Below are positions 1 to 64,000 of a stretch of DNA of 64,000 nucleotides, in pieces. The stretch comes from Candidatus Pacearchaeota archaeon. Lineage in GTDB: Archaea; Nanobdellota; Nanobdellia; Pacearchaeales; GW2011-AR1. A program made the position numbers and the translations under genes. The notes below the pieces were generated by a model. The model did no database searches, was not told the origin of the DNA, and was given only the letters and a program-made list of their open reading frames with translations. Position 1 is the first letter of the stretch, and each line of letters begins with the position of its first letter. The DNA lies in NCBI GenBank assembly GCA_016866975.1, contig VGKP01000002.1, forward strand, positions 1 to 64,000, read 5' to 3'.

Positions 1-2449
1 TTCAGGCAGTAGTGTAAGCACAAGCGGTGGAGATTCAATCAATCTCGCAAAATCAAATCAGAAACTCTACACCAACAGTACTCTAAATTCTGCTTTCTCT
101 TCGGTTACAAATACTGAGCTACCAACTTTGTTAGCCTCTGGTACTGCTGTTGATGCAGCAGGTACTTCGTATGGATATACGCAGAAAATTACCCCTGGAG
201 CAAGGCAAGTAGTCTATGGAAAGAGCGGAGAGAGTATTGACCCAGTTGCAATGATCGATGCAGGGAGCTCAGGAACAAATCCTACGCTCTCGTACACATT
301 AGCATTCAGTAAGGCTATCAACATTACGGATACAACGAATGTTGTAGGTACTGCAGCGATAAAAATATTGGGTAAGGAATATACGATCGGAGCTAATTCA
401 GATGCTACGAACTTATATCTCTATGGAAGTGGAGCTTCTCAGACTGTTGAAGAAGGCGAGACAAAGACCGTCACTATTGACAAAAAAGAGCATACAATTA
501 GTTTGAAAGGCACGAGTTCTTCTACTGCTGCTACTATCATAGTTAATGGAGTTTCAAAATCTGTTAACAAGGGAAGCAGCTATAAATTTGCAGGAGATTT
601 CGAGGTCTATATCAAAGATCTCTTCCATGCAACTAAGACCGGGACACTTTCAAACGCTGTATTGCTCGTTGGTTCCCAAACTATTCACTTTGTGAATAAT
701 AGTCAAATAAGATTAGGTTCGGGAGACGACATTCTTCTGCAAGGCACTAATGCACTAATTTCCACTACAGGTACAACTCTAACAAGTCTTACTGTAAATC
801 AGTCATTCTCTGATTCTACCAACGATTATATCAAGGTAGGAGAGAGCTTTACTGATCGAGTGTTTGGAGGAGCATTTAAACTGCAATTTGCATCATTGAG
901 TCCTTCTTTGAATGATTCAAAAGATATGATTGTTGTAGATACAGATAATTCTGTAAATGGCAGAGTCAAAATCCTTACAAAGGCTGCTTCTGATAAAGGA
1001 ATCACAGATCCCTTTACTTTCTACTATGGTAGAGATTCAGATGCAACAAGTAATAATGCTCTTCCAGGTTTCAGATTAGCTGATAGCAACAACTATACGA
1101 TTCACGTATTGGAGGGGGCAAACCTGAGCGTTAACGATTACATTCTTGTCAACTCTGGAGATAAAGGAAGAATACTTCAACTACAGAGTATTACACAAGC
1201 TTCGCCAACAACAGCGAATAACGTAAAAGTTACGTTTAAGGATGCCGTCACTAGCGAATTGTTTTCAGTCACGACAACAGATAGTAATGGTAGTACAACC
1301 AATACTATTGATTCAGAGTCGTACTCAGTCTATGTAGAAGGAGTCACAGGTAAAGGCGTCAATATTACTTGGGGATCAGGTTCTGCACCAGGTGCAGTAG
1401 GTTCACAAAGAACGCTATTTCCACGCATTAAATTGGCTAACGGAGGATGGTTTACCATCTTAAGCGCGTTTAATGTAACCAATGCAACGACATACAGCGT
1501 TCCAGGATTGGACTCACTATCTGACTATCAGTCAGGAGTGCAGTTCCTAACAAATGGAGGTGCTGCGTCGAATGTATCAACTGGAAAAGTCACCTATGAG
1601 ATAGCAAACCTATCTTTCGGTCAAACTTTAACGAGCGTTCTTGTTGGAACTACACGTTGCAGTTTCAACAACTTTAACGTTACGTATCCGACAGGAGGCA
1701 ATAACGTTACGTATCCTTCTGCAGCAATAAGTGGTCCTGCAATTCTTTATCAGGAACAAAAGACTGCAACAGGATCTGCGGCGACTAATGGAGAGGTTAT
1801 ATGTATTCCATTGCAAACAGAGGATACTTCCCCTGTTAAACCAGCTGCAGGAACACCTGTCTTTAGCGATCAAACGTCGCTATCGAACCTAGTGAGTACC
1901 AATACAAAGTCCCAGAGTCTAACCACCTTCGGCACTCTTGTTGAACACGACACTGCAAGCAGTAATGTTGCAAAACTATGGTTGTCAAATTCACAGATGG
2001 AAGCAAACATCCTCATCACATCCCCCACGACTACAGTTATTGGAGGAAGTAGTGGATCAGGAGGAGCTGCCACTGTGACAAGCGTATTCACAGTTACAGA
2101 TGCTGAAGTCACTAGCGTCTCAAGTAAGAATCTTGTTGTTGTAGGCGGAAGCTGTATCAACACCGTCGCAGCCAAATTGTTAGGAAGCACAACGCCACTT
2201 TGTGGTGCTGACTTCATGACTAAGACTGGCGCAGATGCTGGATCGTATGTCTTGCAGACATTTGAAAGCCCATATACGGCTGGAAAGGTCGCTACATTAG
2301 TAGCTGGCTATAATGCTGCTGACACGACGAACGGCGTCAAGTTCCTCACAACCCAGACAAACATTGATGTTTCCGTGGGTAAGAAGTACTTGAATGGTGT
2401 TGTTGCAGATACAACTGCAGCTTTGAAGACTAACGAGACTAAGAAGTAA
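1..2449 (+). CDS. S-layer protein (5' truncated by window edge)
   Basis: Frame is open from position 2 (SGSSVSTSGGDSINL...). Thr/Ser/Gly-rich with many N-x-S/T sequons; C-terminal archaeal S-layer motif KNLVVVGGSCINTVAAKLLG. Confidence 0.85.
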   Translation, partial: SGSSVSTSGGDSINLAKSNQKLYTNSTLNSAFSSVTNTELPTLLASGTAVDAAGTSYGYTQKITPGARQVVYGKSGESIDPVAMIDAGSSGTNPTLSYTLAFSKAINITDTTNVVGTAAIKILGKEYTIGANSDATNLYLYGSGASQTVEEGETKTVTIDKKEHTISLKGTSSSTAATIIVNGVSKSVNKGSSYKFAGDFEVYIKDLFHATKTGTLSNAVLLVGSQTIHFVNNSQIRLGSGDDILLQGTNALISTTGTTLTSLTVNQSFSDSTNDYIKVGESFTDRVFGGAFKLQFASLSPSLNDSKDMIVVDTDNSVNGRVKILTKAASDKGITDPFTFYYGRDSDATSNNALPGFRLADSNNYTIHVLEGANLSVNDYILVNSGDKGRILQLQSITQASPTTANNVKVTFKDAVTSELFSVTTTDSNGSTTNTIDSESYSVYVEGVTGKGVNITWGSGSAPGAVGSQRTLFPRIKLANGGWFTILSAFNVTNATTYSVPGLDSLSDYQSGVQFLTNGGAASNVSTGKVTYEIANLSFGQTLTSVLVGTTRCSFNNFNVTYPTGGNNVTYPSAAISGPAILYQEQKTATGSAATNGEVICIPLQTEDTSPVKPAAGTPVFSDQTSLSNLVSTNTKSQSLTTFGTLVEHDTASSNVAKLWLSNSQMEANILITSPTTTVIGGSSGSGGAATVTSVFTVTDAEVTSVSSKNLVVVGGSCINTVAAKLLGSTTPLCGADFMTKTGADAGSYVLQTFESPYTAGKVATLVAGYNAADTTNGVKFLTTQTNIDVSVGKKYLNGVVADTTAALKTNETKK

Positions 2450-2456
2450 GCTAACA

Positions 2457-2492
2457 CAATTTTATTTTTCTTTTTTTTACTTTTTTTCTTGA
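2457..2492 (+). terminator. U-rich archaeal terminator after S-layer gene
   Basis: Long oligo-T tracts (tttttatttttcttttttttactttttttctt) directly after the stop codon. Confidence 0.6.
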
Positions 2493-2625
2493 GGGTTAAT
2501 ACCCTCACGATTTTTTTATATTCTATAGAACTAAATGAATTTAGGTCAAAGTTACAGGATGAAAACTGTTTTTCCCAGTGTCAAAAGGATAATAAACTAC
2601 AGTCTCTATAGCTAAGATAACTACT

Positions 2626-2835
2626 ATGGAAATAACAACTATTCAGTTAAGTAAGGAACTGAAAGAAAAGATTGATTCATTTTGAACTAAATGTAAAGCT
2701 ATTTTATACACTGGCTATTAAAGAACAATTGCGGAAGTTTTTAATGTCTGAAGAAGGATTCTTTCCTATCAAAGATGCAATTCAAGAGGCAGAGAATAGA
2801 TGGCCAAAGTCGAAATAGACCATAATCTAAAATAA
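2626..2835 (+). pseudogene. Degenerate antitoxin-like gene plus start of a downstream (RelE-like?) toxin gene
   Basis: MEITTIQLSKELKEKIDSF* (2626), a second piece LAIKEQLRKFLMSEEGFFPIKDAIQEAENRWPKSK* ending 2818, and an overlapping ATG at 2800 giving only MAKVEIDHNLK*. Confidence 0.5.
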
Positions 2836-2930
2836 AATTAGGGAAATTCTTCTTAAGTTTGGTTTTACAGGTTTCAAAAATAACAAGTAGTTTTCGAAAA
2901 CTCTTTAAACCTTCTTTTATTATTTCACAT

Positions 2931-3473
2931 ATGCAAAAGATAGAGACGCAGGCAGTGAAAGAAGCACGGGAAAAAAGAAAAGTTAAGTACATAAGTTATT
3001 TTTTGCTTGCTATAATGGTAGTCAGCACGGCAGGCTACGCGCTTCTTTCATATACTTCTACAGCTCCTCCTTCTAACTCCACCACAGATGATCCGCTGGC
3101 TTTTGGAAAATATCCTTTGTCAGTTTCAGGCCAGAAAGTCTACCTTTCCTTTCCTAGAGAGGATGTTCAGAATATATCCTTTGAAGGAAACGTCACATTA
3201 AAGGATTATTTTGGAAACACATTATATATATCATCTTATTCTACTGCATTGCAATACGAGATCTCTGACACTTTGGGGAAGTTTGTCTCAAGAGTGCAAG
3301 AGGCTTGTTACGGTAACTGCACTAAGAATCTTCCAGAGAAGAATTGCACGGACAATCTGATTGTGATAGAAGAATCGGAGGAACGATCAATTAATCAGGA
3401 GAACAGATGTATTTTCATCAAAGGCGACCTTAAGAGTATAGATGCTTTCATATACAAAGTTATGTCAAATTAA
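2931..3473 (+). CDS. Membrane-anchored hypothetical protein (Cys-containing extracellular domain)
   Basis: Probable start ATG 2931 (MQKIETQ); one N-terminal TM helix; ends FIKGDLKSIDAFIYKVM. Confidence 0.6.
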   Translation: MQKIETQAVKEAREKRKVKYISYFLLAIMVVSTAGYALLSYTSTAPPSNSTTDDPLAFGKYPLSVSGQKVYLSFPREDVQNISFEGNVTLKDYFGNTLYISSYSTALQYEISDTLGKFVSRVQEACYGNCTKNLPEKNCTDNLIVIEESEERSINQENRCIFIKGDLKSIDAFIYKVMSN

Positions 3474-3517
3474 TAGAAGGAGAATCCATTTTTTGATGCC
3501 GAAAGCTTTAAAATACC

Positions 3518-4237
3518 TTGATGTGTCCTCGGATTATGGCTAAAAAGAAAGTACAAAATGATATTCCAGATGCCGCAGGCACAGAGGCATTATCAGGGCT
3601 TAAACTAAAAGTCAGGAAGAAGGAATTGACTTGGATAATAGGAGTAATGTTCTTCCTTCTTGTAGTAATACTGTTGACATCATATCTGACAAAAAGCTCA
3701 AATTCTTTTACATACCAGACTCTAAGATTTGACAAGCAACTTTACGGGACAGTACCGGTTTATGTATATGGCTATACGTTCAAGGATATAACTGGTGCCG
3801 CTGTTCAGGAATATCGCTATCAGCTTCTGTTGAGATTAGATCCAAGGAAAAATGATGTCCCTGTAGAAGGAGAGATAGTACTTAATCAGTACGGTAGAGA
3901 TATTATGATTTCAGTTAACACTACTGGTTTTGAGTCCTGTCAGACTACTTCTAGAGACTTTGCATCATTGTCAGGATTTCTCACAGGAAATCTCTTTAAT
4001 GTCCAGGGAGGAGTCCCAGACAAGAATGTAGCGAATGAACTTAATTTCACGCATATAACCTGTAGCCTTTATCCTGATAAGACTGTATTGGAAGTGCAGT
4101 CTTCAGGCAAGACAAGTATAAGGAAGATAAGCAATACTTGTTATCATATTAATATAGCTAATTGTGAGACTCTTAATGCTGTAGAGAAGTTTGAGGTCCA
4201 GTCTCTTATAGATGCTAAGAAGAGAAAATCTTCTTAA
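3518..4237 (+). CDS. Membrane-anchored hypothetical protein
   Basis: 239 aa ORF, one TM helix (WIIGVMFFLLVVILL), Cys-containing soluble domain; co-oriented with the previous gene. Confidence 0.6.
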   Translation: MMCPRIMAKKKVQNDIPDAAGTEALSGLKLKVRKKELTWIIGVMFFLLVVILLTSYLTKSSNSFTYQTLRFDKQLYGTVPVYVYGYTFKDITGAAVQEYRYQLLLRLDPRKNDVPVEGEIVLNQYGRDIMISVNTTGFESCQTTSRDFASLSGFLTGNLFNVQGGVPDKNVANELNFTHITCSLYPDKTVLEVQSSGKTSIRKISNTCYHINIANCETLNAVEKFEVQSLIDAKKRKSS

Positions 4238-4857
4238 CGCTTCAATCTTAGCCTTATGAAGTATGCAAGGATGAATATTCCGACGATAAGGACTGTCCAT
4301 AGGGTTATTGCTCCAAGGTTTTGGTTTACCGCATCAGCATTATTCCCATATGCGATTCCTAAATATATCAGTACTAAGTTCCATATTCCTGCGCCCAATA
4401 TAGTATAAAATGTGAATTTTCCAACATTCATTCTTGCAAATCCTGCAGGGAGAGAAATAAGATGTCTTATGACTGGCAGCAACCTTCCTACAAATATAGT
4501 TATCTCGCCATGTGAAGAGAAGAATTTTTCTGTTCTCTCAAGAGAGCTTTCAGAAATGAAAATCACCTTTCCATATTTACTTATTAGATGATGAAAGACT
4601 CGCCTGCCGAGAAACAAAGCTATATAATAGCTTGCCAGAGAACCTACAATGCTGCCCAGAGTTGAGAATATAAATAACAATAATATAGATTGCTCACCTC
4701 TAGTGACCAGTACTCCGGCAGGTATAAGAACAGCTTCGCTAGGCACAGGTATTATTGAACTCTCAAACGCCATGAGAATAAATATCCCAAAATATCCTAA
4801 CGCTCCAATTGTCTGTATCAAAAACTCTATGCTTGCGTGGAGAAAATCGATGAACAT
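4234..4857 (-). CDS. DedA family membrane protein
   Basis: ESSIIPVPSE, G-x3-G-x3-Y-x2-G and FVGRLLPVIRHLISLPAG DedA motifs. Confidence 0.92.
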   Translation of the reverse strand: MFIDFLHASIEFLIQTIGALGYFGIFILMAFESSIIPVPSEAVLIPAGVLVTRGEQSILLLFIFSTLGSIVGSLASYYIALFLGRRVFHHLISKYGKVIFISESSLERTEKFFSSHGEITIFVGRLLPVIRHLISLPAGFARMNVGKFTFYTILGAGIWNLVLIYLGIAYGNNADAVNQNLGAITLWTVLIVGIFILAYFIRLRLKR

Positions 4858-4888
4858 ATAATAATTTCGCTAAGTGGCTTTAAAACTT

Positions 4889-5437
4889 TTACTGCTTTCT
4901 GTTTTTTATGGCGTTCCACAAATCAGAGAAATCATCAACGATAGGCAAACCCCCTATCTTAAATAGATATACATTGTAGAACCATATGCCCACAACAAAT
5001 AAAATGCTCACAATATACCAGGTTATAATATGCAGGCTGTCAGTAAATGGTACTGTAGAGGAATACAAGAAAACAAAGACTAGCAGTCTTATTAAGTTAA
5101 GGACATAAAATGTTGTCAGTATGAATAATATGCTTTTTAACCTCTGCGTAAATGTCATTTTGGTTGTCAAGTTCAATATTAGTAATAGATAGTAGGCAGA
5201 GCCTGCCACACACGCTGGAACAAGAGAGAAAGTAAGTCCAGATGTTTCTATTGTAGAAGTCAATGGCAATATCATTGCTTTAGTGAATATGCTTATTATC
5301 CAGAATAAAGGATAAAGAGTAAGAGGAGTGAATATTTCATAGAGCAGCCAATGTTGCGTCAATGAGATTATAAGAAGAATATCATATCTTATAACCAGAT
5401 CCCTTATATCATTTAAGTCCATTAAAACATGAGCCAA
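4889..5437 (-). CDS. Archaeosortase/exosortase family protein (pacearchaeosortase-like)
   Basis: Multi-TM protein with Cys in LVPACVAGSAY, Arg in LNLIRL and His in SLHIITW: the C-R-H triad of the family. Confidence 0.8.
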   Translation of the reverse strand: MAHVLMDLNDIRDLVIRYDILLIISLTQHWLLYEIFTPLTLYPLFWIISIFTKAMILPLTSTIETSGLTFSLVPACVAGSAYYLLLILNLTTKMTFTQRLKSILFILTTFYVLNLIRLLVFVFLYSSTVPFTDSLHIITWYIVSILFVVGIWFYNVYLFKIGGLPIVDDFSDLWNAIKNRKQ

Positions 5438-5476
5438 GGCAGGTTTAATAAATTGACGGTAATCAAAAAATAAGCT

Positions 5477-7489
5477 TTATCTTCTTGATATTCTGATGGC
5501 TACCAAGATTATCAATATCAATAGGACTACGTTCATTATCCCTACGATCCAAAGGAGTGTATTCCCTCCAAGGTTTATTCCTGTTGACTTTGATTCAGGG
5601 AATGTCACGCTATATGTCTTTGAGTCTGTCCTGTCAGATATTGCTTCGACAACAAGCTTCTGCTCTCCCTTGACATCAGCATTTGGAGTCAATGTAAAGC
5701 TAACATCTCTGCTCTGTCCTGGAGCCAATGTGACTGTTCTTGAGCTAGCATCAGTCAATTTTGCCCAAGAATCTATTCCGCTTACTCCAAGTGCATATGT
5801 GTTCGTATTATTTCCAACATTCTTTATTGTTGCCTTTATTACAACATTCTTTCCTACAGCCACTTCAGAGTCTACTGCTGCGACAATCTCTGCCTTTGCA
5901 GTTGGCGTTCCAGCACCGTTTACAGTTGTTGGATTGCAACCAAAGACCTTCAATGCAACATCAGTAGATTCATCAGATGAAACATCATATTCATTCTGAT
6001 CATCATCATAGTCATAGTCAGCGGTAAGTTCCAAATTATATTTCTTGTCAGCAGCCGTCTTTGGTACTATAAATGAAAACGAAATGCCTTTCTGCTTGTC
6101 TCCAACATCAAGATCTTTCTTTATCTCAAAGCTCTTGTCAAGACCAAGCTCTTTGTTGAATAGATTGACTTTTACTTGATCCTGTCTCTTTGTTCCGATA
6201 TTGAAGACATCAGTTGTCAAAGCGACTGTATCGCCGCATGTTGCTTCAGCAGGATTTATCTTTATGTTGTCAAATATTACGAATCTGCCTTCATCCTTCT
6301 CATTCTCTATCTTTATTGGCTTGTAGAAGAATGTTGATCCAAAGTCTCCTGCAGTATCTACGCAAACCTTGCTCTCTCCTTCATTGTCGCTGTAAGCCTT
6401 TACTGCGAGTTTATAGTTGCCTTTGCTCATGTCAGCAGGCACTCTGAACTCAAATTTAGCTATCTCTTCGTCATCATCATCGATATCTCCAAGGTCAACC
6501 TCTTCATCTGCCTTTCCTACGAATATAAGATCATCAACAACATTGACTCCAGCCTCATTGAAAAATCCAAGTTCAACTACCACATCATCTACTGAGTCAA
6601 CTGTATTGGCTTTTACTTCAACTTCCAATGTTATTCTGTCGGCTGGCTTCCAGGTATCATCATCTTCATTATATTCAGTAATATCTACATTCTTTAATGT
6701 TAAATTGCTACTTACTTGCCCTACTGAACAGAAAGTCTTTCTTATATTATAACCTATATTTGCTGTTGCTCCTTCAGCAGATGTAGCTGTGATTGTTCCA
6801 ACATTTTCTCCAAACTTAAACTTTGCCATGTCAGTTGTGACATCTATCTGTGCTGAAATTGTTTTTTCAGCAAGTGAAGCAAAATTAGCAGGCGTGACTG
6901 TCAATGGCAGGCCTCCTGTCACATTAAGTATAATATTTGTAAGAGGAACATTTCCAGTATTATTAAGTACTATCTTGGTTGACATAATAGATTTACTTAG
7001 TGCAGGGGTAGACTGTGAAATTGTGAGTGAAGGTGCTGAATTAACAGTAAATCTCAGAGGTAGGTTTGGGATTGTAGCTGAAGATCCTGAAGTTCCATAT
7101 GTGCCTCTAAATGATATTGAACCTGTCATTGTTGCAGGTACGGCAGAAGGATTGGTTGTGAATACTAGTGTAACTACTGGACTAGAAAGCCCTGAAGTAA
7201 TCTTTCCAGGTAAATCTACTTGGTTGTTTGCGATTTGGATATTATTATTCCCAGATTTTGCTGATGTCCATAAACCCTGTTGTAATGCTGGTAGAGTTAT
7301 CCTGACATCTTCAAGATCTTGATTGAATGTATTCTTTATTACCAAAGATACAGTATAGGTAGCTCCTGGGGCGCCATTAGTGACATTTCCAGCTACTTGG
7401 TCAGCATAAACATTGGCAGCACTAGCGCTTGCAAATCCTAACATAAGGATAAGAGATACAAGTGCCAAAAAAATTGTGTTTTTTTTCAT
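5477..7489 (-). CDS. Putative S-layer/surface protein with signal peptide, CARDB/Ig-like repeats and C-terminal TM anchor
   Basis: Signal peptide MKKNTIFLALVSLILMLGFASASA; beta-rich repeats; C-terminus GGNTLLWIVGIMNVVLLILIILVAIRISRR. Confidence 0.75.
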   Translation of the reverse strand: MKKNTIFLALVSLILMLGFASASAANVYADQVAGNVTNGAPGATYTVSLVIKNTFNQDLEDVRITLPALQQGLWTSAKSGNNNIQIANNQVDLPGKITSGLSSPVVTLVFTTNPSAVPATMTGSISFRGTYGTSGSSATIPNLPLRFTVNSAPSLTISQSTPALSKSIMSTKIVLNNTGNVPLTNIILNVTGGLPLTVTPANFASLAEKTISAQIDVTTDMAKFKFGENVGTITATSAEGATANIGYNIRKTFCSVGQVSSNLTLKNVDITEYNEDDDTWKPADRITLEVEVKANTVDSVDDVVVELGFFNEAGVNVVDDLIFVGKADEEVDLGDIDDDDEEIAKFEFRVPADMSKGNYKLAVKAYSDNEGESKVCVDTAGDFGSTFFYKPIKIENEKDEGRFVIFDNIKINPAEATCGDTVALTTDVFNIGTKRQDQVKVNLFNKELGLDKSFEIKKDLDVGDKQKGISFSFIVPKTAADKKYNLELTADYDYDDDQNEYDVSSDESTDVALKVFGCNPTTVNGAGTPTAKAEIVAAVDSEVAVGKNVVIKATIKNVGNNTNTYALGVSGIDSWAKLTDASSRTVTLAPGQSRDVSFTLTPNADVKGEQKLVVEAISDRTDSKTYSVTFPESKSTGINLGGNTLLWIVGIMNVVLLILIILVAIRISRR

Positions 7490-7661
7490 GGTATCAATTT
7501 GTGTTGTAACTCCGCAATTACACTGACTTATAAACTTTTCGGTGATACAGTATCTATTACGATTGTTTTGATTTTCATTGTTTTCTGAGTCTCTTCCGTC
7601 GGGATTTTATTCCATCAAAGCATTTAAATAAATGTATGTCTTATAAAACATAGGTGATATA

Positions 7662-8045
7662 ATGGTGATAAAATCACGTGAGAATATAATAGGTGCACGG
7701 GCATTCTTGGCAGGAGTCATAATCGCGGCAGCAATAGGCCTTCTTTTTGGCAGTGGTCTTTTTGGGAACAGTATAGATCCTCTTCTTACATATATATTGG
7801 CTATCTTGGGAATAACTGTAGGCATATTCGTTGCAGAAAAAGACGTACAGACATTTCTTCTGGCATCAGTCTCTTTAGTCTTGGTTTGTTATGTTGGTGT
7901 AGAAGGTAATAACCTGATTGCAAATATTCGCGGATTACCTCTAAATAATATCTTTACCTCCATTCTGAACTCTCTCCTTACTCTATTTATTCCAGCTACG
8001 ATAATAGTAGCAATAAAAACAGTATTCTCAATATCTAAGAGTTGA
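7662..8045 (+). CDS. Small integral membrane protein (about 4 TM)
   Basis: 127 aa hydrophobic ORF with GGTGA RBS upstream. Confidence 0.65.
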   Translation: MVIKSRENIIGARAFLAGVIIAAAIGLLFGSGLFGNSIDPLLTYILAILGITVGIFVAEKDVQTFLLASVSLVLVCYVGVEGNNLIANIRGLPLNNIFTSILNSLLTLFIPATIIVAIKTVFSISKS

Positions 8046-8047
8046 TA

Positions 8048-8073
8048 CGTCAATAATCTGTGATTCTTGAACG
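8048..8073 (+). repeat. Bulged-hairpin unit (degenerate copy)
   Basis: cg|tcaataat-ctgtg-attcttga|a|cg; same architecture as the units at 40396-40524 and 56477-56646. Confidence 0.55.
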
Positions 8074-8104
8074 TGCTTAAGAACCTCGAAACACACTTAG
8101 AACT

Positions 8105-8758
8105 TCAGTCAGGGTTCTTAACATGGCCTTCAAAGCAAGCTATTGCAGCAAGGGTGAAACCATCAATTATCTCTCCCCTCTTTATCATTTTCTTTACTTC
8201 TTCAAGTAAAATGAAATTACACGATAATATCTTCTCTGTGGCATCAGGAGAGACTTCGTTCTTTATTCTTGGATCGACCTCTGCAGCAAATATAGGTATC
8301 CCTGGAGTGACATAAAAAGCAGTATTTGGGTTATACTTTCCTATCTGGAATATCTTTCTAGTCAACATCTTGGTCTCTTCTCCTAATTCCTTTATTGCTG
8401 TGGCCTCTGGGCTGCAATCAGATACGCTCTCAAACCCCCTAGGTATCTCCAGCGATATAAAACATCCCGGTTTCCCGGTAGTTTCGTCATGGACAATTGG
8501 CCTTATCTTTGATAATATCCCTATAAATAGGCTTTCTCCAGATTTATAATATGGGATTATGGCTGCTCCAGACACCAAAGGATATTTTCCATCATTTCTT
8601 TTTACACCTTCCCATATCATATACTGATCATACATAGGTATCCCATCATTATCACATACTACAACATGCTCTATCTTGCCATGGGATGGACATTCCAGGT
8701 CTAATCCATCCCATTTTTTATAAAAATCCTCAACCTCTTTTACAGATCTTATGATCAT
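8105..8758 (-). CDS. NUDIX hydrolase
   Basis: Nudix-box-like EIPRGFESVSDCSPEATAIKELGEETKM; ends with GFTLAAI as in ADP-ribose pyrophosphatases. Confidence 0.85.
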   Translation of the reverse strand: MIIRSVKEVEDFYKKWDGLDLECPSHGKIEHVVVCDNDGIPMYDQYMIWEGVKRNDGKYPLVSGAAIIPYYKSGESLFIGILSKIRPIVHDETTGKPGCFISLEIPRGFESVSDCSPEATAIKELGEETKMLTRKIFQIGKYNPNTAFYVTPGIPIFAAEVDPRIKNEVSPDATEKILSCNFILLEEVKKMIKRGEIIDGFTLAAIACFEGHVKNPD

Positions 8759-8886
8759 TCGACATTGTATAAAGTATGTGGCTTATAAATATTGTCGCAA
8801 TCTTAAACATCAATTATTAAGATTCACAAAATTCTTTAGTGTGCACAAAGACTATAATACGTCAGCTAATTTTTTTTGAAATCTAC

Positions 8887-9261
8887 TTAATTGATAAAAT
8901 CAGACTTTTCTTTCTTAGGGGCAGGAGTCTTATGGATTTGTGCGAACTTTGGGGTCGCAATTATTACATTCTCTCCAAAGCCTGCGATTGATCCTTCAAT
9001 GGCATCCACTGTCTTTTTTATCTTGGCTATTGCTCTCTTAAGTTCCACAACATCTTTTGATTTCAATGTTTTGATATCAATTACTGCAATGGTATATCCA
9101 TCACGAAGTGCGTTCAACACATCAGTAATATCATCAAACTGTCTCATGACAAATGGCTTAACTATCACCTTGTTTTCAGATTGCTCGGAAGAATTAAGGT
9201 CAATCTCAACATATTCGTCGGATTCATCCTTGCCAAAAATCTTTTTGAAATTAAATGCCAT
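8887..9261 (-). CDS. sepF: Cell division protein SepF (archaeal type)
   Basis: DEYVEID N-terminus; LRDGYTIAVIDI...ELKRAIAKIKKTVDAIEGSIAG...IIATP core. Confidence 0.85.
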   Translation of the reverse strand: MAFNFKKIFGKDESDEYVEIDLNSSEQSENKVIVKPFVMRQFDDITDVLNALRDGYTIAVIDIKTLKSKDVVELKRAIAKIKKTVDAIEGSIAGFGENVIIATPKFAQIHKTPAPKKEKSDFIN

Positions 9262-9321
9262 AACTAAATATCATGAACCGAGTTTATAAATATTGCTGTG
9301 ATGAAAATAGTTTAACACTCT

Positions 9322-9678
9322 TTACTTCTTTTGTGCGACAGAATTGTTGATTTCGTTTCTAAGTTTTTGCATCTTCTCTCCGACGAGATTCTCTTGCTTG
9401 TCCAGCGATTTTAACCTAAGCTCAAGAACTTTTTTTCTTTCTTCAAGGTCCGACCCAACAGTTTTCTTGTCGGCAAGAAGCATTACTCCTGAAAGGACCT
9501 TATAAATGTCCCCAGTTGATTTTTTAACCTCATCCAATGCCTGAGAAACTTCATTTAACTCAATCTGTTGAGTTTGCTTATCCATCAATAGCTGTTGAAT
9601 GTTATGCTCAAGCAATTGTAGATCTTGTATTTTCAGATTTAAGTCGTGTTCACCACGATCCGATTTATTAGAATTCAT
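9322..9678 (-). CDS. pfdB: Prefoldin beta subunit
   Basis: Start corrected to ATG 9678, overlapping the rpoP stop (ATGA); coiled coil with IYKVLSGVML hairpin and LELRLKSLDKQE. Confidence 0.85.
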   Translation of the reverse strand: MNSNKSDRGEHDLNLKIQDLQLLEHNIQQLLMDKQTQQIELNEVSQALDEVKKSTGDIYKVLSGVMLLADKKTVGSDLEERKKVLELRLKSLDKQENLVGEKMQKLRNEINNSVAQKK

Positions 9679-9812
9679 TCTGCTTTTATTTTTACAATTT
9701 GCATGCGAGGCTTGTAAAATATCTTCGATCCACAATGAGGGCATACAAACCTCTTCTCCAACATCTTGCTGCTTATTGGTTTGCTGCACTTAAAGCATTT
9801 GTATTGTGCCAT
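9675..9812 (-). CDS. rpoP: RNA polymerase subunit P (Rpo12); missed by the ORF track
   Basis: Manual translation MAQYKCFKCSKPISSKMLEKRFVCPHCGSKIFYKPRMQIVKIKAE: two CxxC and the IFYKPR motif; typical position between rpl37ae and pfdB. Confidence 0.92.
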   Translation of the reverse strand: MAQYKCFKCSKPISSKMLEKRFVCPHCGSKIFYKPRMQIVKIKAE

Positions 9813-9866
9813 GACTAGTCATATTTTAGATGATTTTTAAATCTATGCCTGATATATATCGAATGC

Positions 9867-10154
9867 TTATAATTTGGGGCGATTGCTATAGATGCGCATT
9901 AACTCAGCTCGGCAGATGGAGATATAAGCAATTCTTCTTGAAATATCTGTCCTTAGCCTATAATTAATTCTAGCCTTGTCAAACTCTTCTATATGGGACC
10001 ATTGGGATGGGTCTATGAGGTTTTCTTGACAGACAGGCATATGCGGATTTATTAGATGAAACTGGTATTGGAGTAATTCAACTCTTCCAAATATCTCAGA
10101 AGTATCTAGAGTAGAGCCAAGAAACTCACTAATTTTGGCGAAATCAATTTTCAT
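9867..10154 (-). CDS. Orphan hypothetical protein between rpl37ae and rpoP
   Basis: 95 aa ORF with TATA-like tttaaaaa upstream; no recognisable motif. Confidence 0.45.
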   Translation of the reverse strand: MKIDFAKISEFLGSTLDTSEIFGRVELLQYQFHLINPHMPVCQENLIDPSQWSHIEEFDKARINYRLRTDISRRIAYISICRAELMRIYSNRPKL

Positions 10155-10196
10155 GTTTGCGAAAAAAACAAAAGTGCTTTAAAAATTTATCTAGAG

Positions 10197-10424
10197 TTAC
10201 TTTTTATTATCTAGAATATATGCGTTTCCTGCAAATACTCTTCCAGTCTTCATGCATCTCCATATGCCTGCAGCAATTCTTTTTACTCTGCCTTTAGGGT
10301 AGAAAGGCGAGGCTTGTCTCTTTCTCTGTACTGCTTCAAGAGCATTGTATTCATTCCTTACTCTTACTCCATACCCTGCACCGAACTTCCCAGCAGCCTT
10401 GATTTTCTTTGTTTTTGCTCCCAT
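10197..10424 (-). CDS. rpl37ae: 50S ribosomal protein L37Ae (eL43)
   Basis: TKKIKAAGKFGAGYGVRVR...VKRIAAGIWRC...FAGNAY. Confidence 0.92.
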   Translation of the reverse strand: MGAKTKKIKAAGKFGAGYGVRVRNEYNALEAVQRKRQASPFYPKGRVKRIAAGIWRCMKTGRVFAGNAYILDNKK

Positions 10425-10468
10425 ACGAGAATGTTGGAAAAAGGGTTTTTAAATTATTGGGTTAGAAA

Positions 10469-10542
10469 TGGGGATGCCCGGATTTGAACCGGGATCGCGA
10501 AGTCCCAAACCTCGAATGTTAGCCAGGTTGCACCACATCCCC
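10469..10542 (-). tRNA. tRNA-Pro(TGG)
   Basis: GGGGATG acceptor stem, anticodon arm CGAGG-TTTGGGA-CTTCG, T-arm GGTTCAAATCC. Confidence 0.93.
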
Positions 10543-10603
10543 TAACAGAAGAACTGTTTAATGGTTTTTAATTGTTTGCGAGGAATTAAGAGTTTACAAA
10601 AGA

Positions 10604-11329
10604 TTACTTCTTCTTTGCAGCAGGCTTGGCTTCTTCTTTCTTGGCTCCAGCTGCAGGTGCTCCTGGTGCTGCAGTTGCCGCAGGTGTTGCTCCAGCTGCA
10701 GGTGCTCCTGGTGCTGCAGTTGCCGCAGCAGCTTTTGCAGCTTCTTCAGCAGCCTTTGCTTCAGCAATTGCTTTCTGTTCTTTGTCTTGCTTCTCTTTTA
10801 CAGCAGTATAGAATTCCTTGAGTTGCTTGATTTTTTCAGCAGAAGGTTGAGTAATTTCCTGCTTTATTTCTTTGTCGTAGACTCCAGAATCGATGTCTTT
10901 CTCAATATCTTTTGCAGGTTTATTATCAATAAGGACTCCAAGAGAGACACAAGTGCCGACAATTAACTTTATTGCATTTCTCAAGTCTTTTGCAAGAAGA
11001 CCGCTCTGCTTTGTCTTTGCGATATCAACTATCCTCTCAAACGCGATATTTCCTACTTTATAGGCTCCTGCAGCTCCTGATCCCTTATCAAGCCCAAGTT
11101 CTTTCTTTATCAGTTCAGCAGTAGGAGGGGAGAAAACCTTTATTTTATAGTTCTTTGTCTTAGGGTCTACATCGACCTCGACTGGAACTTTTGTTCCTTT
11201 GAATCCAGAAGTTGCAGCATTGACATCTGCAATTACCTTGCCCATATTTATTCCCAATGGTCCAATTTGCTGGGCTACGGCTGGCCCAGGTTTCATATCT
11301 CCACCGTCTACTATCAGTTTGACTATCAT
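10604..11329 (-). CDS. rpl11: 50S ribosomal protein L11 (uL11) with long Ala/Pro-rich C-terminal extension
   Basis: GGDMKPGPAVAQQIGPLGINMGKV...KVPVEVDVD...GTCVSLGVLID, then about 80 extra residues. Confidence 0.93.
   Translation of the reverse strand: MIVKLIVDGGDMKPGPAVAQQIGPLGINMGKVIADVNAATSGFKGTKVPVEVDVDPKTKNYKIKVFSPPTAELIKKELGLDKGSGAAGAYKVGNIAFERIVDIAKTKQSGLLAKDLRNAIKLIVGTCVSLGVLIDNKPAKDIEKDIDSGVYDKEIKQEITQPSAEKIKQLKEFYTAVKEKQDKEQKAIAEAKAAEEAAKAAAATAAPGAPAAGATPAATAAPGAPAAGAKKEEAKPAAKKK
10644..10728 (-). repeat. Two 40-nt direct repeats (45-nt period) in the uL11 tail
   Basis: gctccagctgcaggtgctcctggtgctgcagttgccgcag at 10644-10683 and 10689-10728; encodes AATAAPGAPAAGA twice. Confidence 0.85.
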
Positions 11330-11832
11330 TCGAATGTAAACTCCTCCTCATCTGATAGGTCTATCTTTTCTTCTTTCTTCATATCTTCTTCCTTCTCTTC
11401 ACGCCTTATAACTTTTATGTTATCTATCTTTACAGTGACAGGGATAGGTACTGAAGCACCAAGAAGAGATACGACTACTTCTCCTTTCTGTTTATCGACT
11501 CTCGTCACTTTGGCTTTTTCTCCTTTGAATGTTTGTCCTATCATCTCAACAATATCTCCTACCTCTATCTTGTAATCCTCTGCTTTTGGTTCAAGCATAT
11601 TCTTAATTTCTTCATAAGTTACAGTTTTCCCAATTATTCCCTTGACGTAAGGAAGGTCAAAAGCAGCTTCTTCAGCAGACTCTCGGTCAGCAGCCTCTAG
11701 AATAATATATCCTTTAAGCCCATGAGGCCTAACAATAGCATACACATTAAGAGTTTTCTTATTAACTCTCTCCGCCATCATCTCTATTGCTCTGTCTTCT
11801 TTATTCGTCGTGACTTTAATGATAAATATCAT
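11326..11832 (-). CDS. spt5: Transcription elongation factor Spt5 (NusG)
   Basis: NGN domain (LKGYIILEA) plus KOW (VGDIVEMIGQTFKGEKAKVTRVD). Confidence 0.93.
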   Translation of the reverse strand: MIFIIKVTTNKEDRAIEMMAERVNKKTLNVYAIVRPHGLKGYIILEAADRESAEEAAFDLPYVKGIIGKTVTYEEIKNMLEPKAEDYKIEVGDIVEMIGQTFKGEKAKVTRVDKQKGEVVVSLLGASVPIPVTVKIDNIKVIRREEKEEDMKKEEKIDLSDEEEFTFE

Positions 11833-11902
11833 GTTTAAGCTCCGCTACTCCATGAATTTCAAGAAGTAGATAAATCAGATAGAAAAAAAGGGTTTATAAA
11901 AC

Positions 11903-12250
11903 TTACTTTTCAGGAAAACAAGGAAAATTAGGATTCTTTTCAAGTATTCTATAACAGACTACATCTCTCCAATCTAGTTCCCCATCTTTTTTCTCACTAT
12001 CATCATCATCTATCCTGTAGCTCTTCACCCATATAAATGCATCATATCTCGCCCTTTCCTTGAAGCCAGTAATAAAACCTACGATTCTATCATTAGCACC
12101 TTTTTCTCCATGACTCTCAATAAAATCTACAAGATCTCCGATCTCTGCACTACTCTTAAAACTGCCTTCTTCAATTAAATTCATATCAAACCCATGATCT
12201 TCTATTCCTTGATAATCAGTATTCCTTGTCCAATTAGGAAGTTGAGCCAT
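11903..12250 (-). CDS. Orphan hypothetical protein
   Basis: 115 aa acidic ORF with its own TATA-like box; no motif recognised. Confidence 0.5.
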   Translation of the reverse strand: MAQLPNWTRNTDYQGIEDHGFDMNLIEEGSFKSSAEIGDLVDFIESHGEKGANDRIVGFITGFKERARYDAFIWVKSYRIDDDDSEKKDGELDWRDVVCYRILEKNPNFPCFPEK

Positions 12251-12280
12251 AAATTAGCGATTGTTACAATGTATTTAAAT

Positions 12281-12727
12281 TTATTTATCTAACTTGTGCA
12301 AATATTCCTTTATTCTCTCAGTCATCTGAGGTATGAGAAAACGCTCAATCTTGTTCTCAAATATTTCAGAGAGAGGGGCGAATTCAGATATCCTGTACTT
12401 GTTCTCCTGTTTGTCTACAAAAAGGGTATCTCTTAATCTTTTTAGCTGTCTTCTTATATTACTTTCAGCAAGGCCTCTTATCTCGAGAGAATGTTCTTTC
12501 CTCTTCTGTTCGACTTTATCCCTTATATCAAAAGAGGACATCCATTTTTTCTCTTTCCTGGCTTCCTCCAGTACAAGTACGATATCGACCATTATATCAC
12601 GGGAATCTCCGGGCTGAAGCATTCCGAGACCAAGACAAATCTTCCTTACAATTTCCCTTCGATGGGCATCATAAGGCTTCTCATACCGTCTTAATGTTAT
12701 CTCGCCTAAAGGAATGTCTTTCACCAT
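12281..12727 (-). CDS. Hypothetical protein with probable winged-helix domain
   Basis: ITLRRYEKP...LGMLQPGDSRD...GLAESNIRRQLKRLRD pattern (HTH-like recognition helix). Confidence 0.6.
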   Translation of the reverse strand: MVKDIPLGEITLRRYEKPYDAHRREIVRKICLGLGMLQPGDSRDIMVDIVLVLEEARKEKKWMSSFDIRDKVEQKRKEHSLEIRGLAESNIRRQLKRLRDTLFVDKQENKYRISEFAPLSEIFENKIERFLIPQMTERIKEYLHKLDK

Positions 12728-12765
12728 ATCGAGAACAAGCTAGAAGGGAATATAAAGTTTTTGAA

Positions 12766-13377
12766 TCAACCACTTCTATCTCTTCGATCATCCAGCTCGA
12801 TAAGATATTGTAGGCTAGATATATATTCCAAAGAGTTTATGTTATGCTCGGCATTGGGAGCACAGTAGGTAGTACTCTTGAATCTAAATGAGAGTTCATG
12901 GGAGGAAAGGCAATAATCCTTGAGGTCTTTTTCTGCATATACAAATATAGTGTCTCTTCCATCGGGACTAGGCAAGGCATCAAACTCATTCCAATCTGTT
13001 TTAAATCCTGCTGTGCGGTTCGTCAACTTATCAAATTTCCTTCTCAGACCTATATTATAGAAATTTGGGGTAGAACAGCAATATTTTCTCAATTTTAGAT
13101 CTCTTGAAATGTGGAGAGTTAATATTCCCCCATAACTAAATCCAATTGCTATGTTACGTTCATGTGTGAATCTCTCTCCCTTTCCAAGGTTTCCCAATAC
13201 CTTTATAGCTGATGATACATGTTCATTGATTTGGCACAACCATTCACGGAAATTTCCTCTTCTCCAATCAATTATTATTGGTTCTGGATTATACCCTTCG
13301 ATACTGAGTCTTTGTAGGAGGAGGCCCCATTGTCTCTGCCCTGCACCAGGTATAAAGAAAGCCAATGATTTTTTCAT
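12766..13377 (-). CDS. Alpha/beta hydrolase
   Basis: Nucleophile elbow IAIGFSYGG; VYAEKD acid and APNAEHNI His. Confidence 0.75.
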   Translation of the reverse strand: MKKSLAFFIPGAGQRQWGLLLQRLSIEGYNPEPIIIDWRRGNFREWLCQINEHVSSAIKVLGNLGKGERFTHERNIAIGFSYGGILTLHISRDLKLRKYCCSTPNFYNIGLRRKFDKLTNRTAGFKTDWNEFDALPSPDGRDTIFVYAEKDLKDYCLSSHELSFRFKSTTYCAPNAEHNINSLEYISSLQYLIELDDRRDRSG

Positions 13378-13427
13378 GCCTTCTCAATCATGGCAATAAT
13401 TATAAATCTGCTCTTTTTTTCAACAGC

Positions 13428-13778
13428 ATGGAATTAATTGCTTATGTCGGGAAGGATAAAGAAAACTGGGGCCAGATAACTGCATTGGCGAATAGAGGGG
13501 AGTGGGATAAGATTATACTAATAAAAGACAAGTCTCTTTCAGAAGTACCTTCAAAGGGAGAGGTTATAGAAGTTGATGCAAATCGACCCATGCTTGATTT
13601 GAAGACAGACCTTATGGAAAAGCTCAAAAAGAAGGTATCTGGAGAGTTTGAAGTAGCATTGTCTCTGGCATCAGGCAACGGCAAGGAACACATGGCCGTT
13701 ATTTCTGCACTGCTCAATCTCCCAGTAGGCATAAAACTTGTGGTCTATACAAAAGAAGGAATCCAGTACGTCACTTAA
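13428..13778 (+). CDS. Conserved hypothetical protein
   Basis: Probable start ATG 13428 (MELIAYVGKDKENWGQI); LSLASGNGKEHMAVISALL motif. Confidence 0.6.
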   Translation: MELIAYVGKDKENWGQITALANRGEWDKIILIKDKSLSEVPSKGEVIEVDANRPMLDLKTDLMEKLKKKVSGEFEVALSLASGNGKEHMAVISALLNLPVGIKLVVYTKEGIQYVT

Positions 13779-15325
13779 AGAGATATTGTCCAACCGAGCA
13801 TCATCAAGAGGACTAATAGCAAGATTATCCACGTTGCTATCTTGAATGCAATTGCTCCTATTTTCTCACTCTTCGTGATTCCTGCAACTGTGAGGTAAAA
13901 GAATCTTCCACCATCAAGGATCCACAATGGCAACATATTGAATAGTGCAACAAAAAAGTTTATTGTCATTACCCACCAAAACATATGGAAAAAATATGTA
14001 CCTAAATCTCCTAGTCTAGACTCATAGTGGATCCCGGTCAGGGCATTGTTCATCTTTGGTGTGAAAGAATAAAGGAACCCTACAAATTTTTCAACTCTTG
14101 AAGGGTCTGGGACAGTGATTCCAACAAATGCCCTTCCTTCATTTGATCCTAAGACTATATTTTTAGTGATTACTTCTTCACCTATCTTTGTCTTTATTTC
14201 AGCAACATCTCCAGGCTTACTTTTGGACAATAATTCGCTGAATTCAGAATATGAACTAACAGATTTTCCATTAACATGGGTTATGACTCCAGAAAGTTTA
14301 GCATTGAATGCAGGGGAATCTCTATATACGAGCATATGTTGTGCTTGCGCATCAAACGCCTTTTTTACAAGTAATGGTGGAGCAAAGAATGTCTTATTTC
14401 CAGTTTGCAAAGCAACATAGTCTTTAGAATAATTTAATTCTGGAAGGCCATTCTGAAGGGAAAGGTTATCTATAGATATTATATCAGTCCTCTGGACAAT
14501 ATCGAAGGCATAGTCATTGAATAATATGCCTGCAGGAGCAAATGCAATAGCAAAAAATCCCCAGATTAAAATCAGGAAAATCAATGCAAATACAATGTTC
14601 GCAAATACGCCCGCACTAAGTATTGCAAGCTGAGGTATTTTTTTGGCCTTGTTCATCTGCTTGTCATCTTGCTCAACAAAAGCGCCAAGCAGGGGCACTA
14701 CGAGGATTATAAGCACCAATGGGCTCTTGAAATATATAGCCAGTAATACAATCAATATCGAGAAGAATGTAGCTGTCAATTTTCTCTTGTTCGTCTTTAC
14801 GACCCATTCTCTAATGGCCTCAGCTATTAGCGGGCCAAAAAATGCAAATCCAGTTGATTTTATCTTTATTTTATGTAGCCTCATGAATATTCCATGGGAG
14901 AATTCATGTACCACTGCCACAATAATCAGGGCAACTATGAAATAAGTGAATGTTAACGAGGAAGGGAAAAGTGATTGTACGTTGAATATATCTGTGAAAT
15001 AAGGTATCAAAGGTATTACTGGGGGCGCTTTTACCATCTGAGTTATTTCAGGACGCGTCAGGTATAGGTAAGCAGAGTAGCTCATCATTAGAATGATACT
15101 TCCCATAAGGATATATCCCAATGTTATCACAATCCCTTGCAATCCAAGAAGTATCTTTCTGTACTTTTTTGCAATCTTTTCTATGAGATTGACACCCCAT
15201 TGGGCCTTATACAGATACATTCCGCTTTCTCTATGCATCTTATGTTTGTTTTTGTATGTAAAGAAAACTACCGCTAGGGTGAATAGTACCATGAATACCA
15301 AGTCGTATATTAAAAATATGTTCAT
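13775..15325 (-). CDS. Site-2 protease (M50) with PDZ domain
   Basis: HEFSH zinc motif, NMLPLWILDGG motif, PDZ-like VITHVNG...KPGD. Confidence 0.92.
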   Translation of the reverse strand: MNIFLIYDLVFMVLFTLAVVFFTYKNKHKMHRESGMYLYKAQWGVNLIEKIAKKYRKILLGLQGIVITLGYILMGSIILMMSYSAYLYLTRPEITQMVKAPPVIPLIPYFTDIFNVQSLFPSSLTFTYFIVALIIVAVVHEFSHGIFMRLHKIKIKSTGFAFFGPLIAEAIREWVVKTNKRKLTATFFSILIVLLAIYFKSPLVLIILVVPLLGAFVEQDDKQMNKAKKIPQLAILSAGVFANIVFALIFLILIWGFFAIAFAPAGILFNDYAFDIVQRTDIISIDNLSLQNGLPELNYSKDYVALQTGNKTFFAPPLLVKKAFDAQAQHMLVYRDSPAFNAKLSGVITHVNGKSVSSYSEFSELLSKSKPGDVAEIKTKIGEEVITKNIVLGSNEGRAFVGITVPDPSRVEKFVGFLYSFTPKMNNALTGIHYESRLGDLGTYFFHMFWWVMTINFFVALFNMLPLWILDGGRFFYLTVAGITKSEKIGAIAFKIATWIILLLVLLMMLGWTISL

Positions 15326-15490
15326 CTATTTTTTCTTAACCGGTCGAAATGCTTTGCCATGGCAGCGACTGCATTTCAATTTTCCGGAAAGTACTCTTAC
15401 TGCTTGGGTTCGTATTCTCTTATTGCAGTCTCTACAGATGAAGACATTATTGAACATTCTTGTCTGTGCAACGGGGATTTTTGTAGCCAT
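15326..15490 (-). CDS. rpl40e: 50S ribosomal protein L40e; missed by the ORF track
   Basis: Manual translation MATKIPVAQTRMFNNVFICRDCNKRIRTQAVRVLSGKLKCSRCHGKAFRPVKKK: CxxC...CxxC and FRP. Confidence 0.8.
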   Translation of the reverse strand: MATKIPVAQTRMFNNVFICRDCNKRIRTQAVRVLSGKLKCSRCHGKAFRPVKKK

Positions 15491-15491
15491 A

Positions 15492-15881
15492 TTATAATAC
15501 CCTCATTACTGCTTTCTTTCCTTCAATATCCCAATACTCAACTTGCTTTTCAGGAGCGAGTTTGTCCTTGATTTCTTCACTGAATGGCACATCTAATGTC
15601 TCAAAGCTCTCAAGGTCCATCACAGATACAGTGTTGTCCCCTACAGAAAGAACTTGTGCCTTGCGTTTCTCAATCATAGGTACATCAAATCTAGTGTCTC
15701 CTGGAACAGCAACTATCTTTTTCTTTCCAGAAAAAACCTCTATGGCTTCTATCCTGCACTTACTAGCTCCATGCTTTCCAGTCTTGCTTATATCATTTGA
15801 ACGTACTGTGCACGCTTCCCCATCGACCATTATTGTCGTGCCAGGCTTGCTACTGTGCGCATCAATTAATCTTAAAACCAT
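15492..15881 (-). CDS. eif5a: Translation factor aIF5A
   Basis: Hypusine loop SKTGKHG; QVLSV...VMDLESFET. Confidence 0.95.
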   Translation of the reverse strand: MVLRLIDAHSSKPGTTIMVDGEACTVRSNDISKTGKHGASKCRIEAIEVFSGKKKIVAVPGDTRFDVPMIEKRKAQVLSVGDNTVSVMDLESFETLDVPFSEEIKDKLAPEKQVEYWDIEGKKAVMRVL

Positions 15882-15978
15882 GAAGGGATGCGGGAAAAAT
15901 GATTTATAAAGATTTGCTTTAAATATCTTTCCAAAAACTTAGCGCCATCTTTAAAAAGAGTCTTCCACATTAATTCAG

Positions 15979-16800
15979 ATGCATGGATGTTGCAATAGGT
16001 TCATTGCTCTTTCTACACTTGTGGCAAGTATGGCATGTTCATCTTCCGCAAGAGGCCAGGAAGGGAAAGATCAATCGAGTGCAAATCTTGTCACACCAAC
16101 CCCATATTCTCGTCAGCTTCTACTAAAAAATGCAAAAGAAAGCACTATTTCAGTATTGTTTGTAGACCATCTTGAACAAAGATATCGTGAAAATATAGGG
16201 CGGAAGCTTACAATGGAAATAGATTCAGAACATCAAGCTAAGGAGTTTTTGAGCGCGGCAAAAAAAGTAGCTAAAGACTATATTAGGAGCACAGAAGGTT
16301 ATTTCTTTCTAAGGGAGTTTGCAGAAGAAAAAGTAGAGTGGGGGCTTGAAAAAGCAGACTGGATTTTGGATAAGATTCTTCCAGATTCGCTTGAAGCTCG
16401 GTTTCGTAAATCATTACATCTTGATTCAAAAAAACCTCTCGGCATAGATTTAGACACTAGGGAAGAAAGGATAGGGGAAGAACTTTTCGATCCTTGGCAA
16501 GAACGGGAACGGCTTTATAGAACGACATTAGGCATAGGAATGCGACCAAGTATTACTTTCCGTTCAGGCGATCTCAAACTGAAATTATATCATGACAAAC
16601 TGCGTCTCGAGTTAGATCATGATATGCCTCATAATATAATTGCAAAACTTGGCGCGCAGGTTTCTTACGATTCATGGGAACTTCCAGAGCCATACTTTCG
16701 TATTTCTAAATGGTTCACATGGGGGGAATTAGGCATAGGCGCAGCAAAATCCGATGCGAGAGGAGTAGATATTGGAGTATATATTGCGGCAAGATATTAG
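15979..16800 (+). CDS. Secreted/lipoprotein-like hypothetical protein with beta-strand-rich C-terminal part
   Basis: Hydrophobic N-terminus ending ASMAC; last ~100 aa show amphipathic strands ending DIGVYIAARY. Confidence 0.5.
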   Translation: MHGCCNRFIALSTLVASMACSSSARGQEGKDQSSANLVTPTPYSRQLLLKNAKESTISVLFVDHLEQRYRENIGRKLTMEIDSEHQAKEFLSAAKKVAKDYIRSTEGYFFLREFAEEKVEWGLEKADWILDKILPDSLEARFRKSLHLDSKKPLGIDLDTREERIGEELFDPWQERERLYRTTLGIGMRPSITFRSGDLKLKLYHDKLRLELDHDMPHNIIAKLGAQVSYDSWELPEPYFRISKWFTWGELGIGAAKSDARGVDIGVYIAARY

Positions 16801-16834
16801 CAACGTTTATAAAACATCATATGCACGATGCGTT

Positions 16835-17500
16835 ATGGAAACTGTTAAGAAGAATGATATTATTGAATTGTCTTTTAGCGGTTATGCCAATGGAAATTTG
16901 TTTGATTCTAATGTTCCAGAAAATCTAAAGAAGATTCATCCAGAGGCCAAGGCAGAACCCTTAATTGTGGTAATTGGGCAGGGTATGGTCGTTCCAGGGC
17001 TAGACAAGGCCCTTGAAGATAAAGAAATAGGGAAACAATATGAGGTCTCAATTCCTGTCAAAGATGGGTTCGGAGAGAGAAGAAAAGATCTTCTTAGGAC
17101 TCTGCCACTCAAAGTATTTCATGCCCAACAGATCCAACCATATCCAGGACAGACATTACTCATGGATGGATCAATGGCAAAAGTAATTGCAGTGTCAGGT
17201 GCAAGAGTCATGACTGATTTTAATAGCCCTCTTGCAGGCAAGGACTTATTATATAAGTTTACAATAACCAAGAAAGTTACTGATGAAAAGGAGAGATGCA
17301 ATCACGTTCTCAAGATAATGTTTAGGAATATTCCAGAATTCGAGATAGGTGAGAAAATAACAATCAAGGGGCCAAAGACATTCGAGATACTTATCAAAGC
17401 ATTTAATGATAAATTCAAGGAGATAATCGGAAAAGAACTAGATTTTGAATTGAAGGAAGATAAGAAAGAAGAAGAGAATATGGCTTCGGGAAAGGCATAG
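16835..17500 (+). CDS. slyD: FKBP-type peptidyl-prolyl isomerase (long SlyD-like)
   Basis: Start corrected to 16835; FDSN...IGQGMVVPGLDKAL...GFGER...DFNSPLAGKDL. Confidence 0.9.
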   Translation: METVKKNDIIELSFSGYANGNLFDSNVPENLKKIHPEAKAEPLIVVIGQGMVVPGLDKALEDKEIGKQYEVSIPVKDGFGERRKDLLRTLPLKVFHAQQIQPYPGQTLLMDGSMAKVIAVSGARVMTDFNSPLAGKDLLYKFTITKKVTDEKERCNHVLKIMFRNIPEFEIGEKITIKGPKTFEILIKAFNDKFKEIIGKELDFELKEDKKEEENMASGKA

Positions 17501-17544
17501 GCGTCTTGAGAAACCTTTTTATATATAAAATTCGATACTTAAAG

Positions 17545-18372
17545 ATGAAAAAGGTGTTTGTGTTTTTGCTATTATTGGCAGTGACTGTTAATTTTGCGAG
17601 TTTTGCGAGTGCTGCAAATTCTACTTGTGAAGATAGTGATAAGAGTATAAATTACAACGTGAAGGGCACTGCAAAAGGGAATTGGTTCAAGGATCTAAAA
17701 GAAACAGGCAGTTATTCAGACTCATGTGTTGTTGAAGGGGAAAAAGCTCTGAATGAGTATTATTGCGATGAGGCAGCTGTTGCAATTGTAAAATATAATT
17801 GTCCAGTAGCTTGCGAGGATGGAGCTTGTGTCAAGCAGATAAGTCCACCCCAAATTTGCGAGGACTCAGACTCAAACCAAAATGATGTCAAGGGAAGTGT
17901 AAGTGCCAAGACCTTTAATGCTTCTTGGAGCGGCAGCATAAGTGTGCTTAACGCTACTACTGCAAGATCAGATTACTGTGTTAATATTTCATCTCCTGCA
18001 GAGAATCTTGGAGAATGTTCTGGTGGAGATTGCGGAGTTGTAGAACTGACTTGCGTGCAATCCGGGAGAAATCAGATTGGCGTGATGGCTCCTCTGGCAT
18101 GCCAATATGGTTGCAAGGATGGAGCTTGTATGAAAGCGCCCAAGATTGTTGAGAAACCAGCTCCTGAATGTTCTCCTATCGGCAATATCACAGGTACAAA
18201 GTATTGCACTTCAGAAGAGAAATGGGCAGATCAGAAAGCCTCTGGCCAGGCTTGCTCACAGAACTATGAATGTTCTACTAATATATGTACAGAAAAAGTC
18301 TGCAAGGAACCAATCAAGCCAGGATTCTTTTCAAATATTTGGAACTGGATAAAAGGATTATTCGGAAAATAA
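17545..18372 (+). CDS. Secreted Cys-rich protein
   Basis: Signal peptide MKKVFVFLLLLAV; two CEDSD..VKG / C..GC.DGAC repeats; C-terminal CSQNYECSTNIC knot; amphipathic tail FFSNIWNWIKGLFGK. Confidence 0.7.
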   Translation: MKKVFVFLLLLAVTVNFASFASAANSTCEDSDKSINYNVKGTAKGNWFKDLKETGSYSDSCVVEGEKALNEYYCDEAAVAIVKYNCPVACEDGACVKQISPPQICEDSDSNQNDVKGSVSAKTFNASWSGSISVLNATTARSDYCVNISSPAENLGECSGGDCGVVELTCVQSGRNQIGVMAPLACQYGCKDGACMKAPKIVEKPAPECSPIGNITGTKYCTSEEKWADQKASGQACSQNYECSTNICTEKVCKEPIKPGFFSNIWNWIKGLFGK

Positions 18373-18429
18373 TTTTTGTTGAATTCTCACAACAACAATC
18401 CTTATAAACACGTTAAGCTTATTTGACAT

Positions 18430-19515
18430 ATGGCTAGTATAACCGTTGAAAAAGAGGGACAAATAGGGAGTGATATTGACCGAGAATTAGAAGAACTGCT
18501 TCAGAAGCAGGGCGCCCGTATAAAAGTGGTAGGATGTGGAGGCGGTGGAGGCAATTCTATTTCTAGGATGAAAGAGACTGGCATAAAAGGATGTGAGATT
18601 ATAGCTGTAAATACTGATGCGCAGGATCTTCTATATTCTAATGCTGACAGCAAGGTGCTGATAGGACGCGAGCTGACTCATGGTCTTGGAGCAGGCAGCA
18701 ATCCAAAGGTTGGTGAGCAAGCAGCCAAAGAATCTGAACACGAAATAAAGAAAAGAATTGGAGAATCCGACATGGTCTTTATCACTTGCGGTTTAGGAGG
18801 AGGTACAGGCACAGGAGCCGCCCCAGTTGTTGCAGAGATTGCAAAGAAGCAGGGAGCCTTGACCATAGGCATTGTGACTCTGCCTTTCACCGTCGAAGGG
18901 CAAAAAAGAATTGAAAACGCCCAGTACGGGTTAGAAAAGATGGTTGCAGTCACTGACACACTCATAGTAATTCCAAATGACAAATTGTTAGAGATAGCCC
19001 CTGAGTTGCCAATACATACAGCTTTCAAGGTAGCAGATGAAATCCTTACAAACTCAGTCAAGGGCATTGCAGAGCTAGTCACAAAAGCAGGTTTGGTCAA
19101 TTTGGATTTTGCAGATGTTAAGGCTGTCATGTCAGATGGAGGAGTTTCTCTTATAGGTATTGGAGAATCAGACTCAAAGGACAGGGCAAGAGATGCTGTA
19201 GAAAAGGCAATAAATAATCCTCTTCTTGACGTAGACATATCTAATGCATCAGGTGCACTTGTGAATATCATTGGTGGCAATGATATGTCTCTAGATGAAT
19301 ACAGGCTTATTATGGAAGTCCTTGGAAGTAAGATCGCCCCAGATGCCAAGATAATCTCGGGGGCGCAAATCTCAGCAGATATGGATCGTTCAATAAAAGT
19401 TCTTCTTATAGTTACTGGCGTGAAGAGTTCACAGATTCTTGGTGCAGGCATAGACTTGGATATAAAGAAAGAAGATGCTCTAGAGGAAGAACTAGGGATT
19501 GATTATGTGAAATAA
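18430..19515 (+). CDS. ftsZ: Cell division protein FtsZ
   Basis: GCGGGGGN, AVNTDAQ, GGGTGTG tubulin signature, NLDFADV. Confidence 0.98.
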   Translation: MASITVEKEGQIGSDIDRELEELLQKQGARIKVVGCGGGGGNSISRMKETGIKGCEIIAVNTDAQDLLYSNADSKVLIGRELTHGLGAGSNPKVGEQAAKESEHEIKKRIGESDMVFITCGLGGGTGTGAAPVVAEIAKKQGALTIGIVTLPFTVEGQKRIENAQYGLEKMVAVTDTLIVIPNDKLLEIAPELPIHTAFKVADEILTNSVKGIAELVTKAGLVNLDFADVKAVMSDGGVSLIGIGESDSKDRARDAVEKAINNPLLDVDISNASGALVNIIGGNDMSLDEYRLIMEVLGSKIAPDAKIISGAQISADMDRSIKVLLIVTGVKSSQILGAGIDLDIKKEDALEEELGIDYVK

Positions 19516-19549
19516 GAAGCTTTTTTAACCCTCTATTAATAAGAAATCC

Positions 19550-19963
19550 ATGAAAATAGGAATTATCGATAGGTTATTGTTTGATCAGGAATCAATTATA
19601 CGCGCACTGCAGCAAGGTATTAAATACCGTCCGCCCACTGGCTATCTTAAGGATTTTTTAATAAAAAAAGGAGCAGAGGTTATTTCGGCTGAAACAATTC
19701 AAGGGCTTGCAGAACATTCTACGCTTTCAAGCTATGATGCTTTTTTGATTCATCCCGGGAGGGACAAACAAAAAGAGACAATTGAGAGAGTACAAAGAGA
19801 GGCCCCCAATTCTTTGCTAGCGATAATTACCTTTAATTTAGATGATTACATTCCTCAGAACGGAGCGCCTGTATTTAGTTTGGATTCAAGAAATTATGAT
19901 AAAGCATATGCTTTTTTAGAGAGTAGATTGCAAGAAAGAGTAAAAGGGTCAAATAGACATTAG
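19550..19963 (+). CDS. Hypothetical protein, possible receiver-like (CheY-like) fold lacking the phospho-Asp
   Basis: Alternating beta/alpha pattern MKIGIID...YDAFLIHPG...LAIIT; weak. Confidence 0.4.
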   Translation: MKIGIIDRLLFDQESIIRALQQGIKYRPPTGYLKDFLIKKGAEVISAETIQGLAEHSTLSSYDAFLIHPGRDKQKETIERVQREAPNSLLAIITFNLDDYIPQNGAPVFSLDSRNYDKAYAFLESRLQERVKGSNRH

Positions 19964-19993
19964 TTTTAAAAACCACTTAATCCATTATATCGT

Positions 19994-20191
19994 ATGGATA
20001 ACTTTCAAGGACCAAGTGTAGGGACAAGAATTAAATCATTTTTCATCCAGTGTACTCGTGTGTGGCAGCTTCTTAGAAAGCCGAGTATGGAGGAATTCAA
20101 GTCAATTTCAAAGATTTCTGCTCTAGGGTTGTTAGCAATAGGCTTAATAGGATTTCTTATTGCAGATATAATGAAGTTCCTTAATCGTTAG
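19994..20191 (+). CDS. secE: Protein translocase SecE (Sec61 gamma)
   Basis: RVWQLLRKPSMEEF...LGLLAIGLIGFLI. Confidence 0.92.
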   Translation: MDNFQGPSVGTRIKSFFIQCTRVWQLLRKPSMEEFKSISKISALGLLAIGLIGFLIADIMKFLNR

Positions 20192-21227
20192 TTTTTTTGT
20201 AATCAGGATTGTAATATACTGCCCTACCAAATTCTTCTTTTGCTTCCTTTGGCTTTCCAAGCTCCTTTAGAACTTGGCTTAAGTTGTAATGATGATCAGC
20301 ATTTTTCGGATTCAATTCAATTGCTCTCTGAAAACACTTGACAGCATTATCAAAATTTTTTTCATGCACTTCTATTACTCCCAGAGCACTCCATGCAGAT
20401 TCCCTTTCATCAAGTCTTATTGATTCAATCAATACTGGCCTTGCCTCAGATATCTTTCCTCTTTTCATTCCAATAAGTGCTATTTCGAGATAAGTAAGCC
20501 CGAAATTAGGATTCATCTGCAATGATTTTACTAGATGTTCTATCGCCTCGTCTAGTTTACCTATAGAATGATATTGTGAGCCGATCTGGTATTCTTGATA
20601 GAAGTCTCCTTTTATGTTCTTCAATTCAAGCTCTATGTACTTAGCAGTATGTTCTGGACTATGTGACAGGGATCCAAAATGATGGATAGGGATGTCTGTT
20701 TCTTTTATTTTTCCGCCGATTCTCTGGATAGAAGGTATTACGGAATCATGGGCCACTCCCTCTGCTCTTATTTTAGGATTGTTCTTGAAAAGTCTTACCA
20801 TCATCCTGGGGGCGTATCCATGAGCTACTTTGCTCTCCTCGTACTTGTCATCTTTGCAAGAAGTCCATGAAAGTGTACCTTTCTGATTAGTATAGTTTCT
20901 CTGTACAAGATAATATCCGTCATATTCTTGGCTTGAGACAAGTGCTTTTATTTTTTGAAGGTCTCTTAAGGCTATTGTCTCATCACTATCCAAGCTCAAT
21001 ATCCACGGTTGGGTCGCCTTGGAAAACGCCTCGTTTTTCGCATCACCATAATTGTCATTCCATTTGAAATCGTAAACATTGGCTCCAAGTGATTCTGCAA
21101 TCTTTTTTGTTGAGTCACTTGATCCCGTATCTACAAATATAATCTCTTTTACTAAAGGTTTCGCACTCTGTATGCAGGGCCCTATTGTTTTTTGATTATT
21201 TCTCCCTATAACGCACAAGCTTATCAT
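20181..21227 (-). CDS. GT2 glycosyltransferase with C-terminal TPRs
   Basis: ISLCVI..NN, VDTGSSD, WILSLDSDE (DxD) and TPR repeats (AIELNPKNADHHYNL). Confidence 0.9.
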   Translation of the reverse strand: MISLCVIGRNNQKTIGPCIQSAKPLVKEIIFVDTGSSDSTKKIAESLGANVYDFKWNDNYGDAKNEAFSKATQPWILSLDSDETIALRDLQKIKALVSSQEYDGYYLVQRNYTNQKGTLSWTSCKDDKYEESKVAHGYAPRMMVRLFKNNPKIRAEGVAHDSVIPSIQRIGGKIKETDIPIHHFGSLSHSPEHTAKYIELELKNIKGDFYQEYQIGSQYHSIGKLDEAIEHLVKSLQMNPNFGLTYLEIALIGMKRGKISEARPVLIESIRLDERESAWSALGVIEVHEKNFDNAVKCFQRAIELNPKNADHHYNLSQVLKELGKPKEAKEEFGRAVYYNPDYKKTND

Positions 21228-21306
21228 TATGATAAAATAAAAATAGAGTATATAGAGATTGAGGTGCTTTAAATAAAGTTTAAAAATCCTTCTGAGATTT
21301 AGACTG

Positions 21307-21786
21307 ATGGAATCAAATATAAGGGCTATTGAAAATAAAGACCTGGACTCCTTAGCAAGGATTTATGCAGAAACTTATGACTACTTTGATGTCGGCGAGA
21401 TTTGGACACCCCAATCTGCAAAAGAGATGTTAAGATACTGGCTTAACAAGCAGCCAGATCTTTGTTTTCTTGCAGAAGAAATGGAGATTCAAGGAGCTTT
21501 TGTCATAGGCGTTAAACCTTGGTGGGATGGGAATCATCTTGTAGATGGGGAGATTTTTGTCCATCCAGATTATCAAAAAAAAGGTATTGGCACAGCATTA
21601 TTGAGGCATGTATTTGCAGAAGCACGTAAAAAGTACAACGTAGTGCGCTGGGATACTTTCACAGTGAGGGATAAATATCCCCTTAATTGGTATAAATCAA
21701 TAGGTTTTACAGAGATAAAGGAATGGGCTATGATATCTGCAGTTCCAAGAGAAGTGATGAATAAACTTGATTCTAAAAAAAGATAG
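21307..21786 (+). CDS. GNAT N-acetyltransferase
   Basis: Motif A EIFVHPDYQKKGIGTALL; WYKSIGF. Confidence 0.9.
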   Translation: MESNIRAIENKDLDSLARIYAETYDYFDVGEIWTPQSAKEMLRYWLNKQPDLCFLAEEMEIQGAFVIGVKPWWDGNHLVDGEIFVHPDYQKKGIGTALLRHVFAEARKKYNVVRWDTFTVRDKYPLNWYKSIGFTEIKEWAMISAVPREVMNKLDSKKR

Positions 21787-21816
21787 GTTTTTAAGACATT
21801 TTTAGTGTAGGTTTTT

Positions 21817-22200
21817 ATGAGATACATACAAGATTGTGTCGAGGATAAATTGCAAGGAGATGTATATACAGGCCACGGTTTTCGTCCAGGTTGGGACAGA
21901 ATTCCTAGAATATATATCGGGATAGATGCAAAAATTAGGAATTGTTCTATTACAAGAAATAATGGAAAGGGAAAGATAATCCAACATCTTTTAAAAAATT
22001 TAGATAGACCTTTCGATAGAAAGACACTGGCAGGTATATCCAATCTCAATATTTCTACTATACCTAGTTACATGATAGATATAGCGAAAGGATTTAGTCA
22101 ATCTTTATGGTATGAACTAGTCTACGACTTTGGGACTAAAACTTATGCTTTAAAAGAAAGGCAAAGATGGCCTTCTCATAGTCATTCATTCGAGATCTAA
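21817..22200 (+). CDS. Orphan hypothetical protein
   Basis: 127 aa ORF; no motif recognised. Confidence 0.45.
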   Translation: MRYIQDCVEDKLQGDVYTGHGFRPGWDRIPRIYIGIDAKIRNCSITRNNGKGKIIQHLLKNLDRPFDRKTLAGISNLNISTIPSYMIDIAKGFSQSLWYELVYDFGTKTYALKERQRWPSHSHSFEI

Positions 22201-22301
22201 GAAAGGTTTAAAAACATCTCATTCTCACATAAAATGTCGCTCACTACATATTGATGTGTTCTTTTTCTGAACACAGCAATCATCCTGTAGGAGACATCAA
22301 A

Positions 22302-22919
22302 ATGGAACTGAAAGAAGCAATAGCAGCATTAAGAAAGGAAGAAAAGAAGAAATTCGATCAGAGCATAGATCTAATCATAAACCTGAAAGGTATCGACGTC
22401 AAAAGAGATAATGTCTCGACAATAGTAAATATTCCTCACAAGATAAAGGAGAAGAAGGTCTGTGGTTTTCTCACCAAGAAGAGCGATTTAGTAAGGACAG
22501 TCACTCAGCCTGATTTTCAGAAATACAAAGAGAAGAAACCTTTGAAGATGCTAGTGAAGGAATATGACTTTTTCATTGCAGCTGCTTCACTGATGCCGTC
22601 TGTAGCTACGACATTTGGTAAGGCTCTCGGTCCTTCAGGCAAGATGCCGTCTCCACAGTTAGGTGTATTGATGAAAGAGGATGAAGTTTTGATAAAACAG
22701 CTTCTTGAGAAGATTAGTACCGCAGTTAAAATTAGAGTGAAGGAACCAAGCGTAAAGGTCTCAGTTGGTAAAGAAAGCATGAAAGATGAGCATCTGATCG
22801 AGAACATTCAGGCGATATATCATGGCCTAGTCAATGCGTTGCCGACAAAAAAAGAGAATTTAAGGAATATTTTAATTAAAAAGACTATGGGCAAGCCGAT
22901 TATGGTGGAGATGAAATAA
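22302..22919 (+). CDS. rpl1: 50S ribosomal protein L1
   Basis: Start corrected to 22302 (GGAG RBS); KKFDQSIDLIINLK...GKALGPSGKMPSP...KTMG. Confidence 0.95.
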   Translation: MELKEAIAALRKEEKKKFDQSIDLIINLKGIDVKRDNVSTIVNIPHKIKEKKVCGFLTKKSDLVRTVTQPDFQKYKEKKPLKMLVKEYDFFIAAASLMPSVATTFGKALGPSGKMPSPQLGVLMKEDEVLIKQLLEKISTAVKIRVKEPSVKVSVGKESMKDEHLIENIQAIYHGLVNALPTKKENLRNILIKKTMGKPIMVEMK

Positions 22920-23776
22920 TGGCTGAGAAAAAAAATGCAAAATCCAATAAGGCTGTCAAAGTGGATTCACATGCTCGTGTCAAGGCAGTTCCAGAATATA
23001 AGCTTAAGACTGTTTCAGAGCTCTCGAGAAAGATGAAAGAGAGCACGACTGTGCTGTTAGCATCTACAAGAGGTCTTCCAAGTTCCCAGTTCCATGATAT
23101 AAAGAAGAACCTTCGTGGGAAGGCAGATATCTGTGTTGCCAAGAAGTCATTAGTTGTGCGAGCAATCTCAACTACTGAAAGAGGAGGGTTGCAGAATCTT
23201 AAATGTCATGTTGGTGCAGATGTGGCTTTGTTTTTCTCAAACTTAGATGCTTTCGAATTATCAGGACTATTAAGCGATAATCAAAGCCCTACAAAAGCAA
23301 GGGCAGGCGACATTGCACCAGAAGATATTAATGTTGAACCTGGTCCAACAAGTCTAGTCCCAGGCCCAGCAATCTCAGAATTATCTGGAGTCGGCCTCAA
23401 AGTCGCAGTTGAAGGCGGCAAATTGGCAATAAAGCAGCCAGCGACTATAGTGCGTGCAGGAGAAGTAATTAAGGAAAATGTTGCAGGAGTCATGGCTAAG
23501 CTAGACATCAAGCCAATGAAAGTTGGTTTCGAACCAATTGCAGCATACGATTCAAAAAGCGATAAAGTCTATGCTGGAATAAAGATAGATAAAAAGAAAG
23601 CTCATGAGGAACTAAAACAGGCTATTGGAAAAGCTCTTGGATTTGCTGTATCTGTCAGATATTTAGTCAAAGAGACTCTCAGTTATTTCCTTGCTAAAGC
23701 GAATGCCGAAGAGAAAGCTGTTCAATCGATTATTGATAAATCTCAAACTCAAACAACTACAAAGGAGGGCAACTAA
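22919..23776 (+). CDS. rpl10: 50S ribosomal protein L10 (P0)
   Basis: ARAGDIAPEDI.VEPGPT...GP.ISEL...LDIKPMKVG. Confidence 0.93.
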   Translation: MAEKKNAKSNKAVKVDSHARVKAVPEYKLKTVSELSRKMKESTTVLLASTRGLPSSQFHDIKKNLRGKADICVAKKSLVVRAISTTERGGLQNLKCHVGADVALFFSNLDAFELSGLLSDNQSPTKARAGDIAPEDINVEPGPTSLVPGPAISELSGVGLKVAVEGGKLAIKQPATIVRAGEVIKENVAGVMAKLDIKPMKVGFEPIAAYDSKSDKVYAGIKIDKKKAHEELKQAIGKALGFAVSVRYLVKETLSYFLAKANAEEKAVQSIIDKSQTQTTTKEGN

Positions 23777-24063
23777 TGGAATATATTTACGGAGCATTGC
23801 TCTTGCACAAGCTAGGCCAGGAAGTAACTGAATCTAGTCTGACAAAAGTTATTGCAGCTACCGGCGTACAGGTAGATGAGTCTAAAGTAAAGACGCTTAT
23901 TGCAGCATTGCAGGGCGTTGATATCTCATCAGAGCTTGCAAACGCAAGCGCTGTAGCAACTGCACCAGCATCTGGAAGCGCGGCTACACCAGCAAAGGAA
24001 GAGAAGAAGAAAGAAGAAGCTCCTTCAGAATCAGCGGCAGGATTGAGCGCACTATTCGGGTAA
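23776..24063 (+). CDS. rpl12: 50S ribosomal protein L12 (P1)
   Basis: MEYIYGALLLH; C-terminal ESAAGLSALFG. Confidence 0.95.
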   Translation: MEYIYGALLLHKLGQEVTESSLTKVIAATGVQVDESKVKTLIAALQGVDISSELANASAVATAPASGSAATPAKEEKKKEEAPSESAAGLSALFG

Positions 24064-24172
24064 TTTTTCCATTTAGGAGCCCGAAATTGCACGCATACTT
24101 AGCGGTAGATTTTTGAATTAGTTCTTCGCAGAGTGAAAGCTTTATAAGTCCTTTTCTTTAGTTTACTTAGAA

Positions 24173-24254
24173 GCCCACGTGGCACAATGGTACTGCGCCG
24201 GTCTTGAGAACCGGTTCCCTCCGGGGTATCCCCGTTCGATTCGGGGCGTGGGCG
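24173..24254 (+). tRNA. tRNA-Ser(TGA)
   Basis: GCCCACG/CGTGGGC acceptor stem, anticodon arm CCGGT-CTTGAGA-ACCGG, long variable arm, GTTCGATT T-loop. Confidence 0.9.
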
Positions 24255-24335
24255 TTTCATTATTCTATTTTTGGATTGAAATTTGCAGAAAAAATTAAAG
24301 AATAAGTTTAAGAATCTAGTTTAATTAGTTTAGAT

Positions 24336-24749
24336 ATGAAGTTTTACAGAGCATTGGGCATATCACTATTAACTTATTTTTTCTCCATGGTATTAGGCAT
24401 TATTGTGATGACTGTAATGGGGATATCAATAGCCTCTGGTGGAAATGATATACCTAAGGAAGCCTTAATAATAAATATAATTCTTACACTGATTTTATCC
24501 GGCATCTCGACAAATATTTATCTCAATGGAAAAGGAATAAAACCTGGAGTAAGAGAGGGATTTCTCTTCGGTATTGTCCTTGTAGTTTTAGGTACTATAA
24601 TAGACATTATTTTCTTCAGCCTTTCTTCTATTGCAACTGGCACTCAACAGAGCATAATAGAATACTATTCAAATCCTCTGTTCTGGACTGCATTGATTCT
24701 TTTCTTGGCGACTTGCATAATCACAGGATTCTTGAGAGAGAAAAGATGA
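24336..24749 (+). CDS. Integral membrane protein (4 TM)
   Basis: Hydrophobic 137 aa ORF. Confidence 0.65.
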   Translation: MKFYRALGISLLTYFFSMVLGIIVMTVMGISIASGGNDIPKEALIINIILTLILSGISTNIYLNGKGIKPGVREGFLFGIVLVVLGTIIDIIFFSLSSIATGTQQSIIEYYSNPLFWTALILFLATCIITGFLREKR

Positions 24750-24798
24750 AATCAGTTTTATCCATAGGATTTAAAAATCTTATTACCGAAGATTGTTA

Positions 24799-25227
24799 AT
24801 GAGATATAATTATCTTCACTATCTCTTACTTTGTTTTATATTGCTCGAGATAATCCTGACAGCAACTCTTAATTTCAATTCCGATTTAGGAGCATTCTGC
24901 CTTACTGGATCCGATTGTTCTTCAGTCCAGAATTCAGAATATGGTAAATTATTCGGAGTAAGTCTGAGTGTTTTTGGTTTTATCATGTTTTCACTATTGC
25001 TGATAATATATCTTTATGTTGAAAGACATCCAAAATACAGCCAATTTTTCCTTCTAGCTACAGGTTTAGGATTCTGCTTCGCAGTATACTTCCTTATCCT
25101 TCAGTTTTTTGTCCTGAAAAAAATATGTTCCAGTTGTGTGATAATAGATGGCCTTGCAATAGTATTATTCATAATAGCTCTTTTTTGGTCAAATGCATTA
25201 AGAAGGGAATTACATAAGATTGCCTAG
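24799..25227 (+). CDS. Vitamin K epoxide reductase (VKOR) family disulfide-formation protein
   Basis: Loop FCLTGSDCSSVQNSEYGKLFGVSLS and active-site CSSC. Confidence 0.88.
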   Translation: MRYNYLHYLLLCFILLEIILTATLNFNSDLGAFCLTGSDCSSVQNSEYGKLFGVSLSVFGFIMFSLLLIIYLYVERHPKYSQFFLLATGLGFCFAVYFLILQFFVLKKICSSCVIIDGLAIVLFIIALFWSNALRRELHKIA

Positions 25228-25985
25228 TTCTTCGCAATTTCCCACAAACGATAAAAGAAGCGCCGATGCGACTCTGCGATTTGTTTTGAAGTGATGATAA
25301 TTGCGATCGGTTCATCACCGAAAGCCACTTCTAAAACATTATCGCCGAAGATGATAACACCAACGGGGGCAAAACCAGGCACGAATCGGTAGGAAGGCGG
25401 TTTCTTGTAGTTGTATTCCTTATATACTTTAAACTGCTGCTCAACCTGAGAGCGTGCGGATTCATTCGCAATGAGCTTCATTTTATAACGCATGTCTGAG
25501 CGCATCTTGTGGAATCTGCCAAAGAATTCCTGCGTTTTTTCGGAGAATTGCTCTTCATAGCCTGCGGCAAATCCGATATATTCTGCTTCTTTAGGCAAAG
25601 TTTCAATGATAGTCATAAATGCGGCATACACTCCTTTCCATCCTATGAAGACACGTGCTTCTTGCTTGCTCTTTCCTTGCTTTTGCATCTCGAGTAAACT
25701 AGGAAGAGTACGCTCAAGCTGAGATCTTTTCGTATCAGCAATACGCAGCAGCTGTTGCGGCTCGACAGCGGAGAAATACTTGCGCTTGCCTTTTAGTATG
25801 TAGGAAACAAGGCCTTGTTCAATAAGCTGGTGCAACGCATTGTAAACAACCGAGTTCTGCATCTTTGTCTTCTCAATGAGTGGCCCTGTTGTGCTTTGCC
25901 CAATCTGTAGGAGCTTCAGGTACACAACACTCTGCGCTCGTGTCAGACCGAGCTCTTCGAGCATTGCAGTGGTTTCAACAGGCAT
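25224..25985 (-). CDS. TrmB-family transcriptional regulator
   Basis: LEELGLTRAQSVVYLKLLQ...VYNALHQLIEQGLV wHTH plus PLD-like effector domain. Confidence 0.85.
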   Translation of the reverse strand: MPVETTAMLEELGLTRAQSVVYLKLLQIGQSTTGPLIEKTKMQNSVVYNALHQLIEQGLVSYILKGKRKYFSAVEPQQLLRIADTKRSQLERTLPSLLEMQKQGKSKQEARVFIGWKGVYAAFMTIIETLPKEAEYIGFAAGYEEQFSEKTQEFFGRFHKMRSDMRYKMKLIANESARSQVEQQFKVYKEYNYKKPPSYRFVPGFAPVGVIIFGDNVLEVAFGDEPIAIIITSKQIAESHRRFFYRLWEIAKN

Positions 25986-26072
25986 GCCTCTCTCACGTTT
26001 CTCTGCTTATTAAATCTTTCTCCTTTTTAGGAGAATAAAGTTTTAAATAGGATTCATTTAGAAAGTAATAAC

Positions 26073-26894
26073 GTGAAACAGATAATTAGGGAAATGCGGA
26101 AAGAAGCAAGAGGTTTTGCAGTTGCAGCCTTGCTTACTGCCTCTACAGTTTCTGAAAAAGCAGAAGACTTCCTCATCGGCACACGAGGGCCTACGCCGCT
26201 GCAGTTCGACCATGGAGTCAATTACATCAGAAAGGAAACGCAGAGCGGAGCGAGCGACAATTTCATCCAGAGCAATGTCGTGAAGTATTGGACAGGCAAA
26301 GAGCTTGGTTTTTTTGCCATCGGAGCATTGCCTTACAAATTCCTTAAATCAAGAGATACTGAAAGCTCCGGCTTCGGCGATTTGACGCTCAAACTCGGAC
26401 CTCGAGGCACTATCGATTTGCACAACTTCGGCAGCTTCCATTGGATTGCTGCTGCAGGCACCGCAATTCCACTAGGAGATACAGATACGAAGCCAGCGCT
26501 TGGCACAGGAAGATATGATTTTAAGGGCGGGTTCACCACTACATATCTTTCTCATGATAAGAAAGATGAGATGACAACTGCATTTGAATATAACAAACCA
26601 TTGACACTTCACAATGGAAAGCCAGCATCTGACGAGATAAATGCTGGATTCATAGTTGGAAAGAAATTGAATGATAACTGGAGGATTGGAGCCGGTCTCA
26701 GGGGGACTTACAAAATCAGGGAAAAAGATGATGGAGATTATATTACTAAGGCAAGAATATTGGCGAGATATACATTTTCTAAAAATCCTATGTGGCACAT
26801 TGAGATTATAGGGGATAAGAGCATAAAAACAAAGTATATGCCAGACGAGACAATGGGATCTATTTTAATTAGGTATAATTTTGGTAAGAAATAA
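26073..26894 (+). CDS. Beta-barrel 'transporter'-like protein (MetA-pathway-of-phenol-degradation/SphA type)
   Basis: SGFGDLTLKLG...AAAGTAIPLG...LGTGRYD motif; amphipathic strands; terminal ILIRYNF(GKK). Confidence 0.6.
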   Translation: MKQIIREMRKEARGFAVAALLTASTVSEKAEDFLIGTRGPTPLQFDHGVNYIRKETQSGASDNFIQSNVVKYWTGKELGFFAIGALPYKFLKSRDTESSGFGDLTLKLGPRGTIDLHNFGSFHWIAAAGTAIPLGDTDTKPALGTGRYDFKGGFTTTYLSHDKKDEMTTAFEYNKPLTLHNGKPASDEINAGFIVGKKLNDNWRIGAGLRGTYKIREKDDGDYITKARILARYTFSKNPMWHIEIIGDKSIKTKYMPDETMGSILIRYNFGKK

Positions 26895-26930
26895 CATTAG
26901 TTTTATTAATCCAATTGTTCATATTTTCTA

Positions 26931-27704
26931 ATGCCAATCATCTTTGGTCCAGCTGGTCTCGGCCCTGTCAAGACAGCCATACAAACTCTTGAAAAATATC
27001 ATGAGATGGGATTGCGAGCATGCGAAATTGCATTTACATATAGTGTCTACATCAAGCCATCAGAATGTCCACTTATTAGGGAAAAAGCAAAGGAATTAGG
27101 TATAGATTTGAGTATTCATGCTCAATACTGGGTGAATCTTAATGCAAAAGAGAAAGAGAAAAGAGAAGCAACAAAGCAAAGAATATTGCAATGCTGCGAG
27201 ATTGGTGAGCTTCTTGGTGCAAAAATAGTTGTTTTTCATCCAGGATACTATGGAGAAGACAAGGATAAATCTTTTGAAACTATCAGACAAGGAATTATGG
27301 AAATCGTGGCTGAAATAAAGAAAAAAGGTTGGAAGATAAAGGTAGCTCCCGAGACGATGGGTAAGGTTAATGTCTTTGGAAGTGTCGAGGAGATATCTAA
27401 GCTGGTAAAAGAAACTGGGTGCTCTTTCTGCATTGACTTTGCCCATATCCTAGCCAGAGATAAATCAGTAGATTATAAGCGCATTATAGATGCATTCCCT
27501 CAGAAAGACTGGCACGTTCACTTTTCAGGTATTGTTTACGGGGATAAAGGTGAGAAACATCACATTTCTACAGAAAAAAAGCTCTGGAAAGAGCTTCTTA
27601 TAAATCTTCCAAAAGATAAAGCAATCAGAATCATTAATGAGTCTCCTACCATGATCGAGGATAGTGTACAAGGCATGCAGCTGGAGCAGAAACTAATACG
27701 TTAA
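26931..27704 (+). CDS. nfo: Endonuclease IV (AP endonuclease 2 family)
   Basis: SIHAQYWVNL, VVFHPG, APETMGK, CIDFAH, HVHFSG, H..H metal ligands. Confidence 0.9.
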   Translation: MPIIFGPAGLGPVKTAIQTLEKYHEMGLRACEIAFTYSVYIKPSECPLIREKAKELGIDLSIHAQYWVNLNAKEKEKREATKQRILQCCEIGELLGAKIVVFHPGYYGEDKDKSFETIRQGIMEIVAEIKKKGWKIKVAPETMGKVNVFGSVEEISKLVKETGCSFCIDFAHILARDKSVDYKRIIDAFPQKDWHVHFSGIVYGDKGEKHHISTEKKLWKELLINLPKDKAIRIINESPTMIEDSVQGMQLEQKLIR

Positions 27705-28151
27705 ATTTTCAAGAATCTGCGTCTTGTAACCTTGTTCAGAAATTTTTTCAAGGGCAGCGTCCAGGCAGATACCTACTGTTCCTCCTCCGACTCTGACAAC
27801 AGAAACATCTCCCAGTGCAGCAAAAAGGATTTGCCAACCTTGAGAAGGATTAGGATATCCTATATAAGTTGGAATGAATTGCGTTAGACCTTTTTTTCTC
27901 CATCGGGTGACGATATCTCTTGTTATATCTATCAAAGGCTCTTCTTCCAAAACAATGACATCTGAAGTGTCGTGTTCTAGGAATGATTTCAGGGGGGAGA
28001 GATATCTACAACGCGGGTTGTAATCAGATTGAATGAGCTGCTCAAAGAAGACTTGTGCAGAAAAAGGATGGACTATGACTGTTGCTTCTGCAGTAATCTT
28101 ATCCACATACTTCATATCTTGTTCATACACTTCAAGTTTTTTCATATTCAA
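27693..28151 (-). CDS. Hypothetical protein, weakly cysteine-hydrolase (isochorismatase)-like
   Basis: C-terminal VRVGGGTVGICLDAALEKISEQGYKTQILENLTY resembles the family's Cys-containing segment. Confidence 0.4.
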   Translation of the reverse strand: MNMKKLEVYEQDMKYVDKITAEATVIVHPFSAQVFFEQLIQSDYNPRCRYLSPLKSFLEHDTSDVIVLEEEPLIDITRDIVTRWRKKGLTQFIPTYIGYPNPSQGWQILFAALGDVSVVRVGGGTVGICLDAALEKISEQGYKTQILENLTY

Positions 28152-28316
28152 GACCTTACATGCTCTCTATCGATCCACATATGACATTTTAGATAACTCT
28201 CATCGAATGCTTCTTCTGCACTTTGATTTCTAATTCGATTCATATCATTCGAGCTTTAAAACTGTTTAAAAAACTTTGGTATACATTCTTCCTCTCTTTT
28301 CTTCCAAAGGCGCTTT

Positions 28317-28595
28317 TTATTTACGCAGGGAGAACTTGGTACGCTCAGGTAATTTTGACTGCTGATATTCTTCATCTTTTTCAGGAGAGTTTTCTTCTTC
28401 ATCGATCATGCTCCTCTTCCTGTCCTTATCTATCAAAAGTAATTTTTGTCTTGCCTGTTCAGGATTCATCCTGCAGGCATTTAAGACGCTTAGGATTTTC
28501 TCCATTATCTCTTCATAACTTTCTCGACGGTAAGAGCGCAAGTTTTCGAGGCGTTCCTTCGTCTTTTTTGATATTTTTATTGTTGTGACGTCCAT
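28317..28595 (-). CDS. Ribbon-helix-helix/antitoxin-like protein
   Basis: MDVTTIKISKKTKERLENL...ESYEEIMEKIL pattern; no toxin adjacent. Confidence 0.65.
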   Translation of the reverse strand: MDVTTIKISKKTKERLENLRSYRRESYEEIMEKILSVLNACRMNPEQARQKLLLIDKDRKRSMIDEEENSPEKDEEYQQSKLPERTKFSLRK

Positions 28596-28721
28596 AACTG
28601 TTATACCAAGGTATACTATTTAAGCTTTTTCATCACTCTAAAATGGTCTTGATTATGTTGTCACCATAAAGTTTATATAGGTAGGCAAAATCTTACTTTT
28701 AACTAAATTTATACCTAGACC

Positions 28722-29939
28722 ATGAAGTCCAATAAAATTTTGGTTTCACTTGTCGCAGCATTCACATTGCTTATCGTAATGGCAAGCGGTGTTAATGCTT
28801 TCGCGCAAATTTCGAGTATAGAGGTAAACAACGCTGAAGCAGTCGTTTTCGGCCAAATCAACGTTGCAGCCACTGCTGGCGAGTCATTGCCAGTTCGTGT
28901 ACTCTTTGTAGCTCGTCAAAATGCGTCAGATGTGCGAATAAAAGCTGAACTCTCTTCTAGGGGTAAGGATTACTCTACGGAAACTGAGCGATTCGATGTT
29001 ATTGCTGGTGGAATATATAGCAAGACGTTGAAAGTTCAGATGCCATTGAATCTCAATCCAAGCGAGAAATTGCATCTCAATGTTGAGATCAAGAACTCTG
29101 CATTTGGAACAGCAGATCAGAAGACCATCCCTATCAATGCGCAGCGTGAATCCTATCAATTAGAGATTCTCGATGCAGAAATGGACACCAAGGTAAATGC
29201 AGGAGCAGTACTTCCTATAACTGTTGTTATTAAGAACAGAGGAAGTCACTTTGCAGAAGACACTTTTGTCACTGTAAGAATTCCAGCATTGGGCATCCAA
29301 GAAAGAGCCTACTTTGGAGATCTATCAGCAAGAGACCAAGCAGAACCAGATAAGGAAGATGCAGTTGAGCGAATGCTCTCTGTCCGCATCCCTGATAATG
29401 CAAAGGCTGGCATCTATGCTGTCGAGATAGAAGCTACAAATGATGATTCAACTGTAGCCCTCAGCAAGAGAGTCGCCATCAGCGATAACGGTGGAGAAAG
29501 CATGGTAGTGACTTCCTCAAATAGCAAGACATTTGCTGTTGGAGAAGAATCTACTTATCGCATGACCATCCTAAATTCTGGAAACAAGGCAAGAGTCTAC
29601 ACACTAGCAGTCGAAACACTGAGCGAAAATCTCAATGTAGAATTGGCTGACTCAGTTGTAGTCATCCCAGCAGGAAGCAGCAGGGCCCTAGACATTGATG
29701 TAACTGCATCAAAGGAAGGAGCTTATGCATTTGCCATATCGGTAATTTCCGATGGGAACCTTGTTAAGAAAGAGACATTCGCAGCAAAGGTAGAAGGAAA
29801 GGAAGCTTTTGAAGGAAATGCCACTGTCGTTTTGACAGTGATCCTTGCAATAGTTTTCATTGTTCTTCTTATCGTGCTGATAGTGTTGCTGACAAGAAAA
29901 CCTGAAAAGACCAAAGAATTCGGAGAAAGCTACTACTAA
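28722..29939 (+). CDS. Surface protein with signal peptide, CARDB/Ig-like domains and C-terminal TM anchor
   Basis: Signal peptide; VVIKNRG, ILNSGNK repeats; C-terminus EGNATVVLTVILAIVFIVLLIVLIVLLTRKPEKTKEFGESYY. Confidence 0.75.
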   Translation: MKSNKILVSLVAAFTLLIVMASGVNAFAQISSIEVNNAEAVVFGQINVAATAGESLPVRVLFVARQNASDVRIKAELSSRGKDYSTETERFDVIAGGIYSKTLKVQMPLNLNPSEKLHLNVEIKNSAFGTADQKTIPINAQRESYQLEILDAEMDTKVNAGAVLPITVVIKNRGSHFAEDTFVTVRIPALGIQERAYFGDLSARDQAEPDKEDAVERMLSVRIPDNAKAGIYAVEIEATNDDSTVALSKRVAISDNGGESMVVTSSNSKTFAVGEESTYRMTILNSGNKARVYTLAVETLSENLNVELADSVVVIPAGSSRALDIDVTASKEGAYAFAISVISDGNLVKKETFAAKVEGKEAFEGNATVVLTVILAIVFIVLLIVLIVLLTRKPEKTKEFGESYY

Positions 29940-30065
29940 GCTCAAACTTTATTTTATTTTTTTCTTAACTTAAAGTAGCCCCCGGATATTTTTCGTAAGG
30001 CAATTTGCCTTAGAAATTTTTTATTTTTTACTAATAAATAGCTTTATAAAGCCTGATTTTTATGA

Positions 30066-30398
30066 ATGAATCCAATGAGATATAGTATTTTTAAGGCAGG
30101 AAGTGAAGAAGATAATGGACTCTCGTTCTTAGCAGAGCTGGCGCAGGAAGCATTACTCTCAACTTGTCCTGTCCAGATGAATGATGCAATCACGGCCCTT
30201 AAAAGGTCTTATCACCCAAATGATGAGGTACAATTATGGACAGTAAGGCATTGCCAAGATGGAGTCATATCGGCAGATTTTATACACTACGTTAGCCCTG
30301 ATGAGTGCAAGTCCTATAATGTGCGTCTTGGACAGGTAAGTGATGAATATAGCCATAAGATGGATAGGGCGAGAGTCATTCAGGTAGGGACAATCTAA
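30066..30398 (+). CDS. Orphan hypothetical protein
   Basis: 110 aa ORF with TATA-like tttataaa upstream. Confidence 0.45.
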   Translation: MNPMRYSIFKAGSEEDNGLSFLAELAQEALLSTCPVQMNDAITALKRSYHPNDEVQLWTVRHCQDGVISADFIHYVSPDECKSYNVRLGQVSDEYSHKMDRARVIQVGTI

Positions 30399-30444
30399 CT
30401 AACATTGCAGGAATCCTTAAATAGCTCTTTCTCCACGAAGAAGA

Positions 30445-33438
30445 ATGGTGCATGTCAAGAAGATGGTGATGACGGGTTTTAAGTCATTTGCTAGAAGGAC
30501 AGAGATTATATTTGATAAAGGGATAAATGTCATATTAGGTCCAAACGGCTCTGGAAAGTCTAATGTTGCAGATGCCCTATGTTTTGTCTTAGGCAGGCTA
30601 TCTATAAAATCAATGAGGGCGGCAAAGGCAAGGAATCTTCTGTTCATGGGATCAAAATACATAAAGCCTGCAAAAGAAGCCAGTGTGGAGCTGGTATTTG
30701 ACAATTCTGATAAGGCATTCGCTGTTGCCCAAGAGGAGGTTAATGTCACGAGAGTTGTTCGGCATAACGGACAAAGCATTTATAAGATAAATGGAGAAGC
30801 CAAGACAAGGGCAGAAGTAATCGAACTTCTGGCCCAGGCAGGCATAGATCCATATGGATTCAACCTCATACTTCAAGGGCAAATACAATCAATAGTAAGG
30901 ATGCATGGAGAGGAAAGAAGAAAAATAATAGAAGATGTTGCAGGTATATCTATTTATGAATCTAGGAAGGAAAAATCTCTCCATGAGTTGGCGAAAACAG
31001 AGGAGAAATTAAGGGAAATTTCAACAATCTTAAGAGAGCGCACAGCATATCTCAAGAATCTCGATAGGGAAAGGTCGCAGGCACTGCGTTTCAAGGAACT
31101 AGAATTATCGGTGAGGAAATGTAAGATTTCTATCCTCAATAGGAAAAGCGAAGATAAGCAGAAAGAGATAGACTCATTAGATAAGTCTATTCAGGATAAG
31201 GGAAATCAAAAAGATAAAGTGAAGGAAAAAGCAAACAAGCTCCAAGGAGAGGTAGTAGCGCTTTCAGACGAGATACAACGGATTAATAAGAGTATACAAC
31301 AAGCTACAGGTCTTGAACAAGAGACTCTTCATTCAAATGTAGCAAACTTAAAAGCAGAGCTTGAAGGACTGAGAGTCAGGAGAGAGAATCATGAACACAG
31401 GAAAACCGAGATAGAACGAAGGGTTGAAGAAATAAAGAAGACAATTCCAGACCTTGAAAAGGAGATAAGGGATCTTAGACAAGAATCTCCTCTTCTTGCC
31501 AAGAAAGCTCTGGAATTGAAGAAGAAAAAAGATGAGTTCGCTAGTCTAGAGGAGGAGAGAAGCAAACTTCTGGCCACCAAGACCGAGTTGAATTCGGTCA
31601 AAGAGATTCTTAAGGATAAAGAGAGGCAGCTTGCGAGGGTGATTGTTGAATCTGAGGAAGTCCTAAAGCAACTTGAGATAATTTCTACAAGACTTATTTA
31701 TTCTAGAGAAGATGAGTGTAATAAGGCCATATCTCTATTCAAGCAGAAGATAAACGAGTATGAAAAGGAAATGATAAAGATAAGGGAAGAAATGGTCTCA
31801 CAGGAGAAACTTCTATCCGTTGCAGAGTCAAAAATAGCTCACGCAGAAAGGATAAAACGTCAGGTGGAGAAGATAGACATATGTCCCCTTTGCCAGAATA
31901 AAATAACTGTAAATCATATTGAACACGTTTTCAAAGAATCAGATACCCAGATATCTGAGTCTCAGGAAATTAGAAGAAATTCTCAAGAATTACTGTCTCA
32001 GCTACATTCAAGGATAAAGGAGATCGACCGGGAATTGCGTCAGTCAAAGGATTCTTTACAAAGTGCAGAATTAGAGTTGGGGCGCCACAGAAATATAAAA
32101 GACAAACACGAACAGATTAAGAAAGTTGTTGCTCATGAGAAGTTATTGAAGGAAGAGATTCAGCTCTTAGAGCAGAGAAGGACTGCCTTGGAGAGCAAGA
32201 TTTCTAACCTGGCAACAGTACAGGAGAAATATGACTCAAAGATACTTGAGATTGAAGAAATATCTTCTAGGACAGCAGAAGATGCAGAGACTACTCTACT
32301 ATACAAAGAAAGGGAACTGGAAGGGACACTAAATATAATAAAAAGGAGTGTCAAGGACCATGAGGAGATAGATAAAGACCTTAAGGAAATAATAGAAAGA
32401 GCGAAAAATAAGTCAAAGCTCCTTCAAGATTTTGAGGAAAAGGAAAGACAGCTAAATGAGAGGTTTAAGAAGATGTTCGAAGAGAGGGATGACCTTCAGA
32501 GAGGGTCTCAGGAAAAAGGGATGACTCTTTCAGAATTGCAATCTGAGATGAGACAGATTGATGATCAGATAAACTATTTACGTCTGGGTAAGGCTAGGGC
32601 AGATGCAGAGAAAGAAGCTCTTACTATGGAGATGACAGAATTTGTTGGAGTAGAGATAATTTCTGGAAGCATAGCCTCACTCGAAGAGAGACTGAAGAAA
32701 TCTCAAGAAGCACTGATGCAGATTGGATCTATAAACATGAGGGCTCTCGAGGTATACGATGATGTAAAGAAGGAATACGATATAGTATTCGAGAAAGTTA
32801 CTGTCCTGGAAAAGGAAAAAATTGAGATAATGAAGATTGTAGAGGAAATAGATAGGAAAAAGATACGTGCATTCATGAAGACATACAAGGCTATGAACGA
32901 CTTATTCTCGCAGAACTTCTCCAAGCTATCTTCTAAAGGTGTCGCCTTCCTAGAAATTGAGAATGCGGAAGACATATTCGCTGGTGGTGTAAATATAGTT
33001 GTCAAGCTGGCAAAAGGTAAGTACTTTGATGTAACTTCACTCTCAGGGGGAGAACAGACCCTTGTGGCTCTTTCTTTGCTTTTCGCAATTCAGGAATACA
33101 AGCCATATCACTTCTATATATTTGATGAGATAGATGCAGCATTGGATAAGAGAAATTCTGAGCGTCTGGCAGCATTGCTACATCAATATATGAAAGCAGG
33201 GCAATATATAGTGATCACTCATAACGACTCAATCATTATGAGCTCAAACGTATTATACGGCGTCAGCATGCACGACGGTGTTTCAAAGGTTCTGAGTCTT
33301 AAGATAGATGGTAAAAATTCTCAACAATCTTCTCCTCCTAGTGAAAAAACAGATAGTGAAGAATTAGAGGAAAGAGCCACAATAGAAATCGAGGCAGAAG
33401 CGGCACGAGAACGGGAAGATGATAATATCAAAAGTTAA
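30445..33438 (+). CDS. smc: Chromosome segregation SMC-family ATPase with central CxxC
   Basis: GFKSF, Walker A GPNGSGKSN, Q-loop LILQG, signature LSGGE, Walker B/D-loop FDEIDAALD, H-loop ITHN; long coiled coils; CPLC at aa 480-483. Confidence 0.9.
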   Translation: MVHVKKMVMTGFKSFARRTEIIFDKGINVILGPNGSGKSNVADALCFVLGRLSIKSMRAAKARNLLFMGSKYIKPAKEASVELVFDNSDKAFAVAQEEVNVTRVVRHNGQSIYKINGEAKTRAEVIELLAQAGIDPYGFNLILQGQIQSIVRMHGEERRKIIEDVAGISIYESRKEKSLHELAKTEEKLREISTILRERTAYLKNLDRERSQALRFKELELSVRKCKISILNRKSEDKQKEIDSLDKSIQDKGNQKDKVKEKANKLQGEVVALSDEIQRINKSIQQATGLEQETLHSNVANLKAELEGLRVRRENHEHRKTEIERRVEEIKKTIPDLEKEIRDLRQESPLLAKKALELKKKKDEFASLEEERSKLLATKTELNSVKEILKDKERQLARVIVESEEVLKQLEIISTRLIYSREDECNKAISLFKQKINEYEKEMIKIREEMVSQEKLLSVAESKIAHAERIKRQVEKIDICPLCQNKITVNHIEHVFKESDTQISESQEIRRNSQELLSQLHSRIKEIDRELRQSKDSLQSAELELGRHRNIKDKHEQIKKVVAHEKLLKEEIQLLEQRRTALESKISNLATVQEKYDSKILEIEEISSRTAEDAETTLLYKERELEGTLNIIKRSVKDHEEIDKDLKEIIERAKNKSKLLQDFEEKERQLNERFKKMFEERDDLQRGSQEKGMTLSELQSEMRQIDDQINYLRLGKARADAEKEALTMEMTEFVGVEIISGSIASLEERLKKSQEALMQIGSINMRALEVYDDVKKEYDIVFEKVTVLEKEKIEIMKIVEEIDRKKIRAFMKTYKAMNDLFSQNFSKLSSKGVAFLEIENAEDIFAGGVNIVVKLAKGKYFDVTSLSGGEQTLVALSLLFAIQEYKPYHFYIFDEIDAALDKRNSERLAALLHQYMKAGQYIVITHNDSIIMSSNVLYGVSMHDGVSKVLSLKIDGKNSQQSSPPSEKTDSEELEERATIEIEAEAAREREDDNIKS

Positions 33439-34103
33439 AAGCCTTCCAGAGTCTTTTGTTTGGCATCAGGAAAAATCTGCTTCCAAGTTGCCCAAGTAGT
33501 CCTAAATATTCCAGTATCTTTAAGTCGCTTCCCATGTTTCTTCAGAAAAGCGATTGTATAAGGATCAGATGGATAACCCGAGCCCATATCACCATATTCT
33601 TTTTGCAATTTCTCTATAGCTTCTTCTCGTGCAACTTTAGCTAAAATCGAAGCTGCTGAAACCGAGGGGTAATTTGCATCCGCCTTATGCTCGCAGTATA
33701 TATCCAAATTTTCAGCTTTGGATATATACCCTATCAATGTCGCTTTCCAGGCTCTTGTGTTAGTGGATGGACAGTCAACAATTACTTTTATTTTTTCCTT
33801 TCCAGAATTCAATTTATTTATTATCTCTGCTGTTTTCATTGCCTCAAGAGTATTCAAATTTATTCCGTTATTTAGGGCATGGTCAATCTGGTCAGCAGAT
33901 GTAGAAACAACATGCCATCCTTTGGCAGAATCTTTAATTATATCAGCAAGTTTCATCCTAACCAGATGCGTCAACTTCTTCGAATCAGCAACTCCTTCTT
34001 CCTTAAGAATTCTCTCATCTCTTTCTTCAATAAGCACTCCTGCAAGCATCATCGGGCCAATTAAAGGCCCCCTTCCTGCGTCGTCTATTCCAAGTATTAA
34101 CAT
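33435..34103 (-). CDS. rnhB: Ribonuclease HII
   Basis: LGIDDAGRGPLIGP, DSKKL, KAD..YPSVSAASILAKV, GSGYPSDP. Confidence 0.96.
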   Translation of the reverse strand: MLILGIDDAGRGPLIGPMMLAGVLIEERDERILKEEGVADSKKLTHLVRMKLADIIKDSAKGWHVVSTSADQIDHALNNGINLNTLEAMKTAEIINKLNSGKEKIKVIVDCPSTNTRAWKATLIGYISKAENLDIYCEHKADANYPSVSAASILAKVAREEAIEKLQKEYGDMGSGYPSDPYTIAFLKKHGKRLKDTGIFRTTWATWKQIFPDAKQKTLEGF

Positions 34104-34179
34104 TATTTTGACTAGGACAGAGTGTTTAAATTACTTTGTGCTCCAAAAACTTTATATATAATCGATTAGAAAAACAAAA

Positions 34180-34347
34180 ATGGCGAATGAAGGAATTGAG
34201 AATAAGGTAGGCGGAAATGTCCCAAATTTCGATATACAGGATGAAATAGGCCCTATAGAAATTAGTCTTAGGTTGAAACGTTTGTATAATCTTAGACCAA
34301 AAAAAAGATATTCCACATATTATAAAAAAAGGACATATGGAAATTAA
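34180..34347 (+). CDS. Possible small hypothetical protein (55 aa)
   Basis: ATG about 25 nt after TATA-like tttatata; open to TAA 34347; no motif. Confidence 0.3.
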   Translation: MANEGIENKVGGNVPNFDIQDEIGPIEISLRLKRLYNLRPKKRYSTYYKKRTYGN

Positions 34348-35071
34348 AGCTTCTCAATCGCAGGCAAAATATCCTCAAATTTTGACAAAATCATTAATGG
34401 CTTTCCTTTTTTAAGGCGCCCTTTATCATGAAATCCGAAATCAACAGCAATTGTACGTAAGCCAACCTTACTCGCTTCAAAAATATCCCCCAGAGTATCT
34501 GTTACAAATATGCATTCATCAATCTTTAAATTGTGCTTTGAAAAAAGTATCCTAAATTTCTCTTCTTTAGATTTGTGCGTTTCAAATCCTAGAATTTCGC
34601 TGAATATGTGATTTATGTCAAGGAACTTGACTAAAACTCCAGCTTTTAAGCTGGAGTTGTTCCTTGAGCATCCAAAAAACGAGCGCCTGCATCAAACTGC
34701 GGCTTTTAAGCCGCAGTGGCGCATCGTTTTTTTGATTTTATTGTTCATAAAATAACTCTTAATTATGATTTCTTTATTCGAAGTTATAATATACATTTTA
34801 TATTTTTTGTTTATTTTAGACAGCTCCTCTTTTATTCTTTCCTCAATTTTCAATACCTTGAACTCCTCTTCCTGTAACTTAAAGAATTCATCAATTGGGC
34901 GTAGTTCCTTTGAAAGTAATAAATTGTCATATTCTTTAAATGCATTTCCGTTGAACATGTCCTTATAACTATTTTTAGAAATTGAGGGTTTAATTTTTTA
35001 TATATGCTGTATGCCAGATTAAAAGTGTCATGTATGACGCCATCAAAATCAAAGATAACCGACTTGATCAT
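34344..35071 (-). pseudogene. HAD-family hydrolase pseudogene (frameshift plus element insertion)
   Basis: Motif I FDFDGV; 1-nt frameshift near 34985; YIITSN motif II; the frame resumes (INHIFSEILG...FVTDTLGD...) once the 120-bp element is removed. Confidence 0.9.
34617..34736 (+). mobile_element. 120-bp non-autonomous palindromic element, copy 1 (IS200/IS605-derived MITE/PATE-like)
   Basis: Inserted after TTAT inside the HAD gene; two nested stem-loops with GCTTTTAAGC cores; identical to copy 2. Confidence 0.85.
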
Positions 35072-35077
35072 ATTAAA

Positions 35078-35153
35078 TAGCGCGGGTGGGATTTGAACCG
35101 CACGACCTCGAGGTTATGGGCCTCGCGAGCACTCCAGGCTGCTCTACCGCGCT
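35078..35153 (-). tRNA. tRNA-Met(CAT), probably initiator
   Basis: A1:U72 acceptor AGCGCGG, anticodon arm CGAGG-CCCATAA-CCTCG, TTCAAAT T-loop (one extra nt in T-stem). Confidence 0.88.
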
Positions 35154-35203
35154 GATGATACAGCGGAGCAAGACCTTTTAAAGGTTGCTACCTTTAAAGT
35201 ACG

Positions 35204-35785
35204 ATGAAGAAGAGTCAGAAGAGCAAAAGGGAGAACATCTGGAATATTCCTAATACTCTGACCTTTATCAGGGTAGTAATAACTTTCGCGATTATATACT
35301 TGATTTTTGCAAGATTTAGTCTTGTCACCGTGGCAATATTTTTTATAATAGGTATGCTTACTGATTTTCTAGATGGCCAGATTGCCAGGCGTACAAAGAC
35401 AGTGACTGAGTTTGGAAGGCAATTTGACATGATCGCAGACAGATTTTTGATGACCATGACTGCCATTGCCTTAATTATCGATTTCAGCATACAGGGAGTA
35501 TTGACCAGATCTCACATGTTCCAGGTTTTCCTCATCCTTTCAAGGGAAATTGTCAGTTTTCCTTTCGCCATAGTTGCATTCGTCTGGAGGAAGCCAGTGC
35601 CAGATGCAAGATTTATTGGCAAACTGACCACATTCATGCAAGGCGTGACTCTTCCCGCAATACTCTTGAGTACTAAAAATGAAGTGTTCTCATTTTCATT
35701 ATATCTAGCAATAGCCACATGCATAATAGGTATATTTTCTGCATTAACTTACGTTAAGGACTTACAGAATGAGGGATTATCATAA
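35204..35785 (+). CDS. CDP-alcohol phosphatidyltransferase (PgsA-like)
   Basis: NIPNTLTFIR; signature DFLDGQIARRTKTVTEFGRQFDMIAD. Confidence 0.92.
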   Translation: MKKSQKSKRENIWNIPNTLTFIRVVITFAIIYLIFARFSLVTVAIFFIIGMLTDFLDGQIARRTKTVTEFGRQFDMIADRFLMTMTAIALIIDFSIQGVLTRSHMFQVFLILSREIVSFPFAIVAFVWRKPVPDARFIGKLTTFMQGVTLPAILLSTKNEVFSFSLYLAIATCIIGIFSALTYVKDLQNEGLS

Positions 35786-36081
35786 TGGCAAAAAAGAATC
35801 GTTTCAAGACTATCCAAATTATTGAGAAGGAATTACACGATCACGTCATAGAATGGTTGGCCACATTATTGACACTCATAGGAGCGATTTTGAATGCAGG
35901 ATTGATAAAATTAAGTGTGCTCGACGGCTATACACTCTCATTCTATATTTGGTCAATTTCTAATATTCTTTGGATAACCTTCGCTCTCAAGCACAAACAC
36001 TGGAGTGTTTTCATAACATTTGCAGCACTTCTTTTAGTCAACATACTTTCAATTATTACAAACAAACTTTGGTTATGGTGA
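35785..36081 (+). CDS. Small membrane protein (3 TM, PnuC-like repeat)
   Basis: WLATLLTLIGAILNA...FYIWSISNILWI. Confidence 0.55.
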   Translation: MAKKNRFKTIQIIEKELHDHVIEWLATLLTLIGAILNAGLIKLSVLDGYTLSFYIWSISNILWITFALKHKHWSVFITFAALLLVNILSIITNKLWLW

Positions 36082-36094
36082 TGTTCCCTTAGCA

Positions 36095-36108
36095 AAAACG
36101 TTTAAAAG
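36095..36108 (+). promoter_or_regulatory. BRE/TATA-like promoter of tRNA-Ser
   Basis: aaaaacgTTTAAAAg about 24 nt upstream of the tRNA 5' end. Confidence 0.5.
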
Positions 36109-36131
36109 CATTTGATTCTAACCCCAAGTAT

Positions 36132-36280
36132 GCCCGGATGGCCCAGCGGTTACGGCGCGAGATTGCTACCTAAGGAAACCAATGTTTCCTTGTGGGTCAA
36201 CCTTCTTTAAGGAAGGAAGACGCAAATGGCAAATATCTCGTTTCCGAAAGGATTCCCAGGTTCAAATCCTGGTCCGGGCG
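36132..36280 (+). tRNA. tRNA-Ser(GCT) with 66-nt intron at canonical position 37/38 (36169-36234)
   Basis: GCCCGGA/TCCGGGC acceptor; CGAGA-TTGCTA|intron|A-TCTCG; TTGC/GCAA central helix of a relaxed BHB; variable arm; GGTTCAAATCC. Confidence 0.88.
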
Positions 36281-36388
36281 TATTACCTTCTTGTGATTTT
36301 TGAGAGACTCCGAATCTCTAGAGTTTGCCTATAATTTGTATTACAAAACCCAAACAAGGCTTAATTAAAAATAAGCCTCGGTAATACA

Positions 36389-36652
36389 ATGAAGATAGAT
36401 CCCTACAAACACAAGGAAAGGTACTTAGCCTGGAAAGAAGAAGCCATGAAAGGCATTTCATGCGTTTCTAAGGCTAATTTTGAGATAATAATGAGATTCC
36501 TTACAGATATGGAAGTAGGAGCAAATATAGCGAAAGGAAGCACAAAGGGGGCGAGAAGCTACATCCGCCTTAATACGCTCAGAGGAAAGCTTTGCTTCTT
36601 TGCTAAGAAATTTAACGGGGGCAAGCATGGATTATTATGTCAAGGAACTTGA
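36389..36652 (+). pseudogene. N-terminal fragment of a tyrosine integrase-like gene next to the tRNA
   Basis: MKIDPYKHKERY...FLTDMEVGANIAKGS.KGARSY.RLN resembles N-termini I recall from tRNA-adjacent DPANN integrases; no catalytic domain; ORF runs into the element at 36639. Confidence 0.55.
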
Positions 36653-36758
36653 CTAAAACTCCAGCTTTTAAGCTGGAGTTGTTCCTTGAGCATCCAAAAA
36701 ACGAGCGCCTGCATCAAACTGCGGCTTTTAAGCCGCAGTGGCGCATCGTTTTTTTGAT
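36639..36758 (+). mobile_element. 120-bp palindromic element, copy 2
   Basis: TTAT|GTCAAGG...TTTTTTTGAT; identical to 34617-34736. Confidence 0.88.
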
Positions 36759-36893
36759 TTTATTTTGATCTTGTGTCTGTGTTTTTTCCACCAATTTAGG
36801 ACTAGAATCATTTTGTATATTGATCGAGAATAGGAAAACAGCTAAAATTACAAGTAATAAGCTCAATCCAATAATGTAAAAGGTCTTTTTCAT
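36759..36893 (-). pseudogene. 5' fragment of a membrane-anchored protein gene truncated at the element
   Basis: MKKTFYIIGLSLLLVILAVFLFSINIQNDSSPKLVEKTQTQDQNK, then reads into the element. Confidence 0.55.
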
Positions 36894-37271
36894 AAGAAAT
36901 AGTAAACAATATCTATTATAAACTTGTCGGAATTCAAATATATGTTAATTTCATAATATCTTGCTCAATCTGAGATTATTGTGCCGCAAATTGTGTGATT
37001 ACCTCTAAGTTTGTTGTTTAAAGGATTCGCTGAAAATACTATTAAAGCCGAAATAGTAATAACTAGGTAAAAAGTGTATATACAAGCCAAAGATTTTCAA
37101 TTGTTCAAATTATCTATTTTATTTAGAAATATCTAAAGTAAGGTATATTTTTTATTAGTCAAGAGCTATTACCGTTTTTTAAAGAATCAATATCATTAAG
37201 AAATTATCTTCTGCTATCTATAACATTAAATACTGCTCTTACAAATTCCTCTTTTACACAAAGAGGGAAAT

Positions 37272-39077
37272 ATGGAACCAGAAATTATAATTCGAGAGTC
37301 ATTTTCGGATGAAAGTGACGAGTTTTTTGATAAGATAGAGAAGAAAAACTTTGATTCCAAGGAGATAATGGAACTTAAGATTGAAGCAGAGGAAGTATCT
37401 CAGGACAATGAGATTAAGGAGCTTTTGTCTTATGAGTCTATAAAGAAATCTCTTGAATATGACCTTCCTCATCAAAGGGAAGGCGCTCTTAAGATATTGA
37501 GAGATCTTAACGGCTCAGGCTTGCTTGCTGACGAAGTAGGTCTTGGAAAGACAGTGACGGCCGGCATCGCATTGAGGGAATGTATAGAACGCGGACTAGT
37601 GAAGAACACTCTTATCCTGACTCCTCCCTCATTAGTAGATCAATGGGTTGCAGAGCTTAAGGAAAAATTTAATCTTGACTTCAAAATCATTGAAAAAGAA
37701 GAAGACTGGGGCACTTCACCATTTGTCATTGCTTCTCTTGATAGGGTGAAGATACAATACAAAGATACTCAGATTTTCAAACATGACCGGGCACATAATA
37801 TCTCCTGGGACCTGTTGATTGTGGATGAGGCTCACAAATTGAAGGATAAGAATACAGTAAGATGGGAGTTTGTCGATAAATTGAAGAAAAAGAGGTTTCT
37901 GATACTTACAGCTACACCTTTTCAGAATGACTTGTTCGAGTTGTACAATCTTCTAAACCTTCTGAAGAGGGGCCATCTTGGAACTATCCAGGAATTTAAG
38001 AAGCAATTCCTTCATAGAGGAAATAAAAGGCACCCTCTTAACCCCAATGACCTTAAGAGAAGACTTGACGAGGTAATGGTGAGAAGGAGAAGAGATCAAA
38101 CAAAAGTAAGTTACAGGAAAAGAATACCTAAGATAGTACCTGTAGAACTTTCTCAGGAAGAGTATAGGATATATGATTCCATCTGCGATCTTCTCAAGAC
38201 AAAGTATCTCTCTGCAAATGGAAATGAGATAAATGGGAGACTGGTGATTTTTGCTATCTTGCCAAAAATAACTAGCTCATCTCGATCAGCAATGGAGTCG
38301 CTTAAGAAGATAGTGGATGATCAGAAATACCATCAGACAACAAGAGAGATAGCATCAAGAATACTCTCTGATTATAGAATGGTGAAGAAAGATTCAAAGA
38401 TAGAGAAACTGGTTGAATTGGTTGGGAATATCCTTAAAGAAGAGAAAGATGCCAAGATGTTGATATATACAAAACACCCCACTACATTAAGGTATATAGT
38501 TGAGAAACTTCAGCCTTTCAATTTAAAGATAGTTGAGTATCTTGGCGGGCTTGATAGAGAGGAGAAGTCAGAGATTGTAAAGAAGTTCAAAGAAGAGGCT
38601 CAGATAATGTTAAGCACAGAGACAGGCTCAGAAGGTCTAAATTTCCAGTTCTGCCATATCCTTATCAATTATGATCTTCCATGGAATCCAATGGCTGTAG
38701 AGCAGAGGATTGGTCGTTTGGACAGGATTGGGCAGAAAAGCGATATGCAGATATACAGTCTCGCTACAAAAAAGACTATTGAGGAGCATGTGGTAGATCT
38801 TATAATAAACAAGATGTGTTGCATAGGTCTTGTCATAGGAGAATTACCAATCATATTATTCAATCTGGGCCTAGATGAGCGCGGGACCGGCGGTGTGAAT
38901 AAGATAGAAGAGATGCTTATGAATGCCTTTATTGATTCGAAGAATAATCTTGATATTTTTGCATCCGAGGTCGAAAAAATTGCCGAAATGTTGGAGAAAG
39001 GCATGGAAGATTACAAAAAGGCTAAGACTGCCACAATGGAGGTATTGGACAAGAATGAAGGAACTGGCGGAGCTTAA
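37272..39077 (+). CDS. SNF2/SWI2-family helicase-like ATPase (YqhH/RapA-like)
   Basis: LLADEVGLGKT, DEAH, LTATPFQN, GSEGLNFQ, NYDLPWNPMAVEQRIGRLDRIGQ. Confidence 0.92.
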   Translation: MEPEIIIRESFSDESDEFFDKIEKKNFDSKEIMELKIEAEEVSQDNEIKELLSYESIKKSLEYDLPHQREGALKILRDLNGSGLLADEVGLGKTVTAGIALRECIERGLVKNTLILTPPSLVDQWVAELKEKFNLDFKIIEKEEDWGTSPFVIASLDRVKIQYKDTQIFKHDRAHNISWDLLIVDEAHKLKDKNTVRWEFVDKLKKKRFLILTATPFQNDLFELYNLLNLLKRGHLGTIQEFKKQFLHRGNKRHPLNPNDLKRRLDEVMVRRRRDQTKVSYRKRIPKIVPVELSQEEYRIYDSICDLLKTKYLSANGNEINGRLVIFAILPKITSSSRSAMESLKKIVDDQKYHQTTREIASRILSDYRMVKKDSKIEKLVELVGNILKEEKDAKMLIYTKHPTTLRYIVEKLQPFNLKIVEYLGGLDREEKSEIVKKFKEEAQIMLSTETGSEGLNFQFCHILINYDLPWNPMAVEQRIGRLDRIGQKSDMQIYSLATKKTIEEHVVDLIINKMCCIGLVIGELPIILFNLGLDERGTGGVNKIEEMLMNAFIDSKNNLDIFASEVEKIAEMLEKGMEDYKKAKTATMEVLDKNEGTGGA

Positions 39078-40326
39078 GGAATTCACGGCGAATTTTTTCA
39101 AGAATCTCGGCGCAAAGACTATATGGGAAGGGCAGATGCTCAGGGTAGATAAGGTACCAAAGGATTTCGAGGATTTTTTCGGGAAGAAATCTCCTCTGAA
39201 GTTGGTCTTCGATAGGTCTGAGGAAGGTAAGGACACAGAACTTATCGCTAAGGGAAGCTTTTTGCTTAAGGCAATAGCTCTTTATCTCGAGAATAAAGGG
39301 CAAACGACTCTACTGAAATTAAGGGTTATGGATCCAAAAGAGCTTCTTAAGCACAAGGTTGTTTTCAATGATTGCGATATTTTTTCATTTGAAAAGAAAC
39401 ACAGCTATAAGACTATGGTCAGGTTCACTTTCCTTACTACATTCCAGTATCTTAATGAGAAAGAACAGAAGATGATATCGATATATCTAGAGGAAGGTAA
39501 GCCAGTAACTTTCGATGAGAAAAGGTTCCAGTTTGAGGAAGGAAGAAAGGAAGATATAGAGATATCTGGCATAAAGGAGAATTATTCAACATCTAAGGTT
39601 ATTTTGAAAGAGCTTCTTAAGCCGCAGGTTGCAGATATAGGAACTAATTTGAAGTCTAAATTATCTAGGGAATTACAGAGGATAGATTCACACTATAAAA
39701 GACAAGAGGAGGAGATCGACAAACAAGTGCAATCATTAAACACGCAATTGAAAGAGCTTGAAGATCCAAATAGCAAGGTCGACAAAAAGAATGCTGAGTT
39801 AAAATTAAAGAGAATCAATGAACAGTTGCAAAAAATAACTGAAGAAGATAAAAAGTCCAAGTTGAAAAAGGAAAAAGATTTCCTTCTTAATGATGAGGTC
39901 CAGAAGCACGGGCTCAATATGGATACCAAGCTTTTGAATACTACGGTGATATATTATCCAGTTTACGAATGCAGGATGCTATTGAAAAATAACGAGGTCA
40001 TTGGGAAGCCCTTAGATTTTTTATACGACTCAAAGGAGAGTAGCTTTACCTCTATAAATTGCGAATCATGCAAGGAGTCTCTCTCTTCTCTGAAATTATG
40101 TTCATCCGGACATGTAATCTGCAAATCTTGCATTCTTCCATGCAAGGGTTGTACACAGGGATCCTGCAAGATATGCCAGTTCAGGAGATGTAATAGATGC
40201 GAGAGAGAATATTGCAAAAGATGTACTAAGAAGTGCAGCCGGTGCTTCAAGGAGTTCTGTAAGACCCACGTCATTCCAACGAGCCCAACTAAGGTTTTAT
40301 GTTTGGGATGCTCAGGGAATTTTTAA
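39055..40326 (+). CDS. SNF2 partner protein (YqhG-like) with coiled coil and C-terminal Cys-rich zinc fingers
   Basis: Start ATG 39055 overlaps the helicase end; ELQRIDSHY coiled coil; many CxxC motifs in the last 90 aa. Confidence 0.65.
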   Translation: MKELAELKEFTANFFKNLGAKTIWEGQMLRVDKVPKDFEDFFGKKSPLKLVFDRSEEGKDTELIAKGSFLLKAIALYLENKGQTTLLKLRVMDPKELLKHKVVFNDCDIFSFEKKHSYKTMVRFTFLTTFQYLNEKEQKMISIYLEEGKPVTFDEKRFQFEEGRKEDIEISGIKENYSTSKVILKELLKPQVADIGTNLKSKLSRELQRIDSHYKRQEEEIDKQVQSLNTQLKELEDPNSKVDKKNAELKLKRINEQLQKITEEDKKSKLKKEKDFLLNDEVQKHGLNMDTKLLNTTVIYYPVYECRMLLKNNEVIGKPLDFLYDSKESSFTSINCESCKESLSSLKLCSSGHVICKSCILPCKGCTQGSCKICQFRRCNRCEREYCKRCTKKCSRCFKEFCKTHVIPTSPTKVLCLGCSGNF

Positions 40327-40335
40327 AGTCTTTAT

Positions 40336-40556
40336 GTCAAGGAACTTGACTAAAACTCCAGCTTTTAAGCTGGAGTTGTTCCTTGAGCATCCAAACCTCA
40401 AGAATCGAAGATTCTTGATGGCATCCAAGAACAATGTTCTTGGTGAAACGAGCGCCTGCATCAAACTGCGGCTCATCAGGAATCTAAGATTCTTGAATGC
40501 CATCGAGGATTAACATCCTCGAGGTTTAAGCCGCAGTGGCGCATCGTTTTTTTGAT
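40336..40556 (+). mobile_element. Palindromic element, copy 3, carrying two nested insertions (40396-40445, 40474-40524)
   Basis: Removing the 50- and 51-nt inserts restores the 120-bp sequence of copies 1 and 2; preceded by TTAT. Confidence 0.88.
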
Positions 40557-40561
40557 ATTAT

Positions 40562-40670
40562 TTCGGGAACCGAAGAAAACCAAACCTCCTCAGGAATCTA
40601 AGATTCTTGAATGCCATCGAGGATTAACATCCTCGAGGTTTAAGTCGCAGTGGCGGATTGTTTTTTTGAT
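40562..40670 (+). mobile_element. Tandem chimeric/variant element
   Basis: Preceded by TTAT; 5' part tcgggaaccgaagaaaaccaaacct matches the 61062 variant; 3' part repeats the hairpin-loaded right end of copy 3; ends TTTTTTTGAT. Confidence 0.7.
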
Positions 40671-40721
40671 TGTAATAATTTAACTAGAAATATTTTTAAA
40701 TGTCATTCAAAGGCAAAAACC

Positions 40722-41585
40722 ATGGATAACACTAGTACAGAAAATCCTGTGAAAATAATCAATCAGATAATTACAAACACAGATATTTTCGTCTTTAGTT
40801 ACAATCCTCAAACAAAACTCTATACATATTCTCGCCCATTCACACTCCAAGAAGCCACATTACTGGCAACAGACACAAATACATTCATCAAAAATAACTA
40901 TGCCTCTGCTAAGGGTCTTCAAGGAAGCCTCGATGTAGATCCAGTCACAGCAGAGATTTATAATATTAGTACACTCAAAGGCATTTTAGTAAATCAAGTA
41001 TTAACGGACAAAACGAAAGAAACCAACAATCCTCAAAGACTTCCAACAATTCAGGAAGGAATTCAGCATTATAATGCAGGCCTACTGAATGCAAACGCAC
41101 TGTGTAAAGATATTCTAGTCGACCACGGCATTGCCGTCTACAGTGATGACAATCCAGATCAAGAAGTTGCACAAGCACTAATAGAGACTTCGAGAACTGC
41201 TGTCCTCAACAGTGCAGAACAAGAAATAAACGTCTTGCCTTTAGTGGCATCATTTTCTTCTCTAGGATTGCGCCCAGGTGGAAAGTGTTATGGAGTACTT
41301 CCAGTTATAGTTTCCTCTAAAGGATTGATTTACGGAGAGAAAGCGCAAGATTTCTTAAACGATAATAACTTCATTCAGGATATTAATGGCGTTCACGGGG
41401 TGGTCTGGGACTACTACGACAGTTGGTGCGCCAGCTGGGACGATAACTTGAACATTTTCTACAGTAATTGCAGGTTGGGGAGACTTATTGCCGAAGGCAG
41501 CGCAGAAATATTAGAAGATGAAATACGCAGTATTTTTGCTCCCACTCGTTGGAGCCTTGATGCAATTCTCCTAGCAAGGGAATAA
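40722..41585 (+). CDS. Hypothetical protein, candidate DGR target (C-type lectin-like variable protein)
   Basis: Start 40722; C-terminal GVHGVVWDYYDSWCASWDDNLNIFYSNCRLGR encoded by a run of NNC/NNT codons, followed by a GCCGAAGGC mini-hairpin. Confidence 0.55.
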   Translation: MDNTSTENPVKIINQIITNTDIFVFSYNPQTKLYTYSRPFTLQEATLLATDTNTFIKNNYASAKGLQGSLDVDPVTAEIYNISTLKGILVNQVLTDKTKETNNPQRLPTIQEGIQHYNAGLLNANALCKDILVDHGIAVYSDDNPDQEVAQALIETSRTAVLNSAEQEINVLPLVASFSSLGLRPGGKCYGVLPVIVSSKGLIYGEKAQDFLNDNNFIQDINGVHGVVWDYYDSWCASWDDNLNIFYSNCRLGRLIAEGSAEILEDEIRSIFAPTRWSLDAILLARE

Positions 41586-41792
41586 CTATAATTTCGCAGG
41601 ATTCAAGAATTGGTATCACTTCATTTTGCTTCGATAACGCGATATTATAAAAATGAGAAGAAAAATAGAGCAATTTGTTCATAGTAAAATTTAGTATCGA
41701 GGTATGATAATGCGTTTCCAGGATCGCAGTTATTAAGAGCTCGCTCATGAGAAATATAACAAATCAAAATAACTAAGGAAAACTTGTTTTAG

Positions 41793-41999
41793 TTATTTCT
41801 TCTTCTCTTCACTTTGAGTCGGTATCTTTACGCCAAGGGCTTCTAATTCCTTTATATGCGCTCCAATAAGGCTCTCAGTTATTTGGACAATCCTGAAGAG
41901 CTCATTTCTTTCAGCGACAAGGGTGTTCAATGCACCTTTGTGAAAGCCGATAAGTTCATCTTTTGATGGTTCAGGTTGTGTTTGTGCTTGTTCTGCCAT
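41793..41999 (-). CDS. Small conserved hypothetical protein
   Basis: DELIGFHKGALNTLVAERNEL...HIKELEALGV helical motif. Confidence 0.65.
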   Translation of the reverse strand: MAEQAQTQPEPSKDELIGFHKGALNTLVAERNELFRIVQITESLIGAHIKELEALGVKIPTQSEEKKK

Positions 42000-42048
42000 A
42001 TAATTGCATGGAAGAAGCTTATTTAAAGCTTCTTTTCCGTGCTTGTTA

Positions 42049-42294
42049 ATGTCTGAAATAACTGTTTATGTCAAGTCAGGTTGTCCATTTTGTATAAAGC
42101 TTAAGGACCTCTTGAGAAAGAATAAGATTTCTTTTACCGAGATAAATGTCTTAGAAGACGAAGAAGGAGCAAAAGGGGCAGTGCAGAAGGACGGCAGGAT
42201 ACCCGTGCCTCAAGTAGACATAAAAGGAAGGGTTATATACGATTACTCTACAGAGGAAAATCTTGTCAAAGAGATGAAAGGCCTTTTAGACTGA
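42049..42294 (+). CDS. Glutaredoxin-like protein
   Basis: Start 42049; VYVKSGCPFC, cis-Pro VPQV. Confidence 0.88.
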   Translation: MSEITVYVKSGCPFCIKLKDLLRKNKISFTEINVLEDEEGAKGAVQKDGRIPVPQVDIKGRVIYDYSTEENLVKEMKGLLD

Positions 42295-42732
42295 TTACTT
42301 TCTACCTTTAAGGAATAATGCAAAAGAAACAAGCATTCCTATAAATGTTACAGATTGCAGAATTATTATCTCGTTAAGTGCAAATAAATACCAGCTTGAT
42401 GGCTTGAATATTATTGACAGGCTCCAGGATATGGATATTCCGAGGACAATGAAATTTATCCAAGATGCATATGTGATGAGTTGGTTTCTTTTACCATGAT
42501 TATTGAAATGTTTGATTGCCATAAATAGATAGATAGCGCTAAGGACAAACAAGAATGGAATTAGAAGTGCGCCTATGTTGAAAATAACTTCATTCCCCTG
42601 ACTTATACCTTTGAATATTGATGACAATGTATTTGAGAATCCCATTACCGAATATACTCCTATCATCACATATAATGAAAGAAGTGCGATGAGCGATATC
42701 GAGGCTATATTGACCTTTTCAGGAAGTTCCAT
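42295..42732 (-). CDS. Integral membrane protein (4 TM)
   Basis: Probable start ATG 42732 (MELPEKV); hydrophobic. Confidence 0.55.
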   Translation of the reverse strand: MELPEKVNIASISLIALLSLYVMIGVYSVMGFSNTLSSIFKGISQGNEVIFNIGALLIPFLFVLSAIYLFMAIKHFNNHGKRNQLITYASWINFIVLGISISWSLSIIFKPSSWYLFALNEIIILQSVTFIGMLVSFALFLKGRK

Positions 42733-42813
42733 ATAACAATAACCTAAAAGAAATATAAAAACCTTCTCATGCAGATGCAAAAAGCTTATGTACCTCATTT
42801 TACAATCATTGAT

Positions 42814-43092
42814 ATGAATATCGGCGAGATACAGCAGAATATGTCTCAACTTAAGAACTGGGCATTAGAAGGCAGCTCAATAGTGAAAGATTATTCATTT
42901 AATGATTTCAAGCAAGCCCTTAATTTTGTCAACAAGGTAGGAGATATAGCTGAGAAGAACAATCATCATCCATCTATAATCTTAGACTATAACTTCGTGC
43001 ACATTACTCTTTCTACACATTCAGAGCATACACTGACAGATAAAGATTTCATTGTTGCAAAGGAGATAGATATTTTAGATGGAACTTCTTAA
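42814..43092 (+). CDS. phhB: Pterin-4-alpha-carbinolamine dehydratase
   Basis: FNDFKQALNFVNKVGDIAEKNNHHPSI...LSTH...LTDKD..A. Confidence 0.92.
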   Translation: MNIGEIQQNMSQLKNWALEGSSIVKDYSFNDFKQALNFVNKVGDIAEKNNHHPSIILDYNFVHITLSTHSEHTLTDKDFIVAKEIDILDGTS

Positions 43093-43351
43093 TGTATTTC
43101 TCTCTATTTTTTTATTGCTTCTATCAGCCCCAATAGGATTTATTATAGCGTGGCTCGCCCGTGATGAACTCATTATAGGAAGAAAGTGGTTTATTGCAAT
43201 CATACTTACTTCAATTTTATCTACAATCATTTTCCTCTTTTTTGATATGGTCGCGTCACTTTCATCTTTTTTTATCTTCATCGTATCATTGATCTCATGG
43301 ATCAAGAGTTTTGACAAGAGATGGACTAAGAAAAGCATAACAAGAACGTAG
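43079..43351 (+). CDS. Small membrane protein (3 TM)
   Basis: PIGFIIAWLARDELIIGRKWF. Confidence 0.6.
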   Translation: MELLNVFLSIFLLLLSAPIGFIIAWLARDELIIGRKWFIAIILTSILSTIIFLFFDMVASLSSFFIFIVSLISWIKSFDKRWTKKSITRT

Positions 43352-43559
43352 TTTCTGACATCCCAAAGTTTAAATAATTGGTTTATTCTATTGTATCATG
43401 GCAATGCAAAAGAACTCGAAAGGTACTTTTTCTAGCATAGCCATTACCATTTAATAACTCGTCTTATCCTAGACGTATCAATTTTCAACATGACTTACAA
43501 AAAAATAACTTTCTTTATGCAGACTAAAAATATAAAAGCAGATATTGCGGGTAGTGGAT

Positions 43560-46358
43560 ATGCTTAACTCCAAAAGCACAGAGAAAGAAGTACTTGAATT
43601 CTGGAATAAGAATGAGATATATGGTAAGAGTAAGGAGAAAAATAGGAAAGGCAAGAAATTCTACTTCATGGATGGTCCGCCTTATGCTAGTGGGAGCATA
43701 CATCTCGGGACTGCCTTAAACAAGGTCTTAAAGGATATCGCGATGCGTTCCCAGAGATTGCAGGGAAAAGATGTCTTCGACAGGCCTGGATATGATACTC
43801 ACGGAGTACCGATTGAATTCAAAGTGGAGAAAGAGCTTGGGACAAAAACAAAGCAGGATATCGAGGCATTCGGTATTGACAAGTTCATATCAAGGTGCAA
43901 GGAATTCGCTACGAAGTATATAAGTGAAATGAACAATGAGTTCTCCAATCTGGGTATCTGGATGGATTGGAGTGATCCCTATGTCACTCTGTCTCCAGGT
44001 TATATCGAGGCAATATGGCACGCTTTCAAGAAAGCTGAAGAGAAAGGCCTTCTTTATCTTGGAAAATACTCTGTTCATGTCTGTACAAGATGCGCAACAG
44101 CCGTTGCATATAACGAGATAGAATACGGAAAGCAGAAAGACACTTCTGTTTTTGTTAAATTCCCAGTTGTTGGGAAGAAGAATACATTTCTTGTGATATG
44201 GACTACTACTCCTTGGACATTACCTGCAAATACAGGGGTGATGGTCCATCCAGATATAACTTACCAGGAGATATCTACTTCTGAAGGTGAACACTGGATA
44301 ATGGCCAAAGATCGTATCGCTCCAGTAATGTCTATGCTTGAAAGGGGATTTACTTTGGTGAGAGAATTCAAGGGAAAAGTAATGGAAGGGTGGAAGTATG
44401 AGAATCCTATTGCTCGCCATACAAAAATTAAAGTGAAGGATGGATACAGAGTCGTATTGACTCCAAGATATGTGACTACAGAAGAGGGCACAGGATTGGT
44501 GCACTGCGCGCCAGGCCATGGCAAGGAAGACTATGAGGTTGGCAGAGATGAAGGTCTTGATATGTTATGCCCAGTTAATATAAATGGAATAATGACTGAA
44601 GAGGCAGGCAAATACGCAGGAAAGAATGCAAGAGTAGTTGACACGGAGATAATTGAAGACCTAGAAAGGGATGGATTTCTTGTTCACAAACTTGTTTATG
44701 AGCATGATTATCCTCTTTGCTGGAGAGACAAGACTCCTCTTCTCATGCTTTCTCTTCCTCAGTGGTTTCTAAAGATTTCAGGCATTCAGAAGAAGTTACT
44801 CAAGGATAATGATAAAATTGAATGGGTCCCTTCATGGGTAAAGCTTCGTATGAAGGCTTGGCTAGAAGGGATAGGTGATTGGCCAGTCTCAAGGGCGAGA
44901 TACTGGGGGACCCCTCTTCCAATATGGTATAACGAAGAGACAGGTGAGAGGGTTGTTGTAGGGAGCATCGCAGAATTGGAGAAGCTTTCAGGGATGAAAG
45001 TCAAGGACCCTCACAAGCCAATGATTGACGAAATAGTGATTCCCGGTAAGAAAGGGAAGCCTCTTAGAAGAGTCAAGGAAGTCCTGGATGTATGGTTTGA
45101 TTCAGGTGTTTCGAGCTGGGCAGCACTGGGTTACCCTGCAAAAAAAGAGGACTTTGATCAATTCTGGCCAGCTGATCTTAATATAGAAGGCAAGGACCAG
45201 ATAAGAGGATGGTGGAACTCTCAGATGATTCTATCTGAGATAACATTTGGGAAGAAGCCTTTCAAGTCGGTTGCCATGCATGGAATGGTCTTGGACATCA
45301 GTAAGCGTAAGATGTCTAAATCAGAAGGCAATAATACCACTCCCGCTGAAGTGATTGAGAAGTTTGGAAGGGACGCATTAAGATATATGTTTGCCAAACT
45401 ATCTAAGGGAGAGGATTTCTCTTATAGCGATAATGAGATGAAAGACATTCAGAGGATATTCATGATGATGGGCAACATAAATAATTTCGTTCGCCAGCTA
45501 TCGCCTTCAAAAGGAAAAACCAAGTTATCTCCTGAAGATCATTGGATACTCTCACAATATAACTCGCTTATAAGAGATGTGACAGAGGCATACAATAGTT
45601 ATAGGTTTACCGATGTTGTAAATCGTTTTGAACAGTTCTTAGTCTTTGATCTTAGCAGGACATACATTCAGATGATCAGAGATAGGGCAGATGAAGTGGC
45701 CCCACTTATGCGAGAAATAAGGGACGGCCTTCTTTTGCTTATTTCTCCAATAACCCCATTCTTATGTGAAAAAATGTGGCAGGAATTAAGGAAAGACAGA
45801 TTGGTGGATGAAGAATCGATACATCTAAGCTCGTTTCCAAGGGCAGATACGAAGAAGATTGATGGAGATTTAGATTTATCATTCAAGAACTTGGCCAGAA
45901 TAATTGAGTTTGGTATGGCTGAGAGGGACAAGGCCAAAATTGGACTGCGCTGGCCTCTTGCTCTGGCTACGGTTACTTCAAAAATACCTGTAAAAAAGGA
46001 GTTGCAATCAATAATAAAAAGACAGTTGAACGTGAAAGATGTGAAGATTGTAAAGGGAGATACTGTAAAAGTTGAGCTTGATACTTTATTGACCCCTGAA
46101 CTTGAGGCAGAAGGTCTAGCAAGGGAGCTTGCGCGCAAGATACAGGCAGAGAGGAAGAATGCTGGTCTTGTGAAGACACAAGAAATAGTATTGAAATTGA
46201 CTTTGGATACTGAAACCAGAAAAATTTTGATGCCATTTATTCACTTCGTGTCAGAGAGAACAAATGCAAATGATATACAATTTATCGAAGATAAAAATCA
46301 TGTAAAGCCAGTGTCATTCGAAGTGAAAGATAAAAAGATTCTTTTCTCATTTTCGTAA
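43560..46358 (+). CDS. ileS: Isoleucine--tRNA ligase
   Basis: DGPPYASGSIHLGT (HIGH), GYDTHGVP, WTTTPWTLPAN, DWPVSRARYWG, DVWFDSG, KMSKS. Confidence 0.95.
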   Translation: MLNSKSTEKEVLEFWNKNEIYGKSKEKNRKGKKFYFMDGPPYASGSIHLGTALNKVLKDIAMRSQRLQGKDVFDRPGYDTHGVPIEFKVEKELGTKTKQDIEAFGIDKFISRCKEFATKYISEMNNEFSNLGIWMDWSDPYVTLSPGYIEAIWHAFKKAEEKGLLYLGKYSVHVCTRCATAVAYNEIEYGKQKDTSVFVKFPVVGKKNTFLVIWTTTPWTLPANTGVMVHPDITYQEISTSEGEHWIMAKDRIAPVMSMLERGFTLVREFKGKVMEGWKYENPIARHTKIKVKDGYRVVLTPRYVTTEEGTGLVHCAPGHGKEDYEVGRDEGLDMLCPVNINGIMTEEAGKYAGKNARVVDTEIIEDLERDGFLVHKLVYEHDYPLCWRDKTPLLMLSLPQWFLKISGIQKKLLKDNDKIEWVPSWVKLRMKAWLEGIGDWPVSRARYWGTPLPIWYNEETGERVVVGSIAELEKLSGMKVKDPHKPMIDEIVIPGKKGKPLRRVKEVLDVWFDSGVSSWAALGYPAKKEDFDQFWPADLNIEGKDQIRGWWNSQMILSEITFGKKPFKSVAMHGMVLDISKRKMSKSEGNNTTPAEVIEKFGRDALRYMFAKLSKGEDFSYSDNEMKDIQRIFMMMGNINNFVRQLSPSKGKTKLSPEDHWILSQYNSLIRDVTEAYNSYRFTDVVNRFEQFLVFDLSRTYIQMIRDRADEVAPLMREIRDGLLLLISPITPFLCEKMWQELRKDRLVDEESIHLSSFPRADTKKIDGDLDLSFKNLARIIEFGMAERDKAKIGLRWPLALATVTSKIPVKKELQSIIKRQLNVKDVKIVKGDTVKVELDTLLTPELEAEGLARELARKIQAERKNAGLVKTQEIVLKLTLDTETRKILMPFIHFVSERTNANDIQFIEDKNHVKPVSFEVKDKKILFSFS

Positions 46359-46383
46359 TTTTAAAGGAATACATGAGGAAAGG

Positions 46384-46391
46384 TTTAAATA
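46384..46391 (+). promoter_or_regulatory. TATA-like box of the TrmB gene (probable leaderless mRNA)
   Basis: gaaaggTTTAAATA about 27 nt upstream of the start codon. Confidence 0.5.
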
Positions 46392-46418
46392 CCAAAACCC
46401 TTTCATTTAAGGAAGAGA

Positions 46419-47264
46419 GTGCCAAATTTACATATGATAATAAAGGAAGAATTTTTAAGCAGATTACGGAAAATTTTTGATCTTAACTTATATGAGGCTA
46501 AAGTTTGGACAGCACTCCTTTCCAGAGGTGTTTCTACAGCAGGAGAATTAAGCAACATATCGGATGTTCCAAGAAGCAGGACTTATGACATATTGGAATC
46601 TCTTGAGAAGAAGGGATTTATTGTGATGAAGATTGGTAAGCCTATCAAGTTTGTTGCTTTGAAGCCTGAAGAGGTTGTTGAGAGAGTTAAGAAGAATCTT
46701 ATAGTTAATGCCCAGGAGAAAAGTAGGAGACTTGAGAAATTGCGTGGAGATGAGGTCCTTGATGAATTGAATTCTCTATTTACAAATGGCATAAAGTTTG
46801 TCGAGCCATCAGATCTCTCAGGTAGTCTTCGTGGTCGCCAGAACATGTACAATCATCTTGACATGATGATTCGTGGCGCTGAGAAGAATATAACTCTTGT
46901 TACAACAGCTGAGGGTATAAATAGGAAGCTCGAAGCTCTTATGCCTGCTCTTGAGAAAGCAAAGAAGCGCGGCGTCTCAATTAAGATTGCTGCACCAATC
47001 ACTCAAGATAACATCAAGGTGGCAAAAGATCTTTCAAAGGTAGCAGAGATCAGGGATGTTTCTAACCATAACCTTAATGCAAGATTTGCCGTAGTAGACA
47101 ATGAGCAATTGATGTTCATGCTTCTTGATGATAAGTCCGTGCATCCAAACTATGATGTAGCTGTCTGGTTATCTTCAGAATTCTTTGCAAGGGCCCTTGA
47201 TCAATTGTTCAATTCTGCATGGGATCAGTTCCCCCAATTAGGGAAGCTTAATGGAAAGAAATAG
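46419..47264 (+). CDS. TrmB-family transcriptional regulator
   Basis: LNLYEAKVWTALL...SDVPRSRTYDILESLEKKGF; PLD-like effector domain. Confidence 0.92.
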   Translation: MPNLHMIIKEEFLSRLRKIFDLNLYEAKVWTALLSRGVSTAGELSNISDVPRSRTYDILESLEKKGFIVMKIGKPIKFVALKPEEVVERVKKNLIVNAQEKSRRLEKLRGDEVLDELNSLFTNGIKFVEPSDLSGSLRGRQNMYNHLDMMIRGAEKNITLVTTAEGINRKLEALMPALEKAKKRGVSIKIAAPITQDNIKVAKDLSKVAEIRDVSNHNLNARFAVVDNEQLMFMLLDDKSVHPNYDVAVWLSSEFFARALDQLFNSAWDQFPQLGKLNGKK

Positions 47265-47310
47265 TTACTGATTTAGAAAACGTTTTAAACTACTAAATTT
47301 TCTTTGTCAT

Positions 47311-47730
47311 ATGGATCATTCATATTTTGCTCCGAGATATAGTTATTTAGGTCCTCCTATAAGTGATTCTTTAGAGCCTGTCCCATATAAGGATCCTAGA
47401 ACCTTAAGAGAGAAGATGAGTGATGTTTCTTCTTCTCGTTCAATGGACCTTACAGGAAGTATAAACCTTATGGAGACTTGCGCCATTATTTTTGAGAGAG
47501 CGAGGGAGCTCCCTCGCCTTAAAGGAAAAATCTATGTCATAAATATCGAGAATCCCGATAAACCTAAACTAGAAAGTGTTGATGAAAGTACTATTCTACC
47601 TGATAATTATCTTACTCGAGAGAAAGTTCAATCTCAGATAGAATCTTCCAAGCCAGTAGCTACAGATTCAAGGTCTAAAAGAAGAGGATGGAAAGGTAAT
47701 AGTTTTTTTTACAAGAGAGATACTCAATGA
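47311..47730 (+). CDS. Orphan hypothetical protein
   Basis: 139 aa ORF with TATA-like box upstream; overlaps the tatD start. Confidence 0.45.
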   Translation: MDHSYFAPRYSYLGPPISDSLEPVPYKDPRTLREKMSDVSSSRSMDLTGSINLMETCAIIFERARELPRLKGKIYVINIENPDKPKLESVDESTILPDNYLTREKVQSQIESSKPVATDSRSKRRGWKGNSFFYKRDTQ

Positions 47731-48473
47731 CTTACATAGACATACATTGCCATCTAGACCTTCTTGAAAATATCTCTCAAGTTATAGAAAATGCAAATAA
47801 TTCAGGAGTTGAAATAATTCTTACTCAAGGGATTAATGCTGAGACAAACAGGAAAGCACTTGCTTTGGCAAAAGAGTATAAAGAAGTAAAAGCTTGTCTT
47901 GGAATATACCCTATTGATGCATTAAAAATGACTGACAAGGAAATAGATTCAGAAATAGCATTCATAAAAGCTAATAAAAAATATATTGTGGCAATAGGGG
48001 AGGTAGGCATGGACTTCAAAGAAGACGATATAGATCATGAACGCCAAAAAAAGATTTTCACAAAGTTCATTGCTCTCTCAATAGAGCTCGATATGCCAAT
48101 AATAATTCACTCTAGAAAAGCTGAAAAGGAATGTATAGAGCTCTTAGAAAAATGCAATGCAATGAAAGTGATAATGCACTGCTTTTGTGGCAAGTGGAAA
48201 CTTGTGGAAAGGATACAAAAGAATGGCTGGTTCTTAACAGTCCCCACATCTGTAACAAAATCAGAGCAATTTCAGGCAATTGCTCAGGAAGTACCTCTGG
48301 CTCAGTTATTCTGCGAGACAGATTCTCCTTACCTGCATCCAGATAAAATATGGCCAAACGAGCCCGCAAATATAGTAAGAAGTTATTTGGAATTAGCCAG
48401 ACTGAGAAAGATATCAGTTGAAGATGGGAGAGAGATTATTAGGAATAACTATCTAAAATTATTCAAAAAGTAA
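47727..48473 (+). CDS. tatD: TatD family deoxyribonuclease
   Basis: DIHCH, IGEVGMD, IIHSRKAE, MHCF, ETDSPYL. Confidence 0.95.
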   Translation: MTYIDIHCHLDLLENISQVIENANNSGVEIILTQGINAETNRKALALAKEYKEVKACLGIYPIDALKMTDKEIDSEIAFIKANKKYIVAIGEVGMDFKEDDIDHERQKKIFTKFIALSIELDMPIIIHSRKAEKECIELLEKCNAMKVIMHCFCGKWKLVERIQKNGWFLTVPTSVTKSEQFQAIAQEVPLAQLFCETDSPYLHPDKIWPNEPANIVRSYLELARLRKISVEDGREIIRNNYLKLFKK

Positions 48474-48505
48474 AGTTTTTAAAAGACTTTTATGCGGGAG
48501 ATATA

Positions 48506-49174
48506 ATGGGACAGTCTTTGATATTAAGGCTTAAGGGAGTACAAGAGATTATAGATTTATCTCACAGAGACTTGTTGCGTAAGAGGATGAGTGGAGTCAA
48601 ATTACCTGGATGGATACCTTACGACAATCAAAAACCAGACTATTCTTATCTGATATGTGATATTATCCAAAGAGGCCTTGATAATAGTATTTCTTTAGAG
48701 CTTGGGTGTGGAGATGGCCCTTGGGCTCTTCTTGCTTCAGCAGCAGGATTAAGGTCATTTGGTATCGATGCAGATTCTGGACTTGTTTCAAGAGCACGTA
48801 TAAATTATTTTAGTGCATTGTTAGGAGGATATATTAAAGGTAATTGTAGATTCGCAGTAGGCAATATTCATCATAGTTATAATGAAGAGCAATATCTTAT
48901 AGATGCTGAAAGATCGAAAGTCATGAGGACTGAATTCTTGGATAATCCTTATGAAGAACTAGGCATTAATATAGGTTGCGCGGATATTATCAACGGCTAT
49001 CTCTGGCCAGAACACATGTCTTCTTTGCTTAGTCTTTTGAATGAACACGCAAGATCGAATGCCTTATTTATCTTACCGTTTTATGAGCACAGGAAGCATC
49101 ATCAACTGCTCGATCTCAAGCCGGTAGGAATTGCGCCTAGAGGTACTGCATTATACAGAAGAGCTAGAGTGTAA
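48506..49174 (+). CDS. Class I SAM-dependent methyltransferase
   Basis: Motif I LELGCGDG; GIDAD; ADIINGYL. Confidence 0.75.
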   Translation: MGQSLILRLKGVQEIIDLSHRDLLRKRMSGVKLPGWIPYDNQKPDYSYLICDIIQRGLDNSISLELGCGDGPWALLASAAGLRSFGIDADSGLVSRARINYFSALLGGYIKGNCRFAVGNIHHSYNEEQYLIDAERSKVMRTEFLDNPYEELGINIGCADIINGYLWPEHMSSLLSLLNEHARSNALFILPFYEHRKHHQLLDLKPVGIAPRGTALYRRARV

Positions 49175-49221
49175 TCTTATCTACCCTCAATGCTTAAATA
49201 GCTTTGAATTTAGTATATTCA

Positions 49222-49518
49222 ATGGCAAGGAACAGAAAGACCAAGGTAATCAAAATCCTCCTTGCATTATTATTTTTTACAGTATTATTGGCTGTGTTCT
49301 TGTCTTCAAACAAGTCTGCGCCTACTCTAGATTCTTGTGAAAAAGATTCAGATTGTGTTCCTTCTTCATGTTGCCATCCTGCATCATGCGTTTTAAAGAA
49401 TCAGGCTCCAGAATGTAAGGGTGTTATTTGCAGCCAGGAATGCAAACCAGGCACTCTGGATTGTGGTCAGGCAAGCTGCAGCTGTCAAAATAAGAGGTGT
49501 GTTGTGAAAAGACAATGA
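49222..49518 (+). CDS. Small membrane-anchored Cys-rich protein
   Basis: Signal anchor then CEKDSDCVPSSCCHPASC...CSQEC...CGQASCSCQNKRC. Confidence 0.7.
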   Translation: MARNRKTKVIKILLALLFFTVLLAVFLSSNKSAPTLDSCEKDSDCVPSSCCHPASCVLKNQAPECKGVICSQECKPGTLDCGQASCSCQNKRCVVKRQ

Positions 49519-52500
49519 GAAAAAAGATAATCATAGTTTTAAGCCTGTTTTTTGTAATTCTAGGAAGCCATTTTCTTGATGCAGATGACTCTCCTTCAAA
49601 AGTCACAGACGACGTGTATAAACATCTTGGAAACAATGATACTGTAGATGTAGTGATAAAAACTAAACCTAGTAAGAATATTGTATTAAAATCTTCTACT
49701 TTTTCTCTTTCTCAATATCAGGCAAAAGCCACTAGGGTAAAGGACGATTTAATTATCGTCAAAGTTACTCCATCTGAATTGAAAAATCTTGAATTAAATC
49801 CAAATGTAGAAAAGATAGAGTTTGCCTACAAAATTAAAGCCTTCTTACAAAACTCTAGGGCGATTGTAAATTCAACAGCAAGTGCATCGCTTGGTATAAA
49901 TAATGTAAACTTGACTGGAGTTGGAGAAACAGTTTGCGTCATAGATACTGGAATAAACTTTACTCATTCAGACCTAATTGGAAAGAACAAAACTGCTTGT
50001 ATTGTGGATTGTTTAAATAAAAACTGCGCAGAAAACTGTACTTTAATAGATGATAACGGTCATGGGACTCATGTCGCAGGAATTGTAGCCGCAAACGGGA
50101 CATTAAAGGGCGTGGCACCGGATGCAAACCTTATAGGTGTAAGAGTTCTAAATGCAAGTGGAGAAGGTCATCATTCAAATGCTGTAGATGATTTGACTAA
50201 TGCAATAAATTGGTGTAAAGATAATAGGAATAATTACAGTATAAGCGTAATAACTATGAGTCTCGGTACTTCAGATTTATTTCAGAATTATTGCGATGCT
50301 GATCTGGCGACTTCATGGACAAGAGCAATTAATAACGCTACAGCACACAATATCTCAGTGATTGCGGCGACAGGCAATAGTGGAAATAATACTGCTATTT
50401 CAGCTCCAGCATGTATTCAAAATGCGACTTCAGTATCATCTGTATCCAAAGTAGATTCAATTGCAAGTTATAGTAATTACAACAATCTCACTGATTTATT
50501 TGCTCCTGGCGGCTTATCAACGAATTCTGCCACATTAATTAACTCTACTTGTATATCATCAGAATCTTCTAATGGCTATTGTGGAAAGCAAGGTACAAGC
50601 ATGGCAACACCTCACGTCGCAGGAGCCGTAGCCTTAATCAAGCAATTTTATCGTTCTCAAACCAATGGAGGCAATGCTACGCGGGCAATTATTGAAAACG
50701 CTCTAAAAATCTATGGTAAAAACATAACTGTCCCAGCAGGATATAATATCTCTCGTATCGATATATACTCTGCAATCATATCTTTAGATGCATTCTCCCC
50801 GAATGTCACTCTCGTCTCCCCTTCTAATGCGACTGCTTCGCTCATTATCAATCAAACATTTCTCTGCAACGCTACGGATCTTGCTATTAAAAACGGCACA
50901 TTTTACCTCTGGAATTCAACTTCTTCCATCTACAATCAAACATCAATGAATTTGAATGGAAGTGCGGCAGTGCTTCAAATTAACGTCACAAATATTTCTA
51001 GTGGAACCTATGTCTGGAATTGCTTATTTACAGATGAGAACAATAACAAGACGTTTGCAAGTCTCAATAATACCCTTACAATTTCAGGTTCTATTATTGA
51101 TCTCGTATCTCCTGCTGGAGATCTTTTTACTAACACAAATCAAACATATGTCTGTAATGTTAGTTCAAGTCTTAACATATCAAATGTAACATTCTATCTC
51201 TGGAACGTTACCAGCTCAGAGATTAATGTCAGCTTTACAAACATATCTGGCACGAGCTCATCCAAAAACTTCTCAATTAACTTCACCTCAGAAGGAGTTT
51301 ATTCCTGGAACTGTCTCTTCAAAGATACTTCAAATAATGGGACATTTGCGACATCAAATAAGACCATAACCTACGATATTACAAAGCCCGTGATAAATAT
51401 CACTCTTCCATTAAATGGCAGCTACTATAATGCTGGAAGGTTCAACATAACTTTGAATGAGAATTCATCTTGTCTTTATTCTCTTGATCATGGTACTAAA
51501 AACTATTCCATGAGTTCAATAAATAATAGAACATTCAATGCCACTAACTTGACTCTCGTGCATGACCGGAACTATAATGTGACGTATTACTGTAATGATA
51601 CTGCAGGTAATTCCAACAGCACATTTGCAGGCAATTTCACTATAGACCTTTCAACACCAAATGTTACTCTATTAAGTCCTGTTGATTCATATGCTGAGAC
51701 GGCCTCATCTACGACTCTTAATCTTATCTTCAATGTCACTGACAATCTTAATCTCTCAAGTTGTTCTCTTATAATCGGCGGTTCTGTGAATTCTACAAAC
51801 AGCACTTTCATAAATCAGACATTGAATCAGTCATTTCAGATAACTTTCGGGGCAGGAAGTTATACATGGAATGTTAACTGCACAGATATTGCCCAGAACA
51901 CGGGAAATTCAAACTCTAGGACAATCACAATCTCGGCACCAGTTTCAAGTTCTTCTGGCGGCGGTGGGGGCGGTGGAGGTGGAGACGGTGGAGGTACAGG
52001 AGCAAGCACGTTCAGCCCAAGCCAGGATCAAGTCTCAAGGGGATTTACTCAGGAGGTTAAGAAGGAGGACAAGATAAAGTTCAATATATTTGATGAGAAG
52101 GCCGTGCAACATACTCTTATTGTCGAGACAGTCTCAGATAAATATGTAAATATCACTATAAGGAGTGAGCCAATCAACTTTCTTCTTGGGGCGGGCCAGA
52201 GTATAAAACTCAATTTGACATCTCCTTCTTTCTATAATCTCTACATAAAGGTAGAGAACATAACAAATGGCAAGGCATCGTTGACAGTGCAGACTATAAA
52301 TGAGCCTATAGCTGTCCCAAAGGTGGAGGAGAAGACTAATAGTTCTCCAATCACGGAAGTAAGCATACCACAAGAGACAAATCAGACAGCACCTCCTTCG
52401 GTCACACAATCAACAGGCATATCTGGATGGACTCTTTTCTGGGGGATATTCATAAGCGCGATAATAGCAAGCCTTATAGTCTATCTTATAGACCACAGGA

Positions 52501-52520
52501 AGAAGACAAAGTCGTTATAG
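49515..52520 (+). CDS. Cell-surface S8 (subtilisin-like) serine protease with Ig-like repeats, Gly-rich linker and C-terminal TM
   Basis: Catalytic D (VIDTG), H (HGTHVAG), S (GTSMATP); signal peptide; Asn/Thr-rich repeats. Confidence 0.92.
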   Translation: MRKKIIIVLSLFFVILGSHFLDADDSPSKVTDDVYKHLGNNDTVDVVIKTKPSKNIVLKSSTFSLSQYQAKATRVKDDLIIVKVTPSELKNLELNPNVEKIEFAYKIKAFLQNSRAIVNSTASASLGINNVNLTGVGETVCVIDTGINFTHSDLIGKNKTACIVDCLNKNCAENCTLIDDNGHGTHVAGIVAANGTLKGVAPDANLIGVRVLNASGEGHHSNAVDDLTNAINWCKDNRNNYSISVITMSLGTSDLFQNYCDADLATSWTRAINNATAHNISVIAATGNSGNNTAISAPACIQNATSVSSVSKVDSIASYSNYNNLTDLFAPGGLSTNSATLINSTCISSESSNGYCGKQGTSMATPHVAGAVALIKQFYRSQTNGGNATRAIIENALKIYGKNITVPAGYNISRIDIYSAIISLDAFSPNVTLVSPSNATASLIINQTFLCNATDLAIKNGTFYLWNSTSSIYNQTSMNLNGSAAVLQINVTNISSGTYVWNCLFTDENNNKTFASLNNTLTISGSIIDLVSPAGDLFTNTNQTYVCNVSSSLNISNVTFYLWNVTSSEINVSFTNISGTSSSKNFSINFTSEGVYSWNCLFKDTSNNGTFATSNKTITYDITKPVINITLPLNGSYYNAGRFNITLNENSSCLYSLDHGTKNYSMSSINNRTFNATNLTLVHDRNYNVTYYCNDTAGNSNSTFAGNFTIDLSTPNVTLLSPVDSYAETASSTTLNLIFNVTDNLNLSSCSLIIGGSVNSTNSTFINQTLNQSFQITFGAGSYTWNVNCTDIAQNTGNSNSRTITISAPVSSSSGGGGGGGGGDGGGTGASTFSPSQDQVSRGFTQEVKKEDKIKFNIFDEKAVQHTLIVETVSDKYVNITIRSEPINFLLGAGQSIKLNLTSPSFYNLYIKVENITNGKASLTVQTINEPIAVPKVEEKTNSSPITEVSIPQETNQTAPPSVTQSTGISGWTLFWGIFISAIIASLIVYLIDHRKKTKSL

Positions 52521-52548
52521 TTATAAAGCCCTTTTTATTATTCTATTA

Positions 52549-53811
52549 ATGTTAGAGGAGTTCGTACAGTCCATCGCAGCTACAAATCTTAAATATATCC
52601 TAGTTTTCTTAGTAGCTCTCGCAGAGTCTATAATCTTCTTAAATCCCATAGTGCCCGGGCAGACTATTGTGGTGCTTGCAGGTATAGGTGCTCAACAAGG
52701 AATATTTAATCTTGGTTTGCTTATTGCAACTATCTTGATAGCGGTTGTTCTTGGAGATTGCATTACTTATTATATAGGCAGGAGATATGGCATGAATCTT
52801 CTTAAAAGATACGGGGGATTTTTTTTCTTCAAAAAAGAATATCTTAACAAGACGCGGGCTCTGATGAGAGACCACCTTGGGAAGTCCATCCTGTTAGGCC
52901 ACATGCACGGATTTACGAGGGCATTGGTGCCATTTATTTCAGGAGCGCATAGGTCTTCTTTCAAGAGATTCTTATTCTTTACATTTTTCGGAGCCCTTAT
53001 CTGGACCCTATTCTCAGTTTTATTAGGATATTTTCTTGGGGAAAGCTATCATTATATAGAAAGGTATGCAGGTATAATAGTCCTTTTGATAATAATAAGC
53101 GCTTTGTCTTGGTACTACATAGCTTCATCTGTAAGTAAGAAGAATGCAATGTCTAATGAGAGCAAGATACTATGGATTTTGGGGATAGCAGGAATATTTT
53201 TCTTCTGGAGTATATTGAGGAATGTATCTCGAAAAGGATTTTGGATTACTCTAGACCAGTCTCTTTCATCAGCGGTCCAGAGACTGAACGACGAATTTTT
53301 GACATATGTAGCTAGATTTATTGAGGTCATCTTCGACGTGCAGGTTTTGATGGTTGTCTCAATAGTTATATTTTTCTGGTATATATTCAATAAGAAACAT
53401 AGGGAAGCGACTTTCTTTGGAGCAGCAATGCTGGCAGGGGCATTGATTCTTTACGGAATAAAAGAATGGATTCACAGGGCAAGGCCAGATTCAATAATAA
53501 CATTGTCAGAAGGATTCTCTTTCCCAAGCGGTCATGCTACAATAGCAACATTGTTCATAGGACTCTTGCTTTACGCATTTTGGAAGACTTCAATTTCAAG
53601 GAAGTATAAGATGTACTTGACAATATTTTCCATATTTCTTGTTGTGATGATAGGTGCAAGCAGGATTTACCTTAATGCTCACTGGCTCTCTGACGTGATA
53701 GCTGGATTTACATTGGGAGCAAGCATCCTGGTGTTTGCAAGGCTCTGTTATAATGCCTGGGATAGGATGTTCAAGAACAATAGGCTAAAGTTCCACACGT
53801 ATAAGAAGTGA
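52549..53811 (+). CDS. DedA-PAP2 fusion membrane protein
   Basis: N-terminal DedA (AESIIFLNPIVPG...RALVPFISG) and C-terminal PAP2 (K...RARP, SFPSGHA, SRIYLNAHWLSDV). Confidence 0.92.
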   Translation: MLEEFVQSIAATNLKYILVFLVALAESIIFLNPIVPGQTIVVLAGIGAQQGIFNLGLLIATILIAVVLGDCITYYIGRRYGMNLLKRYGGFFFFKKEYLNKTRALMRDHLGKSILLGHMHGFTRALVPFISGAHRSSFKRFLFFTFFGALIWTLFSVLLGYFLGESYHYIERYAGIIVLLIIISALSWYYIASSVSKKNAMSNESKILWILGIAGIFFFWSILRNVSRKGFWITLDQSLSSAVQRLNDEFLTYVARFIEVIFDVQVLMVVSIVIFFWYIFNKKHREATFFGAAMLAGALILYGIKEWIHRARPDSIITLSEGFSFPSGHATIATLFIGLLLYAFWKTSISRKYKMYLTIFSIFLVVMIGASRIYLNAHWLSDVIAGFTLGASILVFARLCYNAWDRMFKNNRLKFHTYKK

Positions 53812-53862
53812 GCCTGTCGCGCCGCGTGCGACAGGCCCTTCACCTCAGCCATGTGAGGTGAA
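53812..53862. repeat. Pair of GC-rich perfect hairpins
   Basis: gcctgtcgc-gccgcgt-gcgacaggc and ttcacctca-gccatg-tgaggtgaa between convergent genes. Confidence 0.7.
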
Positions 53863-53906
53863 CATGATATTGATCTGAAAAAAGCTTATCTTTTAAAACT
53901 TTGTTA

Positions 53907-54623
53907 TTAGAATTTCCTTTGTGGAGTAAACAATGATCCTAGTGTCCCAATAGGGTCGGCATCGTACCAATAAATAACATGATTTCTAATAACCCCTAAA
54001 TCTCGAGAGAGGTAATCTGGGTGGGTGACTCCTTTATCTGAGAGTTTTTTTCTAAATATTGCAGCTCTAGGAGATTTACCTTCGGAAAGTTGTACTGCCA
54101 AATAAACAATCTCTTCTAGAGCATCAAATTCTTTATCTAGCAAGGAACGAAAATCGTGCTTCCATTTCATCCAGTCCTTTTTTCTATTTGGATCTTGGCT
54201 CATTGCAACTGGTCTTTGCCGTAATGCATTGTGCATCTGCACAGAATTCTCTAGGAGAGCATTAATGCGTTGGGCAGGACTTATCGATTTATCTCTCAAA
54301 GAAAATTCTTTATGTAGACCAAAAATATTCGCTAATAAAGAATCTTGGCTAGCATTATACTTCTCTCTTAATTCATCAAGGTTTTCACCTATAAAGATAT
54401 TTTGGCAACGATCCCTTACATATTGCAGAGCTAAATTATTTTTTAACTTTGAAGAAAGAGTCATTAAATCAGGACTATACCCTACAGAGACAGTAGAATA
54501 TTTAAGAGGTTGAACATACCATGTATGGCTATAATCAAATTTAAAATCAGAGGCAGAGAGACTATAAAAAAGCGGTGCAACTGCAATAAATGGCAGGACT
54601 TTTCTCATTACGAAACTATGCAA
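53907..54623 (-). CDS. Secreted hypothetical protein
   Basis: Signal-like N-terminus (LPFIAVAPLFYSLSA); helical remainder. Confidence 0.55.
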   Translation of the reverse strand: MHSFVMRKVLPFIAVAPLFYSLSASDFKFDYSHTWYVQPLKYSTVSVGYSPDLMTLSSKLKNNLALQYVRDRCQNIFIGENLDELREKYNASQDSLLANIFGLHKEFSLRDKSISPAQRINALLENSVQMHNALRQRPVAMSQDPNRKKDWMKWKHDFRSLLDKEFDALEEIVYLAVQLSEGKSPRAAIFRKKLSDKGVTHPDYLSRDLGVIRNHVIYWYDADPIGTLGSLFTPQRKF

Positions 54624-54726
54624 TAAAGATTTATAATCTTATCTAGTATTGGAAGATAAGAGATAAGCATTATACTTTCATAATGTACTCGGATAGATAT
54701 AAAAACACTCTCAACTTTATCAAAAT

Positions 54727-56427
54727 ATGGCTCAAGAGGTGTTATGGTCTTTAAGTATTATTCTTGGTATTGTAGCAATAACCACAGTTATAGCAAGGAT
54801 GATAAAGCAGCCTCCAATAATCGCATACCTAATTGCAGGGATAATTGTAGGCCCCTTGTTTCTAAAATTTCTTAGCCCCATCAGTCCATCTGCAGAGATT
54901 ATTCAAATATTTTCCCATATTGGTGTGGCATTTCTTCTTTTTATAGTAGGTCTATCTCTTGATTTTAGGGTATTGAAGGAGATAGGAGGCGTTGCAAGCG
55001 CGGCAGGGTTTGCAGAAATTCTCTTGACGGGAGTTATAGGGGGATTTATCGCTATAGGTATAGGTTTCTCTTCATTGACAGCACTTTATATTGGTGCAGC
55101 CCTTGCCTTTTCATCTACAGTTGTCGTAGTCAAGATACTCTCAGACAAGAAAGAAATAGATACTCTCCATGGCCGCATCGCTCTGGGTATACTCATAGTT
55201 GAAGATTTTATTGCCAGCATAGCACTGATGTTGGTCCCTCTTTTAAATGAGGGTGGCGGATTGTACTCTATTTTGTATAAGGTAGTGATTGTGGTGGCCC
55301 TCATAGGAGTAGTTTTCTTGGGAGCCACATTTGTATTAGGCAGATTTATGAATTATCTCTCTAGGAACCAGGAAGTGCTTTTCTTGTTCGGCATAGCTTG
55401 GGCATTGCTTCTTGCATCACTTTTTGATTATCTTGGATTTTCTCTTGAGATAGGGGCATTGATTGCAGGCATGTCTCTCGCTTCAAGTAAATATACTATG
55501 GATCTTGGAAGCAAGATGAAGCCATTAAGGGATTTCTTTGTAGTGTTATTCTTTGTATTCTTCGGAAGTCAGCTTGCAGGTACCATTTCCTGGAATCTCG
55601 TCCAGAATGCAGCCCTTCTTTCATTGTTCATTATAATAGGTAAGCCAGTTATAGTGATGAGTATCTTGAGGATTTTTGGATATAAGAAAAGGACAAATTT
55701 TCTTGCAGGTTCAAGTCTTGCCCAGATAAGCGAGTTCTCACTTATCCTTATACTGTTGGGCTTTACTCTAGGTCATGTACCGCAGGAGATTATGAACTTG
55801 GCAATTTTGGTAGCGATAATAACTATAGGGATAAGCAGTTATGGGATGTATTATGCACATTCGATATTCAATAAGATAAGCCACATGCTCAATGTATTTG
55901 AAGGCAAGAGCCCTCACTCAATTAAGAATGTAGAGAACAATTACGACGTGGTGCTTATAGGCTATCATAGGATGGGATACAAGATACTTGGTTCTTTGAA
56001 GAAAATAAAATCTCCATTTATAGTGGTCGACCATAATCCCAAAGTCATTCTTTCACTTTCAAAATGGGGAGTGAACTGCATCTATGGAGATGCAAGCGAT
56101 AAAGATTTCTTGAGGCAGCTTGAGTTGCACAAGGTAAAACTGATAATATCCACAATTCCTGAACCAGAGCCAAACAGAGCAATACAAGAATATCTAAATG
56201 AGAATGGAATAAAGTCCGCATTCATAGCGACTGCAGAACAGCCCAGGGAAGCTTTCAGCTTATATGATCAAGGAGTTGATTATGTCCTTATTCCTCATCA
56301 TCTCGGAGGCGAGTATGCTGCCCACATACTTGAGAAATTCAAGACTAACAAGAATCTTTACAAGCAGCTTGGGAAAAGGCATAGTGAACAGCTTAAGAAA
56401 GGCAAGGATCACTCAGAGTATCTTTAA
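54727..56427 (+). CDS. CPA2 cation:proton antiporter (KefC-like) with RCK/TrkA-N domain
   Basis: GVAFLLFIVGL, AFSSTVVV, QISEFS; Rossmann LIGYHRMG...YGDASD. Confidence 0.92.
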   Translation: MAQEVLWSLSIILGIVAITTVIARMIKQPPIIAYLIAGIIVGPLFLKFLSPISPSAEIIQIFSHIGVAFLLFIVGLSLDFRVLKEIGGVASAAGFAEILLTGVIGGFIAIGIGFSSLTALYIGAALAFSSTVVVVKILSDKKEIDTLHGRIALGILIVEDFIASIALMLVPLLNEGGGLYSILYKVVIVVALIGVVFLGATFVLGRFMNYLSRNQEVLFLFGIAWALLLASLFDYLGFSLEIGALIAGMSLASSKYTMDLGSKMKPLRDFFVVLFFVFFGSQLAGTISWNLVQNAALLSLFIIIGKPVIVMSILRIFGYKKRTNFLAGSSLAQISEFSLILILLGFTLGHVPQEIMNLAILVAIITIGISSYGMYYAHSIFNKISHMLNVFEGKSPHSIKNVENNYDVVLIGYHRMGYKILGSLKKIKSPFIVVDHNPKVILSLSKWGVNCIYGDASDKDFLRQLELHKVKLIISTIPEPEPNRAIQEYLNENGIKSAFIATAEQPREAFSLYDQGVDYVLIPHHLGGEYAAHILEKFKTNKNLYKQLGKRHSEQLKKGKDHSEYL

Positions 56428-56435
56428 TAAGGGCT

Positions 56436-56665
56436 CTAGGGAACCTCGGCATCTTAAAGGGAGTTGACCCACAAGACGTCAGGAATAAAAGATTCCTGAG
56501 CGCGCTCAAGGACTTCGTCCTTGACGACCGTAGGTTTCTTAAAGGGAGTTGACCCACAAGAACCGTAGGTTCTTAGGAAGTTGACCCAAAAGGCCTCAAG
56601 AATCTGCCGATTCTTGACGGTCATCAGGGATTATAAATCCCTGAGAGAAACTTGGTTCCCTTAGG
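56436..56665. repeat. Cluster of nested hairpins and short direct repeats upstream of serS
   Basis: Outer GGGAACC/GGTTCCC stem; four bulged-hairpin units; 25-nt tcttaaagggagttgacccacaaga at 56452 and 56537 plus a degenerate third copy at 56571. Confidence 0.8.
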
Positions 56666-56694
56666 TTTAAATATCAGAGATTGCTAGTCGGACA

Positions 56695-57957
56695 ATGCTC
56701 GATATCAGGCTGTTCCGTGAAAATCCTCAGATAATCAAAGAGAGTCAAAAGAAAAGAGGAATGCCTACTGAAGAAGTAGATCTTGTGATGAAGTTGGACA
56801 ATGAATGGAGGGCGCTCAAAGCAGAAGTTGACCACTTAAGAAATAAGCGCAATCAGGTTTCTAAGGAAATTAGCGAATTGAAGAAGAAAAGAAAGAAGGC
56901 AGACACGTTACTCAAAGAAGCAAAAAAGATTCCGAAGATGCTTATAGAGAAGGAGAACAAGATGAAGGAGCTTAATGAGAAACGCGACAATATTCTCAAA
57001 GAAATACCTAATATCATCGATCAATCTGTTCCACTCGGAGACGCTTCTCATAAAAAAGTCATCCTCGAGCATGGTAAGAATAAGTCAACATTCACTCATA
57101 AAGATCATGCAGATATTCTTGAAGCGCTCGATATGCTCGACACGCAAAAAGCATCTAATGTTGCAGGATCGCGCTTCTACTACTTGAAAGGTGACCTTGT
57201 GAAGCTCAATCTGGCCATTATGAGTTTTGCCTTAGATATCTTGCAGAAGAAAAGATTCACACTGGTGCAGCCACCGTATATGCTCCGCAAAGCAGCTCTT
57301 GAAGCAGCGCTGCCCCTCAAGGCATTTGAGGAAATGATTTATAAAATTGAAGGGGAGGACTTGTACTTAATAGGCACTGCGGAGCATGCGCTCAATGCAT
57401 ATGGCATTAATACCACATTCTCACCTGCAGAGCTTCCGCTTCGCCTTGCAGGGATTTCTCCTTGTTTTAGGAAGGAAGCGGGCTCGCACGGCAAGGACAC
57501 GAAAGGCATATTTAGGATCCATCAGTTTGAGAAGATCGAACAGTTTATTTTCTGCAAGCCTGAAGATTCATGGAGAGAGTTTGATCTCATCCTCAAAAAT
57601 TCAGAGGAAATTCTCAAGGCTCTTGAAATCCCCTTCCGGTTTGTCATCCTCTCATCTCAAGACATGGGGCGCGTTCCTACTAAAACGGTGGACTTTGAAG
57701 GTTGGTTCCCAAGCCAGAATGCTTACCGCGAACTGGGGTCATGCTCAAATTGTTTAGACTATCAGGCGCGGAGGAGCAACACCAAGTATCAGGACAATAA
57801 TGAATTCACATTCGTGCACACTCTTAATAACACAGCCATTGCAACTGAGCGCATGATGGCTTGCATTATAGATAATAACCAGCAGAAAGACGGCACAATA
57901 AAGATTCCAGAAGTCCTTCAGCCCTACATGAACGGCAAGAAAGTGATAGGAAATTAA
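56695..57957 (+). CDS. serS: Serine--tRNA ligase
   Basis: N-terminal coiled arm; LIGTAEH, CFRKEAG, GIFRIHQFEK, ELGSCSNC.DYQARR, HTLNNT.IA.ER. Confidence 0.97.
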   Translation: MLDIRLFRENPQIIKESQKKRGMPTEEVDLVMKLDNEWRALKAEVDHLRNKRNQVSKEISELKKKRKKADTLLKEAKKIPKMLIEKENKMKELNEKRDNILKEIPNIIDQSVPLGDASHKKVILEHGKNKSTFTHKDHADILEALDMLDTQKASNVAGSRFYYLKGDLVKLNLAIMSFALDILQKKRFTLVQPPYMLRKAALEAALPLKAFEEMIYKIEGEDLYLIGTAEHALNAYGINTTFSPAELPLRLAGISPCFRKEAGSHGKDTKGIFRIHQFEKIEQFIFCKPEDSWREFDLILKNSEEILKALEIPFRFVILSSQDMGRVPTKTVDFEGWFPSQNAYRELGSCSNCLDYQARRSNTKYQDNNEFTFVHTLNNTAIATERMMACIIDNNQQKDGTIKIPEVLQPYMNGKKVIGN

Positions 57958-58004
57958 GAAGAGAAAACAATTATCTTTAAAAGTGGGCATTCATCTTCTT
58001 TGAG

Positions 58005-59441
58005 ATGAATTTTAATTGGATTTTTAATCGTGATGAAAAAGTACCGCTCAATAATGATTCTTCGGAGAGAGTGGAAGGATTTGAGCACGAGTATGCGATT
58101 GAATTTGATGAGATCGCTGATAAAGATGAAAGAGACAACTATATTGTGCAGAAATTACGGGGAGCGGAGGGCGTTAATGCCCCCAATGTTTATGGTATGC
58201 CTGCGCGGCACCGTTTTAATGGAGGAAGAGTGCACATTGATATGAAACATCTTGAAGGGTGTACACCAGAAGTTACGAATACATTGGATTTACTGAAATA
58301 CGATCGAGAGTTAGACCTGTTTGTTCTTGATCTCTTTGGCCCAGCATACAAACCACGAATTTACAAAATGAGTAGGGACGCTCGCGATACATTTGGCGGA
58401 CTTCACAGAAACATCATGACTAGGCTTAAACCCGATGTTCGGGACAGAGAATCACTCTTACTTTGGGCAGTAGTGGAGAAAGTTCTCAATGGAACAGGTT
58501 ACCAGAATCCTGATGGCCAATACGAACTGCTTCAACGTCGCACATACATAGGAGATGCTCTATCAGACAACTCTACAGGGGGCAAAGGATCTCGGCCACT
58601 TCTTAATCTTAGGGAAGAGAGACACTGTAAGGTAGATGGATGGTACCGTTTTCATGATATTGCAGGCGATGGTAACATGAATCAGGTAGCACTTGCTCTT
58701 AGCCAGGTGCTCTGGAAATGTGTTCTACAGCTAGCAGAAGAAGATAAGCTGCCAAGAATCCCATATTATTCAGGAAAGCATTCAAATGAAGCCGTACGCG
58801 ATATGGATAGCATTTGCTGCCGCCACAGTGACTGGACTCTCAAAGGAACACCTCTTGAATTTAGATCTCTCACTTCTGTCTATCGCGAATTCTACAAAGT
58901 CATTAGAGGAGAGCTCTATGGTCAGAATACATTTACTGACAAAATAATTGATGTATTTGGAGACACAATTCCTGCTCTAGATAATATCAATAATGATCCC
59001 TATGCTCTTGCAGGAAGGCTCGATTGGGTGGGAAAGAAATTCATGATTGAATATTTTATGGGTGCAACAGGAAGAGGTCCTGAAAGCAATGAAGTACAGA
59101 GCCTTAATGTAGATTATCACCGTATTGACGAAGGAGGTTTGTTCCATCTTACACGTTTAAACGATGGGTGGATTGAGAACGAGGTTTCGGATAAAGAGGC
59201 GCGCACCGCCAGAAATACTCCTCCATTGACACGGGCGCATGCACGAGGAGAAATTGCACAAGCATTCTCAGAGATTGCCATGAAGAATGGATTATCCATT
59301 CTTGTTGACTGGGAATCAATTGCTCTTTACAATAAAAGTACATCTCCTGTCTGGACGTGCAATTTTCCCAGACCAGCACACACTTATGTTGAATGCGTGA
59401 GTGAATTCAAAAGTTTCATCAGTAATTGTTCCAAGGCATAA
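58005..59441 (+). CDS. Pup ligase/deamidase (PafA/Dop) family protein 1
   Basis: RVEGFEHEY, NGGRVHIDMKHLEGCTPE, GGLHRN, LQRR.YI, RPLLNLREERH, RFHDIAGDGN, LDWVGKK, DYHRID, PP.TRA.ARG, VDWE: all PafA/Dop motifs in order. Confidence 0.85.
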   Translation: MNFNWIFNRDEKVPLNNDSSERVEGFEHEYAIEFDEIADKDERDNYIVQKLRGAEGVNAPNVYGMPARHRFNGGRVHIDMKHLEGCTPEVTNTLDLLKYDRELDLFVLDLFGPAYKPRIYKMSRDARDTFGGLHRNIMTRLKPDVRDRESLLLWAVVEKVLNGTGYQNPDGQYELLQRRTYIGDALSDNSTGGKGSRPLLNLREERHCKVDGWYRFHDIAGDGNMNQVALALSQVLWKCVLQLAEEDKLPRIPYYSGKHSNEAVRDMDSICCRHSDWTLKGTPLEFRSLTSVYREFYKVIRGELYGQNTFTDKIIDVFGDTIPALDNINNDPYALAGRLDWVGKKFMIEYFMGATGRGPESNEVQSLNVDYHRIDEGGLFHLTRLNDGWIENEVSDKEARTARNTPPLTRAHARGEIAQAFSEIAMKNGLSILVDWESIALYNKSTSPVWTCNFPRPAHTYVECVSEFKSFISNCSKA

Positions 59442-59572
59442 ATTATTACTTTAAAATTCGTGGGGCCGTGGGTCAGTTTAGCAAAGCTTAAACCTTCGGG
59501 AGGTATGCACCTCATACACCAAATAAGCAATATAAACATATAAAATATTAAAAAGGGTTTATATTTGCCAAA

Positions 59573-61042
59573 TTGATGAAAGACAGGATTACACCTCGCG
59601 AAGCATTGGAAAGAAAAGCTGCCCCTCTCGTGTTTTTTGACCATATTCCTCAATATAACCGGAATCGAATAATCTCGAGTGAACAGGAGAATGGGCAGAA
59701 ATTAAGGAAAAAAGTGCATAAGGATTACGAAAAGAAAAGTGGTTGGGAGACCGAATTTACAGCATACTTGTCTGGATTTCTGCCAGATGTGGTGAGTCTT
59801 GGGGGAAGGATATATGCAGATGCAAACCATGTAGAGTTTGCACGGGCGGAATGCTCAAGCCCTCTGGAAGCAGTTGTTCACGAGGATGCTTTTGACAGGT
59901 TCGGTTTTAATCTTCTCACAGGCACCTTGAGACTTGTTCGTAAGCTCTATAAGAACAGTATAGATTTTGGCAATCCGAAAAGGAATTCTCCTCCTGTAAG
60001 CTTCGGCTTCCACGAAAATTACAGCACAAAAATAATGTTTGGCCAAAGCAATCCTTCAGGTTTGTTGGCATTGGTTCCTCACCTAATATCTCGTACAATC
60101 TTTGGGGGTGCAGGATCATTACATAAGGCAAATAAATTTTTAAGGGCCCAGCGCTCTCTCTTTGTTAATAAATTGTGGAGCTTTAATGCTATCAAGGACG
60201 AAAGAGGGATAATCTGCACTCGCGTACAGCCACACACAGAGATTTCTGGTCTTCAGAGGCTACAACTTACTTGTGGAGACGCCCTTATATCTCCAGTAAA
60301 TCGCTTCCTTCTTTATGGCACAACAGCAACGGTAGTTGACCTAATAGAAGATAGGATAATTCCATTATGTGATTATGACACAAGCTACGCAGTTGAAGAT
60401 TTTCATGGAATAACTTATGACCCTGAGAACTATATATTAAGAGGGTTCCCATCTAAGAATTGGACTGCTCTGGATGTACAAAGGAGGATTCTTGATAGTG
60501 CAATTAAGTCTTACTCGCATAGGGATCCTCAGACAAATGCCATTCTGTTTCTATGGGAAGATACTCTTAATAAGTTGGAATATGATCCATTTCAGCTTGT
60601 TGGAAGGCTAGATGCAATTACCAAGAAAGCATTATATACTTGTCTTGATGAGAGATTTCCAGATGTCCCTGAAGATTCTTTTTGGCAGATGAGGGGCATA
60701 GACATGAATTATCACGATATTAATCCAAACTATAGTATTTTTCAGGTAATGCGTTCCGAGGGGATTATGGAGGATTTATATTCCAATAAATTATTTTCAT
60801 GGTATATGCAAAATCCGCCTCCAAAAACCAGGGCGCATTTTAGGGGCAATCTTGCAAAAATTCTAATTAGGGCAAAAGAGGATTTAGCAGTCCTTGATGG
60901 AGATGAATGGGATAAATGCGTTCCATTATCAGATATCTACAATATTTATCCGAATCTATGGGATTTAGATCTTTCTATAGATGACCCGTTTAATTCTTAC
61001 AATGATCGTCTCACAGAGATAAAGGGAATTTTATCTCATTAA
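59573..61042 (+). CDS. Pup ligase/deamidase (PafA/Dop) family protein 2
   Basis: SGWETEF, GGRIYADANHVEFARAEC, GFHENY, AQRS.F, RGIICTRVQPH, RLQLTCGDA, LDAITKK, DMNYHDI, PPPKTRA.FRG, DEWD, IDDPF. Confidence 0.85.
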   Translation: MMKDRITPREALERKAAPLVFFDHIPQYNRNRIISSEQENGQKLRKKVHKDYEKKSGWETEFTAYLSGFLPDVVSLGGRIYADANHVEFARAECSSPLEAVVHEDAFDRFGFNLLTGTLRLVRKLYKNSIDFGNPKRNSPPVSFGFHENYSTKIMFGQSNPSGLLALVPHLISRTIFGGAGSLHKANKFLRAQRSLFVNKLWSFNAIKDERGIICTRVQPHTEISGLQRLQLTCGDALISPVNRFLLYGTTATVVDLIEDRIIPLCDYDTSYAVEDFHGITYDPENYILRGFPSKNWTALDVQRRILDSAIKSYSHRDPQTNAILFLWEDTLNKLEYDPFQLVGRLDAITKKALYTCLDERFPDVPEDSFWQMRGIDMNYHDINPNYSIFQVMRSEGIMEDLYSNKLFSWYMQNPPPKTRAHFRGNLAKILIRAKEDLAVLDGDEWDKCVPLSDIYNIYPNLWDLDLSIDDPFNSYNDRLTEIKGILSH

Positions 61043-61061
61043 CTTAAACGAGCCTAATTAT

Positions 61062-61179
61062 GTCGGGAACCGATGAAAATCACACCTTTCAAGGTATGGT
61101 GGTTCCCGAGCATCTCCAAAAACGAGCGCCTGCAACAAACCTCGGCTTTTAAGCCGAGGTGGCGCATCGTTTTTGTGAT
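61062..61179 (+). mobile_element. Diverged 118-bp member of the palindromic element family
   Basis: TTAT|GTC...TGAT; shares gagcatc..aaaaacgagcgcctgc and ggcgcatcgtttt; stems carry compensatory changes. Confidence 0.82.
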
Positions 61180-61714
61180 ATTTATATATACATAGAAGAA
61201 ATTGATGATGGAAATAGATATAATTCAGGTAATGAGTGATTAAGATGGAAAATGTTCTCTTGAAAATCAGGCAGAACTTAAACAAGTTACAATTAGGAGA
61301 ATTTATTATTGCAGAGATCTGTTAAGGTTCTTAGATGAAAGTAACAGGACAAATGTCTATATTCTTGATGGATTTTTTATCTTTCAAGGAAGGTCCAGAT
61401 TACGGGCCAGATTTTGTTACAGAGACAGCAACTGAAACCATAAAGGGGAGAGATGCATCCCCATTTATTCTCCGGTGCGCAAACTCACCTCAAGAGAAAA
61501 AAGCAAGAGAATTTGGCGTGAAATTTTTATAAGAGGTTTTCACAATAATGGAAAAGTTTTGCAGAGAGTTCAGCAACTTCTTCAAAATGCCAATAAAAAC
61601 CAAAATTCAAGGAAAAATCACTTCAGCATCCAGCATTTATGCCTAGAAAAGGCAAAGACTCCAATCAACAGCTGTCTTTATTTTAAATAAATTAAAAAGT
61701 AAGGAAATGTGTTT

Positions 61715-61939
61715 TTATTCAGTTATTTTATCGATGATTGCAAGCACAGCTCCCACTATTGTAAGGACTACAACAATCCATCCTGCGACTTGAGTTGTGG
61801 TCTCTAATTCAGGTATATACAATACTCCCTCGATCATTCCAAATCCTACAGCAAGTGATACCAATATTCCAGTTATCCAGAGTATTACGCCTAGAAGGAT
61901 AGTAAGTGCCCGATTAGATCCTCTTCCATTTTTTGCCAT
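61715..61939 (-). CDS. Small membrane protein (2 TM)
   Basis: GAGGAGGTGA RBS upstream; hydrophobic hairpin. Confidence 0.65.
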   Translation of the reverse strand: MAKNGRGSNRALTILLGVILWITGILVSLAVGFGMIEGVLYIPELETTTQVAGWIVVVLTIVGAVLAIIDKITE

Positions 61940-61997
61940 TATTCACCTCCTCAATATTAAGTAATGTTCTAAATATATAAGGGTTCCTATTGCTATC

Positions 61998-62125
61998 GTC
62001 AACGCTCGTAGAAATCCTCTACCTATAGGTAGAGGTTAAAATTGGAATGATTTTCTCTGGAGACACAAAACCTCAAGCAAGTCCAGGCATTTAAGCCGAG
62101 GTTAAAACCCGAAGGGTTTTGTGAC
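61998..62125 (+). mobile_element. Degenerate IS200/IS605-like end remnant
   Basis: Starts GTCAAC; perfect hairpin cctctacctataggtagagg; aaacctc...tttaagccgaggtt as in the 61062 right end; ends ttttgtgac. Confidence 0.5.
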
Positions 62126-62302
62126 TTTCAAAAAGCAGGCTGGCTATAAACTCCAAACTATTTAGAATAACATTAATTATCAAAATCCATTTTGTGATTT
62201 GTTAGATAGAAAATAGTGTGAGAAAATTACGGAAATTAAAGTTTTTTTCGTATAATTTGAAGTCATAAAAGGTTTTATAAAATAAATTAAACTAAATAAA
62301 AT

Positions 62303-62818
62303 ATGAATGAATTTTTCAAAATAACAAAAGGAAAGCTAATCGCTTTTGGAGTTTTATTACTATTAGCTATCTATTTATGGGTGCCTGCCCCATATGCAGG
62401 GAACATTGTACAATTTCTAGGAGTATTTGGTGAAATATTAGGTAAAATTTCAATAATGATAAATTTCCCAATAGTCTTCCTATATGGGATTTTTTATAAA
62501 TATAATCTTGTATTTTTTCTCTTGACACTAATTTATAACTATGTTATTATATGTTTAGTTGCAAAAATATTCAAAAAATATAATCCAGATTTACGTCTAT
62601 TCCTAATAATTTTTGTAATATTGGAAATTTTAGCTTATGTTATTGGTTCATTTTACACTTGGAGAGCCGAATGCTTACCTTGTCGTATTGGCCATGAATG
62701 CCCGCCATGTCCATCTGGTAACTATGCTAATTTCTTCTTATTGGCAGGCATGATTCCAAATCTAATACTTTCTTTTGTTATATCTACTCTTATTAAAAAA
62801 TATAAAAAGAGAAAATAG
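62303..62818 (+). CDS. Integral membrane protein (very AT-rich)
   Basis: About 5 TM helices; CLPCRIGHECPPCP loop. Confidence 0.6.
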   Translation: MNEFFKITKGKLIAFGVLLLLAIYLWVPAPYAGNIVQFLGVFGEILGKISIMINFPIVFLYGIFYKYNLVFFLLTLIYNYVIICLVAKIFKKYNPDLRLFLIIFVILEILAYVIGSFYTWRAECLPCRIGHECPPCPSGNYANFFLLAGMIPNLILSFVISTLIKKYKKRK

Positions 62819-62915
62819 GAAAGGACTCTTCAATTATCTCAATCACTTGCCTACTCGAGATTTTTCCCTTAGGCAATGTTTGCACTAAGATTTCATCCAA
62901 ATTTCGCTCCATCTC

Positions 62916-64000
62916 TCAAAATCCTCCAGCCATATGGAGTGGATTTTTTGCTTTGACCTGAAGGCCTCTTACAGCATCCAAAACTCTGGAATCAGGAGAT
63001 AATACAAAGACATGGTCATCTTTTGAGCGCAATGCTCTATATATTCTTTGAAGGAATTCTCTTCTTGCCTTATCCCTGTAGAAATCCCAAAAATATTTCT
63101 CATGTGTCTTCTGTAATATCTTCCAGAAAACGCCATTGACATTAGGATTGGGATATTTTGTGAATACGACTGAATTGCAGATGTCTCCTGGAAAATCTAC
63201 TCCTCTCGAGCATTTTGTCGTGAATAATATAGAAGATTTTCTTTCTTTGAATTCTGAGACCATTTTCCCAGTCTTGTCTTCTGTTTGCAGGGCCATCAGC
63301 CTTTCTCTGGACATCAGATTGTCTAAGCGAAGGATGTGTAATTCCTGCTCTGTAGGGAGATCTTCAAACGCATTGACATGTACCAAAGTAGGTCTCTTTG
63401 CTTTGTCTATGCATAGTGATAATGTTTTGAGATATTCATCTCTGGAATGTTTGCCTGAACTGAAATTTGAATACCTGCAATCAAATTCTTTTCCTGTCCT
63501 ATGAATCTCTATATTGCCTTGCGGCATCGTCTCAGCTTCCACTATCTCAAAGTCATCTATCCCGAATATTTCTTTAAGGACAATTGAGGAATGAAGAGTC
63601 CCAGACATCATGACTAAAGACTTGTTTTTCTTTACAATCTCTTGAAATTTCTTAGAAAGGTTCGTCGTGACAAGATTGACAAAGATATCTTTATCGACTC
63701 TTTTGTATGTGATGTATGTATCTTCAATAAAGTCTATGAAATTCTTCGCCACTTCTATGGCTTTATTGGCATAATGCATCTCGTCTATGGCAATCTCGGC
63801 CTCTATTTCTGGATGTTTTAGAAACATCTTGAGTATCTTTTCCCATTGAGTTTCTTTTATAGGGTAAATCTTGTTCTCGTTTATGCCCAACGCCTGCTTG
63901 TTTTTTTCTTCAAGTCCGAGCAGGTTCTCAATTGATTCCACAAGAACGCGCGCTTCTGGATGTTCAGGAGTTATTGAAGAAAGGGATGAAGAAAGGCGAG
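62916..64000 (-). CDS. DinG/XPD-like helicase, C-terminal part (5' truncated by window edge)
   Basis: Frame open to the window end; VMMSGTL, SRGVDFPG, KYPNP, QRIYRALRSKDD (motifs III, V, VI). Confidence 0.75.
   Translation of the reverse strand, partial: RLSSSLSSITPEHPEARVLVESIENLLGLEEKNKQALGINENKIYPIKETQWEKILKMFLKHPEIEAEIAIDEMHYANKAIEVAKNFIDFIEDTYITYKRVDKDIFVNLVTTNLSKKFQEIVKKNKSLVMMSGTLHSSIVLKEIFGIDDFEIVEAETMPQGNIEIHRTGKEFDCRYSNFSSGKHSRDEYLKTLSLCIDKAKRPTLVHVNAFEDLPTEQELHILRLDNLMSRERLMALQTEDKTGKMVSEFKERKSSILFTTKCSRGVDFPGDICNSVVFTKYPNPNVNGVFWKILQKTHEKYFWDFYRDKARREFLQRIYRALRSKDDHVFVLSPDSRVLDAVRGLQVKAKNPLHMAGGF

What the first reader, a model, noticed from the sequence alone, without database searches (positions are those of the whole stretch)
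58005..61042. Tandem PafA/Dop-family genes: a candidate pupylation-like conjugation system in a DPANN archaeon
Both ORFs carry the full ordered motif series of Pup ligase/deamidase enzymes: GxExE, GxRxYxD..HxE, GxHxN, QR, RxxxH, R(L/F)(H/Q)..GD, LDxxxKK, YHxI, PPxTRAxxRG and a late Trp. Pupylation (Pup, PafA, Dop, Mpa/ARC, 20S proteasome) is established in Actinobacteria and Nitrospira, with UBact in some other bacteria; archaea are known to use SAMP or ubiquitin-like modifiers. A divergent pair, like ligase plus depupylase, in a reduced archaeal genome suggests an unrecognised tagging system feeding the archaeal proteasome, acting on host proteins, or using another substrate. I found no Pup-like GG(E/Q)-ending ORF, proteasome subunit or ATPase nearby.
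Basis: partly seen in the sequence, partly recalled or inferred. Interest (0 to 1): 0.88.

Follow-up and report, generated by a model that had tools for sequence, protein, structure and literature searches.

The report
Orphan Pup-ligase gene pair in archaeon
A tiny-genome (DPANN, Pacearchaeota-like) archaeon carries two neighbouring, apparently active relatives of the bacterial protein-tagging enzyme PafA. It has no detectable tag (Pup), no tag-removing enzyme and no matching unfoldase, so the pair looks like leftover ligases of an archaeal Pup system that related archaea still have complete.

Summary
Window 58005-59441 (A, 478 aa) and 59576-61042 (B, 488 aa) are genuine PF03136 proteins (144 and 204 bits). 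Their confident models match Dop and PafA structures (TM 0.72-0.82), far above GCL, YbdK and GS. The contig is archaeal and the locus is syntenic in relatives, so this is not contamination.

The "ligase plus depupylase" reading is not supported:
- Both proteins lack the Dop-loop and both score far below the PafA and Dop equivalog cut-offs.
- They are only about 21% identical, fall in different subclades, and either type occurs alone after serS in relatives.
- The closest relatives have neither gene.
- No Pup, UBact, Mpa/ARC or long-loop Dop-like gene is detectable in the genome (89% complete) or in 60 relatives, even with a new archaeal Pup profile.

A and B belong to a short-loop radiation shared by DPANN archaea and CPR bacteria. 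That radiation also contains the ligase of complete archaeal cassettes (proteasomal-type AAA ATPase, Dop-like, Pup-like ORF, PafA-like). I found these cassettes in same-class genomes and in metagenomic contigs.

Best reading: A and B are accessory, Pup-less descendants of that ligase. B is nearer the canonical form and A has a remodelled active site. The acyl donor is unknown. The scan has reported the same theme on other genomes.

The parts
58005..59441 (+). Gene A: 478-aa short-loop PF03136 (PafA-type) paralogue, the remodelled 'A-type'
   Evidence: PF03136 144 bits. AF2 pLDDT 89.4; Foldseek top hits are Dop and PafA at TM 0.77-0.82. In Acel Dop numbering it keeps E8, E10, R90, D94, E99, H155, N157, R227, H231, R239, H241 and D247, but has Y92->H and E156->R. 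E10->D94 spacing is 50 residues, so there is no Dop-loop. The invariant PFxxTRQ motif is replaced by LWxxVEK, and A keeps only 58% of the 78 positions invariant in Pup-linked ligases. Nearest relatives are P0016 (about 45%) and L019/G008 (43%), in a clade with 100 SH-aLRT support.
59576..61042 (+). Gene B: 488-aa short-loop PF03136 (PafA-type) paralogue, the more canonical 'B-type' (an alternative TTG start lies at 59573)
   Evidence: PF03136 204 bits. AF2 pLDDT 93.1, pTM 0.94; Foldseek top hits are Dop and PafA at TM 0.72-0.80. It keeps the whole catalytic set except H241->Q. E10->D94 spacing is 44 residues, so there is no Dop-loop. It keeps 71% of the positions invariant in Pup-linked ligases. 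Sister to P0003 (39%, 99 SH-aLRT), which sits directly after serS in its own contig.
56695..57957 (+). serS (seryl-tRNA synthetase): the conserved upstream anchor of the variable slot that holds A and B
   Evidence: TIGR00414 477 bits. serS is followed by a PF03136 gene in L014, L015, L016, L018, L019, L149 and L150. It is followed by other genes or directly by TM74 in 10 genus members that lack PF03136.
57973..57983 (+). AT-rich TTTAAAA-type box about 25 nt upstream of A's ATG; possible archaeal promoter (inferred)
   Evidence: Sequence read. The serS-A gap is 47 bp. No functional test was done.
59442..59575 (+). A-B spacer (134 bp), unique in the genome, with an AT-rich stretch at 59540-59566 before B's start; B may have its own promoter (inferred)
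   Evidence: Sequence read. No other copy in the genome. No Rfam match.
61055..61190 (.). Copy of a dispersed repeat of about 125 bp, immediately after B's stop codon
   Evidence: blastn against the whole assembly finds more than 60 copies at up to 98% identity, many at contig ends.
61715..61939 (-). 74-aa two-helix membrane protein (TM74): the conserved downstream boundary of the slot, not a modifier
   Evidence: 52-61% identical in L014, L019, L170, L171 and L176. Its C-termini differ (ITE, LTK, LGR). It is also present in genomes without PF03136.
62916..63998 (-). Rad3/XPD-like helicase (cut by the window end): syntenic flank
   Evidence: Helicase_C_2. 63-81% identical in L018, L019, L171, L175 and L176.

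Best explanation
A and B are two anciently diverged paralogues of the short-loop (PafA-type) branch of the Pup-ligase family. They descend from the ligase of an archaeal Pup system: a cassette of proteasomal-type AAA ATPase, long-loop Dop-like enzyme, Pup-like 58-86-aa ORF and short-loop PafA-like ligase, which same-class archaea still carry. In this Pacearchaeota-like lineage the tag, the Dop-like enzyme and the ATPase are gone. The ligase genes persist as accessory genes in a variable slot between serS and a small membrane-protein gene.

Shown: family, fold, a near-complete ATP/Mg/catalytic-Asp site, lack of a Dop-loop, synteny, presence/absence polymorphism, lack of any detectable Pup or UBact, and the existence of complete cassettes in relatives.

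Inferred: both proteins still perform the family's chemistry. ATP-dependent phosphorylation of a glutamate-type side-chain carboxylate is followed by attack of an amine, most likely a protein lysine. The acyl donor would be something other than a dedicated, locus-encoded Pup. B is the more canonical enzyme. A is a neofunctionalised copy whose substrate-side motifs (HEN->HRN, TRQ->VEK, Y92->H) have changed. The two act independently, not as a ligase/deconjugase couple.
For: Family and fold:
- PF03136 at 144 and 204 bits.
- Foldseek top ten hits are all Dop or PafA at TM 0.65-0.82 and E 1e-18 to 1e-26, against TM 0.45 or less for YbdK, GCL and GS.

Active site:
- Of the catalytic and Mg-ligand residues listed for Dop in PMC8599861 (E8, E10, Y92, E99, H155, H241, D94, R227), A keeps all but Y92 and B keeps all but H241.
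- E10->D94 spacing is 50 (A) and 44 (B), against 78-90 in Dop and 46-60 in PafA.

Phylogeny:
- A and B fall in separate well-supported subclades of a radiation outside the bacterial PafA and Dop clades. That radiation also holds the cassette ligases G441b, G111b, P0021, P0011 and P0014, and CPR proteins.

Cassettes in archaeal contexts:
- Found in L135, L132, L180, L181 and L182.
- Their small ORFs share ...LLD[EG]I[DE]xL...YxQ[PQS][GS]G[QE]. As a profile they match a bona fide Pup by hhalign at 88.8% probability, E 2.5e-6.

Orphan status:
- No Pup, UBact or archaeal-Pup profile hit in any frame of the genome, in 60 relatives, or beside 13 orphan genes.
- The same scan finds UBact in nearly all Poribacteria, Latescibacterota and Gemmatimonadota loci used as control; most Nitrospira loci showed none.
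- No ARC/Mpa or PAN. Only two PF03136 genes in the genome.

Accessory nature:
- PF03136 is found in 8 of 61 relatives and 10 of 401 phylum genomes.
- Ten genus members, including the three closest by SerRS, show clean absence after serS with no remnants.
- Either type occurs alone.
- GC content equals that of the neighbours.
Against: - No activity, expression or substrate data exist.
- The assembly is 89% complete, and Pup-like genes are short and fast-evolving. A divergent tag encoded elsewhere cannot be excluded.
- Orphans keep 58-85% of the positions invariant in Pup-linked ligases. That could mean a Pup-like partner is still bound.
- Deep branches of the tree are poorly supported (35 of 82 open) and the root is only a midpoint. 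Descent from a cassette ligase is therefore the most economical reading, not a demonstrated direction.
- A's substitutions (E156R, TRQ->VEK) and B's H241Q could reduce or abolish catalysis.
Confidence: 0.55

Rival explanations
1. A working pupylation-like tagging system. A and/or B attach a small disordered tag, encoded elsewhere in the genome or too divergent to recognise, to lysines of cellular proteins. Tagged proteins then go to the archaeal 20S proteasome through the Cdc48-like ATPase.
For: - Complete cassettes with Pup-like ORFs exist in same-class archaea, and a same-family genome (G300) has a ligase followed by a 60-aa ORF ending YRQPSGE.
- The genome has 20S subunits and a Cdc48-like ATPase.
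- An A-clade relative (P0031) lies directly downstream of Cdc48.
- Orphans retain most positions invariant in Pup-linked ligases.
- The genome is only 89% complete.
Against: - In bacteria Pup is reported as invariably adjacent to a PafA-family gene (PMC2588565), and it is adjacent in every archaeal cassette seen here. No small ORF recurs beside 13 orphan genes.
- No hit with Pup, UBact or archaeal-Pup profiles in the genome or in any of the seven relatives that carry the ligase.
- No Mpa-like receptor ATPase.
- The gene is dispensable in the closest relatives.
Confidence: 0.2
2. Small-molecule amidoligases. The orphan branch has left protein tagging and ligates glutamate, or another carboxylate, to a metabolite amine, as its distant relatives GCL, YbdK and GS do.
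For: - The family belongs to the carboxylate-amine ligase superfamily (PMC2588565; Foldseek tail hits).
- The same radiation occurs in CPR bacteria (Parcubacteria, Taylorbacteria). No tag or ATPase lies next to the gene there, and CPR are not known to have proteasomes (my own knowledge).
- Substrate-side motifs are changed in the A-type.
Against: - The C-terminal domain and the open beta-sheet cradle of PafA/Dop are fully retained (TM up to 0.82 over the whole chain).
- No metabolic gene is consistently linked.
- The patchy accessory distribution is unlike that of a core metabolic step.
Confidence: 0.12
3. One reading: A and B are a functional couple, one a ligase and the other a deamidase/deconjugase, analogous to PafA plus Dop.
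For: - Two diverged paralogues lie side by side on one strand.
- B scores slightly better against the Dop model than the PafA model (160 vs 133 bits).
- The two carry different single changes among the residues checked (A: Y92H and E156R; B: H241Q).
Against: - The Dop-loop, present in all Dop orthologues and absent from all PafA homologues (PMC8599861), is absent from both.
- Genuine long-loop/short-loop pairs exist in G111, G441, G268 and L180-L182 and look different.
- Relatives keep only A-type or only B-type.
- Both fall in the short-loop radiation.
Confidence: 0.05
4. Decaying relics with no present function.
For: - Partners have been lost and the distribution is patchy, with repeated clean losses.
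- A's active-site neighbourhood is altered.
Against: - Both ORFs are full length with no stops, and their models are confident and complete (pLDDT 89-93).
- Catalytic residues are conserved across homologues that are only 25-45% identical.
- The A orthologue pair (43%) has diverged no faster than SerRS (46%) between the same genomes.
Confidence: 0.05

Closest known systems
PafA, the Pup-protein ligase of Actinobacteria and Nitrospira (TIGR03686; PDB 4B0T, 4BJR)
   Same: Same Pfam family and fold. Same two-domain architecture with the C-terminal PPxxTRAxxRG...W module. Short beta1-beta2 connection with no Dop-loop. Same Mg/ATP ligands and catalytic Asp.
   Different: Scores of 103-133 bits against a 551-bit cut-off. 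Outside the PafA clade. No adjacent or genomic Pup and no Mpa. Archaeal host. A has HRN for HEN and VEK for TRQ; B has Gln for His241.
Dop, the Pup deamidase/depupylase (TIGR03688; PDB 4B0R, 5LRT, 7OXV-7OYH, 9CKU)
   Same: Best PDB matches by sequence and fold. Same catalytic residues.
   Different: Lacks the 40-65-residue Dop-loop with its conserved Trp (spacing 44-50 vs 78-90 residues). Scores of 98-160 bits against a 492-bit cut-off.
UBact-linked Dop/PafA pairs of Poribacteria, Latescibacterota, Gemmatimonadota, Nitrospirota, Verrucomicrobiota and Armatimonadota
   Same: These are the nearest named genome relatives of the archaeal proteins (35-40% identity). They also occur as two paralogues on one strand.
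   Different: In most of those loci (nearly all Poribacteria, Latescibacterota and Gemmatimonadota; most Nitrospira loci showed none) the pair brackets a UBact gene ending RYRQR[TS]G[EQ], and 1.5-5 kb lie between the two genes (not annotated here). One member has the Dop-loop. None of this holds for the window.
Archaeal Pup cassette: proteasomal-type AAA ATPase, long-loop Dop-like, Pup-like ORF, short-loop ligase. Seen here in G441, G111, L180, L181 and L182. An earlier report of this scan describes one in a Woesearchaeote. I found no paper describing it.
   Same: The cassette's short-loop ligase belongs to the same radiation as A and B. The hosts are archaeal and of the same class.
   Different: The window has only ligase-type genes: no ATPase, no long-loop enzyme and no Pup-like ORF.
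YbdK / gamma-glutamylcysteine ligase / glutamine synthetase (carboxylate-amine ligase superfamily)
   Same: Shared core fold and chemistry (PMC2588565).
   Different: Only remote similarity (TM 0.45 or less, E 7e-6 or worse). These lack the PafA/Dop C-terminal domain.

Membership tests
Pup-ligase superfamily (Pfam PF03136) | Match to the family HMM above the gathering score (25 bits) | tested here: met
   A 144.4 bits, B 204.1 bits. These are the only two hits in the genome.
Pup-ligase superfamily (Pfam PF03136) | PafA/Dop two-domain fold, clearly nearer to it than to GCL or GS | tested here: met
   AF2 pLDDT 93.1 and 89.4. Foldseek finds Dop and PafA at TM 0.65-0.82 and E 1e-18 to 1e-26; the next folds score TM 0.45 or less.
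Pup-ligase superfamily (Pfam PF03136) | Mg/ATP ligands and catalytic Asp (Acel Dop E8, E10, Y92, D94, E99, H155, R227, H241; PMC8599861) | tested here: met
   A keeps 7 of 8 (Y92H) and B keeps 7 of 8 (H241Q). Catalytic competence itself was not tested.
PafA (Pup-protein ligase, TIGR03686 equivalog) | Score at or above the curated cut-off (551.3 bits) | tested here: not met
   A 103.2, B 133.3 bits. Controls: L092 703 and Nitrospira moscoviensis g2 565.
PafA (Pup-protein ligase, TIGR03686 equivalog) | No Dop-loop (short beta1-beta2 connection) | tested here: met
   E10->D94 spacing is 50 (A) and 44 (B), against 46-60 in PafA references.
PafA (Pup-protein ligase, TIGR03686 equivalog) | A Pup gene adjacent to a PafA-family gene (Iyer et al. 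2008, PMC2588565) | tested here: not met
   No Pup-like ORF in the locus, the genome or relatives.
PafA (Pup-protein ligase, TIGR03686 equivalog) | Branches within the PafA clade | tested here: not met
   Both lie in a separate short-loop DPANN/CPR radiation. Deep nodes are weakly supported.
Dop (depupylase/deamidase, TIGR03688 equivalog) | Dop-loop of 40-65 residues before beta2, present in all Dop orthologues (PMC8599861) | tested here: not met
   Spacing is 44-50 residues, against 78-90 in Dop references and 77-127 in archaeal long-loop enzymes.
Dop (depupylase/deamidase, TIGR03688 equivalog) | Score at or above the curated cut-off (492.3 bits) | tested here: not met
   A 98, B 159.7 bits.
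Pup-proteasome system (Pup, PafA, Dop, Mpa/ARC, 20S) | Pup or UBact modifier gene present | tested here: not met
   PF05639, TIGR03687 and NF033388 give no hit. My own UBact and archaeal-Pup HMMs give a best E of 1.1 or no hit over all 22,769 frames of 20 aa or more; the UBact scan works on bacterial control loci. The genome is 89% complete.
Pup-proteasome system (Pup, PafA, Dop, Mpa/ARC, 20S) | Mpa/ARC-type ATPase | tested here: not met
   TIGR03689 matches only the AAA cores of one Cdc48-like 770-aa ORF (236 bits against a 505-bit cut-off). No PAN above cut-off.
Pup-proteasome system (Pup, PafA, Dop, Mpa/ARC, 20S) | 20S proteasome subunits | tested here: met
   Three PF00227 matches on contigs C10 and C14, not linked to the locus.
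Pup-proteasome system (Pup, PafA, Dop, Mpa/ARC, 20S) | ATP-dependent formation of Glu-Lys isopeptide bonds on target proteins | not testable with these tools
   Needs biochemistry or proteomics.

The most novel reading that the evidence does not exclude
The Pup-less short-loop ligases shared by DPANN archaea and CPR bacteria, both ultra-small episymbionts from two domains, form a distinct protein-conjugation system. It would use a donor other than Pup, for example a C-terminal glutamate of an ordinary protein or a host-derived protein. It would have spread between these lineages as an accessory trait linked to the symbiotic lifestyle. In that case A and B would be two specificities of this system rather than relics of pupylation.
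Probability: 0.15. Interest if true: 0.85.

Novelty: new variant of a known kind. Interest (0 to 1): 0.6.

Why it matters
Pupylation is described in the literature as a bacterial invention. Reviews place it in Actinobacteria and a few other phyla, and my searches of the held paper library found no report from archaea or CPR.

This locus and its relatives show three things:
- The enzyme family is a long-term resident of DPANN archaea.
- Some of these archaea have whole cassettes with a Pup-like tag that current Pup and UBact models do not recognise.
- A large branch of the family, in both DPANN and CPR, has lost the tag yet keeps an intact active site.

This bears on where Pup and the bacterial proteasome system came from. 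It also points to an unknown substrate for a widespread, uncharacterised branch of ATP-dependent isopeptide ligases. A and B offer a natural pair, one near-canonical and one remodelled, for testing what such enzymes do without Pup.

Tried and rejected
- **TM74 as the modifier.** The 74-aa ORF downstream ends in Glu in the window, but its C-terminus is not conserved and it also occurs in genomes without the ligase. Rejected.
- **B's N-terminal 55 residues as a fused Pup-like extension.** Rejected. The true first motif is at residues 32-41 and the lead is shared by relatives.
- **Unusually fast evolution or an arms race.** Rejected. The A orthologue pair is 43% identical against 46% for SerRS. 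The 25-35% values are between paralogous types.
- **Defence system.** PADLOC gives no hit for A or B.
- **RNA gene or riboswitch in the gaps.** No Rfam match at E up to 1.
- **G[EQ]-ending ORFs genome-wide.** 20 of 5,990 small ORFs and 129 of 37,247 frames, none Pup-like. The two in real genes are ribosomal proteins L10e and S24e.
- **L136's 60-aa ORF as UBact.** It is not detected by NF033388 or by a bacterial-only UBact HMM, and it has no homologues in the 5.8-billion-protein set. I keep it only as a probable member of the archaeal Pup-like group.
- **The search for related loci with alignment A1** failed for lack of conserved stretches. I repeated it with A2.
- **Complex prediction** (G441 ligase with its Pup-like ORF) was not available, so no binding test was made.
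- **The listing of cluster members** gave no taxonomy.
- **Literature searches** for archaeal or CPR pupylation found nothing relevant.
- **G062** (unpublished) was touched. No claim in this report rests on it.


Full report
**What is there.** Two ORFs lie on the + strand directly downstream of serS.
- A is 58005-59441 (478 aa).
- B is 59576-61042 (488 aa from the ATG; a TTG lies one codon upstream).
- Both match Pfam PF03136 (Pup_ligase) far above threshold, at 144 and 204 bits.
- They are the only two such genes in the 0.81-Mb, 31-contig assembly, which is 89% complete and 0.5% contaminated.
- By sequence their best PDB matches are Dop and PafA (B 6e-34, A 5e-20).
- AlphaFold models built on family alignments are confident (B pLDDT 93.1, pTM 0.94; A pLDDT 89.4, pTM 0.91).
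- In Foldseek the ten best PDB entries for each are Dop or PafA (TM 0.65-0.82, E 1e-18 to 1e-26). YbdK, GCL and GS follow only at TM 0.45 or less and E 7e-6 or worse.

**The host is an archaeon and the genes belong to it.**
- The contig also carries Spt5, an archaeal-type L11 and a PACE-CTERM S-layer protein.
- A same-family genome is named Candidatus Pacearchaeota by NCBI.
- The gene order Na+/H+ exchanger, serS, PF03136 gene, 74-aa membrane protein, Rad3-like helicase recurs in five relatives' loci. Neighbours there are 45-81% identical. It also recurs in two metagenomic contigs.
- A and B have the GC content of their neighbours.
- Contamination is excluded.

**Motifs.** One assignment needs correcting.
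- In B the first motif is RIISSEQENG (E37, E39). It aligns with RIxGxExExG of all relatives and forms strand 34-39 in the model.
- GWETEF at residues 57-62 lies in the helical connection.
- B therefore has no Pup-sized N-terminal extension.
- I mapped the residues named for Acidothermus Dop in PMC8599861 (Mg ligands E8, E10, Y92, E99, H155, H241; catalytic D94; R227). A keeps all but Y92 (His) and additionally has HRN for HEN. B keeps all but H241 (Gln).

**Neither protein is a Dop.**
- The Dop-loop is a 40-65-residue insertion before strand beta2. It is described as present in all Dop orthologues and absent from all PafA homologues (PMC8599861).
- The E10-to-D94 spacing is 78-90 residues in four Dop references and 46-60 in four PafA references. 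It is 50 in A and 44 in B.
- Both also score far below the NCBIfam equivalog cut-offs: PafA 103 and 133 against 551; Dop 98 and 160 against 492. Nitrospira and actinobacterial controls pass.

**Where they sit in the family.**
- An exhaustive HMMER search with an archaeal profile found 6,821 family representatives.
- I built a FastTree of 184 sequences and an IQ-TREE (LG+C20 PMSF, quick) of 85 sequences.
- In both trees A and B lie outside the bacterial PafA and Dop clades, in a large radiation of 430-490-aa short-loop proteins.
- A groups with P0030, P0016 and the G008 orthologue (100 SH-aLRT). B groups with P0003 (99).
- A and B are only about 21% identical to each other, so they are old paralogues and not a recent tandem duplication.
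- The radiation contains proteins in archaeal contexts. P0031, for example, lies directly downstream of a Cdc48 gene.
- It also contains proteins in bacterial small-genome contexts. Named relatives of these are Parcubacteria and Candidatus Taylorbacteria, both CPR.
- Deep nodes are weakly supported and the root is a midpoint only.

**Complete archaeal Pup cassettes exist in relatives.**
- PF03136 occurs in only 10 of 401 genomes sampled from the phylum.
- Some same-class genomes (G441, G111) and three metagenomic contigs in archaeal contexts (L180, L181, L182) carry four genes in a row on one strand. The context markers are ribosomal L34e, Pelota, archaeal PheRS, diphthamide synthase and a Drg GTPase. 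The four genes are:
  1. an AAA ATPase with proteasomal-ATPase OB domains;
  2. a long-loop, Dop-like PF03136 enzyme (spacing 77-97 in G441a and G111a);
  3. a 58-86-aa ORF;
  4. a short-loop PF03136 ligase that belongs to the same radiation as A and B.
- The small ORFs share a C-terminal module...LLD[EG]I[DE]xL... Y-x-Q-[PQS]-[GS]-G-[QE].
- Pfam's Pup model sees only one of them, below threshold (E 0.04). NCBIfam returned no Pup or UBact hit for the two small ORFs scanned there, those of L136 and L134.
- As a profile they align to a bona fide Pup (L080, Pfam 78 bits) with 88.8% probability and E 2.5e-6. They align more weakly to UBact (E 0.0017).
- A same-family genome (G300) has a ligase followed by a 60-aa ORF ending YRQPSGE and a C39-like peptidase.
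- The broad idea of archaeal pupylation-like systems is therefore supported, but in other genomes.

**The window's genes are orphans.**
- My small-ORF scan recovers UBact (ending RYRQR[TS]G[EQ]) next to the Dop-like gene in nearly all Poribacteria, Latescibacterota and Gemmatimonadota control loci; most Nitrospira loci showed none.
- The same scan, plus Pfam and NCBIfam Pup/UBact models and two custom HMMs, finds nothing in any frame of the window's genome.
- It finds nothing in 60 relatives, including the seven that carry the ligase.
- It finds nothing recurrent within 1.5 kb of 13 orphan genes.
- There is no long-loop enzyme and no Mpa/ARC or PAN. The genome has only a Cdc48-like ATPase and three 20S subunit genes, all elsewhere.

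**The genes are accessory.**
- Within the genus, serS is followed by A+B (this genome), A-type only (G008; P0016's contig), B-type or its relatives only (G002, G011, G013; P0003's contig), unrelated genes, or directly by the membrane-protein gene (G014).
- The three genomes closest by SerRS identity (69-73%) lack PF03136. No remnants are detectable in six frames.
- A dispersed repeat of about 125 bp with more than 60 genomic copies sits right after B's stop codon.
- Either paralogue alone suffices in relatives, so an obligate ligase/deconjugase couple is unlikely.

**How far A and B have drifted.**
- Seventy-eight alignment positions are identical in at least 15 of 16 Pup-linked short-loop ligases (11 bacterial, 5 archaeal cassette).
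- B keeps 71% of these, A keeps 58%, other archaeal orphans keep 62-85% and CPR orphans keep 74-85%.
- The whole A-type lineage has replaced the invariant PFxxTRQ by L[WF]xxVEK and HEN by H[RQL]N.
- I read B as the more canonical enzyme and A as a copy with altered substrate handling. This is inference.

**Conclusion.**
- These are true, probably active, PafA-type members of the Pup-ligase family in a DPANN archaeon, most economically explained as Pup-less descendants of the ligase of an archaeal Pup cassette.
- What they ligate is unknown.
Nothing here measures activity or expression.
- Earlier reports of this scan on other genomes reached concordant readings: a complete system in a Woesearchaeote, and orphan post-serS ligases in Pacearchaeota. 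My results were obtained independently of them.

Noticed in passing
window 61055-61190: A dispersed repeat of about 125 bp lies immediately after B's stop codon. The assembly holds more than 60 copies at up to 98% identity, many at contig ends, which suggests a MITE-like element that breaks the assembly. The rest of the 670-bp gap (61043-61714) has no conserved ORF and no Rfam match.
   Followed up: partly
L135:3825-9348; L132:8862-12662; L180:2280-8073; L181:2390-7383; L182:2346-7548: Archaeal four-gene cassettes: proteasomal-type AAA ATPase, long-loop Dop-like, 58-86-aa Pup-like ORF, short-loop ligase. The Pup-like ORFs end Y-x-Q-[PQS]-[GS]-G-Q and are missed by the Pfam Pup model. P0014's version occurs on at least 24 contigs.
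   Followed up: partly
L136:9311-11481 (G300, same family as the window): A PF03136 gene is followed by a 60-aa ORF ending YRQPSGE and then a C39-like cysteine peptidase (NF033920, 49 bits). A C39 peptidase also lies about 2 kb from the ligase in the bacterial-context contig L113. This may be a processing or deconjugating partner.
   Followed up: no
L134:8343-14464 (G268, same class): A bacterial-type cluster: PafA-like, ARC/Mpa-like ATPase (TIGR03689 288 bits), Dop-like with a 127-residue loop, an 83-aa ORF ending EKSGQ, and a bacterial-type 20S beta subunit (TIGR03690 159 bits vs archaeal 65). I did not check whether this contig is truly archaeal or a binning contaminant.
   Followed up: no
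L114:7550-11320: An A-clade orphan ligase (P0031) sits 138 bp downstream of a 770-aa Cdc48 gene on the same strand in an archaeal contig. This is the only hint of a link between an orphan and an unfoldase.
   Followed up: no
post-serS slot in genus members: L171:1387-2307, L176:4717-6807, L019:9400-10167: The slot between serS and the TM74/helicase genes holds different cargo in different species. One 144-aa protein matches PADLOC candidate PDC-S07 (E 9e-7) and one 212-aa protein weakly matches Csa3. A 121-aa PIN-like gene often abuts serS.
   Followed up: partly
G000 C1:87133-87696 and C30:476-745 (L147, L148): Ribosomal proteins L10e and S24e of this genome end in ...FQKAGQ and ...KVEGQ. I take this as coincidence, but they are the only real genes in the genome with a Gly-Gln end among those flagged.
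   Followed up: partly
window 59442-59540: The A-B spacer contains a GC-rich stretch (GTGGGGCCGTGGGTCAG...) within otherwise AT-rich DNA. It is unique in the genome. I did not fold it.
   Followed up: no
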